Position numbers and translations under genes: made by a program. The notes under the pieces are model-generated. The model worked only from the letters and a program-made list of their open reading frames with translations, made no database searches and was not told where the DNA came from. A stretch of DNA of 64,000 nucleotides from Gemmatimonadaceae bacterium. Lineage in GTDB: Bacteria; Gemmatimonadota; Gemmatimonadetes; Gemmatimonadales; Gemmatimonadaceae. The DNA is taken from positions 9,653 to 73,652 of the forward strand of contig DASSOG010000054.1 in NCBI GenBank assembly GCA_035700805.1, written 5' to 3'. Positions within the stretch are counted from its first letter, which is position 1. Each line of letters starts with the position of its first letter. Positions 1 to 64,000 of this stretch are shown here, one piece after another.

Positions 1-2
1 GC

Positions 3-518
3 CAGAAGTGGCTGCTGTCGCCCTGGGGATCCGGGTTTACATATGTGCGTCCCGACCTGGTGGCCGCCATGCAGCCCCCGTTGGTGAGCTGGATGGCCGT
101 GCGCGGCTCCGACGATTTTGGCAACCTGGTGCACTACGACATGACCTGGCGCGATGACGCGCGCCGGTTCGAGATGGTGACGCTGCCATTCCAGGACTTC
201 GCCGGCATGAACGCCAGCCTCGAGCTGCTCCTGGAGCTGGGCAGCGACGCCATTGCCGCGCATGTCCAGCGGCTGGTGGGCGAGCTGGTGCGCTGGGCGC
301 GCGGCCGGGACGGGGTGCGGCTGGTGACCCCCGCCGAGCCTGCTCACCGCGCCGGCATCGTGTGCCTGGTGCCCCCGGACGCCGGCGGCGTCAGCGCGCG
401 CCTGAACGCCACGGGTGTGGCGCATTCACTCCGCGAGGGGGCCATCCGGCTGGCCGTGCACGGCTTCAATACCGACGACGACGTGGCGCGGGCCATCGAG
501 GCCATCGAGGGTCGCTGA
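3..518 (+). CDS. Aminotransferase class V-fold PLP-dependent enzyme (cysteine desulfurase-like), C-terminal part; 5' end outside window
   Basis: Frame is open from the window edge (QKWLLSPWGSGFTYVRPDL...) and runs into the 157-aa ORF. The C-terminal small-domain pattern is typical of the family (GIVCLV...LREGAIRLAVHGFNTDDDV). Confidence 0.7.
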   Translation, partial: QKWLLSPWGSGFTYVRPDLVAAMQPPLVSWMAVRGSDDFGNLVHYDMTWRDDARRFEMVTLPFQDFAGMNASLELLLELGSDAIAAHVQRLVGELVRWARGRDGVRLVTPAEPAHRAGIVCLVPPDAGGVSARLNATGVAHSLREGAIRLAVHGFNTDDDVARAIEAIEGR

Positions 519-542
519 GCGTCCCCGCCCGGTGGACGGGGT

Positions 543-1838
<1,296 letters not shown>

Positions 1839-1921
1839 GGCACCAAGATAGGGGCACCACGACAGCGGGCACAGGCCCTGCCTTGGTGTCCCCACCTGAC
1901 CGCCGTTAGCTTCCCGGAATC

Positions 1922-4183
1922 GTGCGCCTGCCCCTTGCCAGTTTCCGCCAACAACATGTGGTCCTCACCCGCCGGCTGCTCATTGCCGCGACATTCGCCG
2001 CGTGCTTTGGCGCCGGGGTGGCCGTGTCGAGCTGGAAGCTGGTGTGCAGCGCGGGCCGCTGTCCCTCGGTGGACGTGCTCGAGGCGTACACGCCGCGCCA
2101 GACCTCCAAGGTGTACGCGGCCGACGGCCGGTTCATCACGGAGCTCGGGCAGGAGCGGCGGACGCTGGTCACGCTGGCCGACATCCCCGTGGTGGTGCGC
2201 GACGCGTTCCTGGCCACCGAGGACAAGCGCTTCTACTCGCACCACGGCATTGACTTCATCCGGGTGTTCGGCGCCGCGCTGCGGAACCTGCGCAGCGGCA
2301 GCTACGCGCAGGGCTTCTCGACCATCACCATGCAGCTCGCGCGCAACGTCTTTCCCGAGCGCATCTCCACGGAAAAGTCGCTGGTGCGCAAGCTCAAGGA
2401 AGCGCACGTGGCGCTGGCCATTGAGCACCGGTATTCCAAGGATCGCATCCTCGAGCTGTACCTGAACCAGATCTACCTGGGGAACGGCGCGCACGGGGTG
2501 GAGACGGCGGCGCAACGCTACTTCGGCAAGTCGGTGCGCGACGTGAATCTGGCCGAGGCCGCCATGCTCGCGGCGCTGCCCAAGGCTCCCAGCCGGTACG
2601 ACCCGCGGCGCTTTCCGGACCGCGCGGTGCAGCGGCGCAACACGATCATCGAGCTCATGCACCACGATGGGCTCGTGAGCGACGCGGATGCCAGCGTGGC
2701 GCGCGCGTACCCCCTGGCGCTGGCGGGCCGGACGGAGTCGGGGGACGTGGCGCCGTACTTCATGGAATGGATCCGCAAGCAACTGGACGACCGGTTTGGC
2801 CAGCGCCTCTACGAGCAGGGGCTCAAGGTGTACACCACGCTCGACCTGGACCTGCAGGGCGCCGCGGAGCGGGCGCTCGATTCGCAGTTGAGCGCCATCG
2901 AGGGCGGCAAGTACGGGCCGTACAATCACCTCACCTATGAGCAGTACCTGGCGCAGTCCAGCGAAGGCGGCGCGCAGGGCGCGCCCAACTCTCCCTACCT
3001 GCAGGGAGCGTTCGTGGCCATGGACCCGCGCACCGGCGCGGTGCTGGCCATGGTGGGCGGGCGCGACTTTGACGACTCCAAGTTCAACCGCGCCACGCAG
3101 GCGCTGCGGCAGCCCGGCTCCACGTTCAAGCCGATCGTCTATTCCACGGCCATCCAGTCGGGCCTGACCCCGTCGTCCCTGGTGGACGACGTGCCGCTGG
3201 CGGTGCCGCAGCCCGATGGCAGTTTCTGGATGCCGCAGAACTTCGACCTGCGGTTCGACGGGCCGATGACGCTGCGGGTGGCGTTCTATCGCTCGCGCAA
3301 CGTGCCGGCGGTGCGCATCGGCATGGGGCTCGGCGAGCAGGCCGTGATCGATGAAGCGCGGAAGTTCGGGCTCACCTCGTCCATCCCGCCGTATCCCTCC
3401 ATCCATATTGGCGCCGCCGACGTCTATCCCATCGAACTCATTGCGGGCTATTCCACCTTTGCCACGCTGGGCACCCGCGCCGCTCCCATCGGCATCACCC
3501 GCGTGGAGAACGCCGACGGCACGGTGCTCTGGCAGCAGAAGCCGAGGCTCAGCACCATCCTCACGCCGCAGCAGGCGTGGCTGATGGTGGACATGATGAA
3601 GGACGTCATCAGCAAGGGGTCGGCCCGGTACTCCGTGGGGCAGTATTTCCACCTGCCGGCGGCGGGCAAGACCGGCACCACGAACGACGGCGCCGACGTC
3701 TGGTTCATTGGCTACACGGCGGACCTGGTGGCGGGGTTGTGGATCGGGCTGGACCAGCCGGACAAGATCAAGGTCAACGCGCAGGGCGGCATCCTGGCCG
3801 CGCCCGCGTGGACGGCGTTCATGAACGAGGTGTACAGTCGCAAGCCGGCGCCGCCCGACTGGCCCAGGCCCGAGGGCATCGTGAGCGCCGACATCGACTT
3901 CACCACGGACATGCTCCGCAATCCGTACTGCCCGGCCGCGGACGTGATGACCGAGTGGTACATCGCGGGCACGGAGCCCACGGCTTCCTGCGACGTGCAC
4001 ACCCCCAACGGGATCGTGCTCAAGCCCGATACGACCCCGCGCGTGCTGGTGCCCAAGGGGTCGCAGTTGCCCGATTCCATCAACCCGTTCATCCTCCCGC
4101 CGAGCACGCGTGGGCGCACCGGGATCGACACGGGGCGCGCCGGTCTTGACACGGGACGCACGGGCGGCGGTGGCGGCGGCTGA
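1922..4183 (+). CDS. mrcA: Class A penicillin-binding protein (PBP1A-type transglycosylase/transpeptidase)
   Basis: GT51 motifs (EDKRFYSHHGID, RKLKEAHVALAIE). Transpeptidase motifs STFK, SRN and KTGTT. N-terminal TM helix; GTG start. Confidence 0.88.
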   Translation: MRLPLASFRQQHVVLTRRLLIAATFAACFGAGVAVSSWKLVCSAGRCPSVDVLEAYTPRQTSKVYAADGRFITELGQERRTLVTLADIPVVVRDAFLATEDKRFYSHHGIDFIRVFGAALRNLRSGSYAQGFSTITMQLARNVFPERISTEKSLVRKLKEAHVALAIEHRYSKDRILELYLNQIYLGNGAHGVETAAQRYFGKSVRDVNLAEAAMLAALPKAPSRYDPRRFPDRAVQRRNTIIELMHHDGLVSDADASVARAYPLALAGRTESGDVAPYFMEWIRKQLDDRFGQRLYEQGLKVYTTLDLDLQGAAERALDSQLSAIEGGKYGPYNHLTYEQYLAQSSEGGAQGAPNSPYLQGAFVAMDPRTGAVLAMVGGRDFDDSKFNRATQALRQPGSTFKPIVYSTAIQSGLTPSSLVDDVPLAVPQPDGSFWMPQNFDLRFDGPMTLRVAFYRSRNVPAVRIGMGLGEQAVIDEARKFGLTSSIPPYPSIHIGAADVYPIELIAGYSTFATLGTRAAPIGITRVENADGTVLWQQKPRLSTILTPQQAWLMVDMMKDVISKGSARYSVGQYFHLPAAGKTGTTNDGADVWFIGYTADLVAGLWIGLDQPDKIKVNAQGGILAAPAWTAFMNEVYSRKPAPPDWPRPEGIVSADIDFTTDMLRNPYCPAADVMTEWYIAGTEPTASCDVHTPNGIVLKPDTTPRVLVPKGSQLPDSINPFILPPSTRGRTGIDTGRAGLDTGRTGGGGGG

Positions 4184-4231
4184 GGTCCTCCGCTTATCAT
4201 ATGATCACTACCTGGAGGAGGGGAGTCCGTC

Positions 4232-5197
4232 ATGGGTGAGCCCGCGACCGGACGCACCGCCCGAATCTGGCGGGACGGCCAGCTCGTGAACTGGGAAGAC
4301 GCCACGATCCACGTGATCAGCCACGTGGTGCACTATGGGTCGAGCGTCTTTGAGGGCATGCGGTGTTACGAAACGCCCTCTGGCGGAGCCGTGTTCCGCG
4401 CCCGCGACCACATGCGCCGCCTCGTGGACTCCTGCCGCATCTATCGGATTCCGCTCAAGTACTCCGTGGACGAGCTGGTGCGGGGGTGCCTGGACACGAT
4501 CGCCGCCAACCAGGTGCGGGAGTGCTACTTCCGGCCGGTGGTCATCCGCACGGGCGAGCAGATGGACGTGCTGGCCGCCGCGGCCACGGTCGAGACCTAC
4601 ATGATCGCGTGGAAGTGGGGCGCGTACCTGGGCACCGAGGGCATGCAGCACGGCGTGGATGCGCGGGTCTCGAGCTGGCGCCGCGCCGCGCCCGATACGT
4701 TTCCCACCATGGCCAAGGCGGGCGGTAACTACCTGAGCTCGCAACTGGCCAAGATGGAAGCCAAGGCCGACGGCTATGCCGAAGGCATCATGCTGGATGC
4801 CGCCGGCTTCATCTCGGAGGGGAGCGGCGAGAACCTGTTCGCGGTGCGCGACAACGTGCTCTACACGGCGCCGCTCTCGGCGGGCATCCTGCCGGGCATC
4901 ACGCGCGATACGATCATCCAGCTCGCGCACGACCTGGGGCTGGAGGTGCGCGAGCAGCTCCTGCCGCGCGAATTCCTGTACATCGCCGACGAGCTGTTCT
5001 TCTGCGGCACGGCGGTGGAGGTCACCCCCGTCCGCAGCGTGGACCGCGTGCCCGTGGGCAGCGGCGACCGCGGGCCGGTGACCGCCCGGCTGCAGAAGCT
5101 GTACCTGGATACCGCGCACGGCCGCGCGCCCGACCCGCACGGCTGGCTCACGCCCGTGCCGGAACCCGCCGTCGTTGCCGCCGGAGCCGGACGATGA
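4232..5197 (+). CDS. ilvE: Branched-chain amino acid aminotransferase (class IV)
   Basis: Typical N-terminus (IWRDGQLVNWEDATIHV...HYGSSVFEGMRCY) and GITRDTIIQLA. Strong RBS GGAGGAGGGGA upstream of the ATG. Confidence 0.9.
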   Translation: MGEPATGRTARIWRDGQLVNWEDATIHVISHVVHYGSSVFEGMRCYETPSGGAVFRARDHMRRLVDSCRIYRIPLKYSVDELVRGCLDTIAANQVRECYFRPVVIRTGEQMDVLAAAATVETYMIAWKWGAYLGTEGMQHGVDARVSSWRRAAPDTFPTMAKAGGNYLSSQLAKMEAKADGYAEGIMLDAAGFISEGSGENLFAVRDNVLYTAPLSAGILPGITRDTIIQLAHDLGLEVREQLLPREFLYIADELFFCGTAVEVTPVRSVDRVPVGSGDRGPVTARLQKLYLDTAHGRAPDPHGWLTPVPEPAVVAAGAGR

Positions 5198-5237
5198 GAC
5201 CCCTGTCGGTGGCGCGGCGCGCGGTCGGGAGGCGGGC

Positions 5238-5819
5238 ATGATCGTCGGATGCCTGGCCCTGAACGCGTCGTTCGAGCCGCTGACCATGGTGCCGCTCAAG
5301 CGGGCCCTGCGCCTGGTGATCGACGGCAAGGCCGAGATCGTCGAAGCCGACCATGACCGGTTCGTGCACTCGGAGCGCCTGTCGCTGCCGCGCCCCGTGG
5401 TCATTCGCCTCACCAAGTTCATCCACGTGCCGCGCCGCTTCCGGCGGCAGGTGACCAACACGTTCCTGTTCGCGCGCGACCATTACCGGTGCCAGTACTG
5501 CGACCGGCATGTCACGGAACTCAAGCCCCGCGAGTCGCTCACGCGCGATCACCTGATTCCGATTTCGCGCGGCGGCACCAACGACTGGACCAACGTGGTG
5601 GCGGCGTGCAGCGCGTGCAACACGCGCAAGGGCAATCGCATGCCCGACGAGATCGGGATGCATCCGCACACGATCCCGGTGGAACCGCATTTTGTGCACC
5701 TGAGCTGGGCCGTGCGCCGGCTCACGCCCATCCAGGCGCGGTACATCCGGACGTTCTATGGCGACACGGTGCTGCACCAGCTCGAACAGCTCGAGCATCG
5801 AGGCCCGGCGCTGGCCTGA
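5238..5819 (+). CDS. HNH endonuclease family protein
   Basis: HNH/Cys-box core CQYCDR...DHLIPISRGGTNDWTNVVAACSACNTRKG. Start set at MIVGCLALN (ATG 5238) inside the 214-aa ORF. Confidence 0.8.
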   Translation: MIVGCLALNASFEPLTMVPLKRALRLVIDGKAEIVEADHDRFVHSERLSLPRPVVIRLTKFIHVPRRFRRQVTNTFLFARDHYRCQYCDRHVTELKPRESLTRDHLIPISRGGTNDWTNVVAACSACNTRKGNRMPDEIGMHPHTIPVEPHFVHLSWAVRRLTPIQARYIRTFYGDTVLHQLEQLEHRGPALA

Positions 5820-5869
5820 CGCGCGACCCCGGCGCTGTCCGGCGGGGGATGCGCAGCCGTTGGCGCGGG

Positions 5870-6535
5870 TCACTTCTCGCCGGCTACGAACGTGGGCGAG
5901 GTGGCCTCGTAGCTCCGGTGCGTGCCGCCCAGGACGCGTGAGAGCAGCCGCCCGATGCCGTTCCTGAGGGCGGACAGGGGGTTGCCGCTGCCCTTCACGG
6001 CGGGCCGCAGGTCGCCGTGCACCCAGCGCTCCAGTTCTCCCAGGTCGCTGGCGTTCAGCGATTCCACCTCAAGCACCACGTTGTAGTAATACCGCTCGCC
6101 CTTGTGGGACGGCGCCAGGCGCACGCGATACGGCTGCGCCAGCACTGCCTGCGCCGAGTCGAGCGAGGTGATGGCGCCAAAGTCCTCGGACTGCTTGCCG
6201 TCGCGCCGCAGGATGCGGTACGCGGGTCGGTAGGGATCCGGCAGGTACTGCACCAGCACTTCCCAGTGTGTGCTGCTCTCCAGGTGGTTGAACATCCCGC
6301 CGCTGCGCCACAGCTCCAGGCGGAAGTTCAGCTCCACGGGAAACCCGTTGTGCATCAGTTCCTGGAGCGGCGGGTCGTCCAGGATGTGCGTGGCCGACAC
6401 CGCCGGCACGCGCGTTGCTTGTGCGGCGGCCAGGTCCACGCGCACGCCCGGCGCGCCCTGCGCTGCGGCACGCGGCGGCAGCATGGCCAGCGCAAGGGCC
6501 AGGGCCGGGAGCAGGAGGTGGAGGCGCCGGTGCAC
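5870..6535 (-). CDS. Secreted DUF4390-like protein
   Basis: Signal peptide (LLLPALALALAMLPPRAAAQ). Size and pattern resemble DUF4390 by recollection only (ELNFRLELWR...YRILRRDG...YYYNVVLEVESL). GTG start lies 3 nt after the upstream stop. Confidence 0.6.
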   Translation of the reverse strand: MHRRLHLLLPALALALAMLPPRAAAQGAPGVRVDLAAAQATRVPAVSATHILDDPPLQELMHNGFPVELNFRLELWRSGGMFNHLESSTHWEVLVQYLPDPYRPAYRILRRDGKQSEDFGAITSLDSAQAVLAQPYRVRLAPSHKGERYYYNVVLEVESLNASDLGELERWVHGDLRPAVKGSGNPLSALRNGIGRLLSRVLGGTHRSYEATSPTFVAGEK

Positions 6536-6538
6536 GGG

Positions 6539-8257
6539 CTAGAAGCGATGCTGCAGCCGGATGAACACGCGCGCCGGCAGTCCTGCCTCGGACAGTGCCT
6601 TGGCCACGTACACACCCACATTGTCGAAGTCGAGCCCGAACCCGATGTCGGTGTGGAACGTGGACGGGTCGGGCAGGGTCCAGCGGCCGTAGCGCACCGG
6701 CCCGCTGCCGCTCCCCGGACCGGTCATCCAGCCGCGTCCGGCGTCCAGGAACAGCACCCACGCGCCGTTGGCATTCAGGTGCGGTCGCACCCAGTCGTCG
6801 TTGTCCCAGTCGAACAGGTGCAGGTGCAGCGCGCTCCGGTATTCCGCCTGCGCGAGGGCAATGCGGTCGCACTGCGCGGGCATTCCCGCGGGCACCGCGC
6901 CAAAGGCGCACGTGGACACATCCAGTCCGGACACGGGCCGCCGGAACCCGAATCCGGGAAGCGCATCGTAGCCGTCCACGGAGAGCCGGCGCTCAGTGGG
7001 CAGCGCGTCGCCGCCCAGCCACCCGCCGGCCACCACGCGGAGGTTGAGCTGCACGTTGCGCGATACGCGATTGTAACGGCGCAGGTCCACGAACAGCCGG
7101 TTGTACTGCGCGGCATCGGTGGCGGGATAGCTGCGCACCACGCCCGTGCCCGCCAGCGAATCGAAGCGCACCCATCCGTGCTCGAACTCGCCAGCTACGT
7201 ACCAGCCGGCCCAGGGGTTCGCTTCGTCGCTGCGCGTGTCGATGTTCAGCGCCAGGCGGGCCAGGTGCGCGCGCGCGTCGTCCAGCGTCGGGTTGGGACG
7301 CCAGGCGGCATCCGAGCGGAACAGGCTCCACGCGTTTGCCGCGGCGCGGGGGCTCCAGTGTTCGCTGGCATACGAGGCCTTGAGCGTGGCGTCCGGCCCG
7401 ACAAAGAACCCTGCCTCCAGGCTGCCACCCTGCCGGTTATACCAGTCCCGATAATCCCGCCGGAACAGCCCCGACGTGAGGCCGGTTTCCAGGTTGCTCA
7501 GCCCCCACGCTTCCACGGGGGTCACGAGGTCGTACGCTCCCGCGCCCAGCAGCACGCCGCGGCGGCCACCCAGCCGGATTTCCGTGCGCAGGTTGTGGCC
7601 CACGTCGTTGTCGGTGCTGCGGAAGCTGCTGGCCGTGCGCAACACGGCGTATGCGTCCAGGCGCGCGGTCCATCCATCAAAATCGCGCTCCATCTGGGGA
7701 CCCAGATTGATGGGCAGTCCCTCCACGCGGTTGTAGGCGCCGGCGCTCGCTACGTGCAGCCTCGTGCCGCTCCAGTCCTGCTCGTGCTCCACGCGCCGCC
7801 ACCACGGCTCCTCATCAATCCCCTGCTCGGTGGCGCGGATGCGGTCGCCCGATCGGGTGTAGCGCAACGGATCACGGTAGATGCGGATCTCCCCACCCAC
7901 GTACCCGGCGTTCTGGCCGATCACCGTGCCACCGACCACGAGCAGGTTGCCGTCAATTCGCGCGCTCGGGGCCAGCGTTACGTTGCCGTTGATGGCCAGG
8001 AGCGTGCCGGTCACGTGACCGGCCACCTGCACGGGCCCGTCGAGCACCGCCACGTCGCCGGTGATCTCGCGCGCGGCGTGCACATCCAGGGCGCCCGCCA
8101 CACGCAGGGTGGCGTCGGCGTTGTACAGGCGCACGGCTTCGCGGGCCACGTCGCGCGGGAGGGCGCGGCCGTCGAGCCCGGAGTCCGGTTGTTGCGCCCG
8201 GAGCGCCAGGGGCATGGTGAACAGCACGATCGCGAGCAGGAGACGACGCATGGACAT
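6539..8257 (-). CDS. Outer-membrane protein: N-terminal bactofilin-like (polymer-forming cytoskeletal, beta-helix) repeats fused to an Omp85/surface-antigen-type beta-barrel
   Basis: Signal peptide MSMRRLLLAIVLFTMPLALRAQ. The segment GDVAVLDGPVQVAGHVTGTLLAINGNVTLAPSARIDGNLLVVGGTVIG matches the bactofilin repeat style. The C-terminal part has alternating beta-strand character, an ERRLSVDGYDALPGFGF motif (Omp85 RF-LGG-RGY-like), and ends in ...RLQHRF. Confidence 0.72.
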   Translation of the reverse strand: MSMRRLLLAIVLFTMPLALRAQQPDSGLDGRALPRDVAREAVRLYNADATLRVAGALDVHAAREITGDVAVLDGPVQVAGHVTGTLLAINGNVTLAPSARIDGNLLVVGGTVIGQNAGYVGGEIRIYRDPLRYTRSGDRIRATEQGIDEEPWWRRVEHEQDWSGTRLHVASAGAYNRVEGLPINLGPQMERDFDGWTARLDAYAVLRTASSFRSTDNDVGHNLRTEIRLGGRRGVLLGAGAYDLVTPVEAWGLSNLETGLTSGLFRRDYRDWYNRQGGSLEAGFFVGPDATLKASYASEHWSPRAAANAWSLFRSDAAWRPNPTLDDARAHLARLALNIDTRSDEANPWAGWYVAGEFEHGWVRFDSLAGTGVVRSYPATDAAQYNRLFVDLRRYNRVSRNVQLNLRVVAGGWLGGDALPTERRLSVDGYDALPGFGFRRPVSGLDVSTCAFGAVPAGMPAQCDRIALAQAEYRSALHLHLFDWDNDDWVRPHLNANGAWVLFLDAGRGWMTGPGSGSGPVRYGRWTLPDPSTFHTDIGFGLDFDNVGVYVAKALSEAGLPARVFIRLQHRF

Positions 8258-8289
8258 ATCCCTCAATGTCGTAAGTTGGCCGGGGGAAA

Positions 8290-8305
8290 CGCACCTCCCG
8301 TGCCG
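8290..8305 (-). promoter_or_regulatory. Candidate sigma-54 (-24/-12) promoter for the bactofilin-Omp85 / DUF4390-like operon
   Basis: The minus strand reads CGGCACGGGAGGTGCG. This gives GGCAC then TGC with exact GG-N10-GC spacing, 39 nt upstream of the ATG at 8257. GAGGGA RBS lies downstream. Confidence 0.45.
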
Positions 8306-8419
8306 AATCGGGCCGCGTGGGCCAACCCGCCCCCACGCCACTACTTACCTCTCCAGGCGCCACGGCGTGCACTGCGCGGTGTCCTCACCCGGGGGCACCG
8401 GCACCGTGTCGGTCCGGCG

Positions 8420-9799
8420 TCATTCGGCGTCGTTGTCGATCCCCAGCCGACGCATCCGGCGGTACAGGTTGGGCCGGTCCGTCTGCAGCCGCCGCGCCGC
8501 CTCTGCCACATTCCCTCCCGCCACGGAGAGGGCCCGCGAAATCAGCGTGCGCTCAAATTCGTCGAGCGTGTCGTTCAGCGGCTGGGTCAGTCGCGCGGGA
8601 TCGGGAAGGGGCGGCTCGGCGCCCGCCTCGCTGCCTCCAATCTGGACCACCGCGCGCACGTCCGCCGCGGTCACCTCACCGCCCGCGTGCAGGATGGCCA
8701 GGCGTTCCACCACGTTGGCCAGCTCGCGGACGTTGCCGGGCCAGCGGTAGCGCGTGAGCAACTGCAGGGCCTCTTCACCCCACGGGGGGGCCGGATGCCC
8801 GGTGCGCGCGCGGTGCAGGCGCGAGAAGTGCTCCACCAGCGGCGCGATGTCGTCAGGGCGTTCGCGCAGCGGCGGTACCGGCAGGGGAATCACATTCAGC
8901 CGGAAGAGGAGGTCCTCGCGGAAGCTCCCATCGGCCACCGCCCGCGTAAGGTCCTTGTTGGTGGCGGCCAGGATGCGCACGTCCACGCGGATGGGGGCGC
9001 CGCCGCCCACACGCTCAATCTCCCGGGCTTCGATGGCGCGCAGCAGCTTTGCCTGCGCCTCCTGCCCCAGGTCGCCCACCTCATCCAGCAGCAGCGTGCC
9101 CGTGTGCGCCAGCTCAAAGCGGCCGATGCGCCGCTCCGAAGCACCGGTAAAGGCGCCCTTCTCGTGCCCGAACATCTCGCTCTCCACGAGGTCGCGCGGA
9201 ATGGCCGCGCAGTTCACGCGCACGAACGGCCGGTCGTGCCGAGGGCTGGCGAAGTGGATGGCCGCCGCCACCAGCTCCTTGCCGGTGCCCGACTCGCCGG
9301 TGATCAGCACGCGGGCATCCGTGCCGGCCACGCGGTCAATCAACCCGCGGACGCGGTCCATCGCGGCGCTCCGACCCACCATCTCGCCGCCCAGCCCCAC
9401 CTCCTCGCGAAGCGCCCGGGCCTCGCGGCGCACGCGTCGCAGTTCGATGGCCGACGCCAGCGCCAGGAGTACGCTCTCAGGGCTCAGCGGCTTTTCCAGG
9501 AAGTTGAATGCGCCTTCCTTGGTGGCCTTCACGGCATCGCTCAGGTCCGCCTTGCCGCTCATCATCACCACGGGCGTGTCGGGCAGCGCCTGGCGCAGCC
9601 GGTGCAGGGTGGCCATCCCATCCAGCGCGCCGGGCATCGAGAGGTCCAGCAATACCGCGTCCGGCTCGGCGTCGGCGGCGCGCAGCAGGCCCGAGGCGCC
9701 GTCGGCGGCATCGCGCACCTCGAACCCCTCGGCGGCGAGCAGTGCCCCCACCATGCGCCGGATGTTCGGCTCGTCGTCGATGATCAGGACGCTGGGCAT
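8420..9799 (-). CDS. Sigma-54-dependent response regulator (NtrC family: receiver + AAA+ + Fis-type HTH)
   Basis: Receiver ([11 protein letters not shown]...VLLDLSMPG), Walker A GESGTGKE and an intact GAFTGA loop. C-terminal HTH: [26 protein letters not shown]. Confidence 0.92.
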
Positions 9800-9833
9800 G
9801 TTGATGCTGGGTGCGGGGGCCGGGTGGCGCTGG

Positions 9834-10142
9834 TCAGCGCGTGGGCGGCTGGCCGCTGCCCACCGACCTGGTCTCGGTCTGCAGACGCGTCAGGAATCGC
9901 TGCGCTTCGGCCACGCGCTCAATCTCCACGGCAATCGAGTCCACCGTCTGTTCAATGCGATCCAGACGCGACTCCAGATTCGCTGGAATGGCGGGCGGCT
10001 CCGCCCGGCGCTCGAAGCGCCGGATGATCGCCCGGACGATGGGCAAGCCGAGCACCATGGCCGTGACCATGGTGAACACGATCGCGACGATCGGGACGGC
10101 GTTGCTGGGAATGCCGTTCATGGGCATCTGAAGGAGCATCAT
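9834..10142 (-). CDS. Small single-pass membrane protein, paralog B (102 aa)
   Basis: This is the in-frame tail of the spurious 314-aa ORF. It has an N-terminal TM helix ([21 protein letters not shown]) and the motif [29 protein letters not shown]. Its ATG overlaps the upstream stop (ATGA). Confidence 0.7.
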
Positions 10143-10423
10143 GATTGCACCGTTGACTTGGCCGCGGGCAGTGGCACCGCCGCGCGTTCCGACAGGAGCC
10201 GGGTGGTGAAGCGCTGCCCCTCGGAGATGCGCTCGATCTCCACCGCGATGGAATCCACGGCTTGTTCGATGCGCGCGATCCGTGCTTCCGTCTCGGCACT
10301 CAACCCGCCCGCCGCGCTCCCCTTGGGCTCCGGGCGCTTGCGGAACAGTCCCAGAAAACTGGTCACGACGTATCCGCCAACCAGGAGCGCCGTGATTGCA
10401 ACGATCATCGTCTGGCCGTCCAT
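10139..10423 (-). CDS. Small single-pass membrane protein, paralog A (94 aa)
   Basis: TM helix (MIVAITALLVGGYVVTSFLGLF) followed by [30 protein letters not shown]. Starts 2 nt after the kinase stop. Confidence 0.75.
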   Translation of the reverse strand: MDGQTMIVAITALLVGGYVVTSFLGLFRKRPEPKGSAAGGLSAETEARIARIEQAVDSIAVEIERISEGQRFTTRLLSERAAVPLPAAKSTVQS

Positions 10424-10425
10424 TG

Positions 10426-11682
10426 CTATGCTCCCGTTTCCAGTGAGTTGGTGTGTCCATCAGCCTCGACTGCCGCGCCCACCGGCAGGACGAAGCGCAC
10501 CGTCGTCCCCACCCCCGGCGTGCTCGCAGCCGTGACCTCGCCCTCGTGCGCCAGGGTGGTCTGCCGGGCGATGGCCAGTCCCAGCCCCGTGCCGCCAGCC
10601 TTGTACGTAACGTACGGATCCCACATGTGCGCCAGTTGGTCGGGTGGAATGCCCGGTCCCGTGTCCTGCACGTCAATGGCCACGGCCGGCTGTCCGCGGA
10701 GGGTGGCGGGCGCCACGCGCAACGTGATGGCGCCGCCCGCGGTCCCGACGCCCACGGCGCGGCACGCGTCAGCCGCATTGAGCACCACGTTGCTCAGCGC
10801 GCGGTGCAGGGCGTCGTGGTGGCCCAGGATCATCGGTGTGGTCGGGTCGACCTCGATGGCCAGGGGAAGTTCAGGGGGCACGGAGGTCCGCGCGACGTAG
10901 CGCACCAGGTCGCCCAGGTCCACGGGCGCGCGCGGGCCCTCGGGCAGCCGCCCGAACTGCGAGAAGCTGCGCGCCAGTGTTTCCAGTCGCGATGTCTCGG
11001 TGGCCAGCACGTCCACAATTTCCTCCAGGTTCCCGGGCGCCTCGCGCCGCAGCCGCGCCACTGCAAAGCGAATGGGCGTGAGCGGGTTCTTCAGTTCATG
11101 GGCCGCCTGCCGCGCGGCCTCGCGCAATGCGGCCGCGCGCTCGGCCTCCAGCGCGCGCGTGCGGCCCAGCTCGATCTCGTCGGCCATGACGCGCATGCGC
11201 GCGCGCAACACCTCGAATTCCGGCGCCCCCCGTGTGTGCACCGGAGTGGGCAGCGGTTCACCGCGCCCGATCCGTTCGGTCCATCCTATCAACTCCACCA
11301 GCGGGCGACTCAACTGGCGGCTCAGGTGGCCGGCCACGCGTGAGGCCCCGAGGCCCACGACGATGGCCAGGAGCAGGATGGCCAGCGCCGCCACCACCAC
11401 CGCCTTCTGGGCGACGTAGGCCAGTTGCCTGGAGTGCAGCAGGTTCTGGCGGAGGGCTTGCTGGTGGGCGTCCACGGCGCGGCGCTGGGCCTGCGTCAGC
11501 GGGGCGGAGCGCACGGCGTCGGCGGCGCGAGAACCGCTGGCGGCCACGCTGTCCCACGCGGTGGTGGCGCCCACCATCGAGAAGGCCCACCGGCTGGTGG
11601 TGAACCACCCCAGGCCGAGCAGGGCAGACGGCACCAGCGCGAACGACAGCAGGATGACAAACAGCCGGCTGCGAAACCCCAT
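10426..11682 (-). CDS. Sensor histidine kinase (2 TM, HAMP, HisKA, HATPase_c)
   Basis: H-box AAHELKNPLTPI, N-box NVVLNAADA, and G-boxes DTGPGIP and GGTGLGLAI. Start set at MGFRSRLFVILL (ATG 11682) inside the 534-aa ORF. Confidence 0.85.
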   Translation of the reverse strand: MGFRSRLFVILLSFALVPSALLGLGWFTTSRWAFSMVGATTAWDSVAASGSRAADAVRSAPLTQAQRRAVDAHQQALRQNLLHSRQLAYVAQKAVVVAALAILLLAIVVGLGASRVAGHLSRQLSRPLVELIGWTERIGRGEPLPTPVHTRGAPEFEVLRARMRVMADEIELGRTRALEAERAAALREAARQAAHELKNPLTPIRFAVARLRREAPGNLEEIVDVLATETSRLETLARSFSQFGRLPEGPRAPVDLGDLVRYVARTSVPPELPLAIEVDPTTPMILGHHDALHRALSNVVLNAADACRAVGVGTAGGAITLRVAPATLRGQPAVAIDVQDTGPGIPPDQLAHMWDPYVTYKAGGTGLGLAIARQTTLAHEGEVTAASTPGVGTTVRFVLPVGAAVEADGHTNSLETGA

Positions 11683-12111
11683 GCGGTTCACGAGCCCTCC
11701 CTGAGTACGCGAGCAGTCGGCGGCAGTTTCGTCTCGCAACATACAGGGCGGGGGGGTGGCCAACCAGCGGCCAAGGCTTCCGGGATTTCCATTTACCCAA
11801 TACATTATCTGGGTTGACAATCGGTCCCCCGGGCGACGCGCCGGCTTGGCGCGTGCACGGTTTGCAGGTCCGGATTGCCACCGCGGCGGTCGCACGCCCG
11901 CCGGGAGGACGCCCATTCGTGGCGCGCCCTCCAAACCAAGGCTCTTCGTACCGCGCCATTCCGGGCGCGGCCGGCGGGTCGCGTGCCGATCGACGGGCGC
12001 TGCTCGGTGACGATCGTCTGCGCACGTCATGCACGGACGACCTGCCCCACGCGCCTGGCGGCCGAATCCATAACCGCCAAGGGCCCCTCAGGGGCCCGCA
12101 CAGGAAAGGGC

Positions 12112-13848
12112 ATGAACCCTCGTAATCAGCGCCGCGAACCCACGCGTTCGCACGGCGCCCTCGTCCACCGTGGGCCGCAGGCCACGGCCATCGCCTCACA
12201 CCCGGTTTCCGCGCTGCCCTTCCAGGCACCGAACGCGGCGCTCCTCATCGACTTTGACAACGTCACGATGGGGATCCGATCCGACCTGGGGCACGAACTC
12301 CGCAACCTGCTCGGCTCCGACATCATCAAGGGCAAGGTGGCCGTGCAGCGCGCCTACGCCGACTGGCGCCGCTATCCGCAGTACATCGTGCCGCTCACCG
12401 AGGCGTCCATCGACCTGATCTTCGCGCCGGCGTACGGGTCGTCCAAGAAGAACGCCACGGACATCCGCCTGGCCATTGACGCGCTGGAGCTGGTGTTCAC
12501 CCGCCCTGAAATCGGCACGTTCATCCTGCTGTCGGGCGACTCGGACTTCTCCAGCCTCGTCATCAAGCTCAAGGAGTACGGCAAGTACGTCATCGGCGTC
12601 GGCATCCGCGAGTCCTCCAGCGACCTGCTGGTGATGAACTGCGACGAGTACTACAGCTACAACGCGCTGGCCGGGCTGGTGAAGGCGCATGAGGACGAAG
12701 GGGCGCGCAAGTATGACCCGTGGGAACTGGTCACCGAGGCCATCAACCGCATGGAGCGCAACGGCGACGTGATGCGCTCCGACCGGCTGAAGCAGGTGAT
12801 GCAGGACATCGACAGTTCGTTCGATGAGAAGAACACGGGCCATTCCAAATTCTCAAAGTTCGTGCAGGATGCCGCGGCGCGTGGGCTGCTCACGCTGACC
12901 AAGCTCGAGAACGGCCAGCTTGAAATCGCGCCGGCCGCGGGCAGTGCAGAGGCCAAGCCGGCAGTCGCCGGCGCGGCACCCGCGACGGAGCCGCGTGGGG
13001 AGCGTCCCGGCACTGGCGAGGAGCGCAACGGGCGTCGGGGTCGTCGTGGCGGACGTGGCCGCGGTCGTCGCGGGGCAGAGGCTCCGCAACTGGAGCTGGC
13101 CTCCGGCTCGGCGGCCAAGGGCGCTGCGCCCGCGTCCGCTCCCGCCCCTGCTTCCGCAACGGCTGGCGCCGGCGCGACTGCGCAAGGCGAGCGGCTCACG
13201 CGCAACGAGGCCTTCGACCTGGTGCGTCGCGCCGTGGAGACGCTCACGACCACCGACGAAGTGGTGCGTGCAAGCGCGGTGCGCCTGCGTGCCGCCGAGT
13301 TGCTGGGGCGTGGCAGTGAAAGCCTGAGCGAGCGCAACTTCACGCGCATCCTCCAGGACGCGCACGATGCCAACGTGGTGGACCTCCGCCGCCGTGGCGA
13401 CGACTTCGAGGTATCCCGCGCGGTGGCCGCGGCGGCCGTGGCCGACCAGCTCGCGGCATCCGCCGCCGCGCAGGCGCCGGCAGCGGCGCCTGCGGCCCGG
13501 ACACCTCGGCTTGGCATGGGTGCGCGCGGTGGCGCCTCACGCGGCCGTGCGCGCGCGGGTGAACTGCCCCCCGAATTGCTGGCGGTTGGCGTGGTGAAGA
13601 CGGCTGCTGCGGCAGCCCCGGCCCCAGCTCCCGCGGTCGCGGCGGCAGAGGCGCCCGCTGCTTCCGGTGAGGATTCGAAGCCCGCGCCCAGGAAGCGTGG
13701 TCGCAAGCGCAGTGCGAAGAAGGCGGCTTCCGCGTCCGATGCGGAGTCCACCGCCACGGATAAGGCGGCCCCGCGCAAGGCGCCACGCAAGCGTCGCACC
13801 GCCCGGAAGACGGCGAGCAGCGACGACACCGCAAAGGCCGAAGCGTGA
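12112..13848 (+). CDS. NYN (LabA-like PIN-fold) domain protein with two OST-HTH/LOTUS-like domains and a Lys/Arg/Ala-rich tail
   Basis: NYN core (ALLIDFDNV...KNATDIRLAIDA...LLSGDSDFSSLVIKLKEYGKYVIGVG). Helical OST-HTH-like segments and a basic low-complexity C-terminus. ATG 12112 is preceded by AGGAAAGGG. Confidence 0.82.
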   Translation: MNPRNQRREPTRSHGALVHRGPQATAIASHPVSALPFQAPNAALLIDFDNVTMGIRSDLGHELRNLLGSDIIKGKVAVQRAYADWRRYPQYIVPLTEASIDLIFAPAYGSSKKNATDIRLAIDALELVFTRPEIGTFILLSGDSDFSSLVIKLKEYGKYVIGVGIRESSSDLLVMNCDEYYSYNALAGLVKAHEDEGARKYDPWELVTEAINRMERNGDVMRSDRLKQVMQDIDSSFDEKNTGHSKFSKFVQDAAARGLLTLTKLENGQLEIAPAAGSAEAKPAVAGAAPATEPRGERPGTGEERNGRRGRRGGRGRGRRGAEAPQLELASGSAAKGAAPASAPAPASATAGAGATAQGERLTRNEAFDLVRRAVETLTTTDEVVRASAVRLRAAELLGRGSESLSERNFTRILQDAHDANVVDLRRRGDDFEVSRAVAAAAVADQLAASAAAQAPAAAPAARTPRLGMGARGGASRGRARAGELPPELLAVGVVKTAAAAAPAPAPAVAAAEAPAASGEDSKPAPRKRGRKRSAKKAASASDAESTATDKAAPRKAPRKRRTARKTASSDDTAKAEA

Positions 13849-14489
13849 GCCCGGGCGCCGCGCTGGCTGCGCGGCGCCGTGGGTCAGGAGCCGCCCTGCC
13901 GGCCCGCTTCTTCGCGCGCGACACCGAGTTTGTCGCGCGCGAGTTGCTGGGTTGCATCCTGGAATGCCGGTCGGCTGACGGGGGCGTGGCGTCGGGCCGG
14001 ATTGTCGAAACCGAGGCGTATCTGGGCGAACACGACGCCGCGTGCCACGCCGCCGCCGGGTACACCGCGCGCACGGCGCCGCTCTACGGCGCGCCGGGGA
14101 CGGCCTATGTGTACTTCGTCTACGGCATGCACTGGTGCGTGAACGCGGTCACGCGCCGGCGCGGGTTACCGAGCGCCGTGCTGATTCGCGCGCTGGAGCC
14201 CGTTCGCGGGATTGAGCTGATGCGTGGACGCCGGCGGCATCCTCGGCGCGATCGGGACCTTACGAACGGGCCGGCCAAGGTGTGCGAGGCGCTGGGCATC
14301 GATGCGCGGTACAACGGCGTCTCACTGCAGCGCGGGGCGCTGGTGATTCGAGCGGGGGCTCGCGTGCCCGATGGTCAGGTGCTGGTCACGCCACGCATCG
14401 GCATTCGGAAGGCCGCCGACTGGCCGCTGCGGTTCCTGGTGGCTGACAATGCCTGGGTGTCGCGCACCCCCGCGCATTCGCGGGGGTGA
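13845..14489 (+). CDS. mpg: DNA-3-methyladenine glycosylase (Mpg/AAG family)
   Basis: Motifs ETEAYLG, YFVYGMHWCVN, LIRALEP and NGPAKVCEALGI. GTG start overlaps the upstream stop (GTGA). Confidence 0.85.
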   Translation: MSPGAALAARRRGSGAALPARFFARDTEFVARELLGCILECRSADGGVASGRIVETEAYLGEHDAACHAAAGYTARTAPLYGAPGTAYVYFVYGMHWCVNAVTRRRGLPSAVLIRALEPVRGIELMRGRRRHPRRDRDLTNGPAKVCEALGIDARYNGVSLQRGALVIRAGARVPDGQVLVTPRIGIRKAADWPLRFLVADNAWVSRTPAHSRG

Positions 14490-14504
14490 AACCACGCGCG
14501 CGGT

Positions 14505-15170
14505 TCAGCGCGATGAATCTACCGACGATCCGAAGTTGTAACGGACGCCGAGTTCCAGTGACGCGTTGATGCCGTGCGACGGCGACGACAGCAGCATCTG
14601 CTGGTTCGCCTGCCATGCCGAGGCCTGGACGAACACGCCCGTATTGCGGAACTGGTACTGCGAACCGATCAGCAGGACCGGCGCAAAGGCCGACTTGTAC
14701 GCGGCGATGATCTTCTGGGCCAGGTTGTACTGCTCCGCCGAGCCCCACGCGCCCACCTTGGTGGTCTGCGCGACCTGGCTGTAGACCATGCCAAGTCCCA
14801 CGTAGGGATGAAGGCGTTCCCAGTTCCCGGGATAGCCCATCAGGGCCAGGGTGAAGCGGCGCAGGTCCTTCACGTTCACCGTGCTGGGGACGTCGCTGGG
14901 GTTCACCGAGTCGGCCAGGACAGCGTACTGCGACAGGAACGACTGGTCGATCGAGAAATAGATGCCGCCGCGGTTGCGGGTGATGAGCCAGTCGGCCCCA
15001 CCCATGGGCGCCACGACGGTGGCCTTGCTGCGCGACGACGTGACCGTGCCGCCACCCTTCACGCCCCAGAACCAGGAGTTCTGGAAGGTGCGGTTGGCCT
15101 GGGCCATTCCCACGGCGGGTACGGCGGAAAGCAGCGCAACGCCGGCGGCCAGAGATCGGATCGCTTTCAT
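14505..15170 (-). CDS. Outer-membrane beta-barrel protein (small porin/OmpW-like class)
   Basis: Signal peptide MKAIRSLAAGVALLSAVPAVGMAQ, alternating beta-strand pattern and a terminal aromatic-rich strand (LELGVRYNF). It is the internal part of a spurious 524-aa ORF. Confidence 0.7.
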   Translation of the reverse strand: MKAIRSLAAGVALLSAVPAVGMAQANRTFQNSWFWGVKGGGTVTSSRSKATVVAPMGGADWLITRNRGGIYFSIDQSFLSQYAVLADSVNPSDVPSTVNVKDLRRFTLALMGYPGNWERLHPYVGLGMVYSQVAQTTKVGAWGSAEQYNLAQKIIAAYKSAFAPVLLIGSQYQFRNTGVFVQASAWQANQQMLLSSPSHGINASLELGVRYNFGSSVDSSR

Positions 15171-15328
15171 ACGAATCCTCGAGATGGAGTGCGGGGCGGA
15201 CCGACGATAATGCCCCGACAAGTGGACGAAGGCCATGGGGGCATGGTCACAAGCCCGGATCGGCGGCCGGCCGCCAGGTCCTGCGGGCCCGGCGCCCTTC
15301 CCGCGCCCTTCCGGCGCCTGGGGCCGCG

Positions 15329-16537
15329 CTATTGGACGATGCCCAGCTTGCGCCCCACGGTGGTGATGGCCGCGATGGCCTCGTCCAGGTCCGCCCGGGT
15401 GTGTGCCGCCGAGATCTGGCACCGGATGCGGGCCTGTCCCTGGGGCACCACCGGGAACCCGAAGCCCGTGACGAACACGCCCTGGTCCAGCAGCATGTCC
15501 GACATCCTGATGGCCGCGGCGGTCTCGCCGACGATGATCGGCACAATGGGGGTCTCGCCGGCCAGGGGCTTGAACCCGGCCTCCACGATCTGCTCGCGGA
15601 AGTACCGCGCGTTCTCGCGGAGCGTCTGGACGCGCTCCGGGTGCTGCTCGATGAACTGCACGGAGGCCAGCGCGCTGCCCGCCACGGTGGGTGGCAGGGC
15701 ATTGGAAAAGAGTTGTGGACGTGAGCGCTGAATCAGGTAGTCGGTGAGCGCGGCCGGGCCGGCCGTGAAGCCGCCGGCGGCGCCGCCCAGCGCCTTGCCG
15801 AGCGTGGACGTGATGACATCCACCTCGCCAAGGAGCCCGAAGTGCTCCGCGGTGCCACGCCCCGTCTTGCCGAGCACGCCGGTGGCGTGGGAGTCGTCCA
15901 CGATGAGCACGGCGTCCTGGTCGCGGGCAATCTGGATCAGTTCCGGAAGCTTGCAGATGGCGCCTTCCATGCTGAACACCCCGTCGGTCCAGATCAGCCG
16001 GCGGCGTGCGGACCTGGCATCGCGCAGCTTGGCGCGCAGGTCGTCCAGGTCGCCGTGCTTGTACACGCCGGTGGTGCACTTGGTGATGGACTTGGCCAGG
16101 CGTATGGAATCGATGATGGACGCGTGATTGAGGGCGTCGCTCAGCACCACGTCGCCCTCCTGGACGATGGTGGCGGTGAGCCCTTCATTGGCGTTCCAGC
16201 AACTCACGTAGCTCATGGACGACTCGCAGCCCACAAACCGGGCCAGCGCCTGCTCCAGCTCGCGGTGCACCGTGAACGTGCCGCAGATGAACCGCACGCT
16301 TCCCGTGCCGGCGCCAAACCGCTCCAGGGCATCCATGCCCGCCTTGATCACCGCGGGTTCCGTGCACAGCCCGAGGTAATTGTTGGACGAGAGGATGATG
16401 ACCTCGCCGCGGCCTTCCATGCGTACGCGGGCGGCCTGCGGGGACTCCAGGTGATTGAGCCGCTTGTAGACGCGATCGGCCTTGAGCTGGTCCAGTTCGG
16501 AGTTCAGGGCGCCGACAAAATTCTGGTTCACTGACAT
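15329..16537 (-). CDS. kbl: Glycine C-acetyltransferase (2-amino-3-ketobutyrate CoA ligase)
   Basis: Full-length alpha-oxoamine synthase pattern (SNNYLGL, PLP-lysine region STLGKALGG). Lies directly downstream of tdh. Confidence 0.9.
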   Translation of the reverse strand: MSVNQNFVGALNSELDQLKADRVYKRLNHLESPQAARVRMEGRGEVIILSSNNYLGLCTEPAVIKAGMDALERFGAGTGSVRFICGTFTVHRELEQALARFVGCESSMSYVSCWNANEGLTATIVQEGDVVLSDALNHASIIDSIRLAKSITKCTTGVYKHGDLDDLRAKLRDARSARRRLIWTDGVFSMEGAICKLPELIQIARDQDAVLIVDDSHATGVLGKTGRGTAEHFGLLGEVDVITSTLGKALGGAAGGFTAGPAALTDYLIQRSRPQLFSNALPPTVAGSALASVQFIEQHPERVQTLRENARYFREQIVEAGFKPLAGETPIVPIIVGETAAAIRMSDMLLDQGVFVTGFGFPVVPQGQARIRCQISAAHTRADLDEAIAAITTVGRKLGIVQ

Positions 16538-16610
16538 GGTAGCTTGACCGGTGTGACGTGGTGGGTGTGCGGCCCGGGTGGCCGGGGCATGCCGCCCCGG
16601 CTTTGGCGGG

Positions 16611-17636
16611 TCACGCGATCTCGAAGATCACCTTGCCGGCCGCGCCCGTCCGGATGGCGTTGATGGCATCATCAAAGCCCTCCAGCGGGAACCGGTGCGT
16701 GATCACGGGCGTGGGGTCGAACATCCCCGAGCGCAGGAAGCGGGTGACCTGGTTCCACGTTTCATACATGCGGCGCCCGACCACCCCATAGATGGTGATG
16801 CCCTTGAAGATGACTTCCTCTGCCAGGTTCACTTCGATGGGCTTGGATGGGATGCCGAGCATCTGTACGCGGCCGCCCACGCGGACCAGTCCAAGGGCCT
16901 GATGGATGGCCGGGGGCGCGCCGGACATCTCCAGCACCACGTCCACGCCCAGGCCGTCGGTGGCCGCGCGTACCGCGCGTTCCGCTTCGTTGGGGTGCAC
17001 CACGTCGTGCGCGCCCATGCGGCGCGCCAGCGCCAGCCGCGTCTCGTTCACGTCGGAGGCGATGATGCGCGACGCCCCCGCGGCCTTGCAGATGCCCACC
17101 GCGAACAGGCCAATGGGTCCGCATCCCGTGATGAGCACGGTGGCGCCGGGAATCTCCGCGGTCAGCGCGGTGTGGAAGGCATTGCCCATGGGGTCGTGGA
17201 TGCCGCCGATGTCGAACGAGATGTTGTCGTCCAGGTGCCAGACGTTGGTGGCCGGCATGGCGATGTAGTCGGCAAAGCAGCCGTCGCGGTCCACGCCGAT
17301 GATCCGGGTGTGGGGGCAGACGTGCGAGTTACCGGTGCGGCAGAGCAGGCAGCGGCCGTCCACGATGTGTCCCTCGGCGGTCACGCGGTCGCCCTCGTGC
17401 ACGTCGGTGACCAGCCCGCCCACTTTCACGACGTCACCGGCAAACTCGTGGCCGACGGTGAAGGGCGGCTTGCATCGGCCCTGCGCCCATGCATCCCAGG
17501 TGTAGATGTGCACGTCGGTGCCGCAGACGCCGGCGCGGCGGACGCGAATGAGCACCTCGTCATCCCGGATGGTGGGAACCGGGACGTCCTGCATGGTGAA
17601 TCCAGGAGCTGCGGACTGCTTGACCAGCGCTCTCAC
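16611..17636 (-). CDS. tdh: L-threonine 3-dehydrogenase (Zn-dependent)
   Basis: Motifs GVCGTDVH, GHEFAG and GCGPIG. GTG start (VRALVKQ...) gives the canonical length of about 341 aa; the longer ORF extension lacks homology. Confidence 0.88.
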   Translation of the reverse strand: MRALVKQSAAPGFTMQDVPVPTIRDDEVLIRVRRAGVCGTDVHIYTWDAWAQGRCKPPFTVGHEFAGDVVKVGGLVTDVHEGDRVTAEGHIVDGRCLLCRTGNSHVCPHTRIIGVDRDGCFADYIAMPATNVWHLDDNISFDIGGIHDPMGNAFHTALTAEIPGATVLITGCGPIGLFAVGICKAAGASRIIASDVNETRLALARRMGAHDVVHPNEAERAVRAATDGLGVDVVLEMSGAPPAIHQALGLVRVGGRVQMLGIPSKPIEVNLAEEVIFKGITIYGVVGRRMYETWNQVTRFLRSGMFDPTPVITHRFPLEGFDDAINAIRTGAAGKVIFEIA

Positions 17637-17752
17637 GTTTGCCTCACGTCGGATGGTCCAACTGGTGACGCGCGCCACATAGCGCGGTCGTGATTGGAAA
17701 TTCGCATTGCGCGCGGAGTGGGGGAAGCCCGCGCGACTGCGGGGGATGGCGT

Positions 17753-17819
17753 GCAAATTCGCTATTGCGCGCAATTTGCCGTGTTCCTATATTCGCGCGG
17801 AGTAAGTCTTGACGCGAAT
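17753..17819. promoter_or_regulatory. Cluster of palindromic operator-like sites upstream of tdh
   Basis: The 12-bp perfect palindrome ATTGCGCGCAAT (17764-17775) is nested in GCAAATT-N13-AATTTGC (17753-17779). A second inverted repeat is ATTCGCG-N15-CGCGAAT (17791-17819). A half-site copy ATTGCGCGC lies at 17706-17714. Confidence 0.3.
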
Positions 17820-18247
17820 TGAGGATACTCGGTGGATTCATTTCGACGAGCGCTTCTCCAGGTGCAACTCCCGCCGGCCGCGACGGATTCCGTCGTCGGC
17901 GCCCTCGTCGTCCTCCGCTTTCACCCCGCTCCTTCGTCTCGCTGCGCCCGCTCCGACGGGCCGAGTACGCGTCGCGCCCTTCCGTTGTCCACGACATCCA
18001 CCGCCACGCGCTGTCATGCGCGTGGCGTTTCGGTATTCGGATCGTCACTCGGTTCAGGCGCCACGACGTGGTCCACCTCCATGCTTCTTTCCTATCGCAA
18101 GCCCTGATCGCGGTGGGATCCCAGCTTCACCTGTCTCCGCGGAGATAGGTGCGGCGGCAGTCGACGGCTTCGGCCGGCGGTTGCTGACTCGTCGATCCAC
18201 CGGGGGATCGCTCGAGTAGTTCAACCTCCAAGATTGGAGATTTGACA

Positions 18248-18376
18248 ATGGCAGCAGCGAAGAAGAAGGCCCGCAAGGCCGCGAAGAAGAAGACCCGCAA
18301 GACCGCGAAGAAGGCCGCGAAGAAGACCACCAAGCGGCGTGCGGCGAAGAAGGGCGGCCGTAAGAAGAGAAAGTAG
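18248..18376 (+). CDS. 42-aa Lys/Ala-rich highly basic protein (histone H1-like composition); not in the ORF track because it is under 60 aa
   Basis: ATG is preceded by GGAGA at 7 nt. It translates to MAAAKKKARKAAKKKTRKTAKKAAKKTTKRRAAKKGGRKKRK. Codon use is G/C-ending, and a strong terminator follows 24 nt downstream. Confidence 0.6.
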   Translation: MAAAKKKARKAAKKKTRKTAKKAAKKTTKRRAAKKGGRKKRK

Positions 18377-18399
18377 CCCGTCCTTCGTAGCAGAATCGA

Positions 18400-18432
18400 G
18401 AAAGCCGGCGCGTTTACGCGCCGGCTTTCTTG
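18400..18432. terminator. Bidirectional intrinsic terminator
   Basis: Perfect 13-bp stem GAAAGCCGGCGCG / CGCGCCGGCTTTC with a TTTA loop, and T-containing tails on both strands. Confidence 0.75.
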
Positions 18433-18465
18433 CGTCCTCCCACCACGTGTGTCCCCCCGCCCCCC

Positions 18466-18499
18466 TCCAACAAGAACGGCGGCCATCTCCTGGCCGCCG
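18466..18499 (-). terminator. Intrinsic terminator candidate (minus strand)
   Basis: 8-bp GC stem CGGCGGCC / GGCCGCCG with a 7-nt loop, followed on the minus strand by TTCTTGTTGG. Confidence 0.5.
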
Positions 18500-18527
18500 C
18501 TGCATGTCGCCGCCTGGACCCGCGACG

Positions 18528-18677
18528 TTACGCCGCCGCGGATTTCCCCTTGCCGGGTTCGGGCGCCGGGCCCCACACGTACGCGCGATACACGCTTGGC
18601 CTTTCCTCAGCCCATCCCGTGGAGATCACGATGCCCACCGGCTCGGCGGGGCGCGGGTCCTGCTCGTCTGCCTTCAT
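18528..18677 (-). CDS. Candidate 49-aa small protein (MKADEQDPRPAEPVGIVISTGWAEERPSVYRAYVWGPAPEPGKGKSAAA)
   Basis: ATG to TAA ORF with predominantly G/C third positions. GGTGG lies upstream, and in-frame GTG alternatives lie 4-5 codons upstream. The ORF is bracketed by two terminator-like hairpins and is below the track length cut-off. Confidence 0.38.
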   Translation of the reverse strand: MKADEQDPRPAEPVGIVISTGWAEERPSVYRAYVWGPAPEPGKGKSAAA

Positions 18678-18705
18678 TATATGAACCACCACTGCCGCTC
18701 AGGGT

Positions 18706-18752
18706 CGGAAAACGCGGGGCGAGTCGGCGAGAACGGGTCGCCGCTCGCCCCG
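18706..18752 (-). terminator. Intrinsic terminator / attenuator-like hairpin (minus strand)
   Basis: The minus strand reads CGGGGCGAG-CGGCGA-CCCGTTC-TCGCCG-A-CTCGCCCCG, which is 15 bp with one bulge, then CGTTTTCC. Confidence 0.5.
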
Positions 18753-18933
18753 GAGGCAGCGTCATTGGGGCTGCGCCTCTACCCCGACCATTAGCACACT
18801 CGATGCCACGCGCGGTCAGCAGCCAACTCCTTGCCGTGCAACGAGAAACGGGATCAGTCGTAAGGCGCCAGGCGCCATGGTGTCGCGCGGTGACACGGCG
18901 CAACTCCACACCACCGTGTCGGTGTGATACAGG

Positions 18934-19716
18934 TCAGGCTATCGCCTTGCGCGCCGTGAACGTGTTCACGCCGCCCGATCCAGCGTCCTCAACCGTCACC
19001 GACCACCCCTGGTATCGCTTGCGCAGTTCATCCACCGAGGGGATCCGGCGGCGCGCGGTGGACGACACCGCCTGCAGCAGGTGGATGCCCCCTTCTGATG
19101 TGGCGGACTGCAACGCCTCGATCACCCGCCGCCGCGTCTTGATGGTGAGTCCGGAGAGCGCGGCCGGCGCGCAGATCACCGTGGTGAGTGGCGTGTCGGG
19201 TTCCCACGTGGTGAGATCCGCGGCAATGGCGCGGATACGCTCGGCCAGCCCGGCGTCGTTGGCCGCGCGCATCACGCGCTCCAGCGCCTCCGACTCCCGG
19301 TGGACGGTGGTGACGGTGCAGCCGTTGGCGGCCAGGAACAACGCCGAGCTCTCCGCGGCATCGCCCGCCACCAGCACGCGTCCCTCCGGCGTCTCCGATA
19401 CGGCGCGCACTGCCGGGTGGTCGGCGGCCAGTCCCCAGTACTCGGGGCGGCGCAGTTCGCGCGCCAGCTTCATGCGCTTGCGTCGCCAGGTGTCGAAGCC
19501 GGGAAGGCGCAGCCGCCGGAAGATGATCCGGTTCACCTCTTCACAGAGCAGCAGCTCCGTGAGCAGGATCTGCGAGCCGGCGTTGAGTCGCGACACGGCC
19601 TCATCCCCGATGCTCAGCAATGCCAAGCGCGGGATTGACTCCTTGTAGTTCTCGATTTCCTCATCGACATAGAGTTCGTACTCATGTCGAAGGGACCGCA
19701 GCGGTCGCTGGACCAT
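18934..19716 (-). CDS. Hypothetical protein: unknown helical N-domain plus Rossmann-fold SAM-methyltransferase-like C-domain
   Basis: Start at MVQRPLRSLRHEYELYV (ATG 19716). The C-terminal half has a class I MTase-like topology (RVLVAGDAAESSALFLAANGCTVTTV...) but lacks a clean GxGxG. Confidence 0.7.
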   Translation of the reverse strand: MVQRPLRSLRHEYELYVDEEIENYKESIPRLALLSIGDEAVSRLNAGSQILLTELLLCEEVNRIIFRRLRLPGFDTWRRKRMKLARELRRPEYWGLAADHPAVRAVSETPEGRVLVAGDAAESSALFLAANGCTVTTVHRESEALERVMRAANDAGLAERIRAIAADLTTWEPDTPLTTVICAPAALSGLTIKTRRRVIEALQSATSEGGIHLLQAVSSTARRRIPSVDELRKRYQGWSVTVEDAGSGGVNTFTARKAIA

Positions 19717-19778
19717 GCACACAGGGTGTGGACTCACAAATGTTGTATCGGCCGTGGTGCCGCGCAAGCGGCAAATGA

Positions 19779-20666
19779 CTATTCGGGCTCCACGTGCACC
19801 ACGACCTCGGCGCCTTCCGCCACGCGCGCCACCGCCTCCTCCACCGCATCCGCCAGCGCGTGGCCCTCCAGTACGGAGGACGCACCAGGCACCACCACGG
19901 TCATCTCGACAAACAGTTTTCCCGTGGGAGTGCCGCGCGAACGCACCGTGCGGACGCTGAGGATGCCGGCCACACCCGTGGCAATGGCGCGCAGTTCGGC
20001 CGCGTCCATGCCGCGCGCATCCACCAGGAAGGGCACCGATTCCCGGAGGATCAGCCAGCCGGTCCACGCAATGAGGCCGGCCACCGCGATGCCCAGCCAG
20101 GCATCCAGGTGCGGCCAGCCGGCGCGCGTGAAGAGCAACGCCGCGAGCGCGAGCAACGTGACCAGGGTGTCGCTGGCGGTGTGCGCGGCGTCGGCGCTGA
20201 GAAAGGCGCTGCCGAGTGCGCGGGCACGACGCCGTTCATACCAGACCACCCAGAAGTTGATCGCCAGCGTGAAGATCATGAGGCCGAATTCCCACGGGCC
20301 GGCCGGGCGTGGGGCGCGAGCGTGGATCAGCGCGCCAATGGAGCTCCGCAGCAGTTCAAAGCACGAAATGGAGAGGAAGACCACGATGCCCACCGTGCCC
20401 ATGGACTCGAACTTGGCGTGGCCATACGGATGGTCTTCATCGGGGCCGCGAGCCGCGATGCTGACCAGGACCATGCCTCCCACATTGTTCAGCATGTCGA
20501 GCCCCGATTCGAGGGCGGCGCCGAACACCGCCAGCGAGCGGGTGCCGGCGCACACCACCACTTTGATGGCCACGACCAGTGCGTTCAGCAGGAGCACCAC
20601 CAGCAGGGCGCGTCGGATGGCGCGGGTGCGGTCGCGATCGCGGGCGTCGGGGGTGGGAAGCGTCAT
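19779..20666 (-). CDS. Cation diffusion facilitator family transporter
   Basis: Six-TM CDF pattern with DEDHPYGHAKFE and HTASD, plus a C-terminal cytoplasmic domain. The ATG overlaps the rlmI stop by 4 nt. Confidence 0.88.
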   Translation of the reverse strand: MTLPTPDARDRDRTRAIRRALLVVLLLNALVVAIKVVVCAGTRSLAVFGAALESGLDMLNNVGGMVLVSIAARGPDEDHPYGHAKFESMGTVGIVVFLSISCFELLRSSIGALIHARAPRPAGPWEFGLMIFTLAINFWVVWYERRRARALGSAFLSADAAHTASDTLVTLLALAALLFTRAGWPHLDAWLGIAVAGLIAWTGWLILRESVPFLVDARGMDAAELRAIATGVAGILSVRTVRSRGTPTGKLFVEMTVVVPGASSVLEGHALADAVEEAVARVAEGAEVVVHVEPE

Positions 20667-21847
20667 GCGTCGTCCATGGCTTCGATGAACGCGCCCTTGA
20701 TGTAGCCGGTCTCCGGTATCGTGAGAATTTCCGGATGATCCGCCGGCTGGCCGGTCAACTCCCGCAAGGCCAGGCGGCGCCCGGAGTCCGCGGCGGCCGA
20801 TTCCAGCATCTCCAGGAAGCGCGGCCTGGTGAGGTGAAAGCTGCAACTGGCCGTGAACAGCAGGCCGCCCGGCGCGAGCAGGCGCATGGCGCGCAGGTTG
20901 ATCTCCTTGTACCCGCGCATGCCGGCGGCGAGTGAGGCCCTGGTCTTGGCGAACGCCGGCGGGTCGAGCACGATGGTGTCGAACTGTTCGCCGGCGCGTT
21001 CGGCGTGCCGCAGGTACTCGAAGACGTCCGCTTCGGTGAACTCGATGTTGCCCAGCGCGTTCAGCGAGGCGTTGGCTCGCGCGCGCTTCAGGGCGGGGCC
21101 GGAGCTGTCCAGCGCCACCACGGAATCCGCGTGGCGGGCCAGGTGGAGCGCAAAGGACCCGTGGTAGGAAAAGCAATCCAGCGCGCGCCCGCGCGCGCGT
21201 TCGCCGGCGCGGCGCCGGTTCTCGCGCTGGTCCAGGAAGGCGCCGGTCTTCTGACCGTCCCACGGCGCGGCGAGGTAGCGCACGCCGTGCTCGTTCACCT
21301 CGACTTCGCGCGGGACCTCACCGGCCAGGAGTTCCACCGTGCGCGGCAGCCGCTCCCTGGCGCGCAGCGCGGCGTCGTTGCGGGCCAGGATCCCGTCGGG
21401 GTGCTCCAGCGCCAGCAGCGCATCCACGATCGCGCCGCGCGCGGCGTCCAGCCCCGCGCTCATGAACTGCACCACCAGCCAGCGGTCGTAACGGTCGCAG
21501 ATGAACGACGGCAGTCCGTCGCCCTCGCCATGCACCAGGCGACACGCATTGGTCTCGCCGCGCAATCCAGCTCGGCGTTGGATGGCGGCCTCGATGCGCC
21601 GTCGCCACCAGGCTTCGTCAATGCGCGCGTCAGGATCGCGTTCCAGCAAGCGGAGCGAGATTTCCGAGGCGGGGCTCCAGAGCGCCCACCCCAGCGGCTT
21701 GCCGCGCGTGTCGCGCACGGCCACGGCGCCGGCGGGCCCGGCTGGACGCTCGGCCACGTCGCTGCGGTAGATCCAGGGGTGGCCGCGTGCCCAGCGTTGC
21801 GCGCCCCGTGTGGAGACGACGGCCCCCGTGTCCGCGGGCGTGCTCAC
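20663..21847 (-). CDS. rlmI: Class I SAM-dependent 23S rRNA (cytosine-C5) methyltransferase, RlmI-like
   Basis: PUA-like N-terminus (RGHPWIYRSDV), SAM-binding ALDCFSYHGSFAL, and motif IV LDPPAFAK. Confidence 0.82.
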   Translation of the reverse strand: MSTPADTGAVVSTRGAQRWARGHPWIYRSDVAERPAGPAGAVAVRDTRGKPLGWALWSPASEISLRLLERDPDARIDEAWWRRRIEAAIQRRAGLRGETNACRLVHGEGDGLPSFICDRYDRWLVVQFMSAGLDAARGAIVDALLALEHPDGILARNDAALRARERLPRTVELLAGEVPREVEVNEHGVRYLAAPWDGQKTGAFLDQRENRRRAGERARGRALDCFSYHGSFALHLARHADSVVALDSSGPALKRARANASLNALGNIEFTEADVFEYLRHAERAGEQFDTIVLDPPAFAKTRASLAAGMRGYKEINLRAMRLLAPGGLLFTASCSFHLTRPRFLEMLESAAADSGRRLALRELTGQPADHPEILTIPETGYIKGAFIEAMDDA

Positions 21848-22887
21848 GGGCGTGCCCGCGGCGCGGAGCGCGAGGTGGTGGTGCTCGTGTCGCGGGAGGC
21901 CGCCCCGCTGGCTGACTTGGAGCGCGCGCGGCGTGCCTCGCGCACGGCCTGCTCATGCGCGCTCAGGCTGACGCGAAACTCATGGTGTCCATCCGGTGAG
22001 GCCACGAAGTACCGGTATGGCACGCGCGCGGGATAGAGCGCGGCCACGATGCTGGCCACGCCGGGCGACGCGATGGGGCCGGGCGGCAATCCGCGATACC
22101 GGTACGTGTTGTAGGGCGACTGCACGCGCAGGTCCTTGAAGTACACGCGAGCCCGGTGCTGGCCCAGCGCGTACTGCACCGTGGGGTCAGCCTGCAGCAG
22201 CATGTGCGCGTGCAGGCGATTCATGTACACGGCGGCGATGGCCGGACGTTCCTCCGGGAGCTTCGCCTCCTTTTCCACGATGGACGCCAGCGTCATGACC
22301 TGGTTGCGGGAGAGGCCGATGCTGTCCAGGCGCGCGGTCCACGCCGGCTGCCACTCCGCCTCGAACTGCCGTTCCATCGTGGTGATGGCTTCACGCGCGC
22401 TGGTGCCGTCAGCAAAGGTGTATGTGGTGGGAAAGAGGTATCCCTCGATGGTCGCCGTGGTGAGGCCCAGGCGCGCCAGCAGTGCGGAGTCGCGTACCGC
22501 GGCATTCACGGAATCGGCGGAGACGCCCAGCCGGTCCACCAGCAGCGGCGTGATCTGGCTGATGGAAAACCCCTCGGGGATCGTCACGGTGTGCATGATG
22601 CCGCGACCCGAGCGCAGCTTCTCCACCACCGTTCCCCAGCCGTCGCCCTGGTGAAAGAGGTAGGTGCCCGCCTTGATGCTCCGTTCGCCGCCACGGAGCC
22701 AGGCGTACACGCGAAACAGGTGGCGTGCGCGCACCACGCCGGCGGCCACGAGTGAATCCGTGGCCTCGCTCACCGACGCGCCACGAGGCACGACCACGCG
22801 CCTGGTGGCGCCGTCCCCGCCGCCACACGCGGCCGCCAGCGACAGCGCCATCAGGGCGGCGGTGCGCGCGATGGTGTTACGCATCAT
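21844..22887 (-). CDS. mltG: Endolytic murein transglycosylase MltG (YceG family)
   Basis: Motifs ASIVEKEA, LQADPTVQY, SPYNTYRYRGLPPGPI. Lipoprotein-like N-terminus MMRNTIARTAALMALSLAAAC. Confidence 0.88.
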   Translation of the reverse strand: MMRNTIARTAALMALSLAAACGGGDGATRRVVVPRGASVSEATDSLVAAGVVRARHLFRVYAWLRGGERSIKAGTYLFHQGDGWGTVVEKLRSGRGIMHTVTIPEGFSISQITPLLVDRLGVSADSVNAAVRDSALLARLGLTTATIEGYLFPTTYTFADGTSAREAITTMERQFEAEWQPAWTARLDSIGLSRNQVMTLASIVEKEAKLPEERPAIAAVYMNRLHAHMLLQADPTVQYALGQHRARVYFKDLRVQSPYNTYRYRGLPPGPIASPGVASIVAALYPARVPYRYFVASPDGHHEFRVSLSAHEQAVREARRARSKSASGAASRDTSTTTSRSAPRARP

Positions 22888-23305
22888 GACGCAGGGCGTG
22901 CTGCAGCAGCACCGTCGCGGCCAGCGCGTCCACGTCGCCCTTGCGGTCGCGTGGGGAGCCGCCCATCTCGTGCACGGCGCGCAGGGCGGCCGCGGTGGTG
23001 AACCGCTCGTCCAGCAGCCGCACGGGCAGCCCGGTGCGCTTTTCCAGCTCGGCGGCCACGTGGCGTACTTCGGTGGCGCGCGGAGTGTCGTCGCCCTGGC
23101 CGTCCAGCGGCAGCCCGAGCACGAAGGCGCGCGCTTCCAGTTCCTGCGCGCGGCGAATGAGCTGCGCAATGGGCGGACGCTTGCCGCGCCGTCGCTGGAT
23201 ATGGCCCGCCGGCGACGCGATGGTGCCGGTCGGGTCGCCGATGGCGAGCCCGATCCGTCGCTCGCCCCAGTCCACGGCCAGCCAGCGACCGCGATCGCCG
23301 GACAC
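22877..23305 (-). CDS. ruvX: Holliday junction resolvase-like pre-16S rRNA nuclease RuvX (YqgF)
   Basis: LAVDWGERRIGLAIGD, and ...LDERFTT. Confidence 0.9.
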   Translation of the reverse strand: MSGDRGRWLAVDWGERRIGLAIGDPTGTIASPAGHIQRRRGKRPPIAQLIRRAQELEARAFVLGLPLDGQGDDTPRATEVRHVAAELEKRTGLPVRLLDERFTTAAALRAVHEMGGSPRDRKGDVDALAATVLLQHALRHDA

Positions 23306-23307
23306 CG

Positions 23308-24594
23308 CTATCCGCCCTGCGCCATCTGCGCGAAGAATTCCTTGTTCGTCCTGGACCGTGACATCTGCTTGAGCAGGAACTCTATGGCCTCGGTCTCGGG
23401 CATGTCGCCCAGGAAGGTGCGGAGCAGGTACACGCGGTTGAGCTCTTCCTTGGTGAACAGCAGCTCTTCCTTGCGCGTCCCGGACCGGTTGATATCAATA
23501 GCCGGATAGATGCGACGCTCGGCGATCTTGCGGTCCAGGACGAGTTCCATGTTCCCCGTGCCCTTGAACTCCTCGAAAATCACCTCATCCATGCGGGAGC
23601 CTGTCTCGATGAGCGCCGTGCCGATGATGGTGAGCGACCCGCCCCCCTCGATGTTGCGCGCCGCGCCAAAGAACTTCTTGGGCCGTTCCAACGCGCGCGA
23701 ATCCACGCCTCCCGACATGATCTTGCCTGAATGGGGCACCACGGCGTTGTACGCGCGCCCCAGCCGAGTGATGGAGTCCAGCAGGATCACCACGTCCTTG
23801 CCGCTTTCCACCAGCCGCTTGGCCTTCTCGATCACCATGTCGGCCACCTGCACGTGGCGCTGTGGCGCCTCGTCAAACGTGGAGCTGATCACCTCGCCAC
23901 GCACGGTAAACCGCATGTCGGTCACTTCCTCGGGGCGCTCATCAATGAGCAGCATGATGAGGGTGACCTCGGGATAGTTCTCGGCGATGGCGTTGGCCAG
24001 CTTCTGCAGGAGGATTGTCTTGCCGGCGCGCGGCGGCGAGACGATGAGTCCGCGCTGCCCCTTGCCGATGGGGGCGATCAGGTCCATCACGCGCATGCTC
24101 AGGTCGCCGTCGGCCACTTCCAGCCGCAGGCGTCCGTCCGGATAGCGGGGGCGGAGGTTGTCAAATGGCGTGCGTTCCTTTGCGAGCTCCGGATCACCGC
24201 CGTTGACGGACTCCACCTTGAGCAGCGCGAGGTAGCGCTCCCACTCCTTGGGGGGGCGCACCTGCCCCTGCACGGTGTCCCCCGTCTGCAGCCCGAATCG
24301 CTTGACCTGGGACGGCGAGACGTAGATGTCGTCGGGGCCATTCAGGTAGTTGTAATCCTGGCTGCGCAGGAAGCCGTAGCCTTCGGGCAGCACTTCCAGC
24401 ACCCCCTGGCCACTCAGCAGCGTGCCGCCGGCCAGCAGCGCCTGCTCCACCTTGAAGGTCAGGTCGTGGCGTTGCAGCGACGCCGGGTCTTCCACGCCCA
24501 GTTCCTGCGCCATCTCGTGCAGGTCGGGCAGCGGCTTGCGCTTGAGGTCGGCGATGCTGATGAGTGCCGGTGTGGTGGACGACGGAGGCGACAT
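23308..24594 (-). CDS. rho: Transcription termination factor Rho
   Basis: N-terminal domain ([22 protein letters not shown]), RNA-binding [14 protein letters not shown] and Walker A PPRAGKT. Full-length match. The start could alternatively be the upstream ATG at 24624. Confidence 0.95.
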
Positions 24595-24770
24595 GCGGTC
24601 GTGGGCAACAGGGTGTCGCGGCAAAGCGACGGGGCAGAGGTGGAGGGCGGGAGGGTCGGCGTCGATGCTGAATCGACCGTGGAGTCCGCTGGGGGGAGGG
24701 GAGGGGAAACCTCGGGGGCGGATGCGCCCGGGACCCGCCGGACGCCTGCCTTCAGTTGGACCTGCAATGA

Positions 24771-24844
24771 CGCGCGCGACAGGATTCGAACCTGTGACCT
24801 TCGGCTCCGGAGGCCGACGCTCTATCCAGCTGAGCTACGCGCGC
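24771..24844 (-). tRNA. tRNA-Arg (anticodon CCG)
   Basis: Hand-folded cloverleaf: acceptor GCGCGCG/CGCGCGC, D-arm GCTC-AGCTGGATA-GAGC, anticodon loop CTCCGGA, T-arm ACAGG-TTCGAAT-CCTGT. 74 nt; no encoded CCA. Confidence 0.9.
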
Positions 24845-24978
24845 GGGGTAGGAAGCGAAACCTAGCAGCTTTCACGGTGCGCGGGAATACCGTAGCTTGG
24901 TGCCGCAGTTCCCGCCCTCGCGCGTCGGCGCCCTGTCCCGCCGCACTCCCCGCTCCTCACGGCTTCCCGGCAACGCCT

Positions 24979-26811
24979 GTGCCCCGATACGTCCTCGGCA
25001 TTTCCGCGTTCTACCACGACAGCGCCGCGTGCATCCTGCGCGACGGTGCGGTGCTCGCGGCCGCGCAGGAGGAGCGTTTCACGCGCCACAAGGGCGATGA
25101 GGCGTTCCCGGCGCGCGCCATCGCGTTCTGCCTGGAGCGGGCGGGGGTTGGGGCGCATGACCTGGAAGCCGTGGCGTTCTACGACAAGCCGCTGCTCAAG
25201 CTCGATCGCATCTTCGAGACATTTCTCTGGGTCGCGCCGGCCGGCCTCGCGTCGTTCCGGCACGGCGCGCCGCTCTGGGCGCGAGATCGGCTGGACATTG
25301 ACCGCACCATCCGCCGAGGGCTGGACGGCTACAAGGGGCGCGTGCTGTTTACCGAACATCATGAGTCGCACGCCGCGAGCGCGTTCTACCCGTCGCCCTT
25401 TCGCGAGGCCGCCGTCCTCACCGTGGATGGCGTGGGGGAATGGGCTACCGCGTCCATTGGCGTGGGCAGCGGCGCATCGCTCGTGTTGACGAAGGAACTG
25501 CACTGGCCCGACTCGCTGGGCCTGCTCTATTCCGCGTTTACCTATCACGCCGGCTTCAAGGTGAACTCGGGTGAGTACAAGCTGATGGGGCTGGCCCCCT
25601 ACGGCGAACCCCGATACGTGGACACCATCTACCGCGAGTTGCTGGACCTGCGCGACGACGGGTCATTCACCCTCAATCAGCGCTATTTCAATTACCTCAC
25701 GGGCCTCACGATGACGAACGACGCCTTCTCGGCGTTGTTCGATGGGCCGCCGCGCCAGCCGGAATCCCGGCTCACGCAGCGCGAGATGGACCTGGCGCGA
25801 TCGGTGCAGGAAGTATGCGAGGAAATCGTGCTGCGCATGGCGCGCACCGCCCGGCGCGAGACGGGGATGGCCAACCTGTGCATGGCGGGTGGCGTGGCGC
25901 TCAACGCCGTGGCCAACGGCAAGCTGCTCCGCGCGCGCGTCTTTGACAGCGTGTGGATCCAGCCGGCCTCCGGCGACGCGGGCGGCGCGCTGGGCGCGGC
26001 GCTGCTGGCGTGGCATCGCTACCTGGAGCAACCGAGGGGCGCTCCTCCCGGCGACGAGGGCAGCGGCGATGGCATGCGCGGGGCCCTGCTCGGCCCGTCG
26101 TATTCGCCCGAGCAGATGGCGGACCACCTGCGGCCGCTCGGTGCCGTGTGGCAGAGCCTCAACCGCGAGATGGCCGTTGATCGCGCGGCCCAGCTCCTGA
26201 GCGAGGGCAAGGTGATCGGTTGGTTCGATGGCGCCATGGAGTTCGGCCCGCGCGCCCTCGGGGCGCGCAGCATTTTGGCCGACGCGCGTGATGCCGGCAT
26301 GCAGGCGCGCATCAACCTGAAAGTGAAGTTCCGCGAGGGGTTCCGGCCGTTCGCGCCGAGTGTGCTGGCCGAGCGCGCGGGTGAATTCTTTGAGCTGGAT
26401 GGGGAATCCCCGTACATGCTGGTGGTGGCGCCGGTGCGCGAATCGCGGCGCCTGCCGCGTGATCCGGCCGACAGCCGCTGGGGCATCGAAGCGCTGAACG
26501 TGCCGCGCTCTGACATCCCCGCGGTGACGCACCTGGACTATTCGGCGCGCGTGCAGACCGTGACGGCGGATCGAAGCCCCGGGCTGCATGCCGTGCTGCG
26601 GGCGTTTGAGCAGCGCACCGGGTGCCCGGTGCTGGTGAACACCTCGTTCAACGTGCGCGGCGAGCCCATTGTCTGCACGGCGGCCGACGCGTATGACTGT
26701 TTCATGCGCACCGACCTCGATGCCCTTGTCATGCCGCCGTTCGTCCTGCTGAAGCAGGAGCAACCCACCCAGGATCCCGCCCTATGGCACCGTCCACTCC
26801 AGCTCGACTGA
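24979..26811 (+). CDS. Carbamoyltransferase (NodU/CmcH/SxtI family)
   Basis: Motifs LGISAFYHDSAA, VLFTEHHESHAASAF and NTSFNVRGEPIV. GTG start at 24979; the long upstream ORF extension is antisense to rho and crosses a tRNA. Confidence 0.85.
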   Translation: MPRYVLGISAFYHDSAACILRDGAVLAAAQEERFTRHKGDEAFPARAIAFCLERAGVGAHDLEAVAFYDKPLLKLDRIFETFLWVAPAGLASFRHGAPLWARDRLDIDRTIRRGLDGYKGRVLFTEHHESHAASAFYPSPFREAAVLTVDGVGEWATASIGVGSGASLVLTKELHWPDSLGLLYSAFTYHAGFKVNSGEYKLMGLAPYGEPRYVDTIYRELLDLRDDGSFTLNQRYFNYLTGLTMTNDAFSALFDGPPRQPESRLTQREMDLARSVQEVCEEIVLRMARTARRETGMANLCMAGGVALNAVANGKLLRARVFDSVWIQPASGDAGGALGAALLAWHRYLEQPRGAPPGDEGSGDGMRGALLGPSYSPEQMADHLRPLGAVWQSLNREMAVDRAAQLLSEGKVIGWFDGAMEFGPRALGARSILADARDAGMQARINLKVKFREGFRPFAPSVLAERAGEFFELDGESPYMLVVAPVRESRRLPRDPADSRWGIEALNVPRSDIPAVTHLDYSARVQTVTADRSPGLHAVLRAFEQRTGCPVLVNTSFNVRGEPIVCTAADAYDCFMRTDLDALVMPPFVLLKQEQPTQDPALWHRPLQLD

Positions 26812-26825
26812 CCCGTCACCAGGGG

Positions 26826-27197
26826 ATGAAGTTCGCGTTCACCCTGGGGCTGGCGTTCGCGGTGCTCTCGGCGCTCGCGGCGTGGCGGCAGCGCGTCCTG
26901 ACCGCGTACGTGCTGTTCGTGGTAGCCACCGTGCTGCTGATGCTCGGATTGCTGGTGCCCACGTGGCTGGGCCCCGTGGAACGGGCGTGGATGGGGCTCG
27001 GGCATGCCATCGGGCGTGTGACCAGCCCCGTGGTGCTGGGTGTCATCTATTATATGGCGCTCACGCCGGTGGCCATCCTGCGCCGTACCTTTGGTCGCAG
27101 TCCCATGGCGCGGGATGCCAAGGCCAGGACATACTGGATTCCGCGCGCGCCGCAGGACGAGGGTGAGCGCCGGCGCGCGCTGGAACGCCAATTCTGA
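26826..27197 (+). CDS. SxtJ-like small membrane protein
   Basis: Three predicted TM helices. Its size and its position after the carbamoyltransferase match the SxtJ family. AGGGG RBS precedes ATG 26826. Confidence 0.68.
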   Translation: MKFAFTLGLAFAVLSALAAWRQRVLTAYVLFVVATVLLMLGLLVPTWLGPVERAWMGLGHAIGRVTSPVVLGVIYYMALTPVAILRRTFGRSPMARDAKARTYWIPRAPQDEGERRRALERQF

Positions 27198-27210
27198 ACG
27201 GGAGCATCGT

Positions 27211-27369
27211 GTGGCCACGTTGAGCGTCCTCCGCCAGCTCTGGCAATTCATGCGGCAGCGCAAGAAGCTCTGGCTGCTGCCCATCATCGTGCTCCTGCTC
27301 CTGGCCAGTGCGCTGCTGATCCTGGTGCAGGGATCGGCGCTGGCGCCCTTCATCTATTCGGTTTTCTGA
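27211..27369 (+). CDS. SxtK/DUF5989-like 52-aa membrane protein
   Basis: VATLSVLRQLWQFMRQRKKLWLLPIIVLLLLASALLILVQGSALAPFIYSVF has the family hallmark (basic RKK, one TM, PFIY-F end). GTG start with GGGAG upstream. Confidence 0.62.
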   Translation: MATLSVLRQLWQFMRQRKKLWLLPIIVLLLLASALLILVQGSALAPFIYSVF

Positions 27370-36735: not shown

Positions 36736-38952
36736 GTGGATTTGCACACCGTCAGACGCCTTTTCGTCGCGATTTCCGTGATGGGCTGCGCCGCTCCACT
36801 CGGCGCCCAGTCCTCGGTCCCCGCGCCCATCCCCGTGACGGGCGTCGGTCATCCCCGCGTCGGCCTCGTGCTGAGCGGCGGCAGCGCCAAGGCCTTCGCC
36901 CATATTGGCGTCCTGCAGGTGCTCCAGCAGATGGGCATCCACGTGGATATCGTCACCGGCACCAGCATGGGCGCCATCATTGGCGCCCTCTACGCCGCCG
37001 GATACACCCCCGACCAGCTCGACACGCTGGTGACGCGCGAGGATTGGGGCAGTCTCTTCCATCGCCCCACCGACCGGCGTCAGCAGAGCCCCGCCGAGAA
37101 GGCGGCGAACGAACGCTACATGATCACCTTTCCGCTGGAGCACGCCCGCATTGCGCTCCCGCAAGGCGTGATCCCCCGCCAGGCCATCGCCGAGCGACTG
37201 GAACGGTACCTGTGGCCGGTCCACGATATTTCGGATTTCAACAACCTGCCCACGGCCTTTGGCGCGCTCGTTACGGACCTGAATACCGGGGTGCCAAGCC
37301 TGCTGCAGCACGGCTCGCTGGCGCAGGCGGTGGAGGGCAGCGCGGCCGTACCGGGCGCCTTCGCGCCGGTGCGCCTGGCCGACGGCCGGCAGGTGGTGGA
37401 CGGCGCCGTGGTGCGCAACCTGCCCGCCGAAGACGCCCACGACATGGGCGCCGATCTGCTCATATGTGTTGACGTATCTGAACGCCCTTCGCTGGTGGAC
37501 AGCCTGCATTCACTGGTGGACGTGGTGCAGCAGACCGTGGCCTTTCGCGTGCAGGCGTCCAATCGTATTGAACGACCGTACTGCGACGTGATCGTGGATC
37601 CCAAGGTCACGGGTGTCCCGTCCACTGACTTCAGCAGGGGGCAGTTCTGGATCGATCGCGGCCGCCGCGCCGCGGAGGCGGTGCGTCCGGCACTGGAGGC
37701 ACTCGCCCGCGAGCAGCAGGCCGGTCGGGGTGACATTCCACCTCGGCCACCGCTTCCCGCGGACGATTCCATTTGGCTCAAGCAGGTGAGCTGGACGCCC
37801 GTGAGCGAGGGCGCCGAGGCCCTCGTTCGCGCCAGGGTCGGGCTGAAAGTGGACTCGTGGGTCACCCGCGACCAGGTGTCGGCCGCGGTGGCCCGCATCT
37901 ATTCAACCGGTCGATTCGATCAGGTGAGCTATCGCGTGGAGCCGGCAGCCGGCGGTCGCGCCCTGATCTTCGATCTCACCGAGGGCGACCGCAATGTCGT
38001 GGGCGTGGGCGTGCGCTATGATACGCCGCGCGGCGCGTCGCTCATTGCCGGGGCCACGGTCAACGACTGGCTGACGCCAGGTTCCAAGGCCACGCTCACG
38101 GCGCGTCTCGGCGACGAGCAGCAGTATGAAGGCCGGTTCATGCTGGGCGCGGGGCCCGAGGCGCGCTTTCTGCAGACGTACCGCGCCACGTTGAGCCGCA
38201 CATCGCTGCCCCACGTCCGCCCCGCCGGCGTCGGCTCGGCACCGGTGCTGGATGTGCATGAACTGGCCGCGCAGATCGCGCGTGTCATTGGCAATGCCGG
38301 ATACGCCGGCCTGGAAATCACCCGGGGCCGGGCAATCGACGGGGTGCCGGGGACGAACGGTGTGCTCGCCATGCGGTCGCAATCCTACACCACGCTGGGT
38401 GCCGTGCTGTCGCTTGACACATATGATCGTGTGTTCGCGCCCAGCCAGGGCATGGCGGTCCTGCTCGAATCGCGCCATACCGTCGGGGGTGGGCCCTCAT
38501 GGGAGCACCACCTGCTCAACGCCGAGGGCGCGGTCCCCGTGCACTCTGGCGTTTCCGTACTGGGTCGAGTGGAGCTTGGCGCCGCATCCGGGGCCCAGCT
38601 TCCGCTGCATGAGCGTTTCTTTCTGGGCGGCAGCGTGCCATCCAGTGTGTGGACGTCCAGTTTCGTGCCATTTCCCGGCATTGACCCCCAGTCTGCGCAG
38701 GGGACGGTCGTGCAGGTGGCGCAGGCCGGTGTGCAGGCCGAGGTGAGGGACAACCTGATCCTTGGCGTCCGCGGGAACGTCGGCAACGTGTTCGACGGGT
38801 GGCCGCCGGCGGCCGGCGCGCGGCGTTACCTGCGGGGCGTGGGCATCACGCTCGGTACCACACTGGCGCCCGGCCCGCTGTCCATTACCTTCGGCACGCG
38901 CTCCCTGCACACCGCGCCCGTCATCGAGATCCTCTTCGGCGCGACGTTCTGA
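36736..38952 (+). CDS. Patatin-like phospholipase fused to POTRA/Omp85-type beta-barrel (PlpD-like)
   Basis: Oxyanion GGSAKAF, nucleophile GTSMG, and catalytic Asp in VDGAV. The C-terminal barrel ends in ...LFGATF. GTG start precedes the signal peptide. Confidence 0.82.
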
Positions 38953-38968
38953 CCTGCTGCCCCGCGTC

Positions 38969-40219
38969 ATGAAAAGACTTCCCGTTCAAATGCTGCTGGC
39001 CGTGCTGGCGGGCACTGCGGCAGGGCTGGCGGTCGCCGCGGCGAACAGCGCACCGGCCAACCGGATTGTCGCCATCATCGCCCCGCTGGGCACCATCTGG
39101 GTGAACGCCATCCTGATGACGGTGGTGCCGCTGGTGATCGCCTGCGTGATTGTCGCGGCGGCCTCCTCGGCCGATCATCGTGAGACCCGGCGGGGCGCCA
39201 CGGGCACCCTGGTCCTGTTTGTCGGCACGGTGGCCGCCAGCGCCGTGCTCTGCGCCCTGCTGAGTCCGTGGCTGCTGGGCCTGTTTGTGCAGGCCGGGTC
39301 CATCCCGATCCCGGCCACGTCCACCTCCGTGGCGCCGGCCGCGCAGCCCAGCCTGTCCGCGCTGGTGGTGAGCATCGTGCCGCGCAACCCGGTGAAGGCG
39401 GCCGCCGACGGCGCCATGCTTGGCGTGATCGTATTCTCGCTGCTCTTCGGGTTCGCGAGCACGCGCCTCGATGCCGCGCGGCGCAATACTATTACCGGAA
39501 TGGCGCAGGCGGTGGCGGACGCGCTGCTCGTGATTGTTGGCTGGGTGCTGAAAGTCGGGCCCATTGGCGTCTTTGCGCTGCTGTTGCCCGTGGCGCAGCG
39601 CATCGGCCTGGGCGTGCTGCAGTCGCTGGCCGGCTACATGGTGGTGGTGGCCATCCTGTGCCTGGTGGTGACCGGGGGCGCCTACCTGATGGCTACGACC
39701 ATGGGGCGGGTGGGGCTGGTGCGGTTCGCCCGCGCGCTGGCTGCGCCGCAGGCCATTGCCTTTGGTTCGCGATCGTCGCTGGCCACCCTGCCGTCGCTCA
39801 TGCGCGCCGCCGACGATGACCTCCAGCTCCTGCCCCAGGCCAGCGGTTTCGTGCTGCCGCTGGCCACGGCCATCCTCAAGGTGTCGGCGCCCATCGCATC
39901 AGTGACCGGCGCCATCTTCATCGCGCGCGTGTATGGCATTCACCTGGGTCCCGGGCGCCTGCTTCCGATGATGGCGATCGCGGTGCTGGTGAGTTTCGGC
40001 GTGCCAGGGGTGCCCAACGGCGCGTGGACGCAGCTCCCCGTGTTCCTGGCTGCCGGCGTGCCCGCCGAGGGGATCGGGATCCTGCTGGCGGTAGATGCAA
40101 TTCCTGATGCGCTGCGGACGGTAGCGAACATCTCGGTGGACCTGGCGATTGCGACGGTGATCGGGCGGCGCGACCGCGAAGCGCTTCGCGCTCCGGTTGC
40201 ATCGGGTGCAGGGCCATAG
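38969..40219 (+). CDS. Dicarboxylate/amino acid:cation symporter (DAACS family)
   Basis: About 416 aa, polytopic, with family-typical segments (...SSLATLPS..., ...VPGVPNGA..., ...DALRTVANISVD...). Confidence 0.82.
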   Translation: MKRLPVQMLLAVLAGTAAGLAVAAANSAPANRIVAIIAPLGTIWVNAILMTVVPLVIACVIVAAASSADHRETRRGATGTLVLFVGTVAASAVLCALLSPWLLGLFVQAGSIPIPATSTSVAPAAQPSLSALVVSIVPRNPVKAAADGAMLGVIVFSLLFGFASTRLDAARRNTITGMAQAVADALLVIVGWVLKVGPIGVFALLLPVAQRIGLGVLQSLAGYMVVVAILCLVVTGGAYLMATTMGRVGLVRFARALAAPQAIAFGSRSSLATLPSLMRAADDDLQLLPQASGFVLPLATAILKVSAPIASVTGAIFIARVYGIHLGPGRLLPMMAIAVLVSFGVPGVPNGAWTQLPVFLAAGVPAEGIGILLAVDAIPDALRTVANISVDLAIATVIGRRDREALRAPVASGAGP

Positions 40220-40351
40220 TTCGGTTCATGCTGGTTGTCGGCTGCAGCTCCCAGCCAGGCTCCGGGTCTGGCACTGCCGCGCCAGCCTCGGTATTCTCGA
40301 TGTGTCGGCCGTGAAGGCCCCCACGCCCGATTCCACCGCTCCGGAGGTTTC

Positions 40352-42802
40352 ATGGACGCCCTGCTGAAAGACGTGCGCTACGCCGTGCGCGCGCTCATCC
40401 ACAACCCCGGGATGACTACGGTGGCCGTGATCTGCCTGGCCCTCGGGATTGGCGCCAATGCCACGATGTTCGGCATCGTGGACGCGCTGATGTTCAAGGC
40501 GCCCGCGCACATTGTCCAGCCCGACGGCGTGGCCCGCATCTATTTCAACTATCCCGGCGGCAAGCCTGGCACGGTGAGTGCCACGCAGATTACCGGATAC
40601 GGCACGTACGAAGCCCTGCGGGATAACGTGCCGGCGTTCAAGGAAATCGCCGCCTATTGGTCCAACACCACGACCATCGGGCACGGCTCGGACGCCCGCC
40701 CGCTGGACGCGGTCCTCGTGACGCCAAGCTTCTTCCGCGCGCTCGGCACACAGCCGCTGCTGGGCCGGTTCTTCGCGCCCGACGAGGAGCGCGCGGAGGG
40801 CGGCAAGACCGTGGTGCTCGGCTACGACCTGTGGAAGGGCCGGTTCAATGGCGATCGCGGCGTGCTGGGTCGAGCGGTGAACATTGGAGGTCTGCAATAC
40901 ACCGTGATCGGGGTGGCGCCGCCGGAGTTTACCGGGGTGGACCTCAAGCGCGTGGACGCCTGGCTTCCCATCGGCGCGGCCACCACGATGTTCTCGTCCA
41001 ACGCGCTCTCGCACGACGGCAATTACTGGCTGAGCACCATTGCGCGGATCCCAGCCGACGTGTCGCCCGACGTGGCGGCCGCGCAAGCGACTGCGGCGTT
41101 TGCATCCGAGCACGCCAGGGAGTCCTGGAGCAAGGGCACGCGCGTGATCTTCGCGCCCATTCCCGTGGGCCGCGCGCCTAATATGTCAGCGAACACGAAA
41201 GTCTCGCTCTGGCTGGGGCTGGTATCACTGCTGGTGCTGCTCGTCGCCTGCGCCAACGTGGCCAACCTGCTGCTCGCGCGCGCGGTCGCGCGGTCGCGAG
41301 AAATCGCCGTCCGTCTCTCGCTGGGAGCCGGACGCTGGCGCATTGCTCGGCAACTGCTCACCGAGAGCATGGTGCTGGCGGGGATCGGCGCCGTTGCCGC
41401 GCTGGTGCTCACGGTGTGGACGTCGGCCTTCGTGCGGCGCGTGGTGATCCCGGACGTGCCGCTGATGGGACACGCCATATCGCTGCGGGTGCTCGGCTTT
41501 GCCGGCGTGGTGGCGCTGGGCACCGGCCTCGTGTGCGGACTGGCGCCCGCGCTCGTGATTGCGCGGTCCAACCTCAACGCCGTGCTCAAGGGCGAAGCCA
41601 GCGGACGCGGCGGGCGCTTCCTGGTGCAGCGCGCGCTGGTGGCGGGGCAGGTGGCGCTCACCGTCGTGCTGCTGGCCGGCGCCGGACTGTTTGTGCAGAG
41701 CCTGCGAAATATCAGGAATGAGGACCTGGGCATGAACGTGCAGCGCCTGCTCTACGCCCGGGTCGATTTCAAGGCCGCCAATATCTCCAACGCGGTCGCA
41801 ACGGCACAATACAACGCCATGCTGCAGCGCGTGCGCGCCGTCCCGGGCGTGACCGCCGCGAGTATCTCCATCGGGGAGCCGTTTGGGAGCGGCTGGGGCG
41901 TGAACATCATCCCCACTGAGGGCCCCGCCGCCGAGGTGAAGCGACCGCGCGCCGCACCCATGGGGCGAGCGGTGTCGGAAGGCTTTTTCCGTGCCACGGC
42001 TCGACGCTTCACGCAGGGTCGCGCGTTCACGTCGGCCGAGCACAGCGCGTCGGCCCACGTCGCAATTATCAATCAGGGCACCGCCGATTACTACTGGCCG
42101 CACGGCGGCGCGCTCGGCGCCTGCATTCACACCTACGACAAGCAGCCCAACTGCACCACCATCGTCGGCATCCTGGCCGACGCCCGGCAGTACCAGATTA
42201 CCAGCGCGGCGATCCAGGAGCTGTACGTGCCCATCGAGGATACGTCGGTTGTGCCCAGTATGGGGGTGAGCATGATGGAAGTGCGCACGTCCGGCGATCC
42301 ACGGGCGATGGTCGCGCCGGTGCGCCATGCCATGGAATCCGCGGGCCCGGACATTCCCTATCCAAGCGTGCGGCCACTCACGGATATACTCGATCCGCAA
42401 TACCGGCCGTGGCAGCTGGGCACCCAGATGTTCGGTGCCTTTGGTTTGCTGGCCCTGGTGCTGGCGGGCGTGGGACTGTACGGGGTGCTGGCCTACGCCG
42501 TGGTGCAGCAGCGGCGTGAGCTGGGAATCCGGGCGGCCCTTGGCGCCCAGCGCGGCGCGCTCGTCCGCCTGGTGGTAAGAACCGGACTGGTCACCACGAT
42601 TGTCGGAGCTGGCATTGGCGTGGTGGCGGCGCTGGGCGCGGGGCGGTTCATCGCGTCGCTGCTGTACGACGTGTCGGCGCGCGATCCCAAGTCGCTGGCC
42701 GGTGCCGCTGTCTCGCTGGTGATTGTCGCGGTGGTGGCCAGTTACCTGCCGGCCCGGCGTGCGGCGCGAGTCGATCCCATGGTGGCGTTGCGGTCGGAAT
42801 AG
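40352..42802 (+). CDS. ADOP-type (duplicated MacB/FtsX) permease, copy 2
   Basis: Canonical N-terminus MDALLKDVRYAVRALIHNPGMTTVAVICLALGIGANA and two FtsX modules. The C-terminus ends ...RRAARVDPMVALRSE. GGAGG RBS. Confidence 0.85.
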   Translation: MDALLKDVRYAVRALIHNPGMTTVAVICLALGIGANATMFGIVDALMFKAPAHIVQPDGVARIYFNYPGGKPGTVSATQITGYGTYEALRDNVPAFKEIAAYWSNTTTIGHGSDARPLDAVLVTPSFFRALGTQPLLGRFFAPDEERAEGGKTVVLGYDLWKGRFNGDRGVLGRAVNIGGLQYTVIGVAPPEFTGVDLKRVDAWLPIGAATTMFSSNALSHDGNYWLSTIARIPADVSPDVAAAQATAAFASEHARESWSKGTRVIFAPIPVGRAPNMSANTKVSLWLGLVSLLVLLVACANVANLLLARAVARSREIAVRLSLGAGRWRIARQLLTESMVLAGIGAVAALVLTVWTSAFVRRVVIPDVPLMGHAISLRVLGFAGVVALGTGLVCGLAPALVIARSNLNAVLKGEASGRGGRFLVQRALVAGQVALTVVLLAGAGLFVQSLRNIRNEDLGMNVQRLLYARVDFKAANISNAVATAQYNAMLQRVRAVPGVTAASISIGEPFGSGWGVNIIPTEGPAAEVKRPRAAPMGRAVSEGFFRATARRFTQGRAFTSAEHSASAHVAIINQGTADYYWPHGGALGACIHTYDKQPNCTTIVGILADARQYQITSAAIQELYVPIEDTSVVPSMGVSMMEVRTSGDPRAMVAPVRHAMESAGPDIPYPSVRPLTDILDPQYRPWQLGTQMFGAFGLLALVLAGVGLYGVLAYAVVQQRRELGIRAALGAQRGALVRLVVRTGLVTTIVGAGIGVVAALGAGRFIASLLYDVSARDPKSLAGAAVSLVIVAVVASYLPARRAARVDPMVALRSE

Positions 42803-42816
42803 TCGAGCGTCAATCG

Positions 42817-44011
42817 ATGCGCACCGACGTCGTCATTATCGGCGCGGGCGTTTCGGGACTGGCCGCCGCGGCGTGCCTTGCCGCCGCTGGCCAGCGTCGC
42901 GCGACAGTCTGCTCTCGCCATCGTTGACTCGGACGGCGAGTTCCTGACCGGTATCGGCGGCGCGCTGAAGCCGGCCGTCCATCTCTGGCAGCGGATGGGT
43001 CGTGTGTTCTCGCATCTGCACGCCGACCGTGTGCGCGACCGCTCGTTTGTCGAGGTGCTGGCGGGCATTCGGAATGTGCGCGCGGCTGACCGTCGCATGG
43101 CGCTGCAGTATATCGAAGGCTTCGAGGCGGCCGACCCGGCGCGCATCAGCGAACGCGCGCTGGCGCGATCGCTCAACCGGCCAGCCGGCGAGCAAAGGGA
43201 GGACAGCCGCACTCGGCGGGTGCTTGGTGGTTACGACGGCATCGTGAATGCGCTGGCCGCTCCCGTGCGGCGGCGCATCAGGCGCGGGCGGATCGCGACG
43301 TCGGTGACGTGGGAGCCCGGCGAGGTCGACGTCGGTGTCCGGTCGGCGGCGACCGGGCGTGCGCTGCCGAGTGTGTCCGCGCGTGCCGTGGTCATCACCG
43401 TGCCGCTTGGCGTGCTCACCGCACCGCCCGGCGCCCAGGCCCGCATCGCCTTTCATCCGGCGATTCCGTCGCGGGAGCGAGCCATGCACTCGCTGGCCAT
43501 GGGCGCGGCAATGCGCGTGGCGTTGGTGCTTGACGAGCCGTTCTGGTTATCACGCCGGTTTTCGGCGCGTCACGGCAACCGCGCGTTCGACGACTTGTCC
43601 TTTTTGCTCGCCGGCGTCGAGCTGCCATTCCCCACGTGGTGGACCGCCCATCCCGCGCCGGCGCCCCTGCTGGTGGGATGGCGCGGGGGGCCACGCGCGT
43701 GGACGATGTCCGAGCAGTCGCGTGCGGAGGTGGTGCACGATGCCGTTCGTTCGGCGGCCGAGTTGTTCGGCATGCCGGTCCGCACGATGGAGCGGCGCGT
43801 CCGGGCCGCGCACACGCACGACTGGATTCACGATCCGTTTTCGCTGGGAGCGTACAGTTACGCCTGCGTGGGCGGCGCGCGGCCCACCAGCTTCTGCGTC
43901 GGCTGCGGTGATCTGCGTCTGATCCGGCCACATGGCGCAGCAGCGTCGGCTCGGCCGCGGAACGTCAGCCGAAGTGGGGGCGAAGCTGTGGCGGCCCCGC
44001 CACGCTCGTGA
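42817..44011 (+). pseudogene. Decayed flavin-containing amine oxidase (FAD/NAD(P)-binding oxidoreductase)
   Basis: A 36-codon ORF carries the GxGxxG start (MRTDVVIIGAGVSGLAAAACLAAAGQR) and then hits TGA at 42925. Homology resumes in another frame (…VITVPLGVL…, …HDWIHDPFSLGAYSY…), but the usual VLEARDR-GGR segment and the C-terminal FAGEAT segment are missing. Confidence 0.55.
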
Positions 44012-44030
44012 TCACCAGGAGCTACCAACG

Positions 44031-44062
44031 ACAAAGCGCTCCGCATGATGAGTGCGGAGCGC
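44031..44062 (-). terminator. Intrinsic terminator of the tRNA operon
   Basis: Perfect 10-bp stem GCGCTCCGCA / TGCGGAGCGC with a 7-nt loop, followed on the minus strand by TTTGT. Confidence 0.6.
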
Positions 44063-44096
44063 CCTGTGCAAGTGATTCGGTAGTAGTCACTTATTA

Positions 44097-44173
44097 TGGT
44101 CGGGGCGACTGGATTCGAACCAGCGACCTCCTGCTCCCGAAGCAGGCGCTCTACCGGGCTAAGCTACGCCCCG
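44097..44173 (-). tRNA. tRNA-Pro (anticodon CGG), CCA encoded
   Basis: Cloverleaf: CGGGGCG acceptor, anticodon loop TTCGGGA, T-loop TTCGAAT, 3' ACCA present. 77 nt. Confidence 0.9.
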
Positions 44174-44206
44174 CCGACCTTCCCCCACCTTCCACGTGCC
44201 ACCCCA

Positions 44207-44280
44207 TGCGCCCGGAGGGACTCGAACCCCCAACCTTCTGATCCGTAGTCAGATGCTCTATCCAATTGAGCCACGGGCGC
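44207..44280 (-). tRNA. tRNA-Arg (anticodon ACG)
   Basis: Cloverleaf: GCGCCCG acceptor, anticodon loop CTACGGA, T-loop TTCGAGT. 74 nt; no CCA. Confidence 0.9.
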
Positions 44281-44319
44281 GCGCAGACAAATTACCACGG
44301 CCGCCAGGATTTTGCGGCA

Positions 44320-44393
44320 TGGGCGGTACAAGACTCGAACTTGTGACCTCCACGATGTCAACGTGGCGCTCTAACCAACTGAGCTAACCGCCC
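44320..44393 (-). tRNA. tRNA-Val (anticodon GAC)
   Basis: Cloverleaf: GGGCGGT acceptor, anticodon loop TTGACAT, T-loop TTCGAGT. 74 nt; no CCA. Confidence 0.9.
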
Positions 44394-44453
44394 GACTGCG
44401 CCGCCGGGAACCTTTTCGCCCCTGCGGTGATTCCTTAAATGTCCGGTACCGAG

Positions 44454-44526
44454 AGCGGGAAACGGGACTCGAACCCGCGACCCCAACCTTGGCAAGGTTG
44501 TGCTCTACCAACTGAGCTATTCCCGC
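44454..44526 (-). tRNA. tRNA-Gly (anticodon GCC)
   Basis: Cloverleaf: GCGGGAA acceptor, anticodon loop TTGCCAA, T-loop TTCGAGT. 73 nt; no CCA. Confidence 0.9.
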
Positions 44527-44594
44527 GTCAATCCGAACCGTGGTCTGGGTGCTGCCGTCCGGCCCGGCCGCCGGCGCCGGTTGCCCGGTGCCGA

Positions 44595-44667
<73 letters not shown>

Positions 44668-44705
44668 GGGGATACCCCCCACAGGCGGGGCATCAGGAAC
44701 CGCGA

Positions 44706-44734
44706 AGTATATCTCGGCGTATAAGGGGTGTCAA
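44706..44734 (-). promoter_or_regulatory. Sigma-70-type promoter of the tRNA operon
   Basis: The minus strand reads TTGACA-N17-TATACT, about 30 nt upstream of the tRNA-Ala 5' end. Confidence 0.65.
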
Positions 44735-44915
44735 CGAAAGGGGCTGGCGATTCCCGGGCAAAGCGGTATTTTTTGTCGCCTCCCATCGCCTGGTGATTCA
44801 CCATGGATGGGAACCGTGCGCCAACCGCCGCGCACATCCTTGAAGTCCAGCTTCGCGACACTCGTGGTGCCGCAGCTCATAGATCATTCAACACGCAGTT
44901 CGTTCGAGGCAAGCA

Positions 44916-45803
44916 ATGACTGAAGTCAAGCGCCGCCGTCGGCGTACCGCGCCGGCAGGCATCGCGCCCAGCGAGCCCGAGCGCGACATCCTGGATCAAT
45001 ACCTCTACGAGGTCAGCACCTACCCGCTGCTCAAGGGCACGGAGGAGCTGGACCTGGCGCGGAAAATCCGCGCCGGCGACCAGGACGCGCTCCAGGAGCT
45101 GGTCAAGCGCAACCTGCGCTTCGTCATCTCCGTGGCCAAAAAGTACCAGAACCGCGGCCTCCCACTCATCGACCTCATCGGTGAGGGAAACGTGGGCCTG
45201 CTCACGGCCGCCCGGAAATTCGACCCGGATCAGGGCGTCAAGTTCATCTCGTACGCCGTCTGGTGGATCCGCCAGGCCATCCTCTCGGCCCTGGCCCGCC
45301 AGGGGCGTACCGTCCGCGTACCCCTGAACCGCACCGCCGACCTTTCCAGAATCATCAAGGCGTCCGAGATCCTGCGCCAGAAGATGAACCGCGAGCCCAA
45401 CCCCGAGGAACTCTCCCACCTCACGGGCCTCTCCGTGGAAGTCGTCCAGTCCCTCGCCGCGCTCAACACCAGCGACGTCCGCCTGGATGCCCCCATGGAC
45501 CCCGAAGGCGACCGCTCCCTCATCGAACGGTTCGTGGCCGACGAGATGCCCGACACCGAAGAAGCGGCCATGAACCGCTTCCTCACCGACGAGATCGAGC
45601 AGGCGCTGGGCACGCTGCCACCCCGCGACGCCAAGGTCCTGCGCCTCTACTTCGGCCTGGAAGGCGGACGCGAACATACGCTCGAGGAAATCGGCACCAT
45701 GCTGGGCGTCACGCGCGAACGCGTGCGCCAGCTCCGCGACCGCGCCCTCAAGCGGCTGCGCGAAGGCGACGTGGGCCGCGCCCTGGGCAGCTTCGCGGCC
45801 TGA
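44916..45803 (+). CDS. RNA polymerase sigma factor, sigma-70 (RpoD/SigA-like) family without region 1.1
   Basis: Regions 2-4 are present: RFVISVAKKY, GLLTAARKFDP, YAVWWIRQAI, and the 4.2 HTH TLEEIGTMLGVTRERVRQL. Confidence 0.9.
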   Translation: MTEVKRRRRRTAPAGIAPSEPERDILDQYLYEVSTYPLLKGTEELDLARKIRAGDQDALQELVKRNLRFVISVAKKYQNRGLPLIDLIGEGNVGLLTAARKFDPDQGVKFISYAVWWIRQAILSALARQGRTVRVPLNRTADLSRIIKASEILRQKMNREPNPEELSHLTGLSVEVVQSLAALNTSDVRLDAPMDPEGDRSLIERFVADEMPDTEEAAMNRFLTDEIEQALGTLPPRDAKVLRLYFGLEGGREHTLEEIGTMLGVTRERVRQLRDRALKRLREGDVGRALGSFAA

Positions 45804-45915
45804 GGGCAGCCACAGGGCCAGCGCACGCCGCTGGCCTGCATGGAGCACGGGTCGCGCCGTACAACTGACGCGCGCCGACAATACACAACTGCGGTTGCAG
45901 TATCCGTGGCATCCG

Positions 45916-45940
45916 GAGGGCCGGCTCACGCCGGCCCTCT
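45916..45940 (+). terminator. Hairpin / possible terminator after the sigma factor gene
   Basis: 10-bp stem GAGGGCCGGC / GCCGGCCCTC with loop TCAC. The tail TATCGTTGTG is T-poor. Confidence 0.4.
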
Positions 45941-46004
45941 ATCGTTGTGATCGCTTGTGATCGCTTGTGATCGCTTGTAATCGCTGGTCATCGCCTTGTG
46001 ATCC
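45941..46004. repeat. Six tandem approximately 10-bp repeats, consensus TCGCTTGTGA
   Basis: The array reads atcgttgtga/tcgcttgtga/tcgcttgtga/tcgcttgtaa/tcgctggtca/tcgccttgtga. GATC occurs at 45949, 45959, 45969 and 46000. Confidence 0.85.
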
Positions 46005-46085
46005 CCGGGAGTTTGCGGTTCACCCGCCGGTGCATCACATTTCTTCGCGCGCTCATCGCGCCCCGTCCCCGCCGCCGCCGCCCCC

Positions 46086-46853
46086 ATGATCCGCCTCCTC
46101 AACGTCCACAAGTCCTTTGGCACGAAGACCGTGCTCAGCGGCTTCTCGCTGGACGTCCCCGAAGGCGAGACCATGGTCATCATCGGGTTCTCGGGCAGCG
46201 GCAAGTCCGTGGCCATCAAGCACATTGTCGGCCTCCTGGAACCAGACAAGGGCGAGGTCTGGGTGGATGGCCTGGAAGTCCCCAAGCTGAGCCGCAAGCA
46301 GCTCTACGCGTTGCGCGCGCGCGTGGGCTACGTCTTCCAGTTCGCCGCGCTCTTCGACTCCTTCACCGTGGCCGACAACGTGGCCATGGGGCTCCGCAAG
46401 CAGGGGGAGCTGACCGACGCGGAGATCGCGGATCGCGTCCATGAAGCCCTGTCCCTCGTGGACCTCGAGGACGTGCCCGAGAAGTTCCCGGCCGAACTCT
46501 CCGGCGGCATGCGCAAGCGCGTGGGCATCGCACGCGCCATCGCCACCCGTCCCAAGTACATCCTCTACGACGAGCCCACCACGGGCCTCGATCCGGTCAC
46601 CAGCGCGGTCATCGACCAGCTCATGGTGCGCCTGCGCGAGCGACTGGGTGTCACCGGCGTGGTGATCACGCACGACATGCGCAGCGCCTACACGGTGGGC
46701 ACGCGCATCGCCATGCTCTACGAAGGCCGAGTCCGCCAGTCCGGCACCGTGGACGAGATCCGGCAGACCCGCGACCCGGTGGTGCGCCAGTTCATCGAGG
46801 GACGCCCCACGCTCGAACCGGGCACCACCCTCCCCGCCGAGCTGGCGCCATGA
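46086..46853 (+). CDS. ABC transporter ATP-binding protein, MlaF/Ttg2A-like
   Basis: Walker A GFSGSGKS, signature LSGGMRKR, Walker B ILYDEP. The C-terminus DPVVRQFIEGRP is typical of MlaF. Confidence 0.82.
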   Translation: MIRLLNVHKSFGTKTVLSGFSLDVPEGETMVIIGFSGSGKSVAIKHIVGLLEPDKGEVWVDGLEVPKLSRKQLYALRARVGYVFQFAALFDSFTVADNVAMGLRKQGELTDAEIADRVHEALSLVDLEDVPEKFPAELSGGMRKRVGIARAIATRPKYILYDEPTTGLDPVTSAVIDQLMVRLRERLGVTGVVITHDMRSAYTVGTRIAMLYEGRVRQSGTVDEIRQTRDPVVRQFIEGRPTLEPGTTLPAELAP

Positions 46854-47296
46854 CCCGCCAGCGTCCTCGGCTCGAGACGTCCGCGGGCGGCGTGGTCTTT
46901 CGCCTGCAGGGCGGGCAGCCGCTCTACCTGCTCATCCGCGACAGCTATCGCAACTGGGGCTTTCCCAAGGGGCACCTGGAAGACGGGGAGAAGCCCAGGG
47001 ACGCCGCGGTGCGCGAAGTGGCCGAGGAGACGGGCCTGGACCTGGTGGAGGTGCGTGGCGACATCGACGTGATCGATTGGTACTTCAGCTTTCGCGGCCG
47101 CCCCATCCACAAGATCTGTCACTTTTTCCTCATGGAGACGGCCGCCATCCGCACCTGCCCGCAGCGAGCCGAGGGTATCAGCGCATGCAAATGGGTGCCG
47201 TTTGAGGAAGCGGAGCGCCGCATCTCCTATGGCAACGCCCGCGAGGTGCTGCGTCGTGCGCACGACCAGGTCACGGCTCGGCTGGCCAGCGTCTAG
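46850..47296 (+). CDS. NUDIX hydrolase
   Basis: Nudix box GFPKGHLEDGEKPRDAAVREVAEETGL. The ATG overlaps the upstream stop (ATGA). Confidence 0.85.
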   Translation: MTRQRPRLETSAGGVVFRLQGGQPLYLLIRDSYRNWGFPKGHLEDGEKPRDAAVREVAEETGLDLVEVRGDIDVIDWYFSFRGRPIHKICHFFLMETAAIRTCPQRAEGISACKWVPFEEAERRISYGNAREVLRRAHDQVTARLASV

Positions 47297-47299
47297 CCC

Positions 47300-48106
47300 A
47301 TGACGCGGCACGTGGCGCCGGCGGGGCCACCCCCCACCATCCTCCTCTACGCCGCTCGCGAACGCACCCGCGTGATGGCGCACGAGACGTTTCCGCGGCG
47401 ACGCTGGCGGTTGCTGGTGCGCAAGTCGGCGGCCGACTTTGCGCGCAGCTTCCACGAGGAGCTGATCGACGCGGCCGTGGTGGACCTCGGCGCCGCGCAC
47501 GAGGACAACTGGCAGGCCGCGGCGCTGGCGCGGGAGTATCCCAGCGTGCCGTTCTTTGCGCTCACGTCGCTCCGCGCCGCCGACGGCCCCATCCTGTCCC
47601 AGTGCGCCGCGCTGGAATTTGCCGACGTCCTCATGGAAGACGTGGACGACGAAGCCATGCGCGAACTGGTGCTCCGCCAGGCGTACTCCACCCGATTTGC
47701 GCGCGCCCTGGAGATGCCGCCCGCGCCCCTGGCGCTTTCCGAGGGGCTCCAGACCGATGCCTGGCAGTATGTGGTGAAGTTTTCCGGGCGCCCCGTGCGG
47801 ACGGCGGCGCTGGCCGACTCGCTGGGCGTCACGCGCGAACACCTGAGCCGCACCTTTGCGGCGCGTGGCGCGCCCAACCTCAAGCGCATCATTGACCTCG
47901 TGCGGCTGATCGGCGCGGCCGAACTGGCCAAGAACCCCGGCTACGACGTGCGCGACGTGGCCGCCGTGCTGGGCTTCGCGTCGTCCTCGCACCTGTCCAG
48001 CACCGCCCTGCGCATCGCGGGAACTCGACCGGCGTCGCTTGCCCGGCTGCGCGCCGTGGACCTGGTGGACCGGTTCAGGCGCGGGCACTCGCGGAGCCGC
48101 GGGTGA
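47300..48106 (+). CDS. AraC-family HTH transcriptional regulator with receiver-like (probably non-phosphorylatable) N-domain
   Basis: Two C-terminal HTH units (LADSLGVTREHLSRTFA; VAAVLGFASSSHLSSTALR). The N-terminal alpha/beta region lacks the acidic pocket pair. Confidence 0.68.
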   Translation: MTRHVAPAGPPPTILLYAARERTRVMAHETFPRRRWRLLVRKSAADFARSFHEELIDAAVVDLGAAHEDNWQAAALAREYPSVPFFALTSLRAADGPILSQCAALEFADVLMEDVDDEAMRELVLRQAYSTRFARALEMPPAPLALSEGLQTDAWQYVVKFSGRPVRTAALADSLGVTREHLSRTFAARGAPNLKRIIDLVRLIGAAELAKNPGYDVRDVAAVLGFASSSHLSSTALRIAGTRPASLARLRAVDLVDRFRRGHSRSRG

Positions 48107-48482
48107 CCCGGCCGGGGTCGGCCACCTGCCGATCCAGGTACACGAGGTAGCCGCCGAGCAGCCGGGCCACCACCTGCACCCGGTGGGCGAGTTCCGCGTG
48201 GTGGGCCGGCGCGAGCAGGTCCGCCTGGAGGGCCACGGCCATCTGCGTCTCCAGGCGCAGCAAGTCGCGCCGCGCGGCCCGGTAGAGCTGCCGCTGTTCC
48301 GGCACCGTGTAGCGCCCGAAACCTTCGGCAATGTGGTTGGCCAGCAGCAGGGCCGTGCCCATGATCGACTCGGCCACGACCTTGATTTCGCGCCGGTTGG
48401 TGTGCCGGACGGCCCGGATCACGTCGGCGGCGAGCCCGACGGCCTCCTGCCAGACCTTGAGGTCCTTGAGGGTTCCTGCCAT
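48075..48482 (-). CDS. Four-helix-bundle protein (23S rRNA intervening-sequence protein family)
   Basis: MAGTLKDLKVWQEAVGLAADV...LLANHIAEGFGR...QLYRAARRDLLRLETQ fits the family pattern. It is internal to a 246-aa ORF. Confidence 0.78.
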   Translation of the reverse strand: MAGTLKDLKVWQEAVGLAADVIRAVRHTNRREIKVVAESIMGTALLLANHIAEGFGRYTVPEQRQLYRAARRDLLRLETQMAVALQADLLAPAHHAELAHRVQVVARLLGGYLVYLDRQVADPGRVTRGSASARA

Positions 48483-48583
48483 GGGTGCTAAAGTCGTGGC
48501 CATCCCCCTGCGGACCGGCATCCAAACCCTGCCGGGACAAGCGAACGTCGCCGTGCTGGAAGTGCTGGAGCGGGGTGGGGGAG

Positions 48584-48622
48584 TTGCTTGCACGGCCCCG
48601 GGCCTTGTGATAATTTTCACAA
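48584..48622 (+). promoter_or_regulatory. Candidate atpA promoter (TTGCTT-N18/19-GATAAT) overlapped by a perfect TGTGA-N6-TCACA (CRP/FNR-type) palindrome
   Basis: TTGCTT at 48584-48589; TGTGATAAT at 48606-48614; palindrome TTGTGA-TAATTT-TCACAA at 48605-48622. The site ends 44 nt before the atpA ATG. Confidence 0.4.
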
Positions 48623-48665
48623 GCTTACGACTCCCCATCACTGACGCACTTTTCGCGCACATCAC

Positions 48666-50267
<1,602 letters not shown>

Positions 50268-50270
50268 TCC

Positions 50271-51134
50271 ATGGCCAAGGGTCGCGAGCTCAAGCATCGC
50301 ATCAAGTCGGTCGAGAACACCCGCAAGATCACGCGGACGCTGGAGATGGTGGCCACGTCCAAGATGAAGCGGGCGCAGGATCGCGTGCACGCCGCGCGGC
50401 CCTACGCCACCGCGCTGGCGGGCGTGCTGGCCGACCTGTACTCGCCCGACCTGGCGGGCAGCTTCCCGCTGCTGCGCCAGCCGGCGCAGGTGAAGCGCGC
50501 GGCCGTGCTGCTCGTGACGTCCAACCGCGGGCTGGCCGGCGCGTTCAACTCCAACCTCATCAAGGAATCGCGCGCGCTCATCGCCCGGCTGGAAGCGGAG
50601 GGCGTGGACGTGGAGCTGCACGCCGTGGGCAAGAAGGGCGTGGGGTACTACAAGTACGTGGGGCGCGCGCTGGCCTCCACGCGCACTGACATCGGCGACA
50701 AGCCGACGCCGCAGAACGCCGCCGACCTGGTGGACGGCATCCGCGCCGACTTCGCGGATGGACGCCTGGACGCCATCTACCTGGTATATACCAAGTTCAA
50801 TTCCGTGATGTCCACGCCGGCCGTGAGCGAGCTCATGCTCCCGGTCACGCCCCCGGTGCGCGAGAAGGGGCAGTTGGACTACCTGCTCTTTCCATCGGCC
50901 GATGCCATCCTGGGATCGCTGCTGCCGGCGTACGTGCGCAACGCGGTGTTCCGCGCGCTGGTGGAGAGCGAGGCCGCGTTCCAGTCGGCGCAGCGCACCG
51001 CCATGAAGAATGCCACGGACAACGCGTCCGATATGCTCAACGTGCTCACCCGCACCTACAACCGCGCCCGTCAGGCGCAGATCACGCAGGAGATCGCCGA
51101 GATTGTCGGCGGCGCTGCGGCACTCCAGGGCTAG
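50271..51134 (+). CDS. atpG: F0F1 ATP synthase subunit gamma
   Basis: Typical termini (IKSVENTRKITRTLEMVATSKM...; ...ITQEIAEIVGGAAAL). Confidence 0.95.
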   Translation: MAKGRELKHRIKSVENTRKITRTLEMVATSKMKRAQDRVHAARPYATALAGVLADLYSPDLAGSFPLLRQPAQVKRAAVLLVTSNRGLAGAFNSNLIKESRALIARLEAEGVDVELHAVGKKGVGYYKYVGRALASTRTDIGDKPTPQNAADLVDGIRADFADGRLDAIYLVYTKFNSVMSTPAVSELMLPVTPPVREKGQLDYLLFPSADAILGSLLPAYVRNAVFRALVESEAAFQSAQRTAMKNATDNASDMLNVLTRTYNRARQAQITQEIAEIVGGAAALQG

Positions 51135-52571
<1,437 letters not shown>

Positions 52572-52579
52572 GCGGCGAC

Positions 52580-52831
52580 GTGCTGAACATCTCCGTCATC
52601 TCTCCCGAGAAGGTGCTGTACGAGGGCACCGCCGACACCGTCGTCGCGCCCGCGTTCGATGGCCAGGTGGGGATCCTCACCGGCCACGCGCCCATGATGA
52701 CGCTGCTGGGCAAGGGGGAGTTGCGCGTCGGCCTGGGCGACGACGCCAGGCGCTTTGACGTGGAGGGCGGGTTCCTGCAGGTGGTGGAGAACCGCGTCCG
52801 CGTGGTCACGGAGCGCGCGACCGCGCGATAG
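52580..52831 (+). CDS. atpC: F0F1 ATP synthase subunit epsilon, short form (83 aa, beta-sandwich domain only)
   Basis: The N-terminal domain pattern is present (VISPEKVLYEG...GQVGILTGHAPMMTLL...GGFLQV). GTG start. TAG comes directly after the beta-sandwich. Confidence 0.85.
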   Translation: MLNISVISPEKVLYEGTADTVVAPAFDGQVGILTGHAPMMTLLGKGELRVGLGDDARRFDVEGGFLQVVENRVRVVTERATAR

Positions 52832-52870
52832 CGCCTGGGCTGACCAGCTGGCCTGCGCCGTCCGGGACCA

Positions 52871-53389
52871 CTACTCCGCTTTCAGGTTCGCACATCCCAC
52901 CACGTCAGCCAGCTCGTCGCCGCCGTGGGCGTAGAGGTTCAGGTGGTAGGTGCTCGCCGGCCGGAGTGCGGCGCGGAAGTCGGACGTGAGATGCGCCCGC
53001 CCGTCACTCGGCACCGCGATGGGTGGCAGGGTACGCACGGGCACCAGCGGGATCGCGCCGCTCCCGCAGCTACCCTCCACGATGCTCCAGCGCAGCTCCT
53101 GGCTTCCATCCTGCGTGGTAAAGTCCGTTTCCACCGTGAAGTAGTCCGCGGTTCCCGGCTGGCGGGTGACACTCACGCTGCCCGTGATACGGATGGATCC
53201 GGCGTACATCCCGCTGCCCGAGGTCGTCCGCTTGACGGGAGTGTAGTTGCCCTTGAACTGCAGCACCTGCGGGGCGGGGTGCAGTTTGGAGACCGGGGTC
53301 AGGCCCTCCAGGCCATCGGTTCGCTTGACGCCACACGCGCTGACCACGAGCGCCGCTGCCACGATCCGCCCAACGTTGCGCATCTCCAC
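52871..53389 (-). CDS. Hypothetical lipoprotein
   Basis: Lipobox (AALVVSAC) and a beta-rich sequence. No recognisable family. Confidence 0.6.
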   Translation of the reverse strand: MEMRNVGRIVAAALVVSACGVKRTDGLEGLTPVSKLHPAPQVLQFKGNYTPVKRTTSGSGMYAGSIRITGSVSVTRQPGTADYFTVETDFTTQDGSQELRWSIVEGSCGSGAIPLVPVRTLPPIAVPSDGRAHLTSDFRAALRPASTYHLNLYAHGGDELADVVGCANLKAE

Positions 53390-53510
53390 AAATGCCTCCA
53401 GGGGTCACCAGCGCCTTGGCGTCACGATTCCCGATGCCGGCGGTCTTGTGTGGGCCACGTCCTGCCGCTCACAAGATGGCCAAATCGACTGGCGGGCGAA
53501 AGCCGGCCGT

Positions 53511-54794
53511 TCAAGATCCGAACAAACGCTCCACCAGGGCCGTGGAGCGATCGGCGGCGCCCAGTCCGCCCTCAATAACGTGCCGCGCGGCCGCGCCCGC
53601 CGTGCGTCGCGCGCCAGGATCCCGAAGCCAGCGCGCGCACGCCGCCACCAGCTCGGCGGTGCCGCTCACGCCCGCCGCCCCGCCGGCGGCGAGCAGCAGC
53701 CGCGCGTCCCGCGACCCCGCGTGGCGCGGCCCGAACACCACCGGCGCGCCAAACGCCGCCGGCTCCAGCACGGAGTGCAGGCCCGCGGCGTGGAACCCGC
53801 CTCCCACGTACGCCACGTCCGCCAGCGCGTAGAGATCGCCCAGCACGCCGACACGGTCCACCAGCACCACGTCCGCGGTGGCGGCGCCGGGCGCATCGAG
53901 CCGCGCAAGCGACAGGCCCTGTTCCCGCGCCCATTTCTCAATTGGCGCCAGATGCGGCGCGGTGGGCTCGTGCGGGGCAATCACCAATCGGGTGCGGGCC
54001 TGGGTGTGGCATTGCGCGAAGGCGGGGAGCAGGTGGGCTTCGTCCGCGGGCCAGGTGGAACCGGCCACGAGTGTCGGCCGGTCGGCGCCGAGTGACGTGG
54101 CCCACTGTGCCTCACCGTCGGCGCGCCGCGCGCGCTCCCACACCTGGTCGAAGCGCGTGTCACCCGTCACCTGGATGACCTCCGGTCGCACGCCGAGGCC
54201 GATCAGGCGGTCGGCATCCTCCTGGTCAATGGCGCCCACCAGATCCATGTGCGCATATGCGTCGCGCAGCAGCGCGGCGCTCAGGCCACGGGCGCGTGAG
54301 GAATCCCGTGCCAGCGTGGCGCTGACCAGCCCCAGCTTCACGCCGCGTCGCGCCGCCTCGCGCACCAGCACCGGCCAGACATCCAGCTTGCTGAATACCA
54401 GCGCCTGGGGCGCCAGCGCGTCCAGCGCCACCCGGGCATCGCGCGATGTGTCAAACGGCAGGCAGTCGCGAAAGTCCACGTCCAGCCCCGCGGCAAACCG
54501 TTCCGCGCTTGGCGAGAACCACGTATAAGCGAGCTGGAATGTCGGATGCCGCGCGCGCATGCGCTGCAGCACGGGGCGCGCCTGCAACCCCTCGCCCACG
54601 GAGGGCGCGTGCATCCACAGCAGCGGGCGGGCGGAATCCCGCCCCGACGCGCCCCATGCGGCGTACCGCCGCCTGACGCCGCGCCGCGCGGAAAACGTGC
54701 GCGCGAGCTTCGATGGGCCGGCCGGCGCCAGGCTGGCCGCGGCGCGCGCCAGTTGTGCCGCCGCGGCGTAGAACGGGCGAAGCGCGACGTTCAT
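53511..54794 (-). CDS. waaA: 3-deoxy-D-manno-octulosonic acid transferase
   Basis: LLWMHAPSVGEGLQARPVL, then YTWFSP, then the C-terminal GT-B half (VGGGFHAAGLHSVLEPAAFGAPVVFGP). Confidence 0.85.
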   Translation of the reverse strand: MNVALRPFYAAAAQLARAAASLAPAGPSKLARTFSARRGVRRRYAAWGASGRDSARPLLWMHAPSVGEGLQARPVLQRMRARHPTFQLAYTWFSPSAERFAAGLDVDFRDCLPFDTSRDARVALDALAPQALVFSKLDVWPVLVREAARRGVKLGLVSATLARDSSRARGLSAALLRDAYAHMDLVGAIDQEDADRLIGLGVRPEVIQVTGDTRFDQVWERARRADGEAQWATSLGADRPTLVAGSTWPADEAHLLPAFAQCHTQARTRLVIAPHEPTAPHLAPIEKWAREQGLSLARLDAPGAATADVVLVDRVGVLGDLYALADVAYVGGGFHAAGLHSVLEPAAFGAPVVFGPRHAGSRDARLLLAAGGAAGVSGTAELVAACARWLRDPGARRTAGAAARHVIEGGLGAADRSTALVERLFGS

Positions 54795-54816
54795 CCGGGG
54801 CGCGGACGGTCTGTCG

Positions 54817-55491
54817 TCAGGGCGCGCCGGACTTGGCCAGCGCCGCGTTCAGGAGCTTTCGGAGGGTGTCCAGCGGCTGCACGCCTTCCAGTTTCTGGTT
54901 CGCCACGAAGAACGTGGGCGTGGCGCTCACCCCGCTGTTGCGCAAGCGCAACTGGTCGGCCTGAATGAGGGGCAGCGTGGCATGGACCGTCACGCAATGC
55001 CGCCATTCCTGGGGCTGCACGCCCGCATTCACGGCCAGCGAATCAAAGTACGCGGCCGGGTCCTTCTGCGCCTCCCACTTTGCCTGCGTCCGGAACAGCG
55101 ACTCGTGCATCTGCCAGAACCGGCCCTGGGCCGAAGCGCACATCGCGGCCTCGGCGGCCTGGAGCGCGTGTGGGTGGATGCTGTTGAGCGGAAAATTCAG
55201 GAAGGCATAGCGCACCTTGCCCGTCTTCACGTATTCGCGGATCAGCGCATCGTACGCGGCATCGTGCCACTGCTTGCAGAAGGGGCACTGGAAGTCGCTG
55301 GCTTCCACCAGCCACACGGTGGCGGATGGCGAGCCCTGGGTGCGGCCGGCGTCTGCCCTGGCCAGCAGCGACGTATCGGACTGTACGGGCGCCGGGCGCG
55401 GCGCGGGGTGGGCTGTGGCGGGAACTGCCGCGACGCACACGGCGGCGAGCGCCACGGCGCTGAGGGGTCGGAGCATCCGGATTGCTGTCAT
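54817..55491 (-). CDS. DsbA-family thiol:disulfide oxidoreductase
   Basis: Signal peptide, CPFC active site and a thioredoxin fold (…VSATPTFFV…). Start set at MTAIRML (ATG 55491). Confidence 0.8.
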   Translation of the reverse strand: MTAIRMLRPLSAVALAAVCVAAVPATAHPAPRPAPVQSDTSLLARADAGRTQGSPSATVWLVEASDFQCPFCKQWHDAAYDALIREYVKTGKVRYAFLNFPLNSIHPHALQAAEAAMCASAQGRFWQMHESLFRTQAKWEAQKDPAAYFDSLAVNAGVQPQEWRHCVTVHATLPLIQADQLRLRNSGVSATPTFFVANQKLEGVQPLDTLRKLLNAALAKSGAP

Positions 55492-55617
55492 CGGGCCAAG
55501 GTGGGTGGAGGTACTCGGGCCGGCCATGGGAAACCAGCTACCCTCCGGCGCCGTACGAAGATAACGCTGACTGCCGTGCCGCGGAGGAACTCGCCGGGTG
55601 GGTAGCCACGACGCCCG

Positions 55618-56487
55618 GTGGTCGCTAGACTCGGTTTATCCGGCCTTCGTACCCGCAATCGAGCTTTCGTGTTCAATTTTTCGCTGTTCGCCGGTCTCGC
55701 CCTGCTCCTGCAAGGCGGCGCCTTGCAGATTCCAGCGCCCACCGGCCTGGTCAACGATTTCGCCCACGTGCTGTCGGCGCAGACGGTGCAGGTGCTGACG
55801 CAGTTGGCGCAGTCGGTGCGGACGGCCTCCCCGGGCGAGATGGCCATCGTGACGCTGCCCGACCTCAAGGGCCGCCCGGTCTCTGAAGTGAGCCTGGACA
55901 TCGGGCGCCAGTGGAAGGTGGGCAACGTGGGCCAGCCCGGCGATCCGACGCGGAACGCGGGCGTGGTGATCCTGATCGTGCCCAAGGAGACCAACTCCAG
56001 TGGCAAGGGGGAGTGTCGCGTGGAGGTGGGGCGCGGCGCCGAGGGCTACATCACGGATTCGGACGCGGGCGACATGTGCCGGGCGGCAGTGTCGCGGTAC
56101 TTCCGCCGAGGCGACTATTCGCGGGGGACGGCGCTGGTGGCGGCGTCGGTGGCGCAGGCCATGGCGCAGGAATACCACTTCTCGCTGGACTCGGCCATGC
56201 AGTCGCTGGGTGGGGCACCGGTGAACCTGGGTCGTGGCCGTCCGTCGGGCGGGATCCCGGCGTTCGTCTGGTTCATCCTCCTGATCGTGGTGTTGAGCAT
56301 GCTGGGCGGTGGCCGTCGGCGCGGGTGCTCGCCGCTGGTGTTCTTCCTCCCGTGGGGGATGGGCGGCGGCCGGCGCGGTGGCTGGGGTGGCGGCGGTGGT
56401 TTTGGCGGCGGGTTTGGCGGTGGCGGGTTCGGGGGGTTCGGCGGTGGTGGAGGGTTCAGCGGCGGCGGTGGCGGTTCTTCCTGGTGA
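55618..56487 (+). CDS. TPM-domain (YgcG-like) membrane protein with Gly-rich C-terminus
   Basis: The TPM core is LVNDFAHVLS...EMAIVTLPDL...GVVILIVPKE...VEVGRGAEGYITD, followed by a TM helix and a GGGFGG tail. The start could instead be the GTG at 55669. Confidence 0.78.
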   Translation: MVARLGLSGLRTRNRAFVFNFSLFAGLALLLQGGALQIPAPTGLVNDFAHVLSAQTVQVLTQLAQSVRTASPGEMAIVTLPDLKGRPVSEVSLDIGRQWKVGNVGQPGDPTRNAGVVILIVPKETNSSGKGECRVEVGRGAEGYITDSDAGDMCRAAVSRYFRRGDYSRGTALVAASVAQAMAQEYHFSLDSAMQSLGGAPVNLGRGRPSGGIPAFVWFILLIVVLSMLGGGRRRGCSPLVFFLPWGMGGGRRGGWGGGGGFGGGFGGGGFGGFGGGGGFSGGGGGSSW

Positions 56488-56491
56488 TCAC

Positions 56492-57211
56492 ATGGCAAAG
56501 ATGACGCTCGACGACATGGTGGCCCAGCTTCGCGCGGTGTTCGGCGCGGAGCTGCGGACCGTGGTGCTCTACGGCTCGGCCGCGGCGGGGGAGCACATCC
56601 CCAGGCACTCGGACCTGAACGTGCTCGTGGTGACCGGGGCCTTGGACACGGCGCACCTGCGCGCCCTCTCGGCGACCATGCGTGCGTGGGCCGACGCCGG
56701 CAATCCGCCGCCGATGATGTTTACGGATCGCGAATGGCGCCAGTCGGTGGACGTATTCCCAATGGAGTATGCCGACATGATCGACCGGCACCGGCTGCTC
56801 CATGGCGACTCGCCGTTTGAAGGGCTGCAGGTAGCGCGTGCCAACCTGCGGCTGCAACTGGAGCATGAGGCGCGGGGCAAGCTGCTGGCGCTCCGGCAGG
56901 GTCTCATGGCCGCGGCCGGGGATCGCAAGGCCGAGCTGCGCTTGCTGGGGTCCACGCTCAGCACCTTGATGGTGCTGCTGCGGGCCGTGGAGCGCTTGCG
57001 GGGGGTGGCGCCGGCGCAGGACAACGTGTTGCTCAGCCGGTCGGTGGCGGCCGCCGCGGGTGCCGATCCGGCGGCGCTGGAGCGCGTGGTGCGCCACGTG
57101 CGCGGGGAGTCGCCCATTGCGGCGAACGACGCGCCCGCGGTGCTGGATGGGTACCTGGCGTCGCTTGAGGCAGTAGTGCGGTACCTGGACAGCTTCGGCG
57201 AGCAGGCGTAG
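56492..57211 (+). CDS. Nucleotidyltransferase-fold (Pol beta superfamily) protein with helical C-domain
   Basis: NTase motif is YGSAAAGEHIPRHSDLNVLVV. The second acidic position reads N rather than D/E. Confidence 0.72.
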   Translation: MAKMTLDDMVAQLRAVFGAELRTVVLYGSAAAGEHIPRHSDLNVLVVTGALDTAHLRALSATMRAWADAGNPPPMMFTDREWRQSVDVFPMEYADMIDRHRLLHGDSPFEGLQVARANLRLQLEHEARGKLLALRQGLMAAAGDRKAELRLLGSTLSTLMVLLRAVERLRGVAPAQDNVLLSRSVAAAAGADPAALERVVRHVRGESPIAANDAPAVLDGYLASLEAVVRYLDSFGEQA

Positions 57212-57333
57212 CCCCGCGTGCCGGAACCCGCGTGGGTTCGGCGGGTTGTACCGGGCTGGCCAGGCGGTGGTGGTGTGGTGCGCTGCAGGATGGCGCAGGA
57301 TTCCGACGGTTCACCATTTGAGGAGATGAGGGA

Positions 57334-57915
57334 ATGTCCATGAAACGCCGCTGGCTGGTACTCCCGCTCGCCGTCCTGGCGACTGGCTGCGGGTACAATC
57401 GCATCCAGACACTTGACGAAACGGCCTCGTCCGCGCAGAGCCAGATCGAGGTACAGCTCCAGCGCCGGGCGGACCTGATCCCGAACCTGGTGAGCACGGT
57501 CAAGGGCTATGCGCAGCACGAGGAGGCCGTGTTCGACAACGTGGCCCAGGCGCGGTCTCGCCTGCTCACGGCCGTGCAGAGCAAGGACCCCGAGCAGATG
57601 GCCAACGCCAACCAGCAGATGACCGGGGCGCTGGGCCGGCTGCTGGCCATCTCGGAGAGCTATCCGAACCTGAAGGCCGACAAGAGTTTCCTGAATCTGC
57701 AGGATGAGCTCGCCGGCACGGAAAACCGCATTGCGGTCGCGCGGTCGGACTACAACGACGCGGTGCGGGCGTACAACGCCTACATCCGCCGGTTCCCGGC
57801 TGTGCTCACCGCAAAGGTGACGGGGGCCACAGCGCGCAAGTACTACCAGGCCACCGAACAGGCGAATGTGGTCCCAAAGGTCGATTTTTCCAACCCCGCT
57901 GATACCGGACGGTAG
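57334..57915 (+). CDS. LemA family protein
   Basis: Lipoprotein-like N-terminus plus the canonical LemA pattern (QLQRRADLIPNLV...ESYPNLKAD...ELAGTENRIAVAR..YN..V..YN). Confidence 0.9.
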   Translation: MSMKRRWLVLPLAVLATGCGYNRIQTLDETASSAQSQIEVQLQRRADLIPNLVSTVKGYAQHEEAVFDNVAQARSRLLTAVQSKDPEQMANANQQMTGALGRLLAISESYPNLKADKSFLNLQDELAGTENRIAVARSDYNDAVRAYNAYIRRFPAVLTAKVTGATARKYYQATEQANVVPKVDFSNPADTGR

Positions 57916-58011
57916 TCTCGGTCGTCATGTGGGAAGCTGGGCTGTGTAACCTCGGGCATGTCCGGGGGTATGCAGGCAGGATCGCAGTCCAAACCTTGTA
58001 CAGGAGACCTA

Positions 58012-64000: not shown

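Follow-up and report, generated by a model that had tools for sequence, protein, structure and literature searches.

A kinase, a sigma-54-dependent regulator, a POTRA-less barrel and a DUF4390 protein form a conserved gene cluster in Gemmatimonadota with a possible role in envelope signalling

Within the window, i.e. the whole stretch of 64,000 nucleotides of Gemmatimonadaceae DNA that was analysed, six densely packed coding sequences lie on the minus strand in the following arrangement:

10426..11691, minus strand: sensor histidine kinase, 421 aa from a conserved GTG (Pfam, NCBIfam and PDB match)
10139..10423, minus strand: small membrane protein A, 94 aa (translation)
9834..10142, minus strand: small membrane protein B, 102 aa, a paralogue of A (translation)
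8420..9799, minus strand: NtrC-family response regulator (bacterial enhancer-binding protein), 459 aa (Pfam, NCBIfam)
6539..8257, minus strand: outer-membrane barrel protein, 572 aa, probably 570 from ATG 8251 (AlphaFold2, Foldseek, family-level Pfam)
5870..6535, minus strand: secreted periplasmic DUF4390-family protein, 221 aa (family-level Pfam)

The spacings given in a preliminary description of this DNA were all borne out, with 2 nt between the kinase stop (10426) and the start of gene A (10423), an ATGA overlap formed by the stop of gene A and the start of gene B (10139-10142), 34 nt between the end of gene B (9834) and the regulator start (9799), a gap of 162 nt between the regulator stop (8420) and ATG 8257, and 3 nt between the barrel gene stop (6539) and the start of the DUF4390 gene (6535). 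However, two start codons require small shifts. The kinase gene had been described as starting at ATG 11682, but this codon is missing from homologues, and because GTG 11691 is preceded by the ribosome-binding site GGGAGGG the start was moved to this conserved position. Likewise, the second ATG (8251) is a more probable start of the barrel gene than the proposed ATG 8257, since M3 of the barrel protein is invariant and a ribosome-binding site (GAGGGA) lies 7 nt upstream of ATG 8251. No intrinsic terminator was found in the cluster, including the gap between the regulator and barrel genes.

The kinase carries two transmembrane helices on either side of a periplasmic loop of about 65 aa, which is short and only modestly conserved, followed by the Pfam domains HAMP, HisKA (with the H-box AHELKNPL) and HATPase_c. 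An NtrY-like architecture was ruled out, as both PAS and PDC domains are absent from the kinase in Pfam; its best partial matches in NCBIfam are AtoS, ZraS and NtrB, and its top PDB match is ZraS. The regulator consists of Response_reg (REC), Sigma54_activat (AAA+), AAA_lid_14 and HTH_8 domains (Pfam) and has an intact Walker A motif. The GAFTGA motif previously noted in this protein is indeed present, and GAFTGA or GSFTGA is retained in 73 of 74 regulator orthologues. The top PDB match of the regulator is Brucella NtrX (5m7n, 319 bits), marginally above Aquifex NtrC4 and NtrC1, and ZraR is a strong match in both NCBIfam and PDB. An rpoN gene was not found within the window; sigma-54 and 12 enhancer-binding proteins have been listed for Gemmatimonas aurantiaca T-27 (Francke et al., 2011, additional file 1; PMC3162934).

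Proteins A and B are 46% identical to each other (E 1e-19). Protein A, which has no Pfam or NCBIfam match, combines one N-terminal transmembrane helix with a positively charged segment and, after this, a conserved helix, and its C-terminus is predicted to be cytoplasmic. The protein B family yielded 45 matches, none with a Pfam domain, and all taxon-named ones belong to Gemmatimonadota. Proteins of this type occur mainly in Gemmatimonadaceae, with copy numbers ranging from none to at least two per locus among the related loci, and are absent from the distant loci L081, L084 and L086. They might represent lineage-specific modulators of the kinase or the regulator at the cytoplasmic face of the membrane.

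The barrel protein begins with a signal peptide (..LRA/QQ) and a helix, followed by a bactofilin-like beta-helix (approximately residues 50-142), a linker and an Omp85-type beta-barrel of about 16 strands that ends in ...HRF, and no POTRA domain was detected in it. Its AlphaFold2 model reached a pLDDT of 72 overall and above 90 in the beta-helix, and a Foldseek comparison matched it to BamA barrels (E 1e-8, probability 1.0); the sole sequence match to a solved Omp85 protein was marginal (E 0.0024). Taken alone, the window protein stays below the Pfam cut-offs for both Omp85 (19.2 bits, cut-off 24) and Bactofilin (18.3 bits, cut-off 27.9), while 43 and 50 of 58 family members, respectively, were matched by these domains. 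F503-x-D505-x-G507 and the C-terminal F are invariant. A homologue search returned more than 1451 sequences. The assignment of the 572-aa protein as a secreted bactofilin-like beta-helix fused to a POTRA-less Omp85-type barrel is thus supported at the family level. A similar situation was found for the 221-aa protein, which alone is sub-threshold for DUF4390 in Pfam (17.9 bits, cut-off 27), while 22 of 30 family members match this domain (best 1.6e-7) and the Longimicrobium orthologue carries the NCBI name DUF4390; its membership in a DUF4390-related family is likewise supported at the family level. It also carries a signal peptide, ending AAA/QG, and has a strongly conserved C-terminus (PLSALRxGxGxLLSRVLGG..Y) and an AlphaFold2 model with a pLDDT of 84, for which a PDB fold search gave no significant match. 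In the literature that was searched, we found no paper naming bactofilin together with Omp85, and, in agreement with the earlier assertion that this gene combination has no described function, none was found in the literature for the pairing with an Omp85/bactofilin-like protein.

The gene order is retained in all 80 genome loci, as far as the contigs reach. Since the unrelated flanking NYN, HNH and ilvE genes are equally syntenic across Gemmatimonadaceae, gene order alone is weak evidence within this family, and the barrel and DUF4390 genes might be functionally unrelated to the two-component system and share with it an inherited synteny only. We consider this highly improbable, because the four-gene core of kinase, sigma-54 regulator, barrel and DUF4390 protein is kept at L081, L084 (Longimicrobium) and L086, where the flanking genes are unrelated and the barrel and DUF4390 proteins are merely 29-38% identical; its recurrence at about 30% identity in three different genomic contexts argues for a functional linkage. 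Mere synteny would also leave unexplained the overlapping start and stop codons, which join the regulator and barrel genes by ATGA or by 1 nt in many loci, and the independent association of DUF4390 with NtrYX-type systems in Proteobacteria. The neighbourhood is therefore conserved in relatives even where the flanking context differs, and a fixed-order core of kinase, NtrC-type sigma-54-dependent regulator, POTRA-less barrel and DUF4390 protein exists throughout Gemmatimonadota.

In the gap between the regulator and barrel genes, four elements were delimited:

8290..8305, minus strand: sigma-54-type -24/-12 promoter element cGGCACGggagGTGCg, with GG at 8303-8304 and GC at 8291-8292 (cross-species conservation)
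8324..8347, minus strand: conserved spacer block TAAGT...GTT, separating boxes and promoter (column conservation in the aligned gap sequences)
8380..8384, minus strand: upstream box 2, GGACA (GAGGACAC), about 80 nt upstream of the promoter GG
8406..8410, minus strand: upstream box 1, GACAC, candidate UAS half, 106 nt upstream of the promoter GG

The GG-N10-GC element reported earlier for the 162-nt gap is present at 8290-8305 and conserved across species. Its sequence, CGGCACGGGAGGTGCG, has three mismatches to TGGCACGN4TTGCW, and matches of this type are not above chance in the window with its GC content of 69% (111 found versus 128 expected), so that the match alone proves nothing and the support for the element comes from its cross-species conservation. 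Among the 80 related loci, 26 carry the pattern GG[CT]A[CT]G-N4-NTGC about 45-50 nt ahead of the barrel gene (26 matches in 260-nt upstream segments, 20 kb in total, compared to 0.31 expected), and L042, a Gemmatimonas sp. MAG, likewise has the promoter. Wherever a related locus has retained a long gap, the element lies 42-66 nt before the barrel start, with invariant GG and GC, a spacing of 10 nt with variable spacer, and the flanks GGYAYG and TGC. Equivalent elements occur at L084, L085 and L086 and decayed remnants at L008 and L012, and since the element was found in deep branches too, the promoter is probably ancestral. For the window, a transcription start is predicted near 8279, about 28 nt before ATG 8251. 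These comparisons demonstrate that, in the lineage to which the window belongs, a conserved sigma-54-type (-24/-12) promoter sequence is dedicated to the barrel and DUF4390 genes.

The two upstream boxes form a direct repeat that begins about 10 nt past the regulator stop codon in the window. In all 27 promoter-bearing sequences box 1 lies between -103 and -113 relative to the GG, independently of the regulator stop codon, which itself lies at -90 to -172; L085 also has it, at -106. Box 2 is located at -77 to -87 in 26 of the 27; the distances of the boxes are thus fixed relative to the promoter and not to the stop codon. The combined upstream pattern is not enriched within the window. The block between boxes and promoter, which reads CAACTCnTTG in other lineages, may be a DNA-bending or IHF-like site, as we take the TCAACTCTTTG of several lineages and the ATCAACCTCTTG of L084 to resemble the IHF core WATCAANNNNTTR. 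The phylogenetic footprint of the -24/-12 element and two boxes at fixed distance supports the earlier suggestion that the regulator is wired to its downstream neighbour. Against binding of the regulator at the boxes, direct repeats are unusual for Fis-type HTH dimers, and the activator of the promoter could be a different enhancer-binding protein; in Longimicrobium the boxes are arranged as an inverted repeat.

If the genes instead formed one ordinary operon transcribed from a promoter before the kinase gene, the conserved gap sequences would act at the RNA level, for instance in processing or stability or as leader of the barrel gene, or would bind another factor. The regulator-barrel interval without a terminator, the many species without any gap, the chance-level match in the window when considered by itself, and the short stems with compensatory-looking changes that flank box 2 in several sequences would all be compatible with such an arrangement. 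However, GG and GC 10 nt apart, with their characteristic flanks and a free spacer, are the signature of sigma-54 and not of a hairpin, the distances from element to start codon and from boxes to element are fixed, and an activator with intact GAFTGA is encoded immediately upstream, which makes this explanation improbable.

For roughly two thirds of the species sampled, no -24/-12 element was found within the cluster or ahead of it. The suggested wiring therefore cannot extend to these species, in which the promoter was lost and the genes form one operon. Since GAFTGA is kept nonetheless, the regulator must have its essential targets elsewhere, and autoregulation of the downstream pair is dispensable. 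Moreover, the loss of the promoter, with overlap of the regulator and barrel genes but retention of GAFTGA in the regulator, makes the downstream pair look like components of the system rather than its mere targets, and the single translationally coupled operon of most other species fits better with components made in fixed proportions than with a regulated target.

With this gene neighbourhood and promoter, the cluster resembles an envelope-sensing device that regulates itself and is akin to PlrP/NtrYX and ZraPSR, i.e. a sigma-54-coupled envelope signalling module of three or four components. That it constitutes a phylum-wide, self-contained module of Gemmatimonadota with feedback by its barrel and DUF4390 components is the reading that we favour, if only with slightly more confidence than doubt. 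The phosphorylated regulator would bind the candidate boxes and activate E-sigma54 at the gap promoter, and the system would thereby raise its own levels of barrel and DUF4390 protein, while read-through from the kinase operon probably gives a basal level, since the gap holds no terminator. By analogy with PlrP and ZraP/ZraSR, the DUF4390 protein might shift the kinase/phosphatase balance of the kinase from the periplasm and thus close a feedback loop. Most likely, the barrel serves the DUF4390 protein as its partner in the outer membrane, be it as anchor, sensor or sequestering site, and the kinase would in this way be coupled to the condition of that membrane.

Alternatively, the barrel and DUF4390 proteins could be output only, i.e. 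effectors of the two-component system without feedback on the kinase, for example a type-V-like self-exporter with a surface beta-helix passenger or a device for outer-membrane biogenesis or repair. The beta-helix is a classical passenger fold, and type Vd Omp85 barrels are known to export N-terminal passengers. The sigma-54 promoter directly before the pair and the lack of the PDC domain implicated for PlrP would also agree with a pure output, as would the argument of Francke et al. (2011; PMC3162934) that control of the cell exterior is the general role of sigma-54. In contrast, the promoter was mostly lost while linkage and translational coupling to the regulator were kept, as expected of stoichiometric partners, and the one experimentally supported role of DUF4390 is that of a kinase-modulating third component. 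We regard an output-only function as rather unlikely, and return to the feedback module in comparing the cluster with known systems.

The link between DUF4390 and NtrYX-type systems, which the preliminary description had presented as conserved but unexplained, is real and published (Wolber et al., 2026; PMC13001219), and for Proteobacteria "unexplained" is out of date since that paper. In Bordetella, the DUF4390 protein PlrP joins the NtrYX-type PlrSR system as its third component, tunes the phosphatase activity of the kinase according to genetic evidence and is proposed to act via a PDC domain, and the beta-proteobacterial NtrX partners of DUF4390 lack an AAA+ domain (PMC13001219). Similar to PlrP-PlrSR, the cluster encodes a secreted protein of about 200 aa that is nearly all DUF4390, together with a kinase and a regulator of the NtrB/C-NtrY/X lineage, and the H-box of this kinase belongs to the bifunctional HE[IL]KN type. 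However, the DUF4390 gene lies downstream of the regulator rather than upstream of the kinase, rsmB is missing, the cluster contains an inserted, translationally linked Omp85-type gene, the DUF4390 domain has diverged and carries a conserved C-terminal extension, and the phylum is different. A PlrP-like feedback would in addition have to operate through a short, modestly conserved kinase loop without PDC (or PAS) domains, and the analogy would have to cross regulator architectures, from an NtrX without AAA+ to a full AAA+ protein with GAFTGA.

In Escherichia coli and Salmonella, ZraPSR and, by extension, CpxP-CpxAR include a periplasmic accessory protein that feeds back on the kinase, and they serve as envelope stress systems. 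Like the cluster, ZraPSR is a sigma-54-dependent two-component system with an adjacent target gene for a periplasmic accessory protein, and both kinase and regulator show the matches to ZraS and ZraR mentioned above. In contrast, ZraP is small, helical, zinc-binding and unrelated to DUF4390, zraP is transcribed divergently, and an outer-membrane component is absent. With the Omp85 superfamily (BamA, TamA, TpsB, type Vd PlpD) the barrel protein shares the predicted barrel of about 16 strands, the invariant FxDxG-like motif, the C-terminal aromatic residue and the signal peptide, while it differs in having a bactofilin-like beta-helix in place of POTRA domains and PG[FY] instead of RG[FY] as the loop-6 motif. 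Bactofilins (PF04519) are cytoplasmic and polymer-forming, whereas the beta-helical repeat domain recognised here follows a signal peptide for its export and is joined to a membrane barrel. Finally, Rcs monitors the envelope through a sensor associated with the outer membrane, and the proposed module resembles NtrZ-NtrYX of Caulobacter and RcsF-Rcs in the concept of an extracytoplasmic accessory protein that sets the kinase/phosphatase balance, although it has no sequence relationship to them and neither of these accessory genes is controlled by its own system through sigma-54.

All six minus-strand genes that the preliminary description had placed in an almost gap-free cluster were found to be real, since each has homologues or recognizable domains, in a window whose G+C content of about 69% makes long spurious open reading frames plentiful. 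The described spacings were likewise exact, with 2 nt between the kinase gene and small gene A, an ATGA overlap of A and B, 34 nt between B and the regulator gene, 162 nt between the regulator gene and the ATG at 8257, and 3 nt between the barrel gene and the DUF4390 gene. Two start codons were shifted by comparison with orthologues. The kinase gene begins at a conserved GTG (11691) preceded by GGGAGGG, while homologues read ATC at the position of the window's ATG at 11682, and the barrel gene most likely starts, judging from the aligned sequences, at its second ATG (8251). The cluster and its bounding genes are:

5175-5819, plus strand, HNH gene, convergent with the cluster and bounding it on one side
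5870-6535, minus strand, DUF4390 gene
6539-8257, minus strand, barrel gene (as read from the first ATG)
8420-9799, minus strand, response regulator gene
9834-10142, minus strand, small gene B
10139-10423, minus strand, small gene A
10426-11691, minus strand, kinase gene
from 12112, plus strand, NYN/OST-HTH gene, divergent and bounding the cluster on the other side

Scans of the cluster for terminators and for sigma-70 promoters, both uncalibrated for this phylum, detected no sites. A search of the window and of the conserved intergenic region against Rfam returned tRNAs and no other family. The tRNA calls of the window are:

24769-24845, minus strand, separate tRNA-Arg gene
44097-44667, minus strand, five clustered tRNA genes (Pro, Arg, Val, Gly, Ala)
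63012-63102, minus strand, tRNA-Pro call of 91 nt made by ARAGORN alone, without Rfam support, and probably a false positive or a degenerate gene

The conservation of the neighborhood was assessed by a genome scan with an alignment of the barrel protein, which yielded loci in 306 species-level genomes. The best 80 of these 306 loci, all from Gemmatimonadota or unclassified metagenome-assembled genomes, show the order kinase gene, small genes (in number from none to at least two), regulator gene, barrel gene and DUF4390 gene in every case where the contig permits. However, the NYN, HNH and ilvE flanks are equally syntenic in Gemmatimonadaceae, and gene order alone is therefore weak evidence within the family. 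More informative are three distant loci reached with a profile of the DUF4390 family, L081, L084 (Longimicrobium sp.) and L086, in which the same four-gene core of kinase, regulator, barrel and DUF4390 genes lies amid quite different flanks and in which the barrel and DUF4390 proteins share just 29-38% identity with those of the window. At the level of comparative sequence analysis, the retention of the core under these circumstances establishes that the four genes are functionally linked across the phylum. As an observation in its own right, the HNH gene is syntenic in most loci and, with the exception of a single locus, its protein retains an amino-acid identity of 76-90%, compared with about 50% for the barrel protein and about 45% for the DUF4390 protein, a conservation that is unusually strong for an HNH nuclease.

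The kinase has two transmembrane helices enclosing a periplasmic loop of about 65 aa, followed by HAMP, HisKA and HATPase_c domains with the H-box AHELKNPL, and Pfam detected neither a PAS nor a PDC domain in it. Its layout thus departs from that of NtrYX-type kinases (periplasmic PDC or multi-transmembrane sensor, HAMP, PAS, HisKA, HATPase), and its nearest relatives with a name or a solved structure are AtoS, ZraS and NtrB. The regulator has the domain set, GAFTGA loop and Walker A motif of an NtrC-family bacterial enhancer-binding protein (Pfam Sigma54_activat 1e-67, Response_reg 3e-26, AAA_lid_14 and the Fis-type helix-turn-helix HTH_8). The GAFTGA loop, described earlier as intact, could be read in the window as EKGAFTGA together with the Walker A sequence GESGTGK; of 74 regulator orthologues, 73 retain GAFTGA or GSFTGA, and Walker A persists in the same proportion. 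Family models scored the regulator about equally as AtoC (428 bits), NtrC (426) and NtrX (406, against a cut-off of 600), and among PDB sequences Brucella NtrX (319 bits) was the best match by a slim margin over NtrC4 (306).

The stretch of about 420 nt that separates the kinase start from the NYN/OST-HTH start (11692-12111) has a mean column identity of 80% to a clade of 13 scanned loci (L001-L013), whose kinases are only about 70% identical to that of the window. Several hairpins are predicted in it, with compensatory changes in 21 of 112 predicted pairs (for example CGGCAG/CTGCCG versus CGGCGG/CCGCCG versus CGGCAA/TTGCCG), and comparison of this region with Rfam gave no match. Its strand is ambiguous (alifold yields -138 kcal/mol for the kinase sense and -118 kcal/mol for the NYN sense, with mixed G-U evidence), and a search with nhmmer recovered the full element in the L001-L013 clade only, besides a weak partial match in locus L079 nearer to the NYN gene than to the kinase gene. 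On sequence grounds the region is a candidate for a structured leader or an ncRNA.

More than 1451 homologues of the 572-aa barrel protein, about 568 aa long, were found, and all taxon-named ones belong to Gemmatimonadota. Its AlphaFold2 model begins with a signal peptide and a helix, continues with a confident beta-helix of short repeated strands (residues ~50-142, pLDDT >90) and ends in a barrel of about 16 strands. The model has the C-terminal 16-stranded BamA-type barrel that characterizes Omp85 proteins: Foldseek matched it to BamA barrels (E 1e-8, probability 1.0), with TM-scores of only 0.3-0.5, and the Omp85 Pfam domain was detected in 43 of 58 family members, the window sequence by itself being below threshold. 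A comparison of the family profile with PDB sequences gave only a marginal match to Fusobacterium BamA. No POTRA domain was matched by Pfam in the window protein or its family, the N-terminal domain being modeled as the beta-helix. Although the Bactofilin profile matches 50 of the 58 members (best 3.5e-6; window protein 18.3 bits against a cut-off of 27.9), bactofilins are cytoplasmic, polymer-forming cytoskeletal proteins, whereas this domain lies behind a cleavable signal peptide and is joined to an outer-membrane barrel. A literature search found no paper naming Omp85 together with bactofilin. The motif F503-x-D505-x-G507, the cysteines C450 and C463 and a C-terminal Phe are invariant in the family. 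The beta-helix could be either a periplasmic arm or a surface passenger resembling that of type V systems.

The 221-aa product of the last gene appears from its sequence to be a secreted protein of about 200 aa that consists mostly of DUF4390, with a signal peptide ending AAA/QG. Although PF14334 scores only 17.9 bits in the window protein (cut-off 27) and is below threshold there alone, it was detected in 22 of 30 orthologues at E<=0.01 (best 1.6e-7), precomputed PF14334 hits exist for some orthologues, and the Longimicrobium orthologue is named DUF4390 by NCBI. The domain covers residues 54-157 and is followed by a conserved C-terminal extension. A fold search of the AlphaFold2 model (pLDDT 84) against PDB revealed no significant relative; the top match, LolA, was dropped (E 0.02, probability 0.14). 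A profile search for the DUF4390 family gave 502 clusters at E<=1e-3, the best 150 of which were listed without taxonomy.

The small proteins A and B are paralogues (46% identical), each with one transmembrane helix plus a conserved helix, probably located in the cytoplasm. No domain annotation was found for their family, and all taxon-named hits are from Gemmatimonadota; for protein B, the searches revealed neither a domain nor relatives outside Gemmatimonadaceae, apart from a weak match to Rv2743c (E 0.04). The number of A/B-type genes ranges from none to at least two copies per locus, and these proteins are a later addition to the four-gene core.

The gap between the regulator and barrel genes contains, at 8290-8305 and about 45 nt ahead of the start, the element CGGCACGGGAGGTGCG, in which GG and GC are exactly 10 nt apart and which agrees with a predicted sigma-54 promoter in spacing, TGGCAC-N5-TTGC-like flanks and distance from the gene. 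As a single-sequence match it is at chance level, and a consensus scan of the window (111 matches, 128 expected) is uninformative alone. In an alignment of the gaps from 20 loci (gap lengths of about 150-195 nt, barrel-protein identity down to 46%), however, the pattern GG[CT]A[CT]G-N4-[GC]TGC with its variable spacer stands out from randomized surroundings. When the 260 nt preceding the barrel gene were searched in all 80 loci, this pattern was met 26 times, 42-66 nt before the aligned start, as against 0.31 occurrences expected from the remainder of the 2.5 Mb, and the element is thus conserved in 26 of the 80 loci. Two further putative boxes precede it: GACAC at -103 to -113 from the GG in 27 of 27 sequences and GGAC[AG] at -77 to -87 in 26 of 27, at distances that are fixed although the regulator stop ranges from -90 to -172. 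It is this position across species that argues for the boxes, since GACAC-N15-26-GGACA is not enriched in the window (2 matches, 1.8 expected). An enhancer-binding-protein site, an intervening bend and a -24/-12 promoter form the usual geometry of such control regions, into which boxes and element fit.

Locus L085 repeats this geometry exactly, L086 has TGGTACGCATAGTGCA 60 nt upstream, and the Longimicrobium locus L084 contains two GG-N10-GC candidates and an IHF-like core ATCAACCTCTTG. At 4927-4953 of L084 a perfect palindrome, TGACAC-N15-GTGTCA, overlaps the regulator stop codon, at the place that is taken in Gemmatimonadaceae by the direct repeats GACAC...GGACA; this suggests that a candidate activator site was rearranged between classes. 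The regulator-barrel gap of L081 has no promoter; in that locus a motif-conforming -24/-12 element GGTATGCCGAATGCG lies at 9786-9800, 33 nt ahead of a gene that is situated two genes beyond the module and encodes a MASE8-GAF histidine kinase, and the element could be another target or a chance match. In the window, a position weight matrix built from the 27 orthologous sites found a sole other match, TGGCACGGTGAGTGCC at 40562-40588 (plus strand), which lies inside an 855-aa FtsX/MacB-like permease reading frame, is probably not a promoter and was not taken as a regulon member. A search with the RpoN-box peptide detected rpoN neither in the window nor in any of the 80 scanned loci; for G. aurantiaca T-27, Francke et al. 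(2011, additional file 1; PMC3162934) list sigma-54 together with 12 enhancer-binding proteins.

On a neighbor-joining tree of the barrel protein, promoter-bearing loci fall into several distinct clades and include the branches that diverge deepest. The motif is absent from one large clade of some 40 loci and from further, scattered loci, whose gaps measure between -19 and about 100 nt and are in many cases ATGA or 1-nt overlaps, and decayed remnants that have lost the GG persist in two loci (L008 and L012). The deep placement and the remnants suggest that the predicted promoter is probably ancestral and was lost repeatedly, the genes merging into one operon. No recurrent replacement -24/-12 element was found in the promoter-less loci upstream of the kinase, small genes or regulator. 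A recurring GG[CGT]ACGATGAC[TC]TCGT, located some 410 nt before the kinase, was rejected, as from its position it probably belongs to the neighboring NYN gene. In L009, L010 and L012, a clade without the intergenic promoter, a good sigma-54-like motif, GGCATGGCGATTGC, occurs about 100 nt before the kinase stop, where it would precede the small genes, regulator and barrel gene; it overlaps the codons of the kinase G2 box (GxGLAIA), may be a coding coincidence and was not accepted as a replacement promoter.

As no replacement element was found in these loci, in which GAFTGA or GSFTGA is nevertheless kept, sigma-54 targets of the regulator must exist elsewhere. The barrel and DUF4390 proteins might be mere output of the regulator, a reading to which the predicted promoter directly ahead of their genes would lend itself; their retention where they are no longer regulated separately fits better with components of the system. 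That the internal promoter was lost again and again while the genes stayed in place amounts to a natural experiment on the evolution of autoregulatory wiring.

In the proposed mechanism, the phosphorylated regulator would bind the boxes and activate the promoter ahead of the barrel gene, the DUF4390 protein would modulate the kinase from the periplasm, and the barrel protein would be its outer-membrane partner. A more specific and rather doubtful proposal is an undescribed trans-envelope relay, in which the barrel protein, with its beta-helix as a periplasmic arm, would report outer-membrane status by binding or releasing the DUF4390 protein, which would set the kinase/phosphatase balance of the inner-membrane kinase that drives the sigma-54 activator. 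If true, this relay would be a functional analogue of Rcs or sigma-E surveillance built from unrelated parts, and DUF4390 would have an outer-membrane partner absent in Proteobacteria. Transcriptional regulation in Gemmatimonadota is, to our knowledge, almost unstudied, and the module supplies a defined, predicted sigma-54 promoter and a candidate activator site for the phylum, as well as concrete, testable hypotheses on DUF4390 and on a POTRA-less Omp85 class.

The preliminary description was right that the module is real, and its interpretation was largely right, including the statement that DUF4390 genes sit beside NtrYX-type systems; this link, which it had regarded as unexplained, is no longer unpublished (PMC13001219). 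Genetic evidence in Bordetella identifies DUF4390 as a third component of NtrYX-type systems, PlrP being a periplasmic protein that curbs the phosphatase activity of PlrS, probably via its PDC domain, and the authors speculated that similar accessories may occur outside Proteobacteria (PMC13001219). The adjacent DUF4390 gene that marks a subset of beta- and gamma-proteobacterial NtrYX systems is also present here, two genes downstream of the regulator. In contrast to PlrP-PlrSR, the Gemmatimonadota module has a different gene order, a kinase without PDC and PAS domains, and a regulator with a full AAA+ domain and GAFTGA, whereas beta-proteobacterial NtrX lacks AAA+; it also adds an obligatory Omp85-type partner and a predicted sigma-54 promoter. 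With this module the DUF4390 partnership reaches a further phylum and includes an Omp85/beta-helix protein not described before. The module shows that the partnership with two-component systems is ancient and present in Gemmatimonadota, that its coupling to a bona fide sigma-54 activator is possible, and that it is here invariably joined to an Omp85-type outer-membrane protein in which a beta-helix replaces the POTRA domains. A functional resemblance also exists to ZraPSR, where the accessory protein of the periplasm is induced by a sigma-54 two-component system and feeds back on its kinase; like it, the module is an accessory-protein-assisted, sigma-54-coupled two-component system.

Follow-up and report, generated by a model that had tools for sequence, protein, structure and literature searches.

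An exported, predicted bactofilin-type β-helix joined to an Omp85-type barrel and paired with a DUF4390 gene beside a sigma-54 two-component system in Gemmatimonadota

The window, a stretch of 64,000 nt from a Gemmatimonadaceae genome, carries on its reverse strand a gene for an exported protein that joins a β-helix to an outer-membrane barrel, flanked upstream by the genes of a two-component system and downstream by a partner gene. Its features, in the order of transcription and in window positions, are as follows.

10426–11682 (−): sensor histidine kinase with two transmembrane segments, a short periplasmic loop, HAMP, HisKA and HATPase (Pfam)
9834–10423 (−): genes for two small single-pass membrane proteins in the gap between kinase and regulator (open reading frames; context only)
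8420–9799 (−): upstream sigma-54-dependent response regulator, REC-AAA+(GAFTGA)-HTH (Pfam)
8291–8304 (−): sigma-54-type promoter-like element GGCACGGGAGGTGC, GG-N10-GC, 33 nt before ATG 8257 (sequence reading)
6539–8257 (−): β-helix-Omp85 gene, 572-aa product (open reading frame list and translation)
8195–8257 (−): signal peptide, residues 1–21, MSMRRLLLAIVLFTMPLALRA, with the cleavage site before QQ (read by eye)
7832–8161 (−): predicted periplasmic domain, residues 33–142, a conserved helix LPRDVAREAxRLYN plus a bactofilin-type β-helix (AF2, Pfam, hhalign)
7769–7831 (−): acidic linker, residues 143–163, with a WWRR motif (low AF2 confidence; motif counts in 42 homologues)
6542–7768 (−): 16-strand Omp85-type β-barrel, residues 164–572, ending in HRF (AF2, Foldseek, Pfam, profile match)
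6941–6961 (−): loop-6 motif LPGFGFR, residues 433–439, at the position of Omp85 (V/L/M)RG(F/Y/W) (counts in 42 homologues)
6869–6910 (−): invariant cysteines C450 and C463 in loop 6 (counts in 42 homologues)
6728–6751 (−): Omp85 β13 motif F503-x-D505-x-G507-R-G-W510 (invariant family-wide)
5870–6535 (−): translationally coupled partner, an exported DUF4390 (PlrP-like) protein of 221 aa (Pfam and synteny; signal peptide read from sequence)

The true start of the β-helix-Omp85 gene is probably ATG 8251 rather than ATG 8257, because homologues begin with MRR and a GAGGGA Shine-Dalgarno sequence lies ~9 nt 5' of the second ATG. The exported protein has four parts: the signal peptide, a helix with a β-helix of about five turns, the acidic WWRR linker and the 16-strand barrel, whose C-terminus reads ...RLQHRF. 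Read by eye, residues 1–21 look like a signal peptide, as the sequence-only reading had proposed, and of the Sec type; homologues share the same n-h-c layout and an A-x-A site before Q. A search of the 572-aa protein against NCBIfam gave no match, and phmmer with this one protein yielded nothing beyond a chance match among PDB sequences.

The bactofilin fold is a right-handed triangular β-helix of about six turns. The full-length AF2 model, built on a 42-sequence alignment, places a helix at residues 35–46 and a β-helix of about five turns at residues 51–142 (period 17–19 residues, pLDDT 92–97); residues 66–113 form the repeat segment GDVAVLDGPVQVAGHVTGTLLAINGNVTLAPSARIDGNLLVVGGTVIG. Folded alone, the domain reached a pLDDT of 93 overall and a pTM of 0.86. 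The Pfam Bactofilin profile (PF04519) scores this protein at 18.3 bits (E 2.8e-3), below its cut-off of 27.9 bits, and matches 36 of 42 homologues at E ≤ 0.01 (best E 3.5e-6). A profile of the N-terminal domain ranks solved bactofilins first among PDB sequences (6RIA, E 0.011; 2N3D, E 4.4) and aligns with canonical bactofilins of Gemmatimonadota in hhalign at a probability of 94% (E 1.4e-7, 64 columns), against 6% for the reversed profile, at most 8% in 40 column shuffles and at most 6% in 40 mod-6 shuffles that preserve the period. The KSB1 relative P0258 scores 47.5 bits against the same 27.9-bit cut-off, and the N-terminal domain aligns at 97% to relatives that lie above it.

The domain could instead be a generic right-handed β-solenoid that resembles bactofilins through its repeats, by convergence and not by homology. 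The score of this protein falls under the Pfam threshold, and Foldseek with the isolated domain found nothing significant: it returned right-handed solenoids (the SV2 luminal domain, CARP, MinC, SufBD and pectate lyases), with 6RIA only at rank 11. Because these solenoids are assorted and none is significant, the fold search cannot decide bactofilin membership. The hhalign controls, the two bactofilin structures at the head of the PDB sequence matches and the relatives that clear the Pfam cut-off all run against convergence, which we consider very unlikely. The sequence comparisons thus support a bactofilin-type β-helix at the N-terminus, as first proposed. The domain resembles the bactofilins Thermus TtBac (6RIA) and Caulobacter BacA (2N3D) in its β-helical turns of ~18 residues and in profile similarity; in contrast to those cytoplasmic, free-standing and polymerising proteins, it sits behind a signal peptide and a conserved helix, has a shorter length and is joined covalently to an outer-membrane barrel. 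Because it combines a signal peptide with fusion to an outer-membrane barrel, the protein would be exported, unlike cytoplasmic bactofilins; the canonical bactofilin of this genome is encoded by a separate gene.

The linker is modelled as disordered (pLDDT < 50 at residues 145–165), and its WWRR motif is nearly invariant among the 42 homologues, with W152 invariant. AF2 predicts exactly 16 strands in residues 164–568, and the top Foldseek matches of the barrel are all BamA (E 2.9e-10, probability 1.0), with a TM of 0.52–0.56 on barrel-only chains. The Pfam Omp85 profile (PF01103) scores this protein at 19.2 bits (E 1e-3, cut-off 24 bits) and matches 32 of 42 homologues (best E 2.5e-9); many family members have a precomputed PF01103 match in databases. 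Because both matches recur across the family (Bactofilin 36/42, Omp85 32/42), we regard them as more than chance. The only PDB sequence match of the family profile is Fusobacterium nucleatum BamA, with whose β13 sequence FADAGRAW the FLDAGRGW of the family aligns. The hhalign comparison of the whole-family profile with the BamA-like protein of this genome, at 7%, is uninformative because the barrel is too diverged for profile-to-single-sequence comparison. These results bear out the suggestion of a 16-strand Omp85 barrel with a C-terminal Phe; the domain searches did not place the barrel in another family, nor the N-terminal region among POTRA or plug domains, and the structure prediction is confident for the β-helix.

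Loop 6 departs from the canonical pattern. All 42 homologues carry [LMIV]PG[FYW]xF[RGH] and none carries RG[FWY]; the arginine of this loop is a reportedly conserved part of the Omp85 lid-lock motif (PMC11358297). C450 and C463, also in this loop, are invariant in 42/42 homologues and are the sole cysteines of the mature protein; exactly two cysteines follow the signal peptide in 41 of 42. They probably form a disulfide, and their presence fits an extracytoplasmic location.

Pfam found no POTRA match at E ≤ 10 in the 572-aa protein, and no plug domain was detected either. The Omp85 superfamily is accepted to contain subfamilies that have no POTRA, and its ten described N-terminal architectures include the non-POTRA WD40-Omp85, Metallo-Omp85, patatin PlpD and noNterm types (PMC4104836). 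The protein described here shares with these non-POTRA subfamilies a 16-strand barrel, an N-terminal region that is non-POTRA or absent, and a canonical BamA encoded alongside; unlike any of the ten architectures, it bears a bactofilin-type β-helix, and PG[FYW] replaces RG[FYW] in loop 6. The same genome encodes two POTRA-bearing Omp85 proteins, both as separate genes, in addition to patatin-Omp85 and PD40-Omp85 genes. In PlpD of Pseudomonas aeruginosa the non-POTRA N-terminal domain is periplasmic, an example of Omp85 scaffolds reused for new functions (PMC11116518). Both proteins combine a reused Omp85 barrel with a functional N-terminal domain, and PlpD is not an assembly factor. PlpD differs in having a lipase domain with one POTRA and in forming homodimers, whereas the protein described here has a non-enzymatic β-helix, no POTRA and a dedicated partner gene.

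β-Helical passengers are typical of autotransporters, and an N-terminal passenger on an Omp85 barrel recalls the old type Vd model, so that the β-helix might be a surface passenger secreted through its own barrel in a type V-like manner. We regard this as most improbable: the β-helix is very short, no POTRA is present, the N-termini of Omp85 proteins are periplasmic, and the N-terminal domain of PlpD, the type Vd prototype, has since proved to remain periplasmic (PMC11116518).

The architecture is widespread. It is found in over 1,400 homologous clusters at 90% identity, with 338 representatives at 50% identity (E ≤ 1e-30), and it is present in hundreds of Gemmatimonadota species, as one copy per genome in ~60% of sampled Gemmatimonadota, as well as in KSB1 and allied phyla. 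Relatives from KSB1 (47.5 and 51 bits) and from the allied phyla pass both the Bactofilin and the Omp85 cut-offs. Literature searches on exported bactofilin domains, on bactofilin together with Omp85 and on Omp85 in Gemmatimonas turned up no account of it, and automatic database labels call its members 'BamA/TamA family' or 'polymer-forming cytoskeletal protein'. The sequence-only reading had called the architecture unusual, which holds relative to the literature but not for its occurrence in nature. Some open reading frames of 907–954 aa join regulator and barrel; misassembly was considered for these and rejected, since several genomes and databases show the identical in-frame junction.

One nested clade lacks the β-helix, a secondary loss, and keeps both the partner gene and the two-component system; the β-helix arm is therefore not essential to the module. 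This clade also bears on the idea that the exported β-helix still polymerises, joining barrels end to end into a periplasmic filament or lattice attached to the outer membrane. The specific profile similarity to polymer-forming bactofilins and the KSB1 relatives, in which three β-helix modules stand in tandem, speak for such an assembly. However, one clade dispenses with the β-helix, the β-helix has only about five turns, and, judging from predicted secondary structure, both stacking ends appear occupied, one by the helix before the first turn and the other by the barrel tether. We consider a filament highly doubtful; with the conserved helix ahead of one end and the barrel attached at the other, a docking arm would fit better.

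The partner gene begins with a GTG 3 nt past the TAG of the barrel gene. DUF4390 is its only domain match: the Pfam profile (PF14334) scores this partner at 17.9 bits, below the cut-off of 27, and matches 25 of 30 partner homologues (best E 2.5e-8). A search with a DUF4390-like profile found no solved structural relative. A partner reading frame of 200–240 aa starts within ~17 nt of the barrel stop codon in 78 of 83 loci, and at −1 to +5 nt in 70 of these. Among 201 sampled Gemmatimonadota genomes, 120 have a DUF4390-like gene, and the barrel gene is present in every one of them (120/120); the pairs read in tables of gene positions all lie side by side, with genome G090, where the two are on different contigs, as the exception.

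A barrel gene of the Omp85 family followed immediately by the gene of a partner is also the arrangement of TamA-TamB and TpsB-TpsA, in which the partners engage the barrel. By analogy the protein could be a specialised insertase or translocase for a dedicated client, with the β-helix as a client-receiving substitute for POTRA domains and the co-encoded DUF4390 protein as the most obvious client. Protein assembly and translocation are the general function of Omp85 proteins (PMC4104836), the partner gene lies immediately 3' of the barrel gene, β13 FxDxG and the C-terminal aromatic residue are retained, and the barrel-only clade keeps the partner, as a barrel-partner relationship would have it. 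However, TamA and TpsB barrels carry POTRA domains and serve very large DUF490 or TPS-domain partners, whereas no POTRA accompanies this barrel and the 220-aa partner is small and soluble-looking, with no TPS domain, so that the pair does not fit two-partner secretion. Moreover, an invariant proline replaces the lid-lock arginine (PMC11358297), the relative PlrP acts in the periplasm, and two POTRA-bearing Omp85 proteins are already encoded in the genome. On balance we judge an insertase role rather unlikely.

In 76 of 76 related loci the gene directly upstream of the barrel gene, and on its strand, is that of the sigma-54 regulator; the kinase gene likewise lies upstream on that strand in 55 of 63. 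Equivalents of the small membrane protein genes, encoding 90–110 aa, occur at loci L001 and L003. The promoter-like element of the window has counterparts: 25 of 80 related loci have GG[CT]A[CT]-N6-[TG]GC in the −50 and −40 bins, ~31–50 nt ahead of the start codon, a strong enrichment over the 0.034 occurrences expected per 180 nt. The genome contains rpoN, and scans of positions 5600–8500 for sigma-70 promoters and intrinsic terminators found none. Its place downstream of the regulator shows that the barrel gene is regulated, but not that it feeds back. Distant members of the family have different neighbours, cell-division genes in KSB1 and an ABC transporter in another case; the signalling link is therefore specific to one clade.

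A precedent for DUF4390 in signalling is PlrP, which genetics has defined as the third, periplasmic member of an NtrYX-family system (PMC13001219). As in the PlrP-PlrS-PlrR system of Bordetella, the gene for the exported DUF4390 protein of the window has a membrane kinase gene and an NtrC/NtrX-type regulator gene as neighbours. In the proteobacterial clusters an Omp85 gene is absent and plrP stands ahead of the kinase gene, whereas here the DUF4390 gene lies downstream of the regulator gene, coupled to that of the barrel. PlrS also has a periplasmic PDC domain, whereas the kinase described here has none in its loop of ~75 residues; the missing PDC domain, the presumed site of action of PlrP, argues against a signalling role.

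One could assign the protein a structural role in the envelope, under two-component control and with no part in signalling or protein transport, the barrel serving as an anchor and the β-helix binding peptidoglycan or some other part of the envelope. The only link to function that is shown is regulation by the neighbouring sigma-54 system, and other non-POTRA Omp85 proteins (noNterm, PlpD) appear to have non-assembly roles. The strict DUF4390 pairing (120/120 genomes), however, suggests more than passive structure, and elsewhere the DUF4390 family is tied near-exclusively to NtrYX-type kinases. We hold a purely structural role to be unlikely.

The best overall explanation, which we put somewhat short of an even chance, is an outer-membrane complex that serves as a regulated envelope output of the adjacent two-component system and perhaps as its feedback arm. 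Starting from the observed architecture, conservation, gene linkage and promoter-like element, we infer a periplasmic topology, complex formation and a signalling role. The adjacent kinase and sigma-54 regulator would drive expression of the pair, here through the sigma-54-type promoter and in many relatives by read-through from the regulator gene, and the barrel and DUF4390 proteins would be co-produced, probably in matched amounts. After Sec export and cleavage of the signal peptide, the 16-strand barrel would insert into the outer membrane with the N-terminus left on the periplasmic side, as holds for every Omp85 protein. The five-turn β-helix would then stand as a rigid docking arm on the flexible acidic WWRR tether, at the position usually held by POTRA domains, and the barrel protein may form a complex with the DUF4390 protein. 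By analogy to how PlrP acts on PlrS in Bordetella, the pair would probably also act as a feedback or sensing arm anchored in the outer membrane.

A further step along this line, which we offer tentatively and with some doubt, is that the Omp85 barrel has been turned from an assembly machine into the outer-membrane station of an envelope-spanning signalling chain. The inner-membrane kinase would learn of the condition of the outer membrane or periplasm from the barrel, its bactofilin-type arm and the DUF4390 protein, either directly or by way of the two small membrane proteins, and synthesis of the barrel and DUF4390 proteins would in turn be governed by the kinase and the sigma-54 regulator. 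Such a chain would, if real, give DUF4390 a mechanism and an Omp85 protein its first role in signalling.

Omp85 proteins are core machines of outer-membrane biogenesis and antibiotic targets, and studies of PlpD and the noNterm forms have recently shown the scaffold put to other uses. To their published ten-subfamily classification the family adds an N-terminus absent from it, an exported bactofilin-type β-helix, and the module points to an unstudied cell-envelope system in Gemmatimonadota. The natural barrel-only clade is a ready reference against which the role of the arm can be gauged. Through its strict pairing with DUF4390 and a sigma-54 two-component system, the family offers a testable handle on what DUF4390/PlrP proteins bind, on the roles of the bactofilin fold outside the cytoplasm, and on the Omp85 barrel as a possible signalling component.

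The minus-strand open frame at 6539–8257 has 572 codons (ORF list and translation) and encodes a protein that opens with MSMRRLLLAIVLFTMPLALRA|QQ, which reads as a typical Sec signal peptide, and ends in ...RLQHRF. Translation probably starts at ATG 8251, six bases downstream of the annotated ATG 8257, because homologues begin at this second Met (MRR...) and a GAGGGA Shine-Dalgarno sequence ~9 nt 5′ of ATG 8251 is better spaced for it than for ATG 8257. An AlphaFold2 model based on a 42-sequence alignment (mean pLDDT 72.7) delineates the following regions:

Residues 35–46, helix
Residues 51–142, beta-helix (the arm) with strands every 17–19 residues, pLDDT 92–97
Residues 143–163, disordered acidic linker containing a WWRR motif nearly invariant among homologues
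Residues 164–568, barrel of exactly sixteen strands

Modelled in isolation, the N-terminal domain reached pLDDT 93 and pTM 0.86; the repeat segment quoted in the sequence-only reading corresponds to residues 66–113. We hold the overall architecture, a bactofilin-like beta-helix joined to an Omp85 barrel, with high confidence.

The top PDB matches of the barrel in Foldseek are BamA chains exclusively (E 2.9e-10, probability 1.0), with TM scores of 0.52–0.56 normalised to barrel-only chains. The protein itself scores 19.2 bits against Pfam Omp85, under the 24-bit threshold; 32 of 42 homologues match (best E 2.5e-9), and the sole PDB sequence match of the family profile is Fusobacterium nucleatum BamA. 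In the profile alignment, VWVLFADAGRGW pairs with LVVFADAGRAW of that protein, the β13 FxDxG motif, and F503, D505, and G507 are invariant across the family. The loop-6 (V/L/M)RG(F/Y/W) motif was found in none of the 42 family sequences, all of which carry [LMIV]PG[FYW]xFR in its place. The mature protein has just two cysteines, both invariant and both in loop 6, where they would form a disulfide. Pfam detected no POTRA domain in the protein, its N-terminal region included. Since the genome has separate Omp85 genes (two POTRA-bearing, one patatin-Omp85, and one PD40-Omp85), the barrel gene is an additional paralogue, not the BamA of this genome. Within the window, at 36541–38952 on the plus strand, is the patatin-Omp85 (PlpD-type) gene; the POTRA-bearing pair and at least one PD40/WD40-Omp85 gene lie outside it, a rich set for a 2.8-Mb genome.

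The arm scores 18.3 bits against Pfam Bactofilin (cut-off 27.9), and 36 of 42 homologues match (best E 3.5e-6). The top two PDB sequence matches of its profile are the two solved bactofilins, 6RIA (E 0.011) and 2N3D (E 4.4). Aligned by hhalign to canonical free-standing bactofilins taken from Gemmatimonadota genomes, the arm matched over 64 columns with 94% probability (E 1.4e-7); the reversed alignment gave 6%, 40 column shuffles ≤8%, and 40 shuffles preserving the hexad period ≤6%, which argues that the similarity is specific and goes beyond composition alone. P0258, a relative from candidate division KSB1, exceeds both Pfam cut-offs (Bactofilin 47.5 bits, Omp85 51 bits) and aligns to the arm at 97%. 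Foldseek with the isolated arm returned only assorted right-handed solenoids, none significant, with 6RIA at rank 11, and by itself does not decide bactofilin membership. The arm is homologous to bactofilins, yet does not share their defining biology as cytoplasmic polymers. Export behind a signal peptide, a bactofilin-like repeat domain, and a 16-strand Omp85 barrel ending in Phe had all been proposed from the sequence and are borne out.

Homologues form >1,400 clusters at 90% identity and 338 representatives at 50% identity (E ≤ 1e-30), with at least 570 species-level genome matches, the best 80 of which are all Gemmatimonadota. Among 201 evenly sampled Gemmatimonadota genomes the gene occurs in 127, including five barrel-only remote matches from other classes; it spans 58 of 98 genera, is nearly always single copy, and reaches 36 of 38 genomes within the family to which the window belongs. 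The PF04519+PF01103 pair is also common in KSB1 and Zhuqueibacterota, and in Eisenbacteria it carries extra carbohydrate-binding modules. Automatic source labels read 'BamA/TamA family outer membrane protein', 'polymer-forming cytoskeletal protein', and 'CcmA (bactofilin family)'. The published classification of the superfamily recognizes ten subfamilies (BamA, TamA, BamA-like, FhaC, Hmw1B, PlpD, WD40, Metallo, Lipo, and noNterm) and mentions neither bactofilin nor Gemmatimonadota (PMC4104836); full-text literature searches found no paper joining bactofilin and Omp85. The architecture earlier called unusual is therefore absent from the published subfamilies, yet widespread. The protein belongs within the Omp85 superfamily, as a variant with a bactofilin-homologous N-terminal module.

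The barrel gene is flanked by these genes:

10426–11682, minus strand, sensor kinase
8420–9799, minus strand, sigma-54 response regulator
5870–6535, minus strand, 221-aa exported DUF4390-like protein (the partner)
5175–5819, plus strand, HNH endonuclease
4232–5197, plus strand, class IV aminotransferase
1922–4183, plus strand, PBP1A

Three bases separate the TAG stop of the barrel gene from the GTG start of the partner, whose own DUF4390 match is weak (Pfam E 2.3e-3) and whose homologues match in 25 of 30 cases (best E 2.5e-8). Of 83 related loci, 78 have a 200–240 aa ORF that begins within ~17 nt of the barrel gene stop, 70 of them at −1 to +5 nt. All 120 of the 201 genomes with a DUF4390-like gene also have the barrel gene (present in 127), and absence is shared, genomes without one gene being without the other. 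The pairs read from the two place tables are all adjacent except in one genome (G090), where the genes lie on different contigs. Translational coupling and perfect co-occurrence suggest that the two proteins act as a complex. The main rival reading, which we consider unlikely, makes the barrel an insertase or translocase dedicated to that partner.

Upstream on the same strand, a REC-AAA+-HTH sigma-54 activator with intact GAFTGA occurs in 76 of 76 loci, and a HAMP-HisKA-HATPase kinase in 55 of 63. The convergent HNH endonuclease, aminotransferase, and PBP1A genes are syntenic with the operon in two ~50%-identity relatives (L001, L003), so the entire neighbourhood is stable. Distant helix-bearing members sit in contexts unrelated to the two-component system; the link to that system is thus specific to the Gemmatimonadota clade. 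Of such members (loci L121, 7001–10586, and L120, 7001–11205), one lies ahead of an ABC transporter gene pair (ATPase and permease), and another, from KSB1, lies behind YggT, DivIVA, LspA, and RluD genes and before an unannotated 583-aa gene.

The 162-nt gap before the barrel gene holds GGCACGGGAGGTGC (8304–8291), a GG-N10-GC element that precedes the ATG by 33 nt. Of 80 loci, 25 have the pattern GG[CT]A[CT]-N6-[TG]GC about 31–50 nt ahead of the start codon (bins −50 and −40), where 0.034 would be expected per 180 nt, and rpoN is present in the genome. In loci without the pattern the barrel gene is probably co-transcribed with the regulator, because mostly just 30–60 nt separate the regulator stop from the barrel gene start. 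Control of the gene pair by the adjacent two-component system is likely. The pair would then be an output of this system and may also feed back on it. The analogy is with PlrP of Bordetella, a DUF4390 protein under whose genetic control stands the phosphatase activity of PlrS, a kinase of the NtrYX family (PMC13001219). A true signalling role of the pair is possible, if doubtful.

A barrel-only version of ~460 aa, in which the signal peptide leads directly into the YNRVEGL strand, occurs in some genera of the window's family; these loci keep both the two-component system and the DUF4390 partner:

L122 979–2361 (genome G036), barrel-only member of ~460 aa, no beta-helix
L124 (genome G167) and L123, barrel-only members, no beta-helix
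L123 2040–4763 (genome G073), joint regulator-barrel ORF; also proteins P0153 and P0164 and genomes G071, G088, and G183; 907–954 aa

In the joint ORFs, found in one genus, the sigma-54 regulator reads stop-free into a signal peptide and barrel-only Omp85 (...RRMKRLG-MAATVLALCSL...AAQG...), with the DUF4390-like gene 3 nt beyond. Recurrence in several genomes rules out an assembly error; the barrel could be translated from an internal start or be cut from a fusion protein by signal peptidase.

In a maximum-likelihood tree built on the barrel region, four of five barrel-only sequences group in one clade (support 100/99) that is nested among helix-bearing forms (enclosing clade, 100/96), and deeper outgroups are helix-bearing. 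This nesting points to an ancestral beta-helix, lost secondarily in the barrel-only clade; barrel and DUF4390 make up the module's conserved core. Established Omp85 topology and PlpD (PMC11116518) would place the beta-helix in the periplasm. Models in which the arm forms a filament or is a surface passenger are less likely because a helix precedes the first turn, the tether is at the opposite end, the domain is short and naturally lost, and the topology of PlpD has been revised (PMC11116518).

The same fusion occurs in Gemmatimonadota, KSB1, Zhuqueibacterota, and Eisenbacteria. Among related barrels, P0396, P0397, and P0398 (Eisenbacteria and relatives) combine CBM48, AMPK1_CBM, bactofilin, and Omp85 in about 890–940 aa, and P0395 (Latescibacterota) combines DUF4292 with Omp85. 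These combinations suggest that FCB-group phyla hold a wider range of undescribed Omp85 N-terminal architectures. In the barrel-only clade, the bactofilin-like arm has been deleted naturally, with partner and two-component system retained.

Follow-up and report, generated by a model that had tools for sequence, protein, structure and literature searches.

The window, by which we mean the whole stretch of 64,000 nucleotides analysed, contains a conserved cluster of minus-strand genes in which two small genes, here called A and B, are placed between a sensor histidine kinase and a sigma-54-dependent response regulator. The genes and sites of this cluster, from high to low coordinates, are the following:

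10426..11691, minus strand: sensor histidine kinase; Pfam HAMP, HisKA and HATPase_c; 2 transmembrane (TM) helices around a periplasmic loop of ~68 aa
10139..10423, minus strand: gene A; bitopic membrane protein of 94 aa and the first family copy downstream of the kinase
9834..10142, minus strand: gene B; 102-aa paralogue of A, the copy next to the regulator
9834..10778, minus strand: spurious 314-aa open reading frame (ORF) that contains gene B in its downstream part
8420..9799, minus strand: sigma-54-dependent response regulator; Pfam Sigma54_activat (1.1e-67), Response_reg and HTH_8
8291..8304, minus strand: tentative sigma-54 -24/-12-like site GGCACGGGAGGTGC, in the gap that separates the regulator stop from the start of the Omp85-like gene
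6539..8257, minus strand: secreted Omp85-like protein of ~570 aa, the next conserved gene, with a signal-peptide-like start MSMRRLLLAIVLFTMPLALRAQQ
5870..6535, minus strand: PlrP-like DUF4390 protein, with which the cluster ends; the match of the window copy (E 0.0023) is below the cut-off

The kinase starts either with a GTG at 11691, behind GGGAGGG, or with an ATG at 11682, and it has no PAS domain, since only 15 residues separate HAMP and HisKA. Several orthologues of the kinase from a related insert-free locus carry the automatic label 'NtrY' in the JGI annotation; the NtrY model was absent from the top NCBIfam matches of the kinase. The regulator is complete, comprising REC, an AAA+ domain with GAFTGA (visible in the translation) and a Fis-type HTH, and its scores stayed below every NCBIfam equivalog cut-off (AtoC 428, NtrC 426 and NtrX 406 bits, the NtrX cut-off being 600). 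The Omp85-like gene gave weak Pfam matches to the Omp85 barrel (E 0.0011) and, at the N terminus, to Bactofilin (E 0.0029), both below the cut-off, and was found in 51 of the 80 sequences searched, which were the 79 loci described below and the window itself. The DUF4390 gene was present in 48 of these 80 sequences, and 14 of 15 orthologues match PF14334 (best, 6e-11). The conserved cluster ends at this gene. The actual genes beyond it lie on the plus strand and encode an HNH endonuclease and a class IV aminotransferase, whereas two minus-strand ORFs downstream of it (241 and 417 aa) were rejected as cluster genes because they are antisense artefacts. Upstream of the cluster, an NYN-domain gene and a methylpurine glycosylase are encoded on the opposite strand.

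The tentative sigma-54 site is located ~35 nt upstream of the start of the Omp85-like gene. Four related loci (L001, L002, L004 and L006) have the same site at the same offset, and 18 of 50 loci have one that resembles it. Within the window alone, -24/-12-like sites were not significant (3 matches versus 1.5 expected).

A first-pass annotation of this DNA had described two small ORFs of 94 and 102 aa, each with one TM helix and a common C-terminal helix, and had quoted two motifs with 23 of 32 positions in common. Coordinates and hydropathy agree with this description, and both motifs are exact. The start codon of A lies 2 nt past the kinase stop, and a GGGAG Shine-Dalgarno sequence is found 9 nt upstream, within the 3' end of the kinase gene. 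At the A/B junction the minus strand reads ...CAA TCA TGA TGC TCC..., and therefore the ATG of B (10142-10140) overlaps the TGA of A (10141-10139) by 4 nt. This start/stop overlap, also reported in the first-pass annotation, is retained as ATGA or GTGA in 10 of the 10 closest related loci; the string quoted for it, ATGATGA, departs slightly from the actual one, TCATGATGC.

That B is masked by the spurious 314-aa ORF, as had been pointed out, agrees with the GC content by codon position and with the starts of the orthologues. Upstream of B, the GC content of this ORF at codon positions 1/2/3 is.68/.75/.64, compared with.65/.45/.85 in the B part,.66/.50/.81 in A and.77/.48/.89 in the regulator; the part of the ORF upstream of B is non-coding. 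B orthologues begin at M(M)LLQ and have in common an IPxN-x-VP motif before the TM helix and PI(I/V)RA(I/V)IR after it. Long spurious ORFs swallow B-type genes, a gene-calling trap that is corrected here.

Full-length BLASTP aligned A and B with 46% identity over 74 residues (E = 1e-19). In a core of 33 residues, 23 are identical, and 14 of these 23 are encoded by different codons, with a DNA identity of 67/99 nt, which argues that the similarity of the cores is kept by selection at the protein level. The codon differences rule out a repeat at the DNA level and recent gene conversion as sources of this similarity. Long spurious ORFs abound in this region, so that one or both of the small ORFs might be taken for chance open frames in GC-rich DNA. 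However, thousands of homologues, a GC3 of the coding type, synonymous divergence alongside amino-acid conservation and a position conserved in ~47 of 79 loci already refute this explanation, to which we assign practically no probability. A and B are real paralogous genes, both of them unannotated; a protein identical to A, from a Gemmatimonadaceae metagenome-assembled genome, is deposited as 'hypothetical protein [Gemmatimonadaceae bacterium]'.

Both proteins are composed of a hydrophobic segment and a downstream helix, for which the following segments were delimited:

10340..10417, minus strand: TM helix of A, residues 3-28; AlphaFold2 pLDDT 90-95
10184..10282, minus strand: invariant cytoplasmic helix core of A, residues 48-80; conservation in 117 sequences, pLDDT 89-98
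10035..10091, minus strand: TM helix of B, residues 18-36; Kyte-Doolittle peak 2.57, no K/R before it and 5 after it
9870..9968, minus strand: invariant helix core of B, residues 59-91; aligned with the core of A, 23/33 identical

The Kyte-Doolittle profile of A peaks at 2.17 (19-mer, residues 6-24), with no K/R before this segment and 4 after it, the latter being counted, as for B, in the 15 residues that follow. Because K/R residues are absent before the hydrophobic segment and number 4 to 5 after it, an N-out/C-in topology is predicted for A and B. Neither protein contains Cys or a cleavable signal, and each has a single TM helix with a basic C-flank. The AlphaFold2 model of A, built with a 117-sequence alignment (mean pLDDT 83), consists of the TM helix, a disordered linker (residues 29-42), one continuous helix (residues 43-82, pLDDT 89-98) and a disordered tail. 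This helix carries a 3-4 hydrophobic repeat (I49, I52, V56, I59, I63 and I66), followed by the invariant stretch E-x-E-R-I-S-E-G-Q-R-F-T-T-x-L-L.

Among the 117 relatives, residues 48-80 are near-invariant (per-column conservation 0.65-1.0, entropy near 0), E62, R65, E68, Q70, R71 and F72 being 100% conserved, and the positions outside this segment are highly variable, with high entropy. The residues E62, E64, R65, E68, R71 and F72, which occupy surface positions (b, c and f) of the heptad, are as invariant as those at core positions, which points to a conserved bound partner rather than to self-association alone. When close relatives were compared, the identity of the tail, TM helix and linker was.48 among A proteins,.68 among B proteins and.31 between A and B; the corresponding values for the core were.88,.85 and.64. 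Within this group, A and B are separate and apparently subfunctionalised lines of orthologues. Longer relatives possess proline-rich N-terminal tails of 60-170 residues before the TM helix, and a search of these proteins for natural fusions retrieved only such low-complexity tails and no informative domains.

The prospect, raised in the initial annotation, that other genomes might hold no homologues was not borne out. A word-indexed search retrieved 1,039 homologues, and an exhaustive HMMER search retrieved 2,490 clusters at 50% identity (E <= 0.001), many more than would arise by chance; the 33-residue core is near-invariant across the family, that is, over more than 2,000 sequence clusters. 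All named matches are a Gemmatimonadota 'hypothetical protein'. A scan of one genome per species yielded at least 582 confirmed places, and the best 79 loci, chosen solely by similarity to A, were examined; all 79 belong to Gemmatimonadota. Judging from the named matches and from these best 79 of at least 582 loci, the family has so far been seen only in Gemmatimonadota, a phylum that is abundant in soil and genetically barely studied.

Pfam and NCBIfam searches with A and B assigned them to no family. The 117 relatives gave only scattered sub-threshold Pfam matches to helical and coiled-coil families, among them DUF948, DUF2730 and PspB, which are small-protein families of the 'TM plus coiled coil' type. 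The Rv2743c family (PF25587) was matched by B only, with 14.1 bits compared with a cut-off of 27.7 (E 0.039), and not by A, and it is absent among the 25 families most often matched by the 117 relatives. A sequence search of the Protein Data Bank with the family profile gave no match, the best being the ZapA coiled coil (E 0.066), and no paper on this family was found in a literature search. An unannotated family of more than 2,000 sequence clusters with neither a Pfam nor an NCBIfam model merits a model in the domain databases.

The placement of the small genes between kinase and sigma-54 regulator, proposed initially for this window, is conserved across many Gemmatimonadota. In ~47 of the 79 loci, tandem family copies are flanked by orthologues of this kinase and of this regulator (1, 2, 3 and 4 copies in 15, 16, 8 and 8 loci, respectively), and the Omp85-like and then the DUF4390 genes follow downstream. 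The kinase stop overlaps the start of the first copy in ~24 of these 47 loci and is within 22 nt of it in 40, whereas the last copy never overlaps the regulator start, from which it is separated by 0-99 nt. Judged from this gene arrangement, translational coupling appears to be real here and to tie the first copy to the kinase more than A and B to each other. The fixed A:B stoichiometry suggested in the first-pass annotation does not hold in general, as there are 1-4 copies per locus and none in other Gemmatimonadales that have the rest of the cluster.

A second scan, of metagenomes, was anchored on the kinase instead and provided 65 informative loci, 40 of which have at least one family copy right after the kinase and 25 of which have none. 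In ~21 of these 25 insert-free loci, kinase and regulator are adjacent (gap of -1 to 11 nt), and the Omp85-like and DUF4390 genes are still found downstream. The insert-free kinase type also comes from Gemmatimonadales, and the kinases of two insert-free loci (L093 and L094) are as similar to the kinase of the window as are those of insert-bearing loci. Since the cluster occurs without the insert in other Gemmatimonadales, the four-gene cluster is the older unit, into which the small genes were inserted in a lineage-specific manner. When insert-bearing and insert-free loci were compared, only 5 group-specific conserved residues emerged in the kinases and 3 in the regulators; they do not form a cluster, and the comparison is confounded by phylogeny.

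Family members were also found away from this arrangement: 22 of the 79 loci have neither kinase nor activator nearby. This is illustrated by a conserved 4-gene array that follows the genes for a PfkB-family kinase and for a 163-aa membrane zinc-ribbon protein, and by solitary genes that have a cold-shock gene or sugar transporters as neighbours. The neighbours of the dispersed copies included no recurring partner. One contig of 2.36 Mb carries an A-type gene as well as a dispersed copy.

Considering the invariant helix, the TM and outer parts that are specific to each paralogue and yet conserved among orthologues, the position of the insert exactly between kinase and regulator, and its coupling to the former, we tentatively propose that A and B serve as add-on co-regulators, anchored in the membrane, of the neighbouring two-component pair, which consists of an NtrY-like kinase and a sigma-54 activator. 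We regard this reading as quite possible, although short of probable. It is favored by a constant inside and a variable outside and by selection that acts on the protein and not on the DNA, and the long N-terminal tails of the relatives fit the idea of a variable input. On the other hand, the cluster exists free of inserts in ~21 loci, and in the 22 of 79 loci mentioned above the family occurs without kinase or activator. The suggestion made initially, that the two proteins are accessory subunits of the kinase, is thus supported in part: an accessory role is plausible because many Gemmatimonadota have the genes in this position between kinase and regulator, but 'kinase subunit' cannot be the whole story because the family also occurs away from any kinase. 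The family appears to consist of putative accessory modulators of two-component systems.

According to the mechanism that we envisage, a flexible linker of ~15 residues and a cytoplasmic helix of ~40 residues would lie below the inner membrane, with the N terminus outside. The invariant helix may dock on one conserved cytoplasmic surface, the likeliest target being the HAMP/DHp helical stalk of the kinase, because the coupling is to the kinase and a 15-residue tether would put the helix beside this stalk; the regulator is a credible alternative target. Gene order and coupling are the grounds on which we tentatively choose between kinase and regulator, and synteny and translational coupling likewise suggest that A and B could bind the kinase to change its output. 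Docking would then tip the kinase/phosphatase balance of the sensor and with it the output to the sigma-54 activator. The variable outer part, namely the TM helix and, in relatives, the long proline-rich periplasmic tails, may give a paralogue-specific input, and copies elsewhere in the genome could bring further inputs to the same partner, much as connector proteins do. The activator would most likely drive the downstream Omp85-like and DUF4390 envelope genes, ahead of which the tentative -24/-12-like site is located.

The main rival explanation is that the small proteins are co-expressed cargo, that is, small membrane effectors, with functions such as membrane stress or membrane organisation, that self-assemble via the coiled-coil helix and some copies of which ride the kinase-regulator transcript. 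The many copies in unrelated neighbourhoods, either as a conserved 4-gene tandem array or as single genes, are in accordance with this explanation, as are the variation in copy number at the locus from 0 to 4, a heptad pattern that fits self-association and the weak Pfam matches, scattered over DUF948, DUF2730 and PspB, to other families with a TM helix plus a coiled coil. A membrane effector would, however, be expected to conserve its TM helix, whereas here it is the cytoplasmic helix that is invariant and the TM helix that differs among paralogues. The invariant surface residues suggest a common partner other than the protein itself, and the insert invariably occupies the exact junction of kinase and regulator and is coupled to the kinase. 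Furthermore, sigma-54-like sites are not enriched upstream of the family genes: within 200 nt upstream, 6 -24/-12-like sites were detected in 31.6 kb, corresponding to 0.19/kb as compared with a background of 0.28/kb, and since this is below background, the small genes are not supported as sigma-54 targets; a looser scan returned noise only in this GC-rich DNA. Overall, we consider the cargo explanation rather unlikely. In a further alternative, the membrane-tethered helix would sequester the sigma-54 activator or block its activity, much as PspA does with PspF, until a membrane signal frees it. Such anti-activators would account for the last copy being always 0-99 nt from the regulator gene, the activator is a complete AAA+ protein with GAFTGA, and one conserved target would explain the invariance of the helix. 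Yet it is with the kinase, and not with the regulator, that the genes are tightly coupled and often overlap, no similarity to PspA or to any known anti-activator was seen, and the regulator is already under the control of its receiver domain and cognate kinase, so that we judge this alternative to be improbable.

The first-pass annotation had also likened A and B to adaptors of the PspB/PspC type, and they could in principle be divergent members of this phage-shock system, in which PspB is encoded with pspA and pspC and the activator PspF has no receiver domain. The resemblance to PspB (PF06667) in architecture stood up to analysis: the gross plan of ~75-100 aa, the N-out/C-in topology, the cytoplasmic zipper-like helix and the adjoining sigma-54 activator are all similar, and 3 of the 117 relatives gave sub-threshold PspB matches (best, E 0.0082). 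Homology did not: neither A nor B gave a Pfam match to PspB (E <= 1) or to PspC (PF04024), and PspC is not among the families matched by the 117 relatives. A profile-profile comparison with PspB, suggested at that stage, was run with hhalign (query, A1) and returned a probability of 16.8% over only 13 columns, all in the TM helix, the PspB alignment being shallow (14 sequences, enterobacterial only). In addition, the cluster contains neither pspA nor pspC, no PspA/IM30 or PspC domain was found among the cluster neighbours, and the activator differs from PspF in having a receiver domain and in being controlled by a kinase. Taken together, these data largely refute a relationship with the Psp adaptors, which we hold to be very improbable.

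Returning to the proposed co-regulators, the closest operon analogue is the QseE-QseG-QseF system of Enterobacteria (GlrK-YfhG-GlrR), in which the genes for a sensor kinase and a sigma-54 response regulator likewise flank that of an accessory protein within one operon. QseG is an outer-membrane lipoprotein of ~230 aa that acts from the periplasm, whereas A and B have neither a signal peptide nor a lipobox, are predicted to be N-out/C-in inner-membrane proteins with a cytoplasmic helix, and belong to a family present in 1-4 copies. As to function, the closest analogues would be the small kinase modulators MgrB, SafA, MzrA, WalH/WalI, LiaF and Sda. The proposed principle, in which a kinase is bound by a small protein that tips the balance between kinase and phosphatase activity, would be the same, and the supply of extra inputs from elsewhere in the genome would recall connector proteins; there is, however, no sequence relationship between these modulators and A or B. 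MgrB, SafA, MzrA and WalH/WalI act via periplasmic or TM contacts, and Sda is a soluble, cytoplasmic inhibitor. We know of no small kinase modulator that combines a membrane anchor and an invariant cytoplasmic helix in a multi-copy family.

The accessory proteins so far known to reshape two-component signalling come mainly from a small number of Proteobacteria and Firmicutes, and most of them were discovered singly. Should the family act on either the kinase or the regulator, the natural series of 0, 1, 2, 3 and 4 copies, together with the dispersed copies, would offer a way to study how inputs join an existing pair. A broader and more doubtful possibility is that these proteins are 'plug-in mini-receptors' of Gemmatimonadota, that is, paralogues with diversified tails and TM helices and one invariant helix that converge on a single pair of NtrY-like kinase and sigma-54 activator. 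Together with the periplasmic DUF4390 protein, they would form an envelope-sensing system of four or more components, the range of inputs of which would have grown through tandem duplication (the operon has 0-4 copies, in addition to the dispersed ones). The 0-4-copy series and the DUF4390 connection make the proposed function testable.

The DUF4390 connection has a genetic precedent, since the DUF4390 protein PlrP was shown genetically in Bordetella in 2026 to be the periplasmic third component of the NtrYX-family pair PlrSR (PMC13001219). In Proteobacteria, DUF4390 genes are reported always to co-localise with NtrYX-family pairs, and PlrP, which is soluble and periplasmic, is thought to act on the periplasmic PDC domain of PlrS (PMC13001219). 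The system thus provides a precedent for extra, non-canonical components that act on a kinase, and it shares with the cluster in the window the presence of an NtrC-class two-component pair and a DUF4390 gene. There are also differences: A and B are unrelated to PlrP, being bitopic and with their conserved part in the cytoplasm; unlike PlrS and NtrY, the kinase has neither a PAS nor a PDC domain but HAMP, HisKA and HATPase_c only; and the DUF4390 gene is downstream of the regulator, as compared with upstream of the kinase in the PlrP cluster. With respect to membership in the NtrYX/PlrSR-PlrP group, the window thus has the co-localised DUF4390 gene, whereas its kinase does not have the NtrY architecture and its regulator does not reach the NtrX equivalog score. 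Because DUF4390 and an NtrC-class pair occur together in another phylum, the cluster looks like a distant relative of the PlrSR-PlrP arrangement, and the link of DUF4390 (PlrP) to NtrC-class two-component systems is extended beyond Proteobacteria.

The genes that follow the kinase/sigma-54 regulator pair recur across loci. An Omp85-like/bactofilin-like gene and a DUF4390 gene come after the pair in 48-51 of 80 sequences (79 genome loci, L001-L079, and the window), and most metagenome loci from the kinase-anchored scan (L092-L169) show the same order. The association of DUF4390 with NtrYX-type systems has been published for Proteobacteria only (PMC13001219), and the Gemmatimonadota cluster widens it beyond that phylum, with another gene order and a kinase without PAS and PDC domains. 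The features of the window considered here are as follows.

4232-5197 (+): class IV aminotransferase gene
5175-5819 (+): HNH endonuclease gene
5870-6535 (-): DUF4390 (PlrP-like) protein gene
6539-8257 (-): Omp85-like/bactofilin-like secreted protein gene
8291-8304 (-): candidate sigma-54 promoter, GGCACGGGAGGTGC, canonical GG-N10-GC spacing
11790-11850 (-): unusually AT-rich patch, TTGTCAACCCAGATAATGTATTGGGTAAATGGAAATCC
11875-13848 (+): gene for a 657-aa NYN and OST-HTH/LOTUS domain protein, divergent from the kinase
13845-14489: methylpurine-DNA glycosylase gene, next after the 657-aa protein gene

The small family genes between kinase and regulator were not a constant part of this cluster. 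The metagenome loci L093, L094, L135, and L139-L163, also of the Gemmatimonadales, contain the kinase, regulator, Omp85-like, and DUF4390 genes with no small genes, and their kinase and regulator genes abut (gap of -1 to 11 nt). Since the kinases of L093 and L094 match that of the window as closely as do the kinases of insert-bearing loci, sequence comparison suggests either secondary loss or repeated gain of the insert.

Two sites may bear on the expression of these genes. The 160 nt that separate the regulator stop from the start of the Omp85-like gene contain the candidate sigma-54 site. In L001, L002, L004, and L006, an identical or near-identical sequence stands at an unchanged offset, and a similar site is present in 18 of 50 loci; in the window alone the candidate site was not significant, with 3 matches versus 1.5 expected. 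It may be the promoter of the downstream genes. The AT-rich patch, which precedes the start of the kinase gene by approximately 100-160 nt, is likely the promoter region of the six-gene cluster. Beyond it lie the NYN/LOTUS gene, whose product ends in a long Ala/Pro/Arg-rich C-terminal tail, and the glycosylase gene; synteny of this pair with the cluster was seen in 37-46 of the 80 sequences.

Minus-strand ORFs of 241 and 417 aa (4208-5873) also appear conserved in related loci; we rejected them as antisense shadows, the real genes there being those of the plus-strand HNH endonuclease and class IV aminotransferase. Such shadows look conserved, and ORF-based synteny in DNA of ~70% GC therefore calls for caution.

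Many family members, above all those of B type, carry 60-170 additional N-terminal residues ahead of the TM helix (P0123, P0134, P0157, P0175, P0182, P0199, P0267, P0068, P0069, and P0109). These alanine- and proline-rich tails lack a signal peptide and display a poly-Pro run as well as a recurring DGRT(I/V)(I/V)VDP element; if the predicted N-out topology is true, they would have to cross the membrane without such a peptide.

Family genes were also found far from any kinase or activator, in a conserved array of four tandem genes of ~85 aa each (L080, 7504-8362; L088, 4942-6512; also L081 and L089). Stops and starts frequently overlap among its members, and the gene upstream encodes a multi-TM protein of 163 aa that bears a CxxC...CxxC zinc ribbon.
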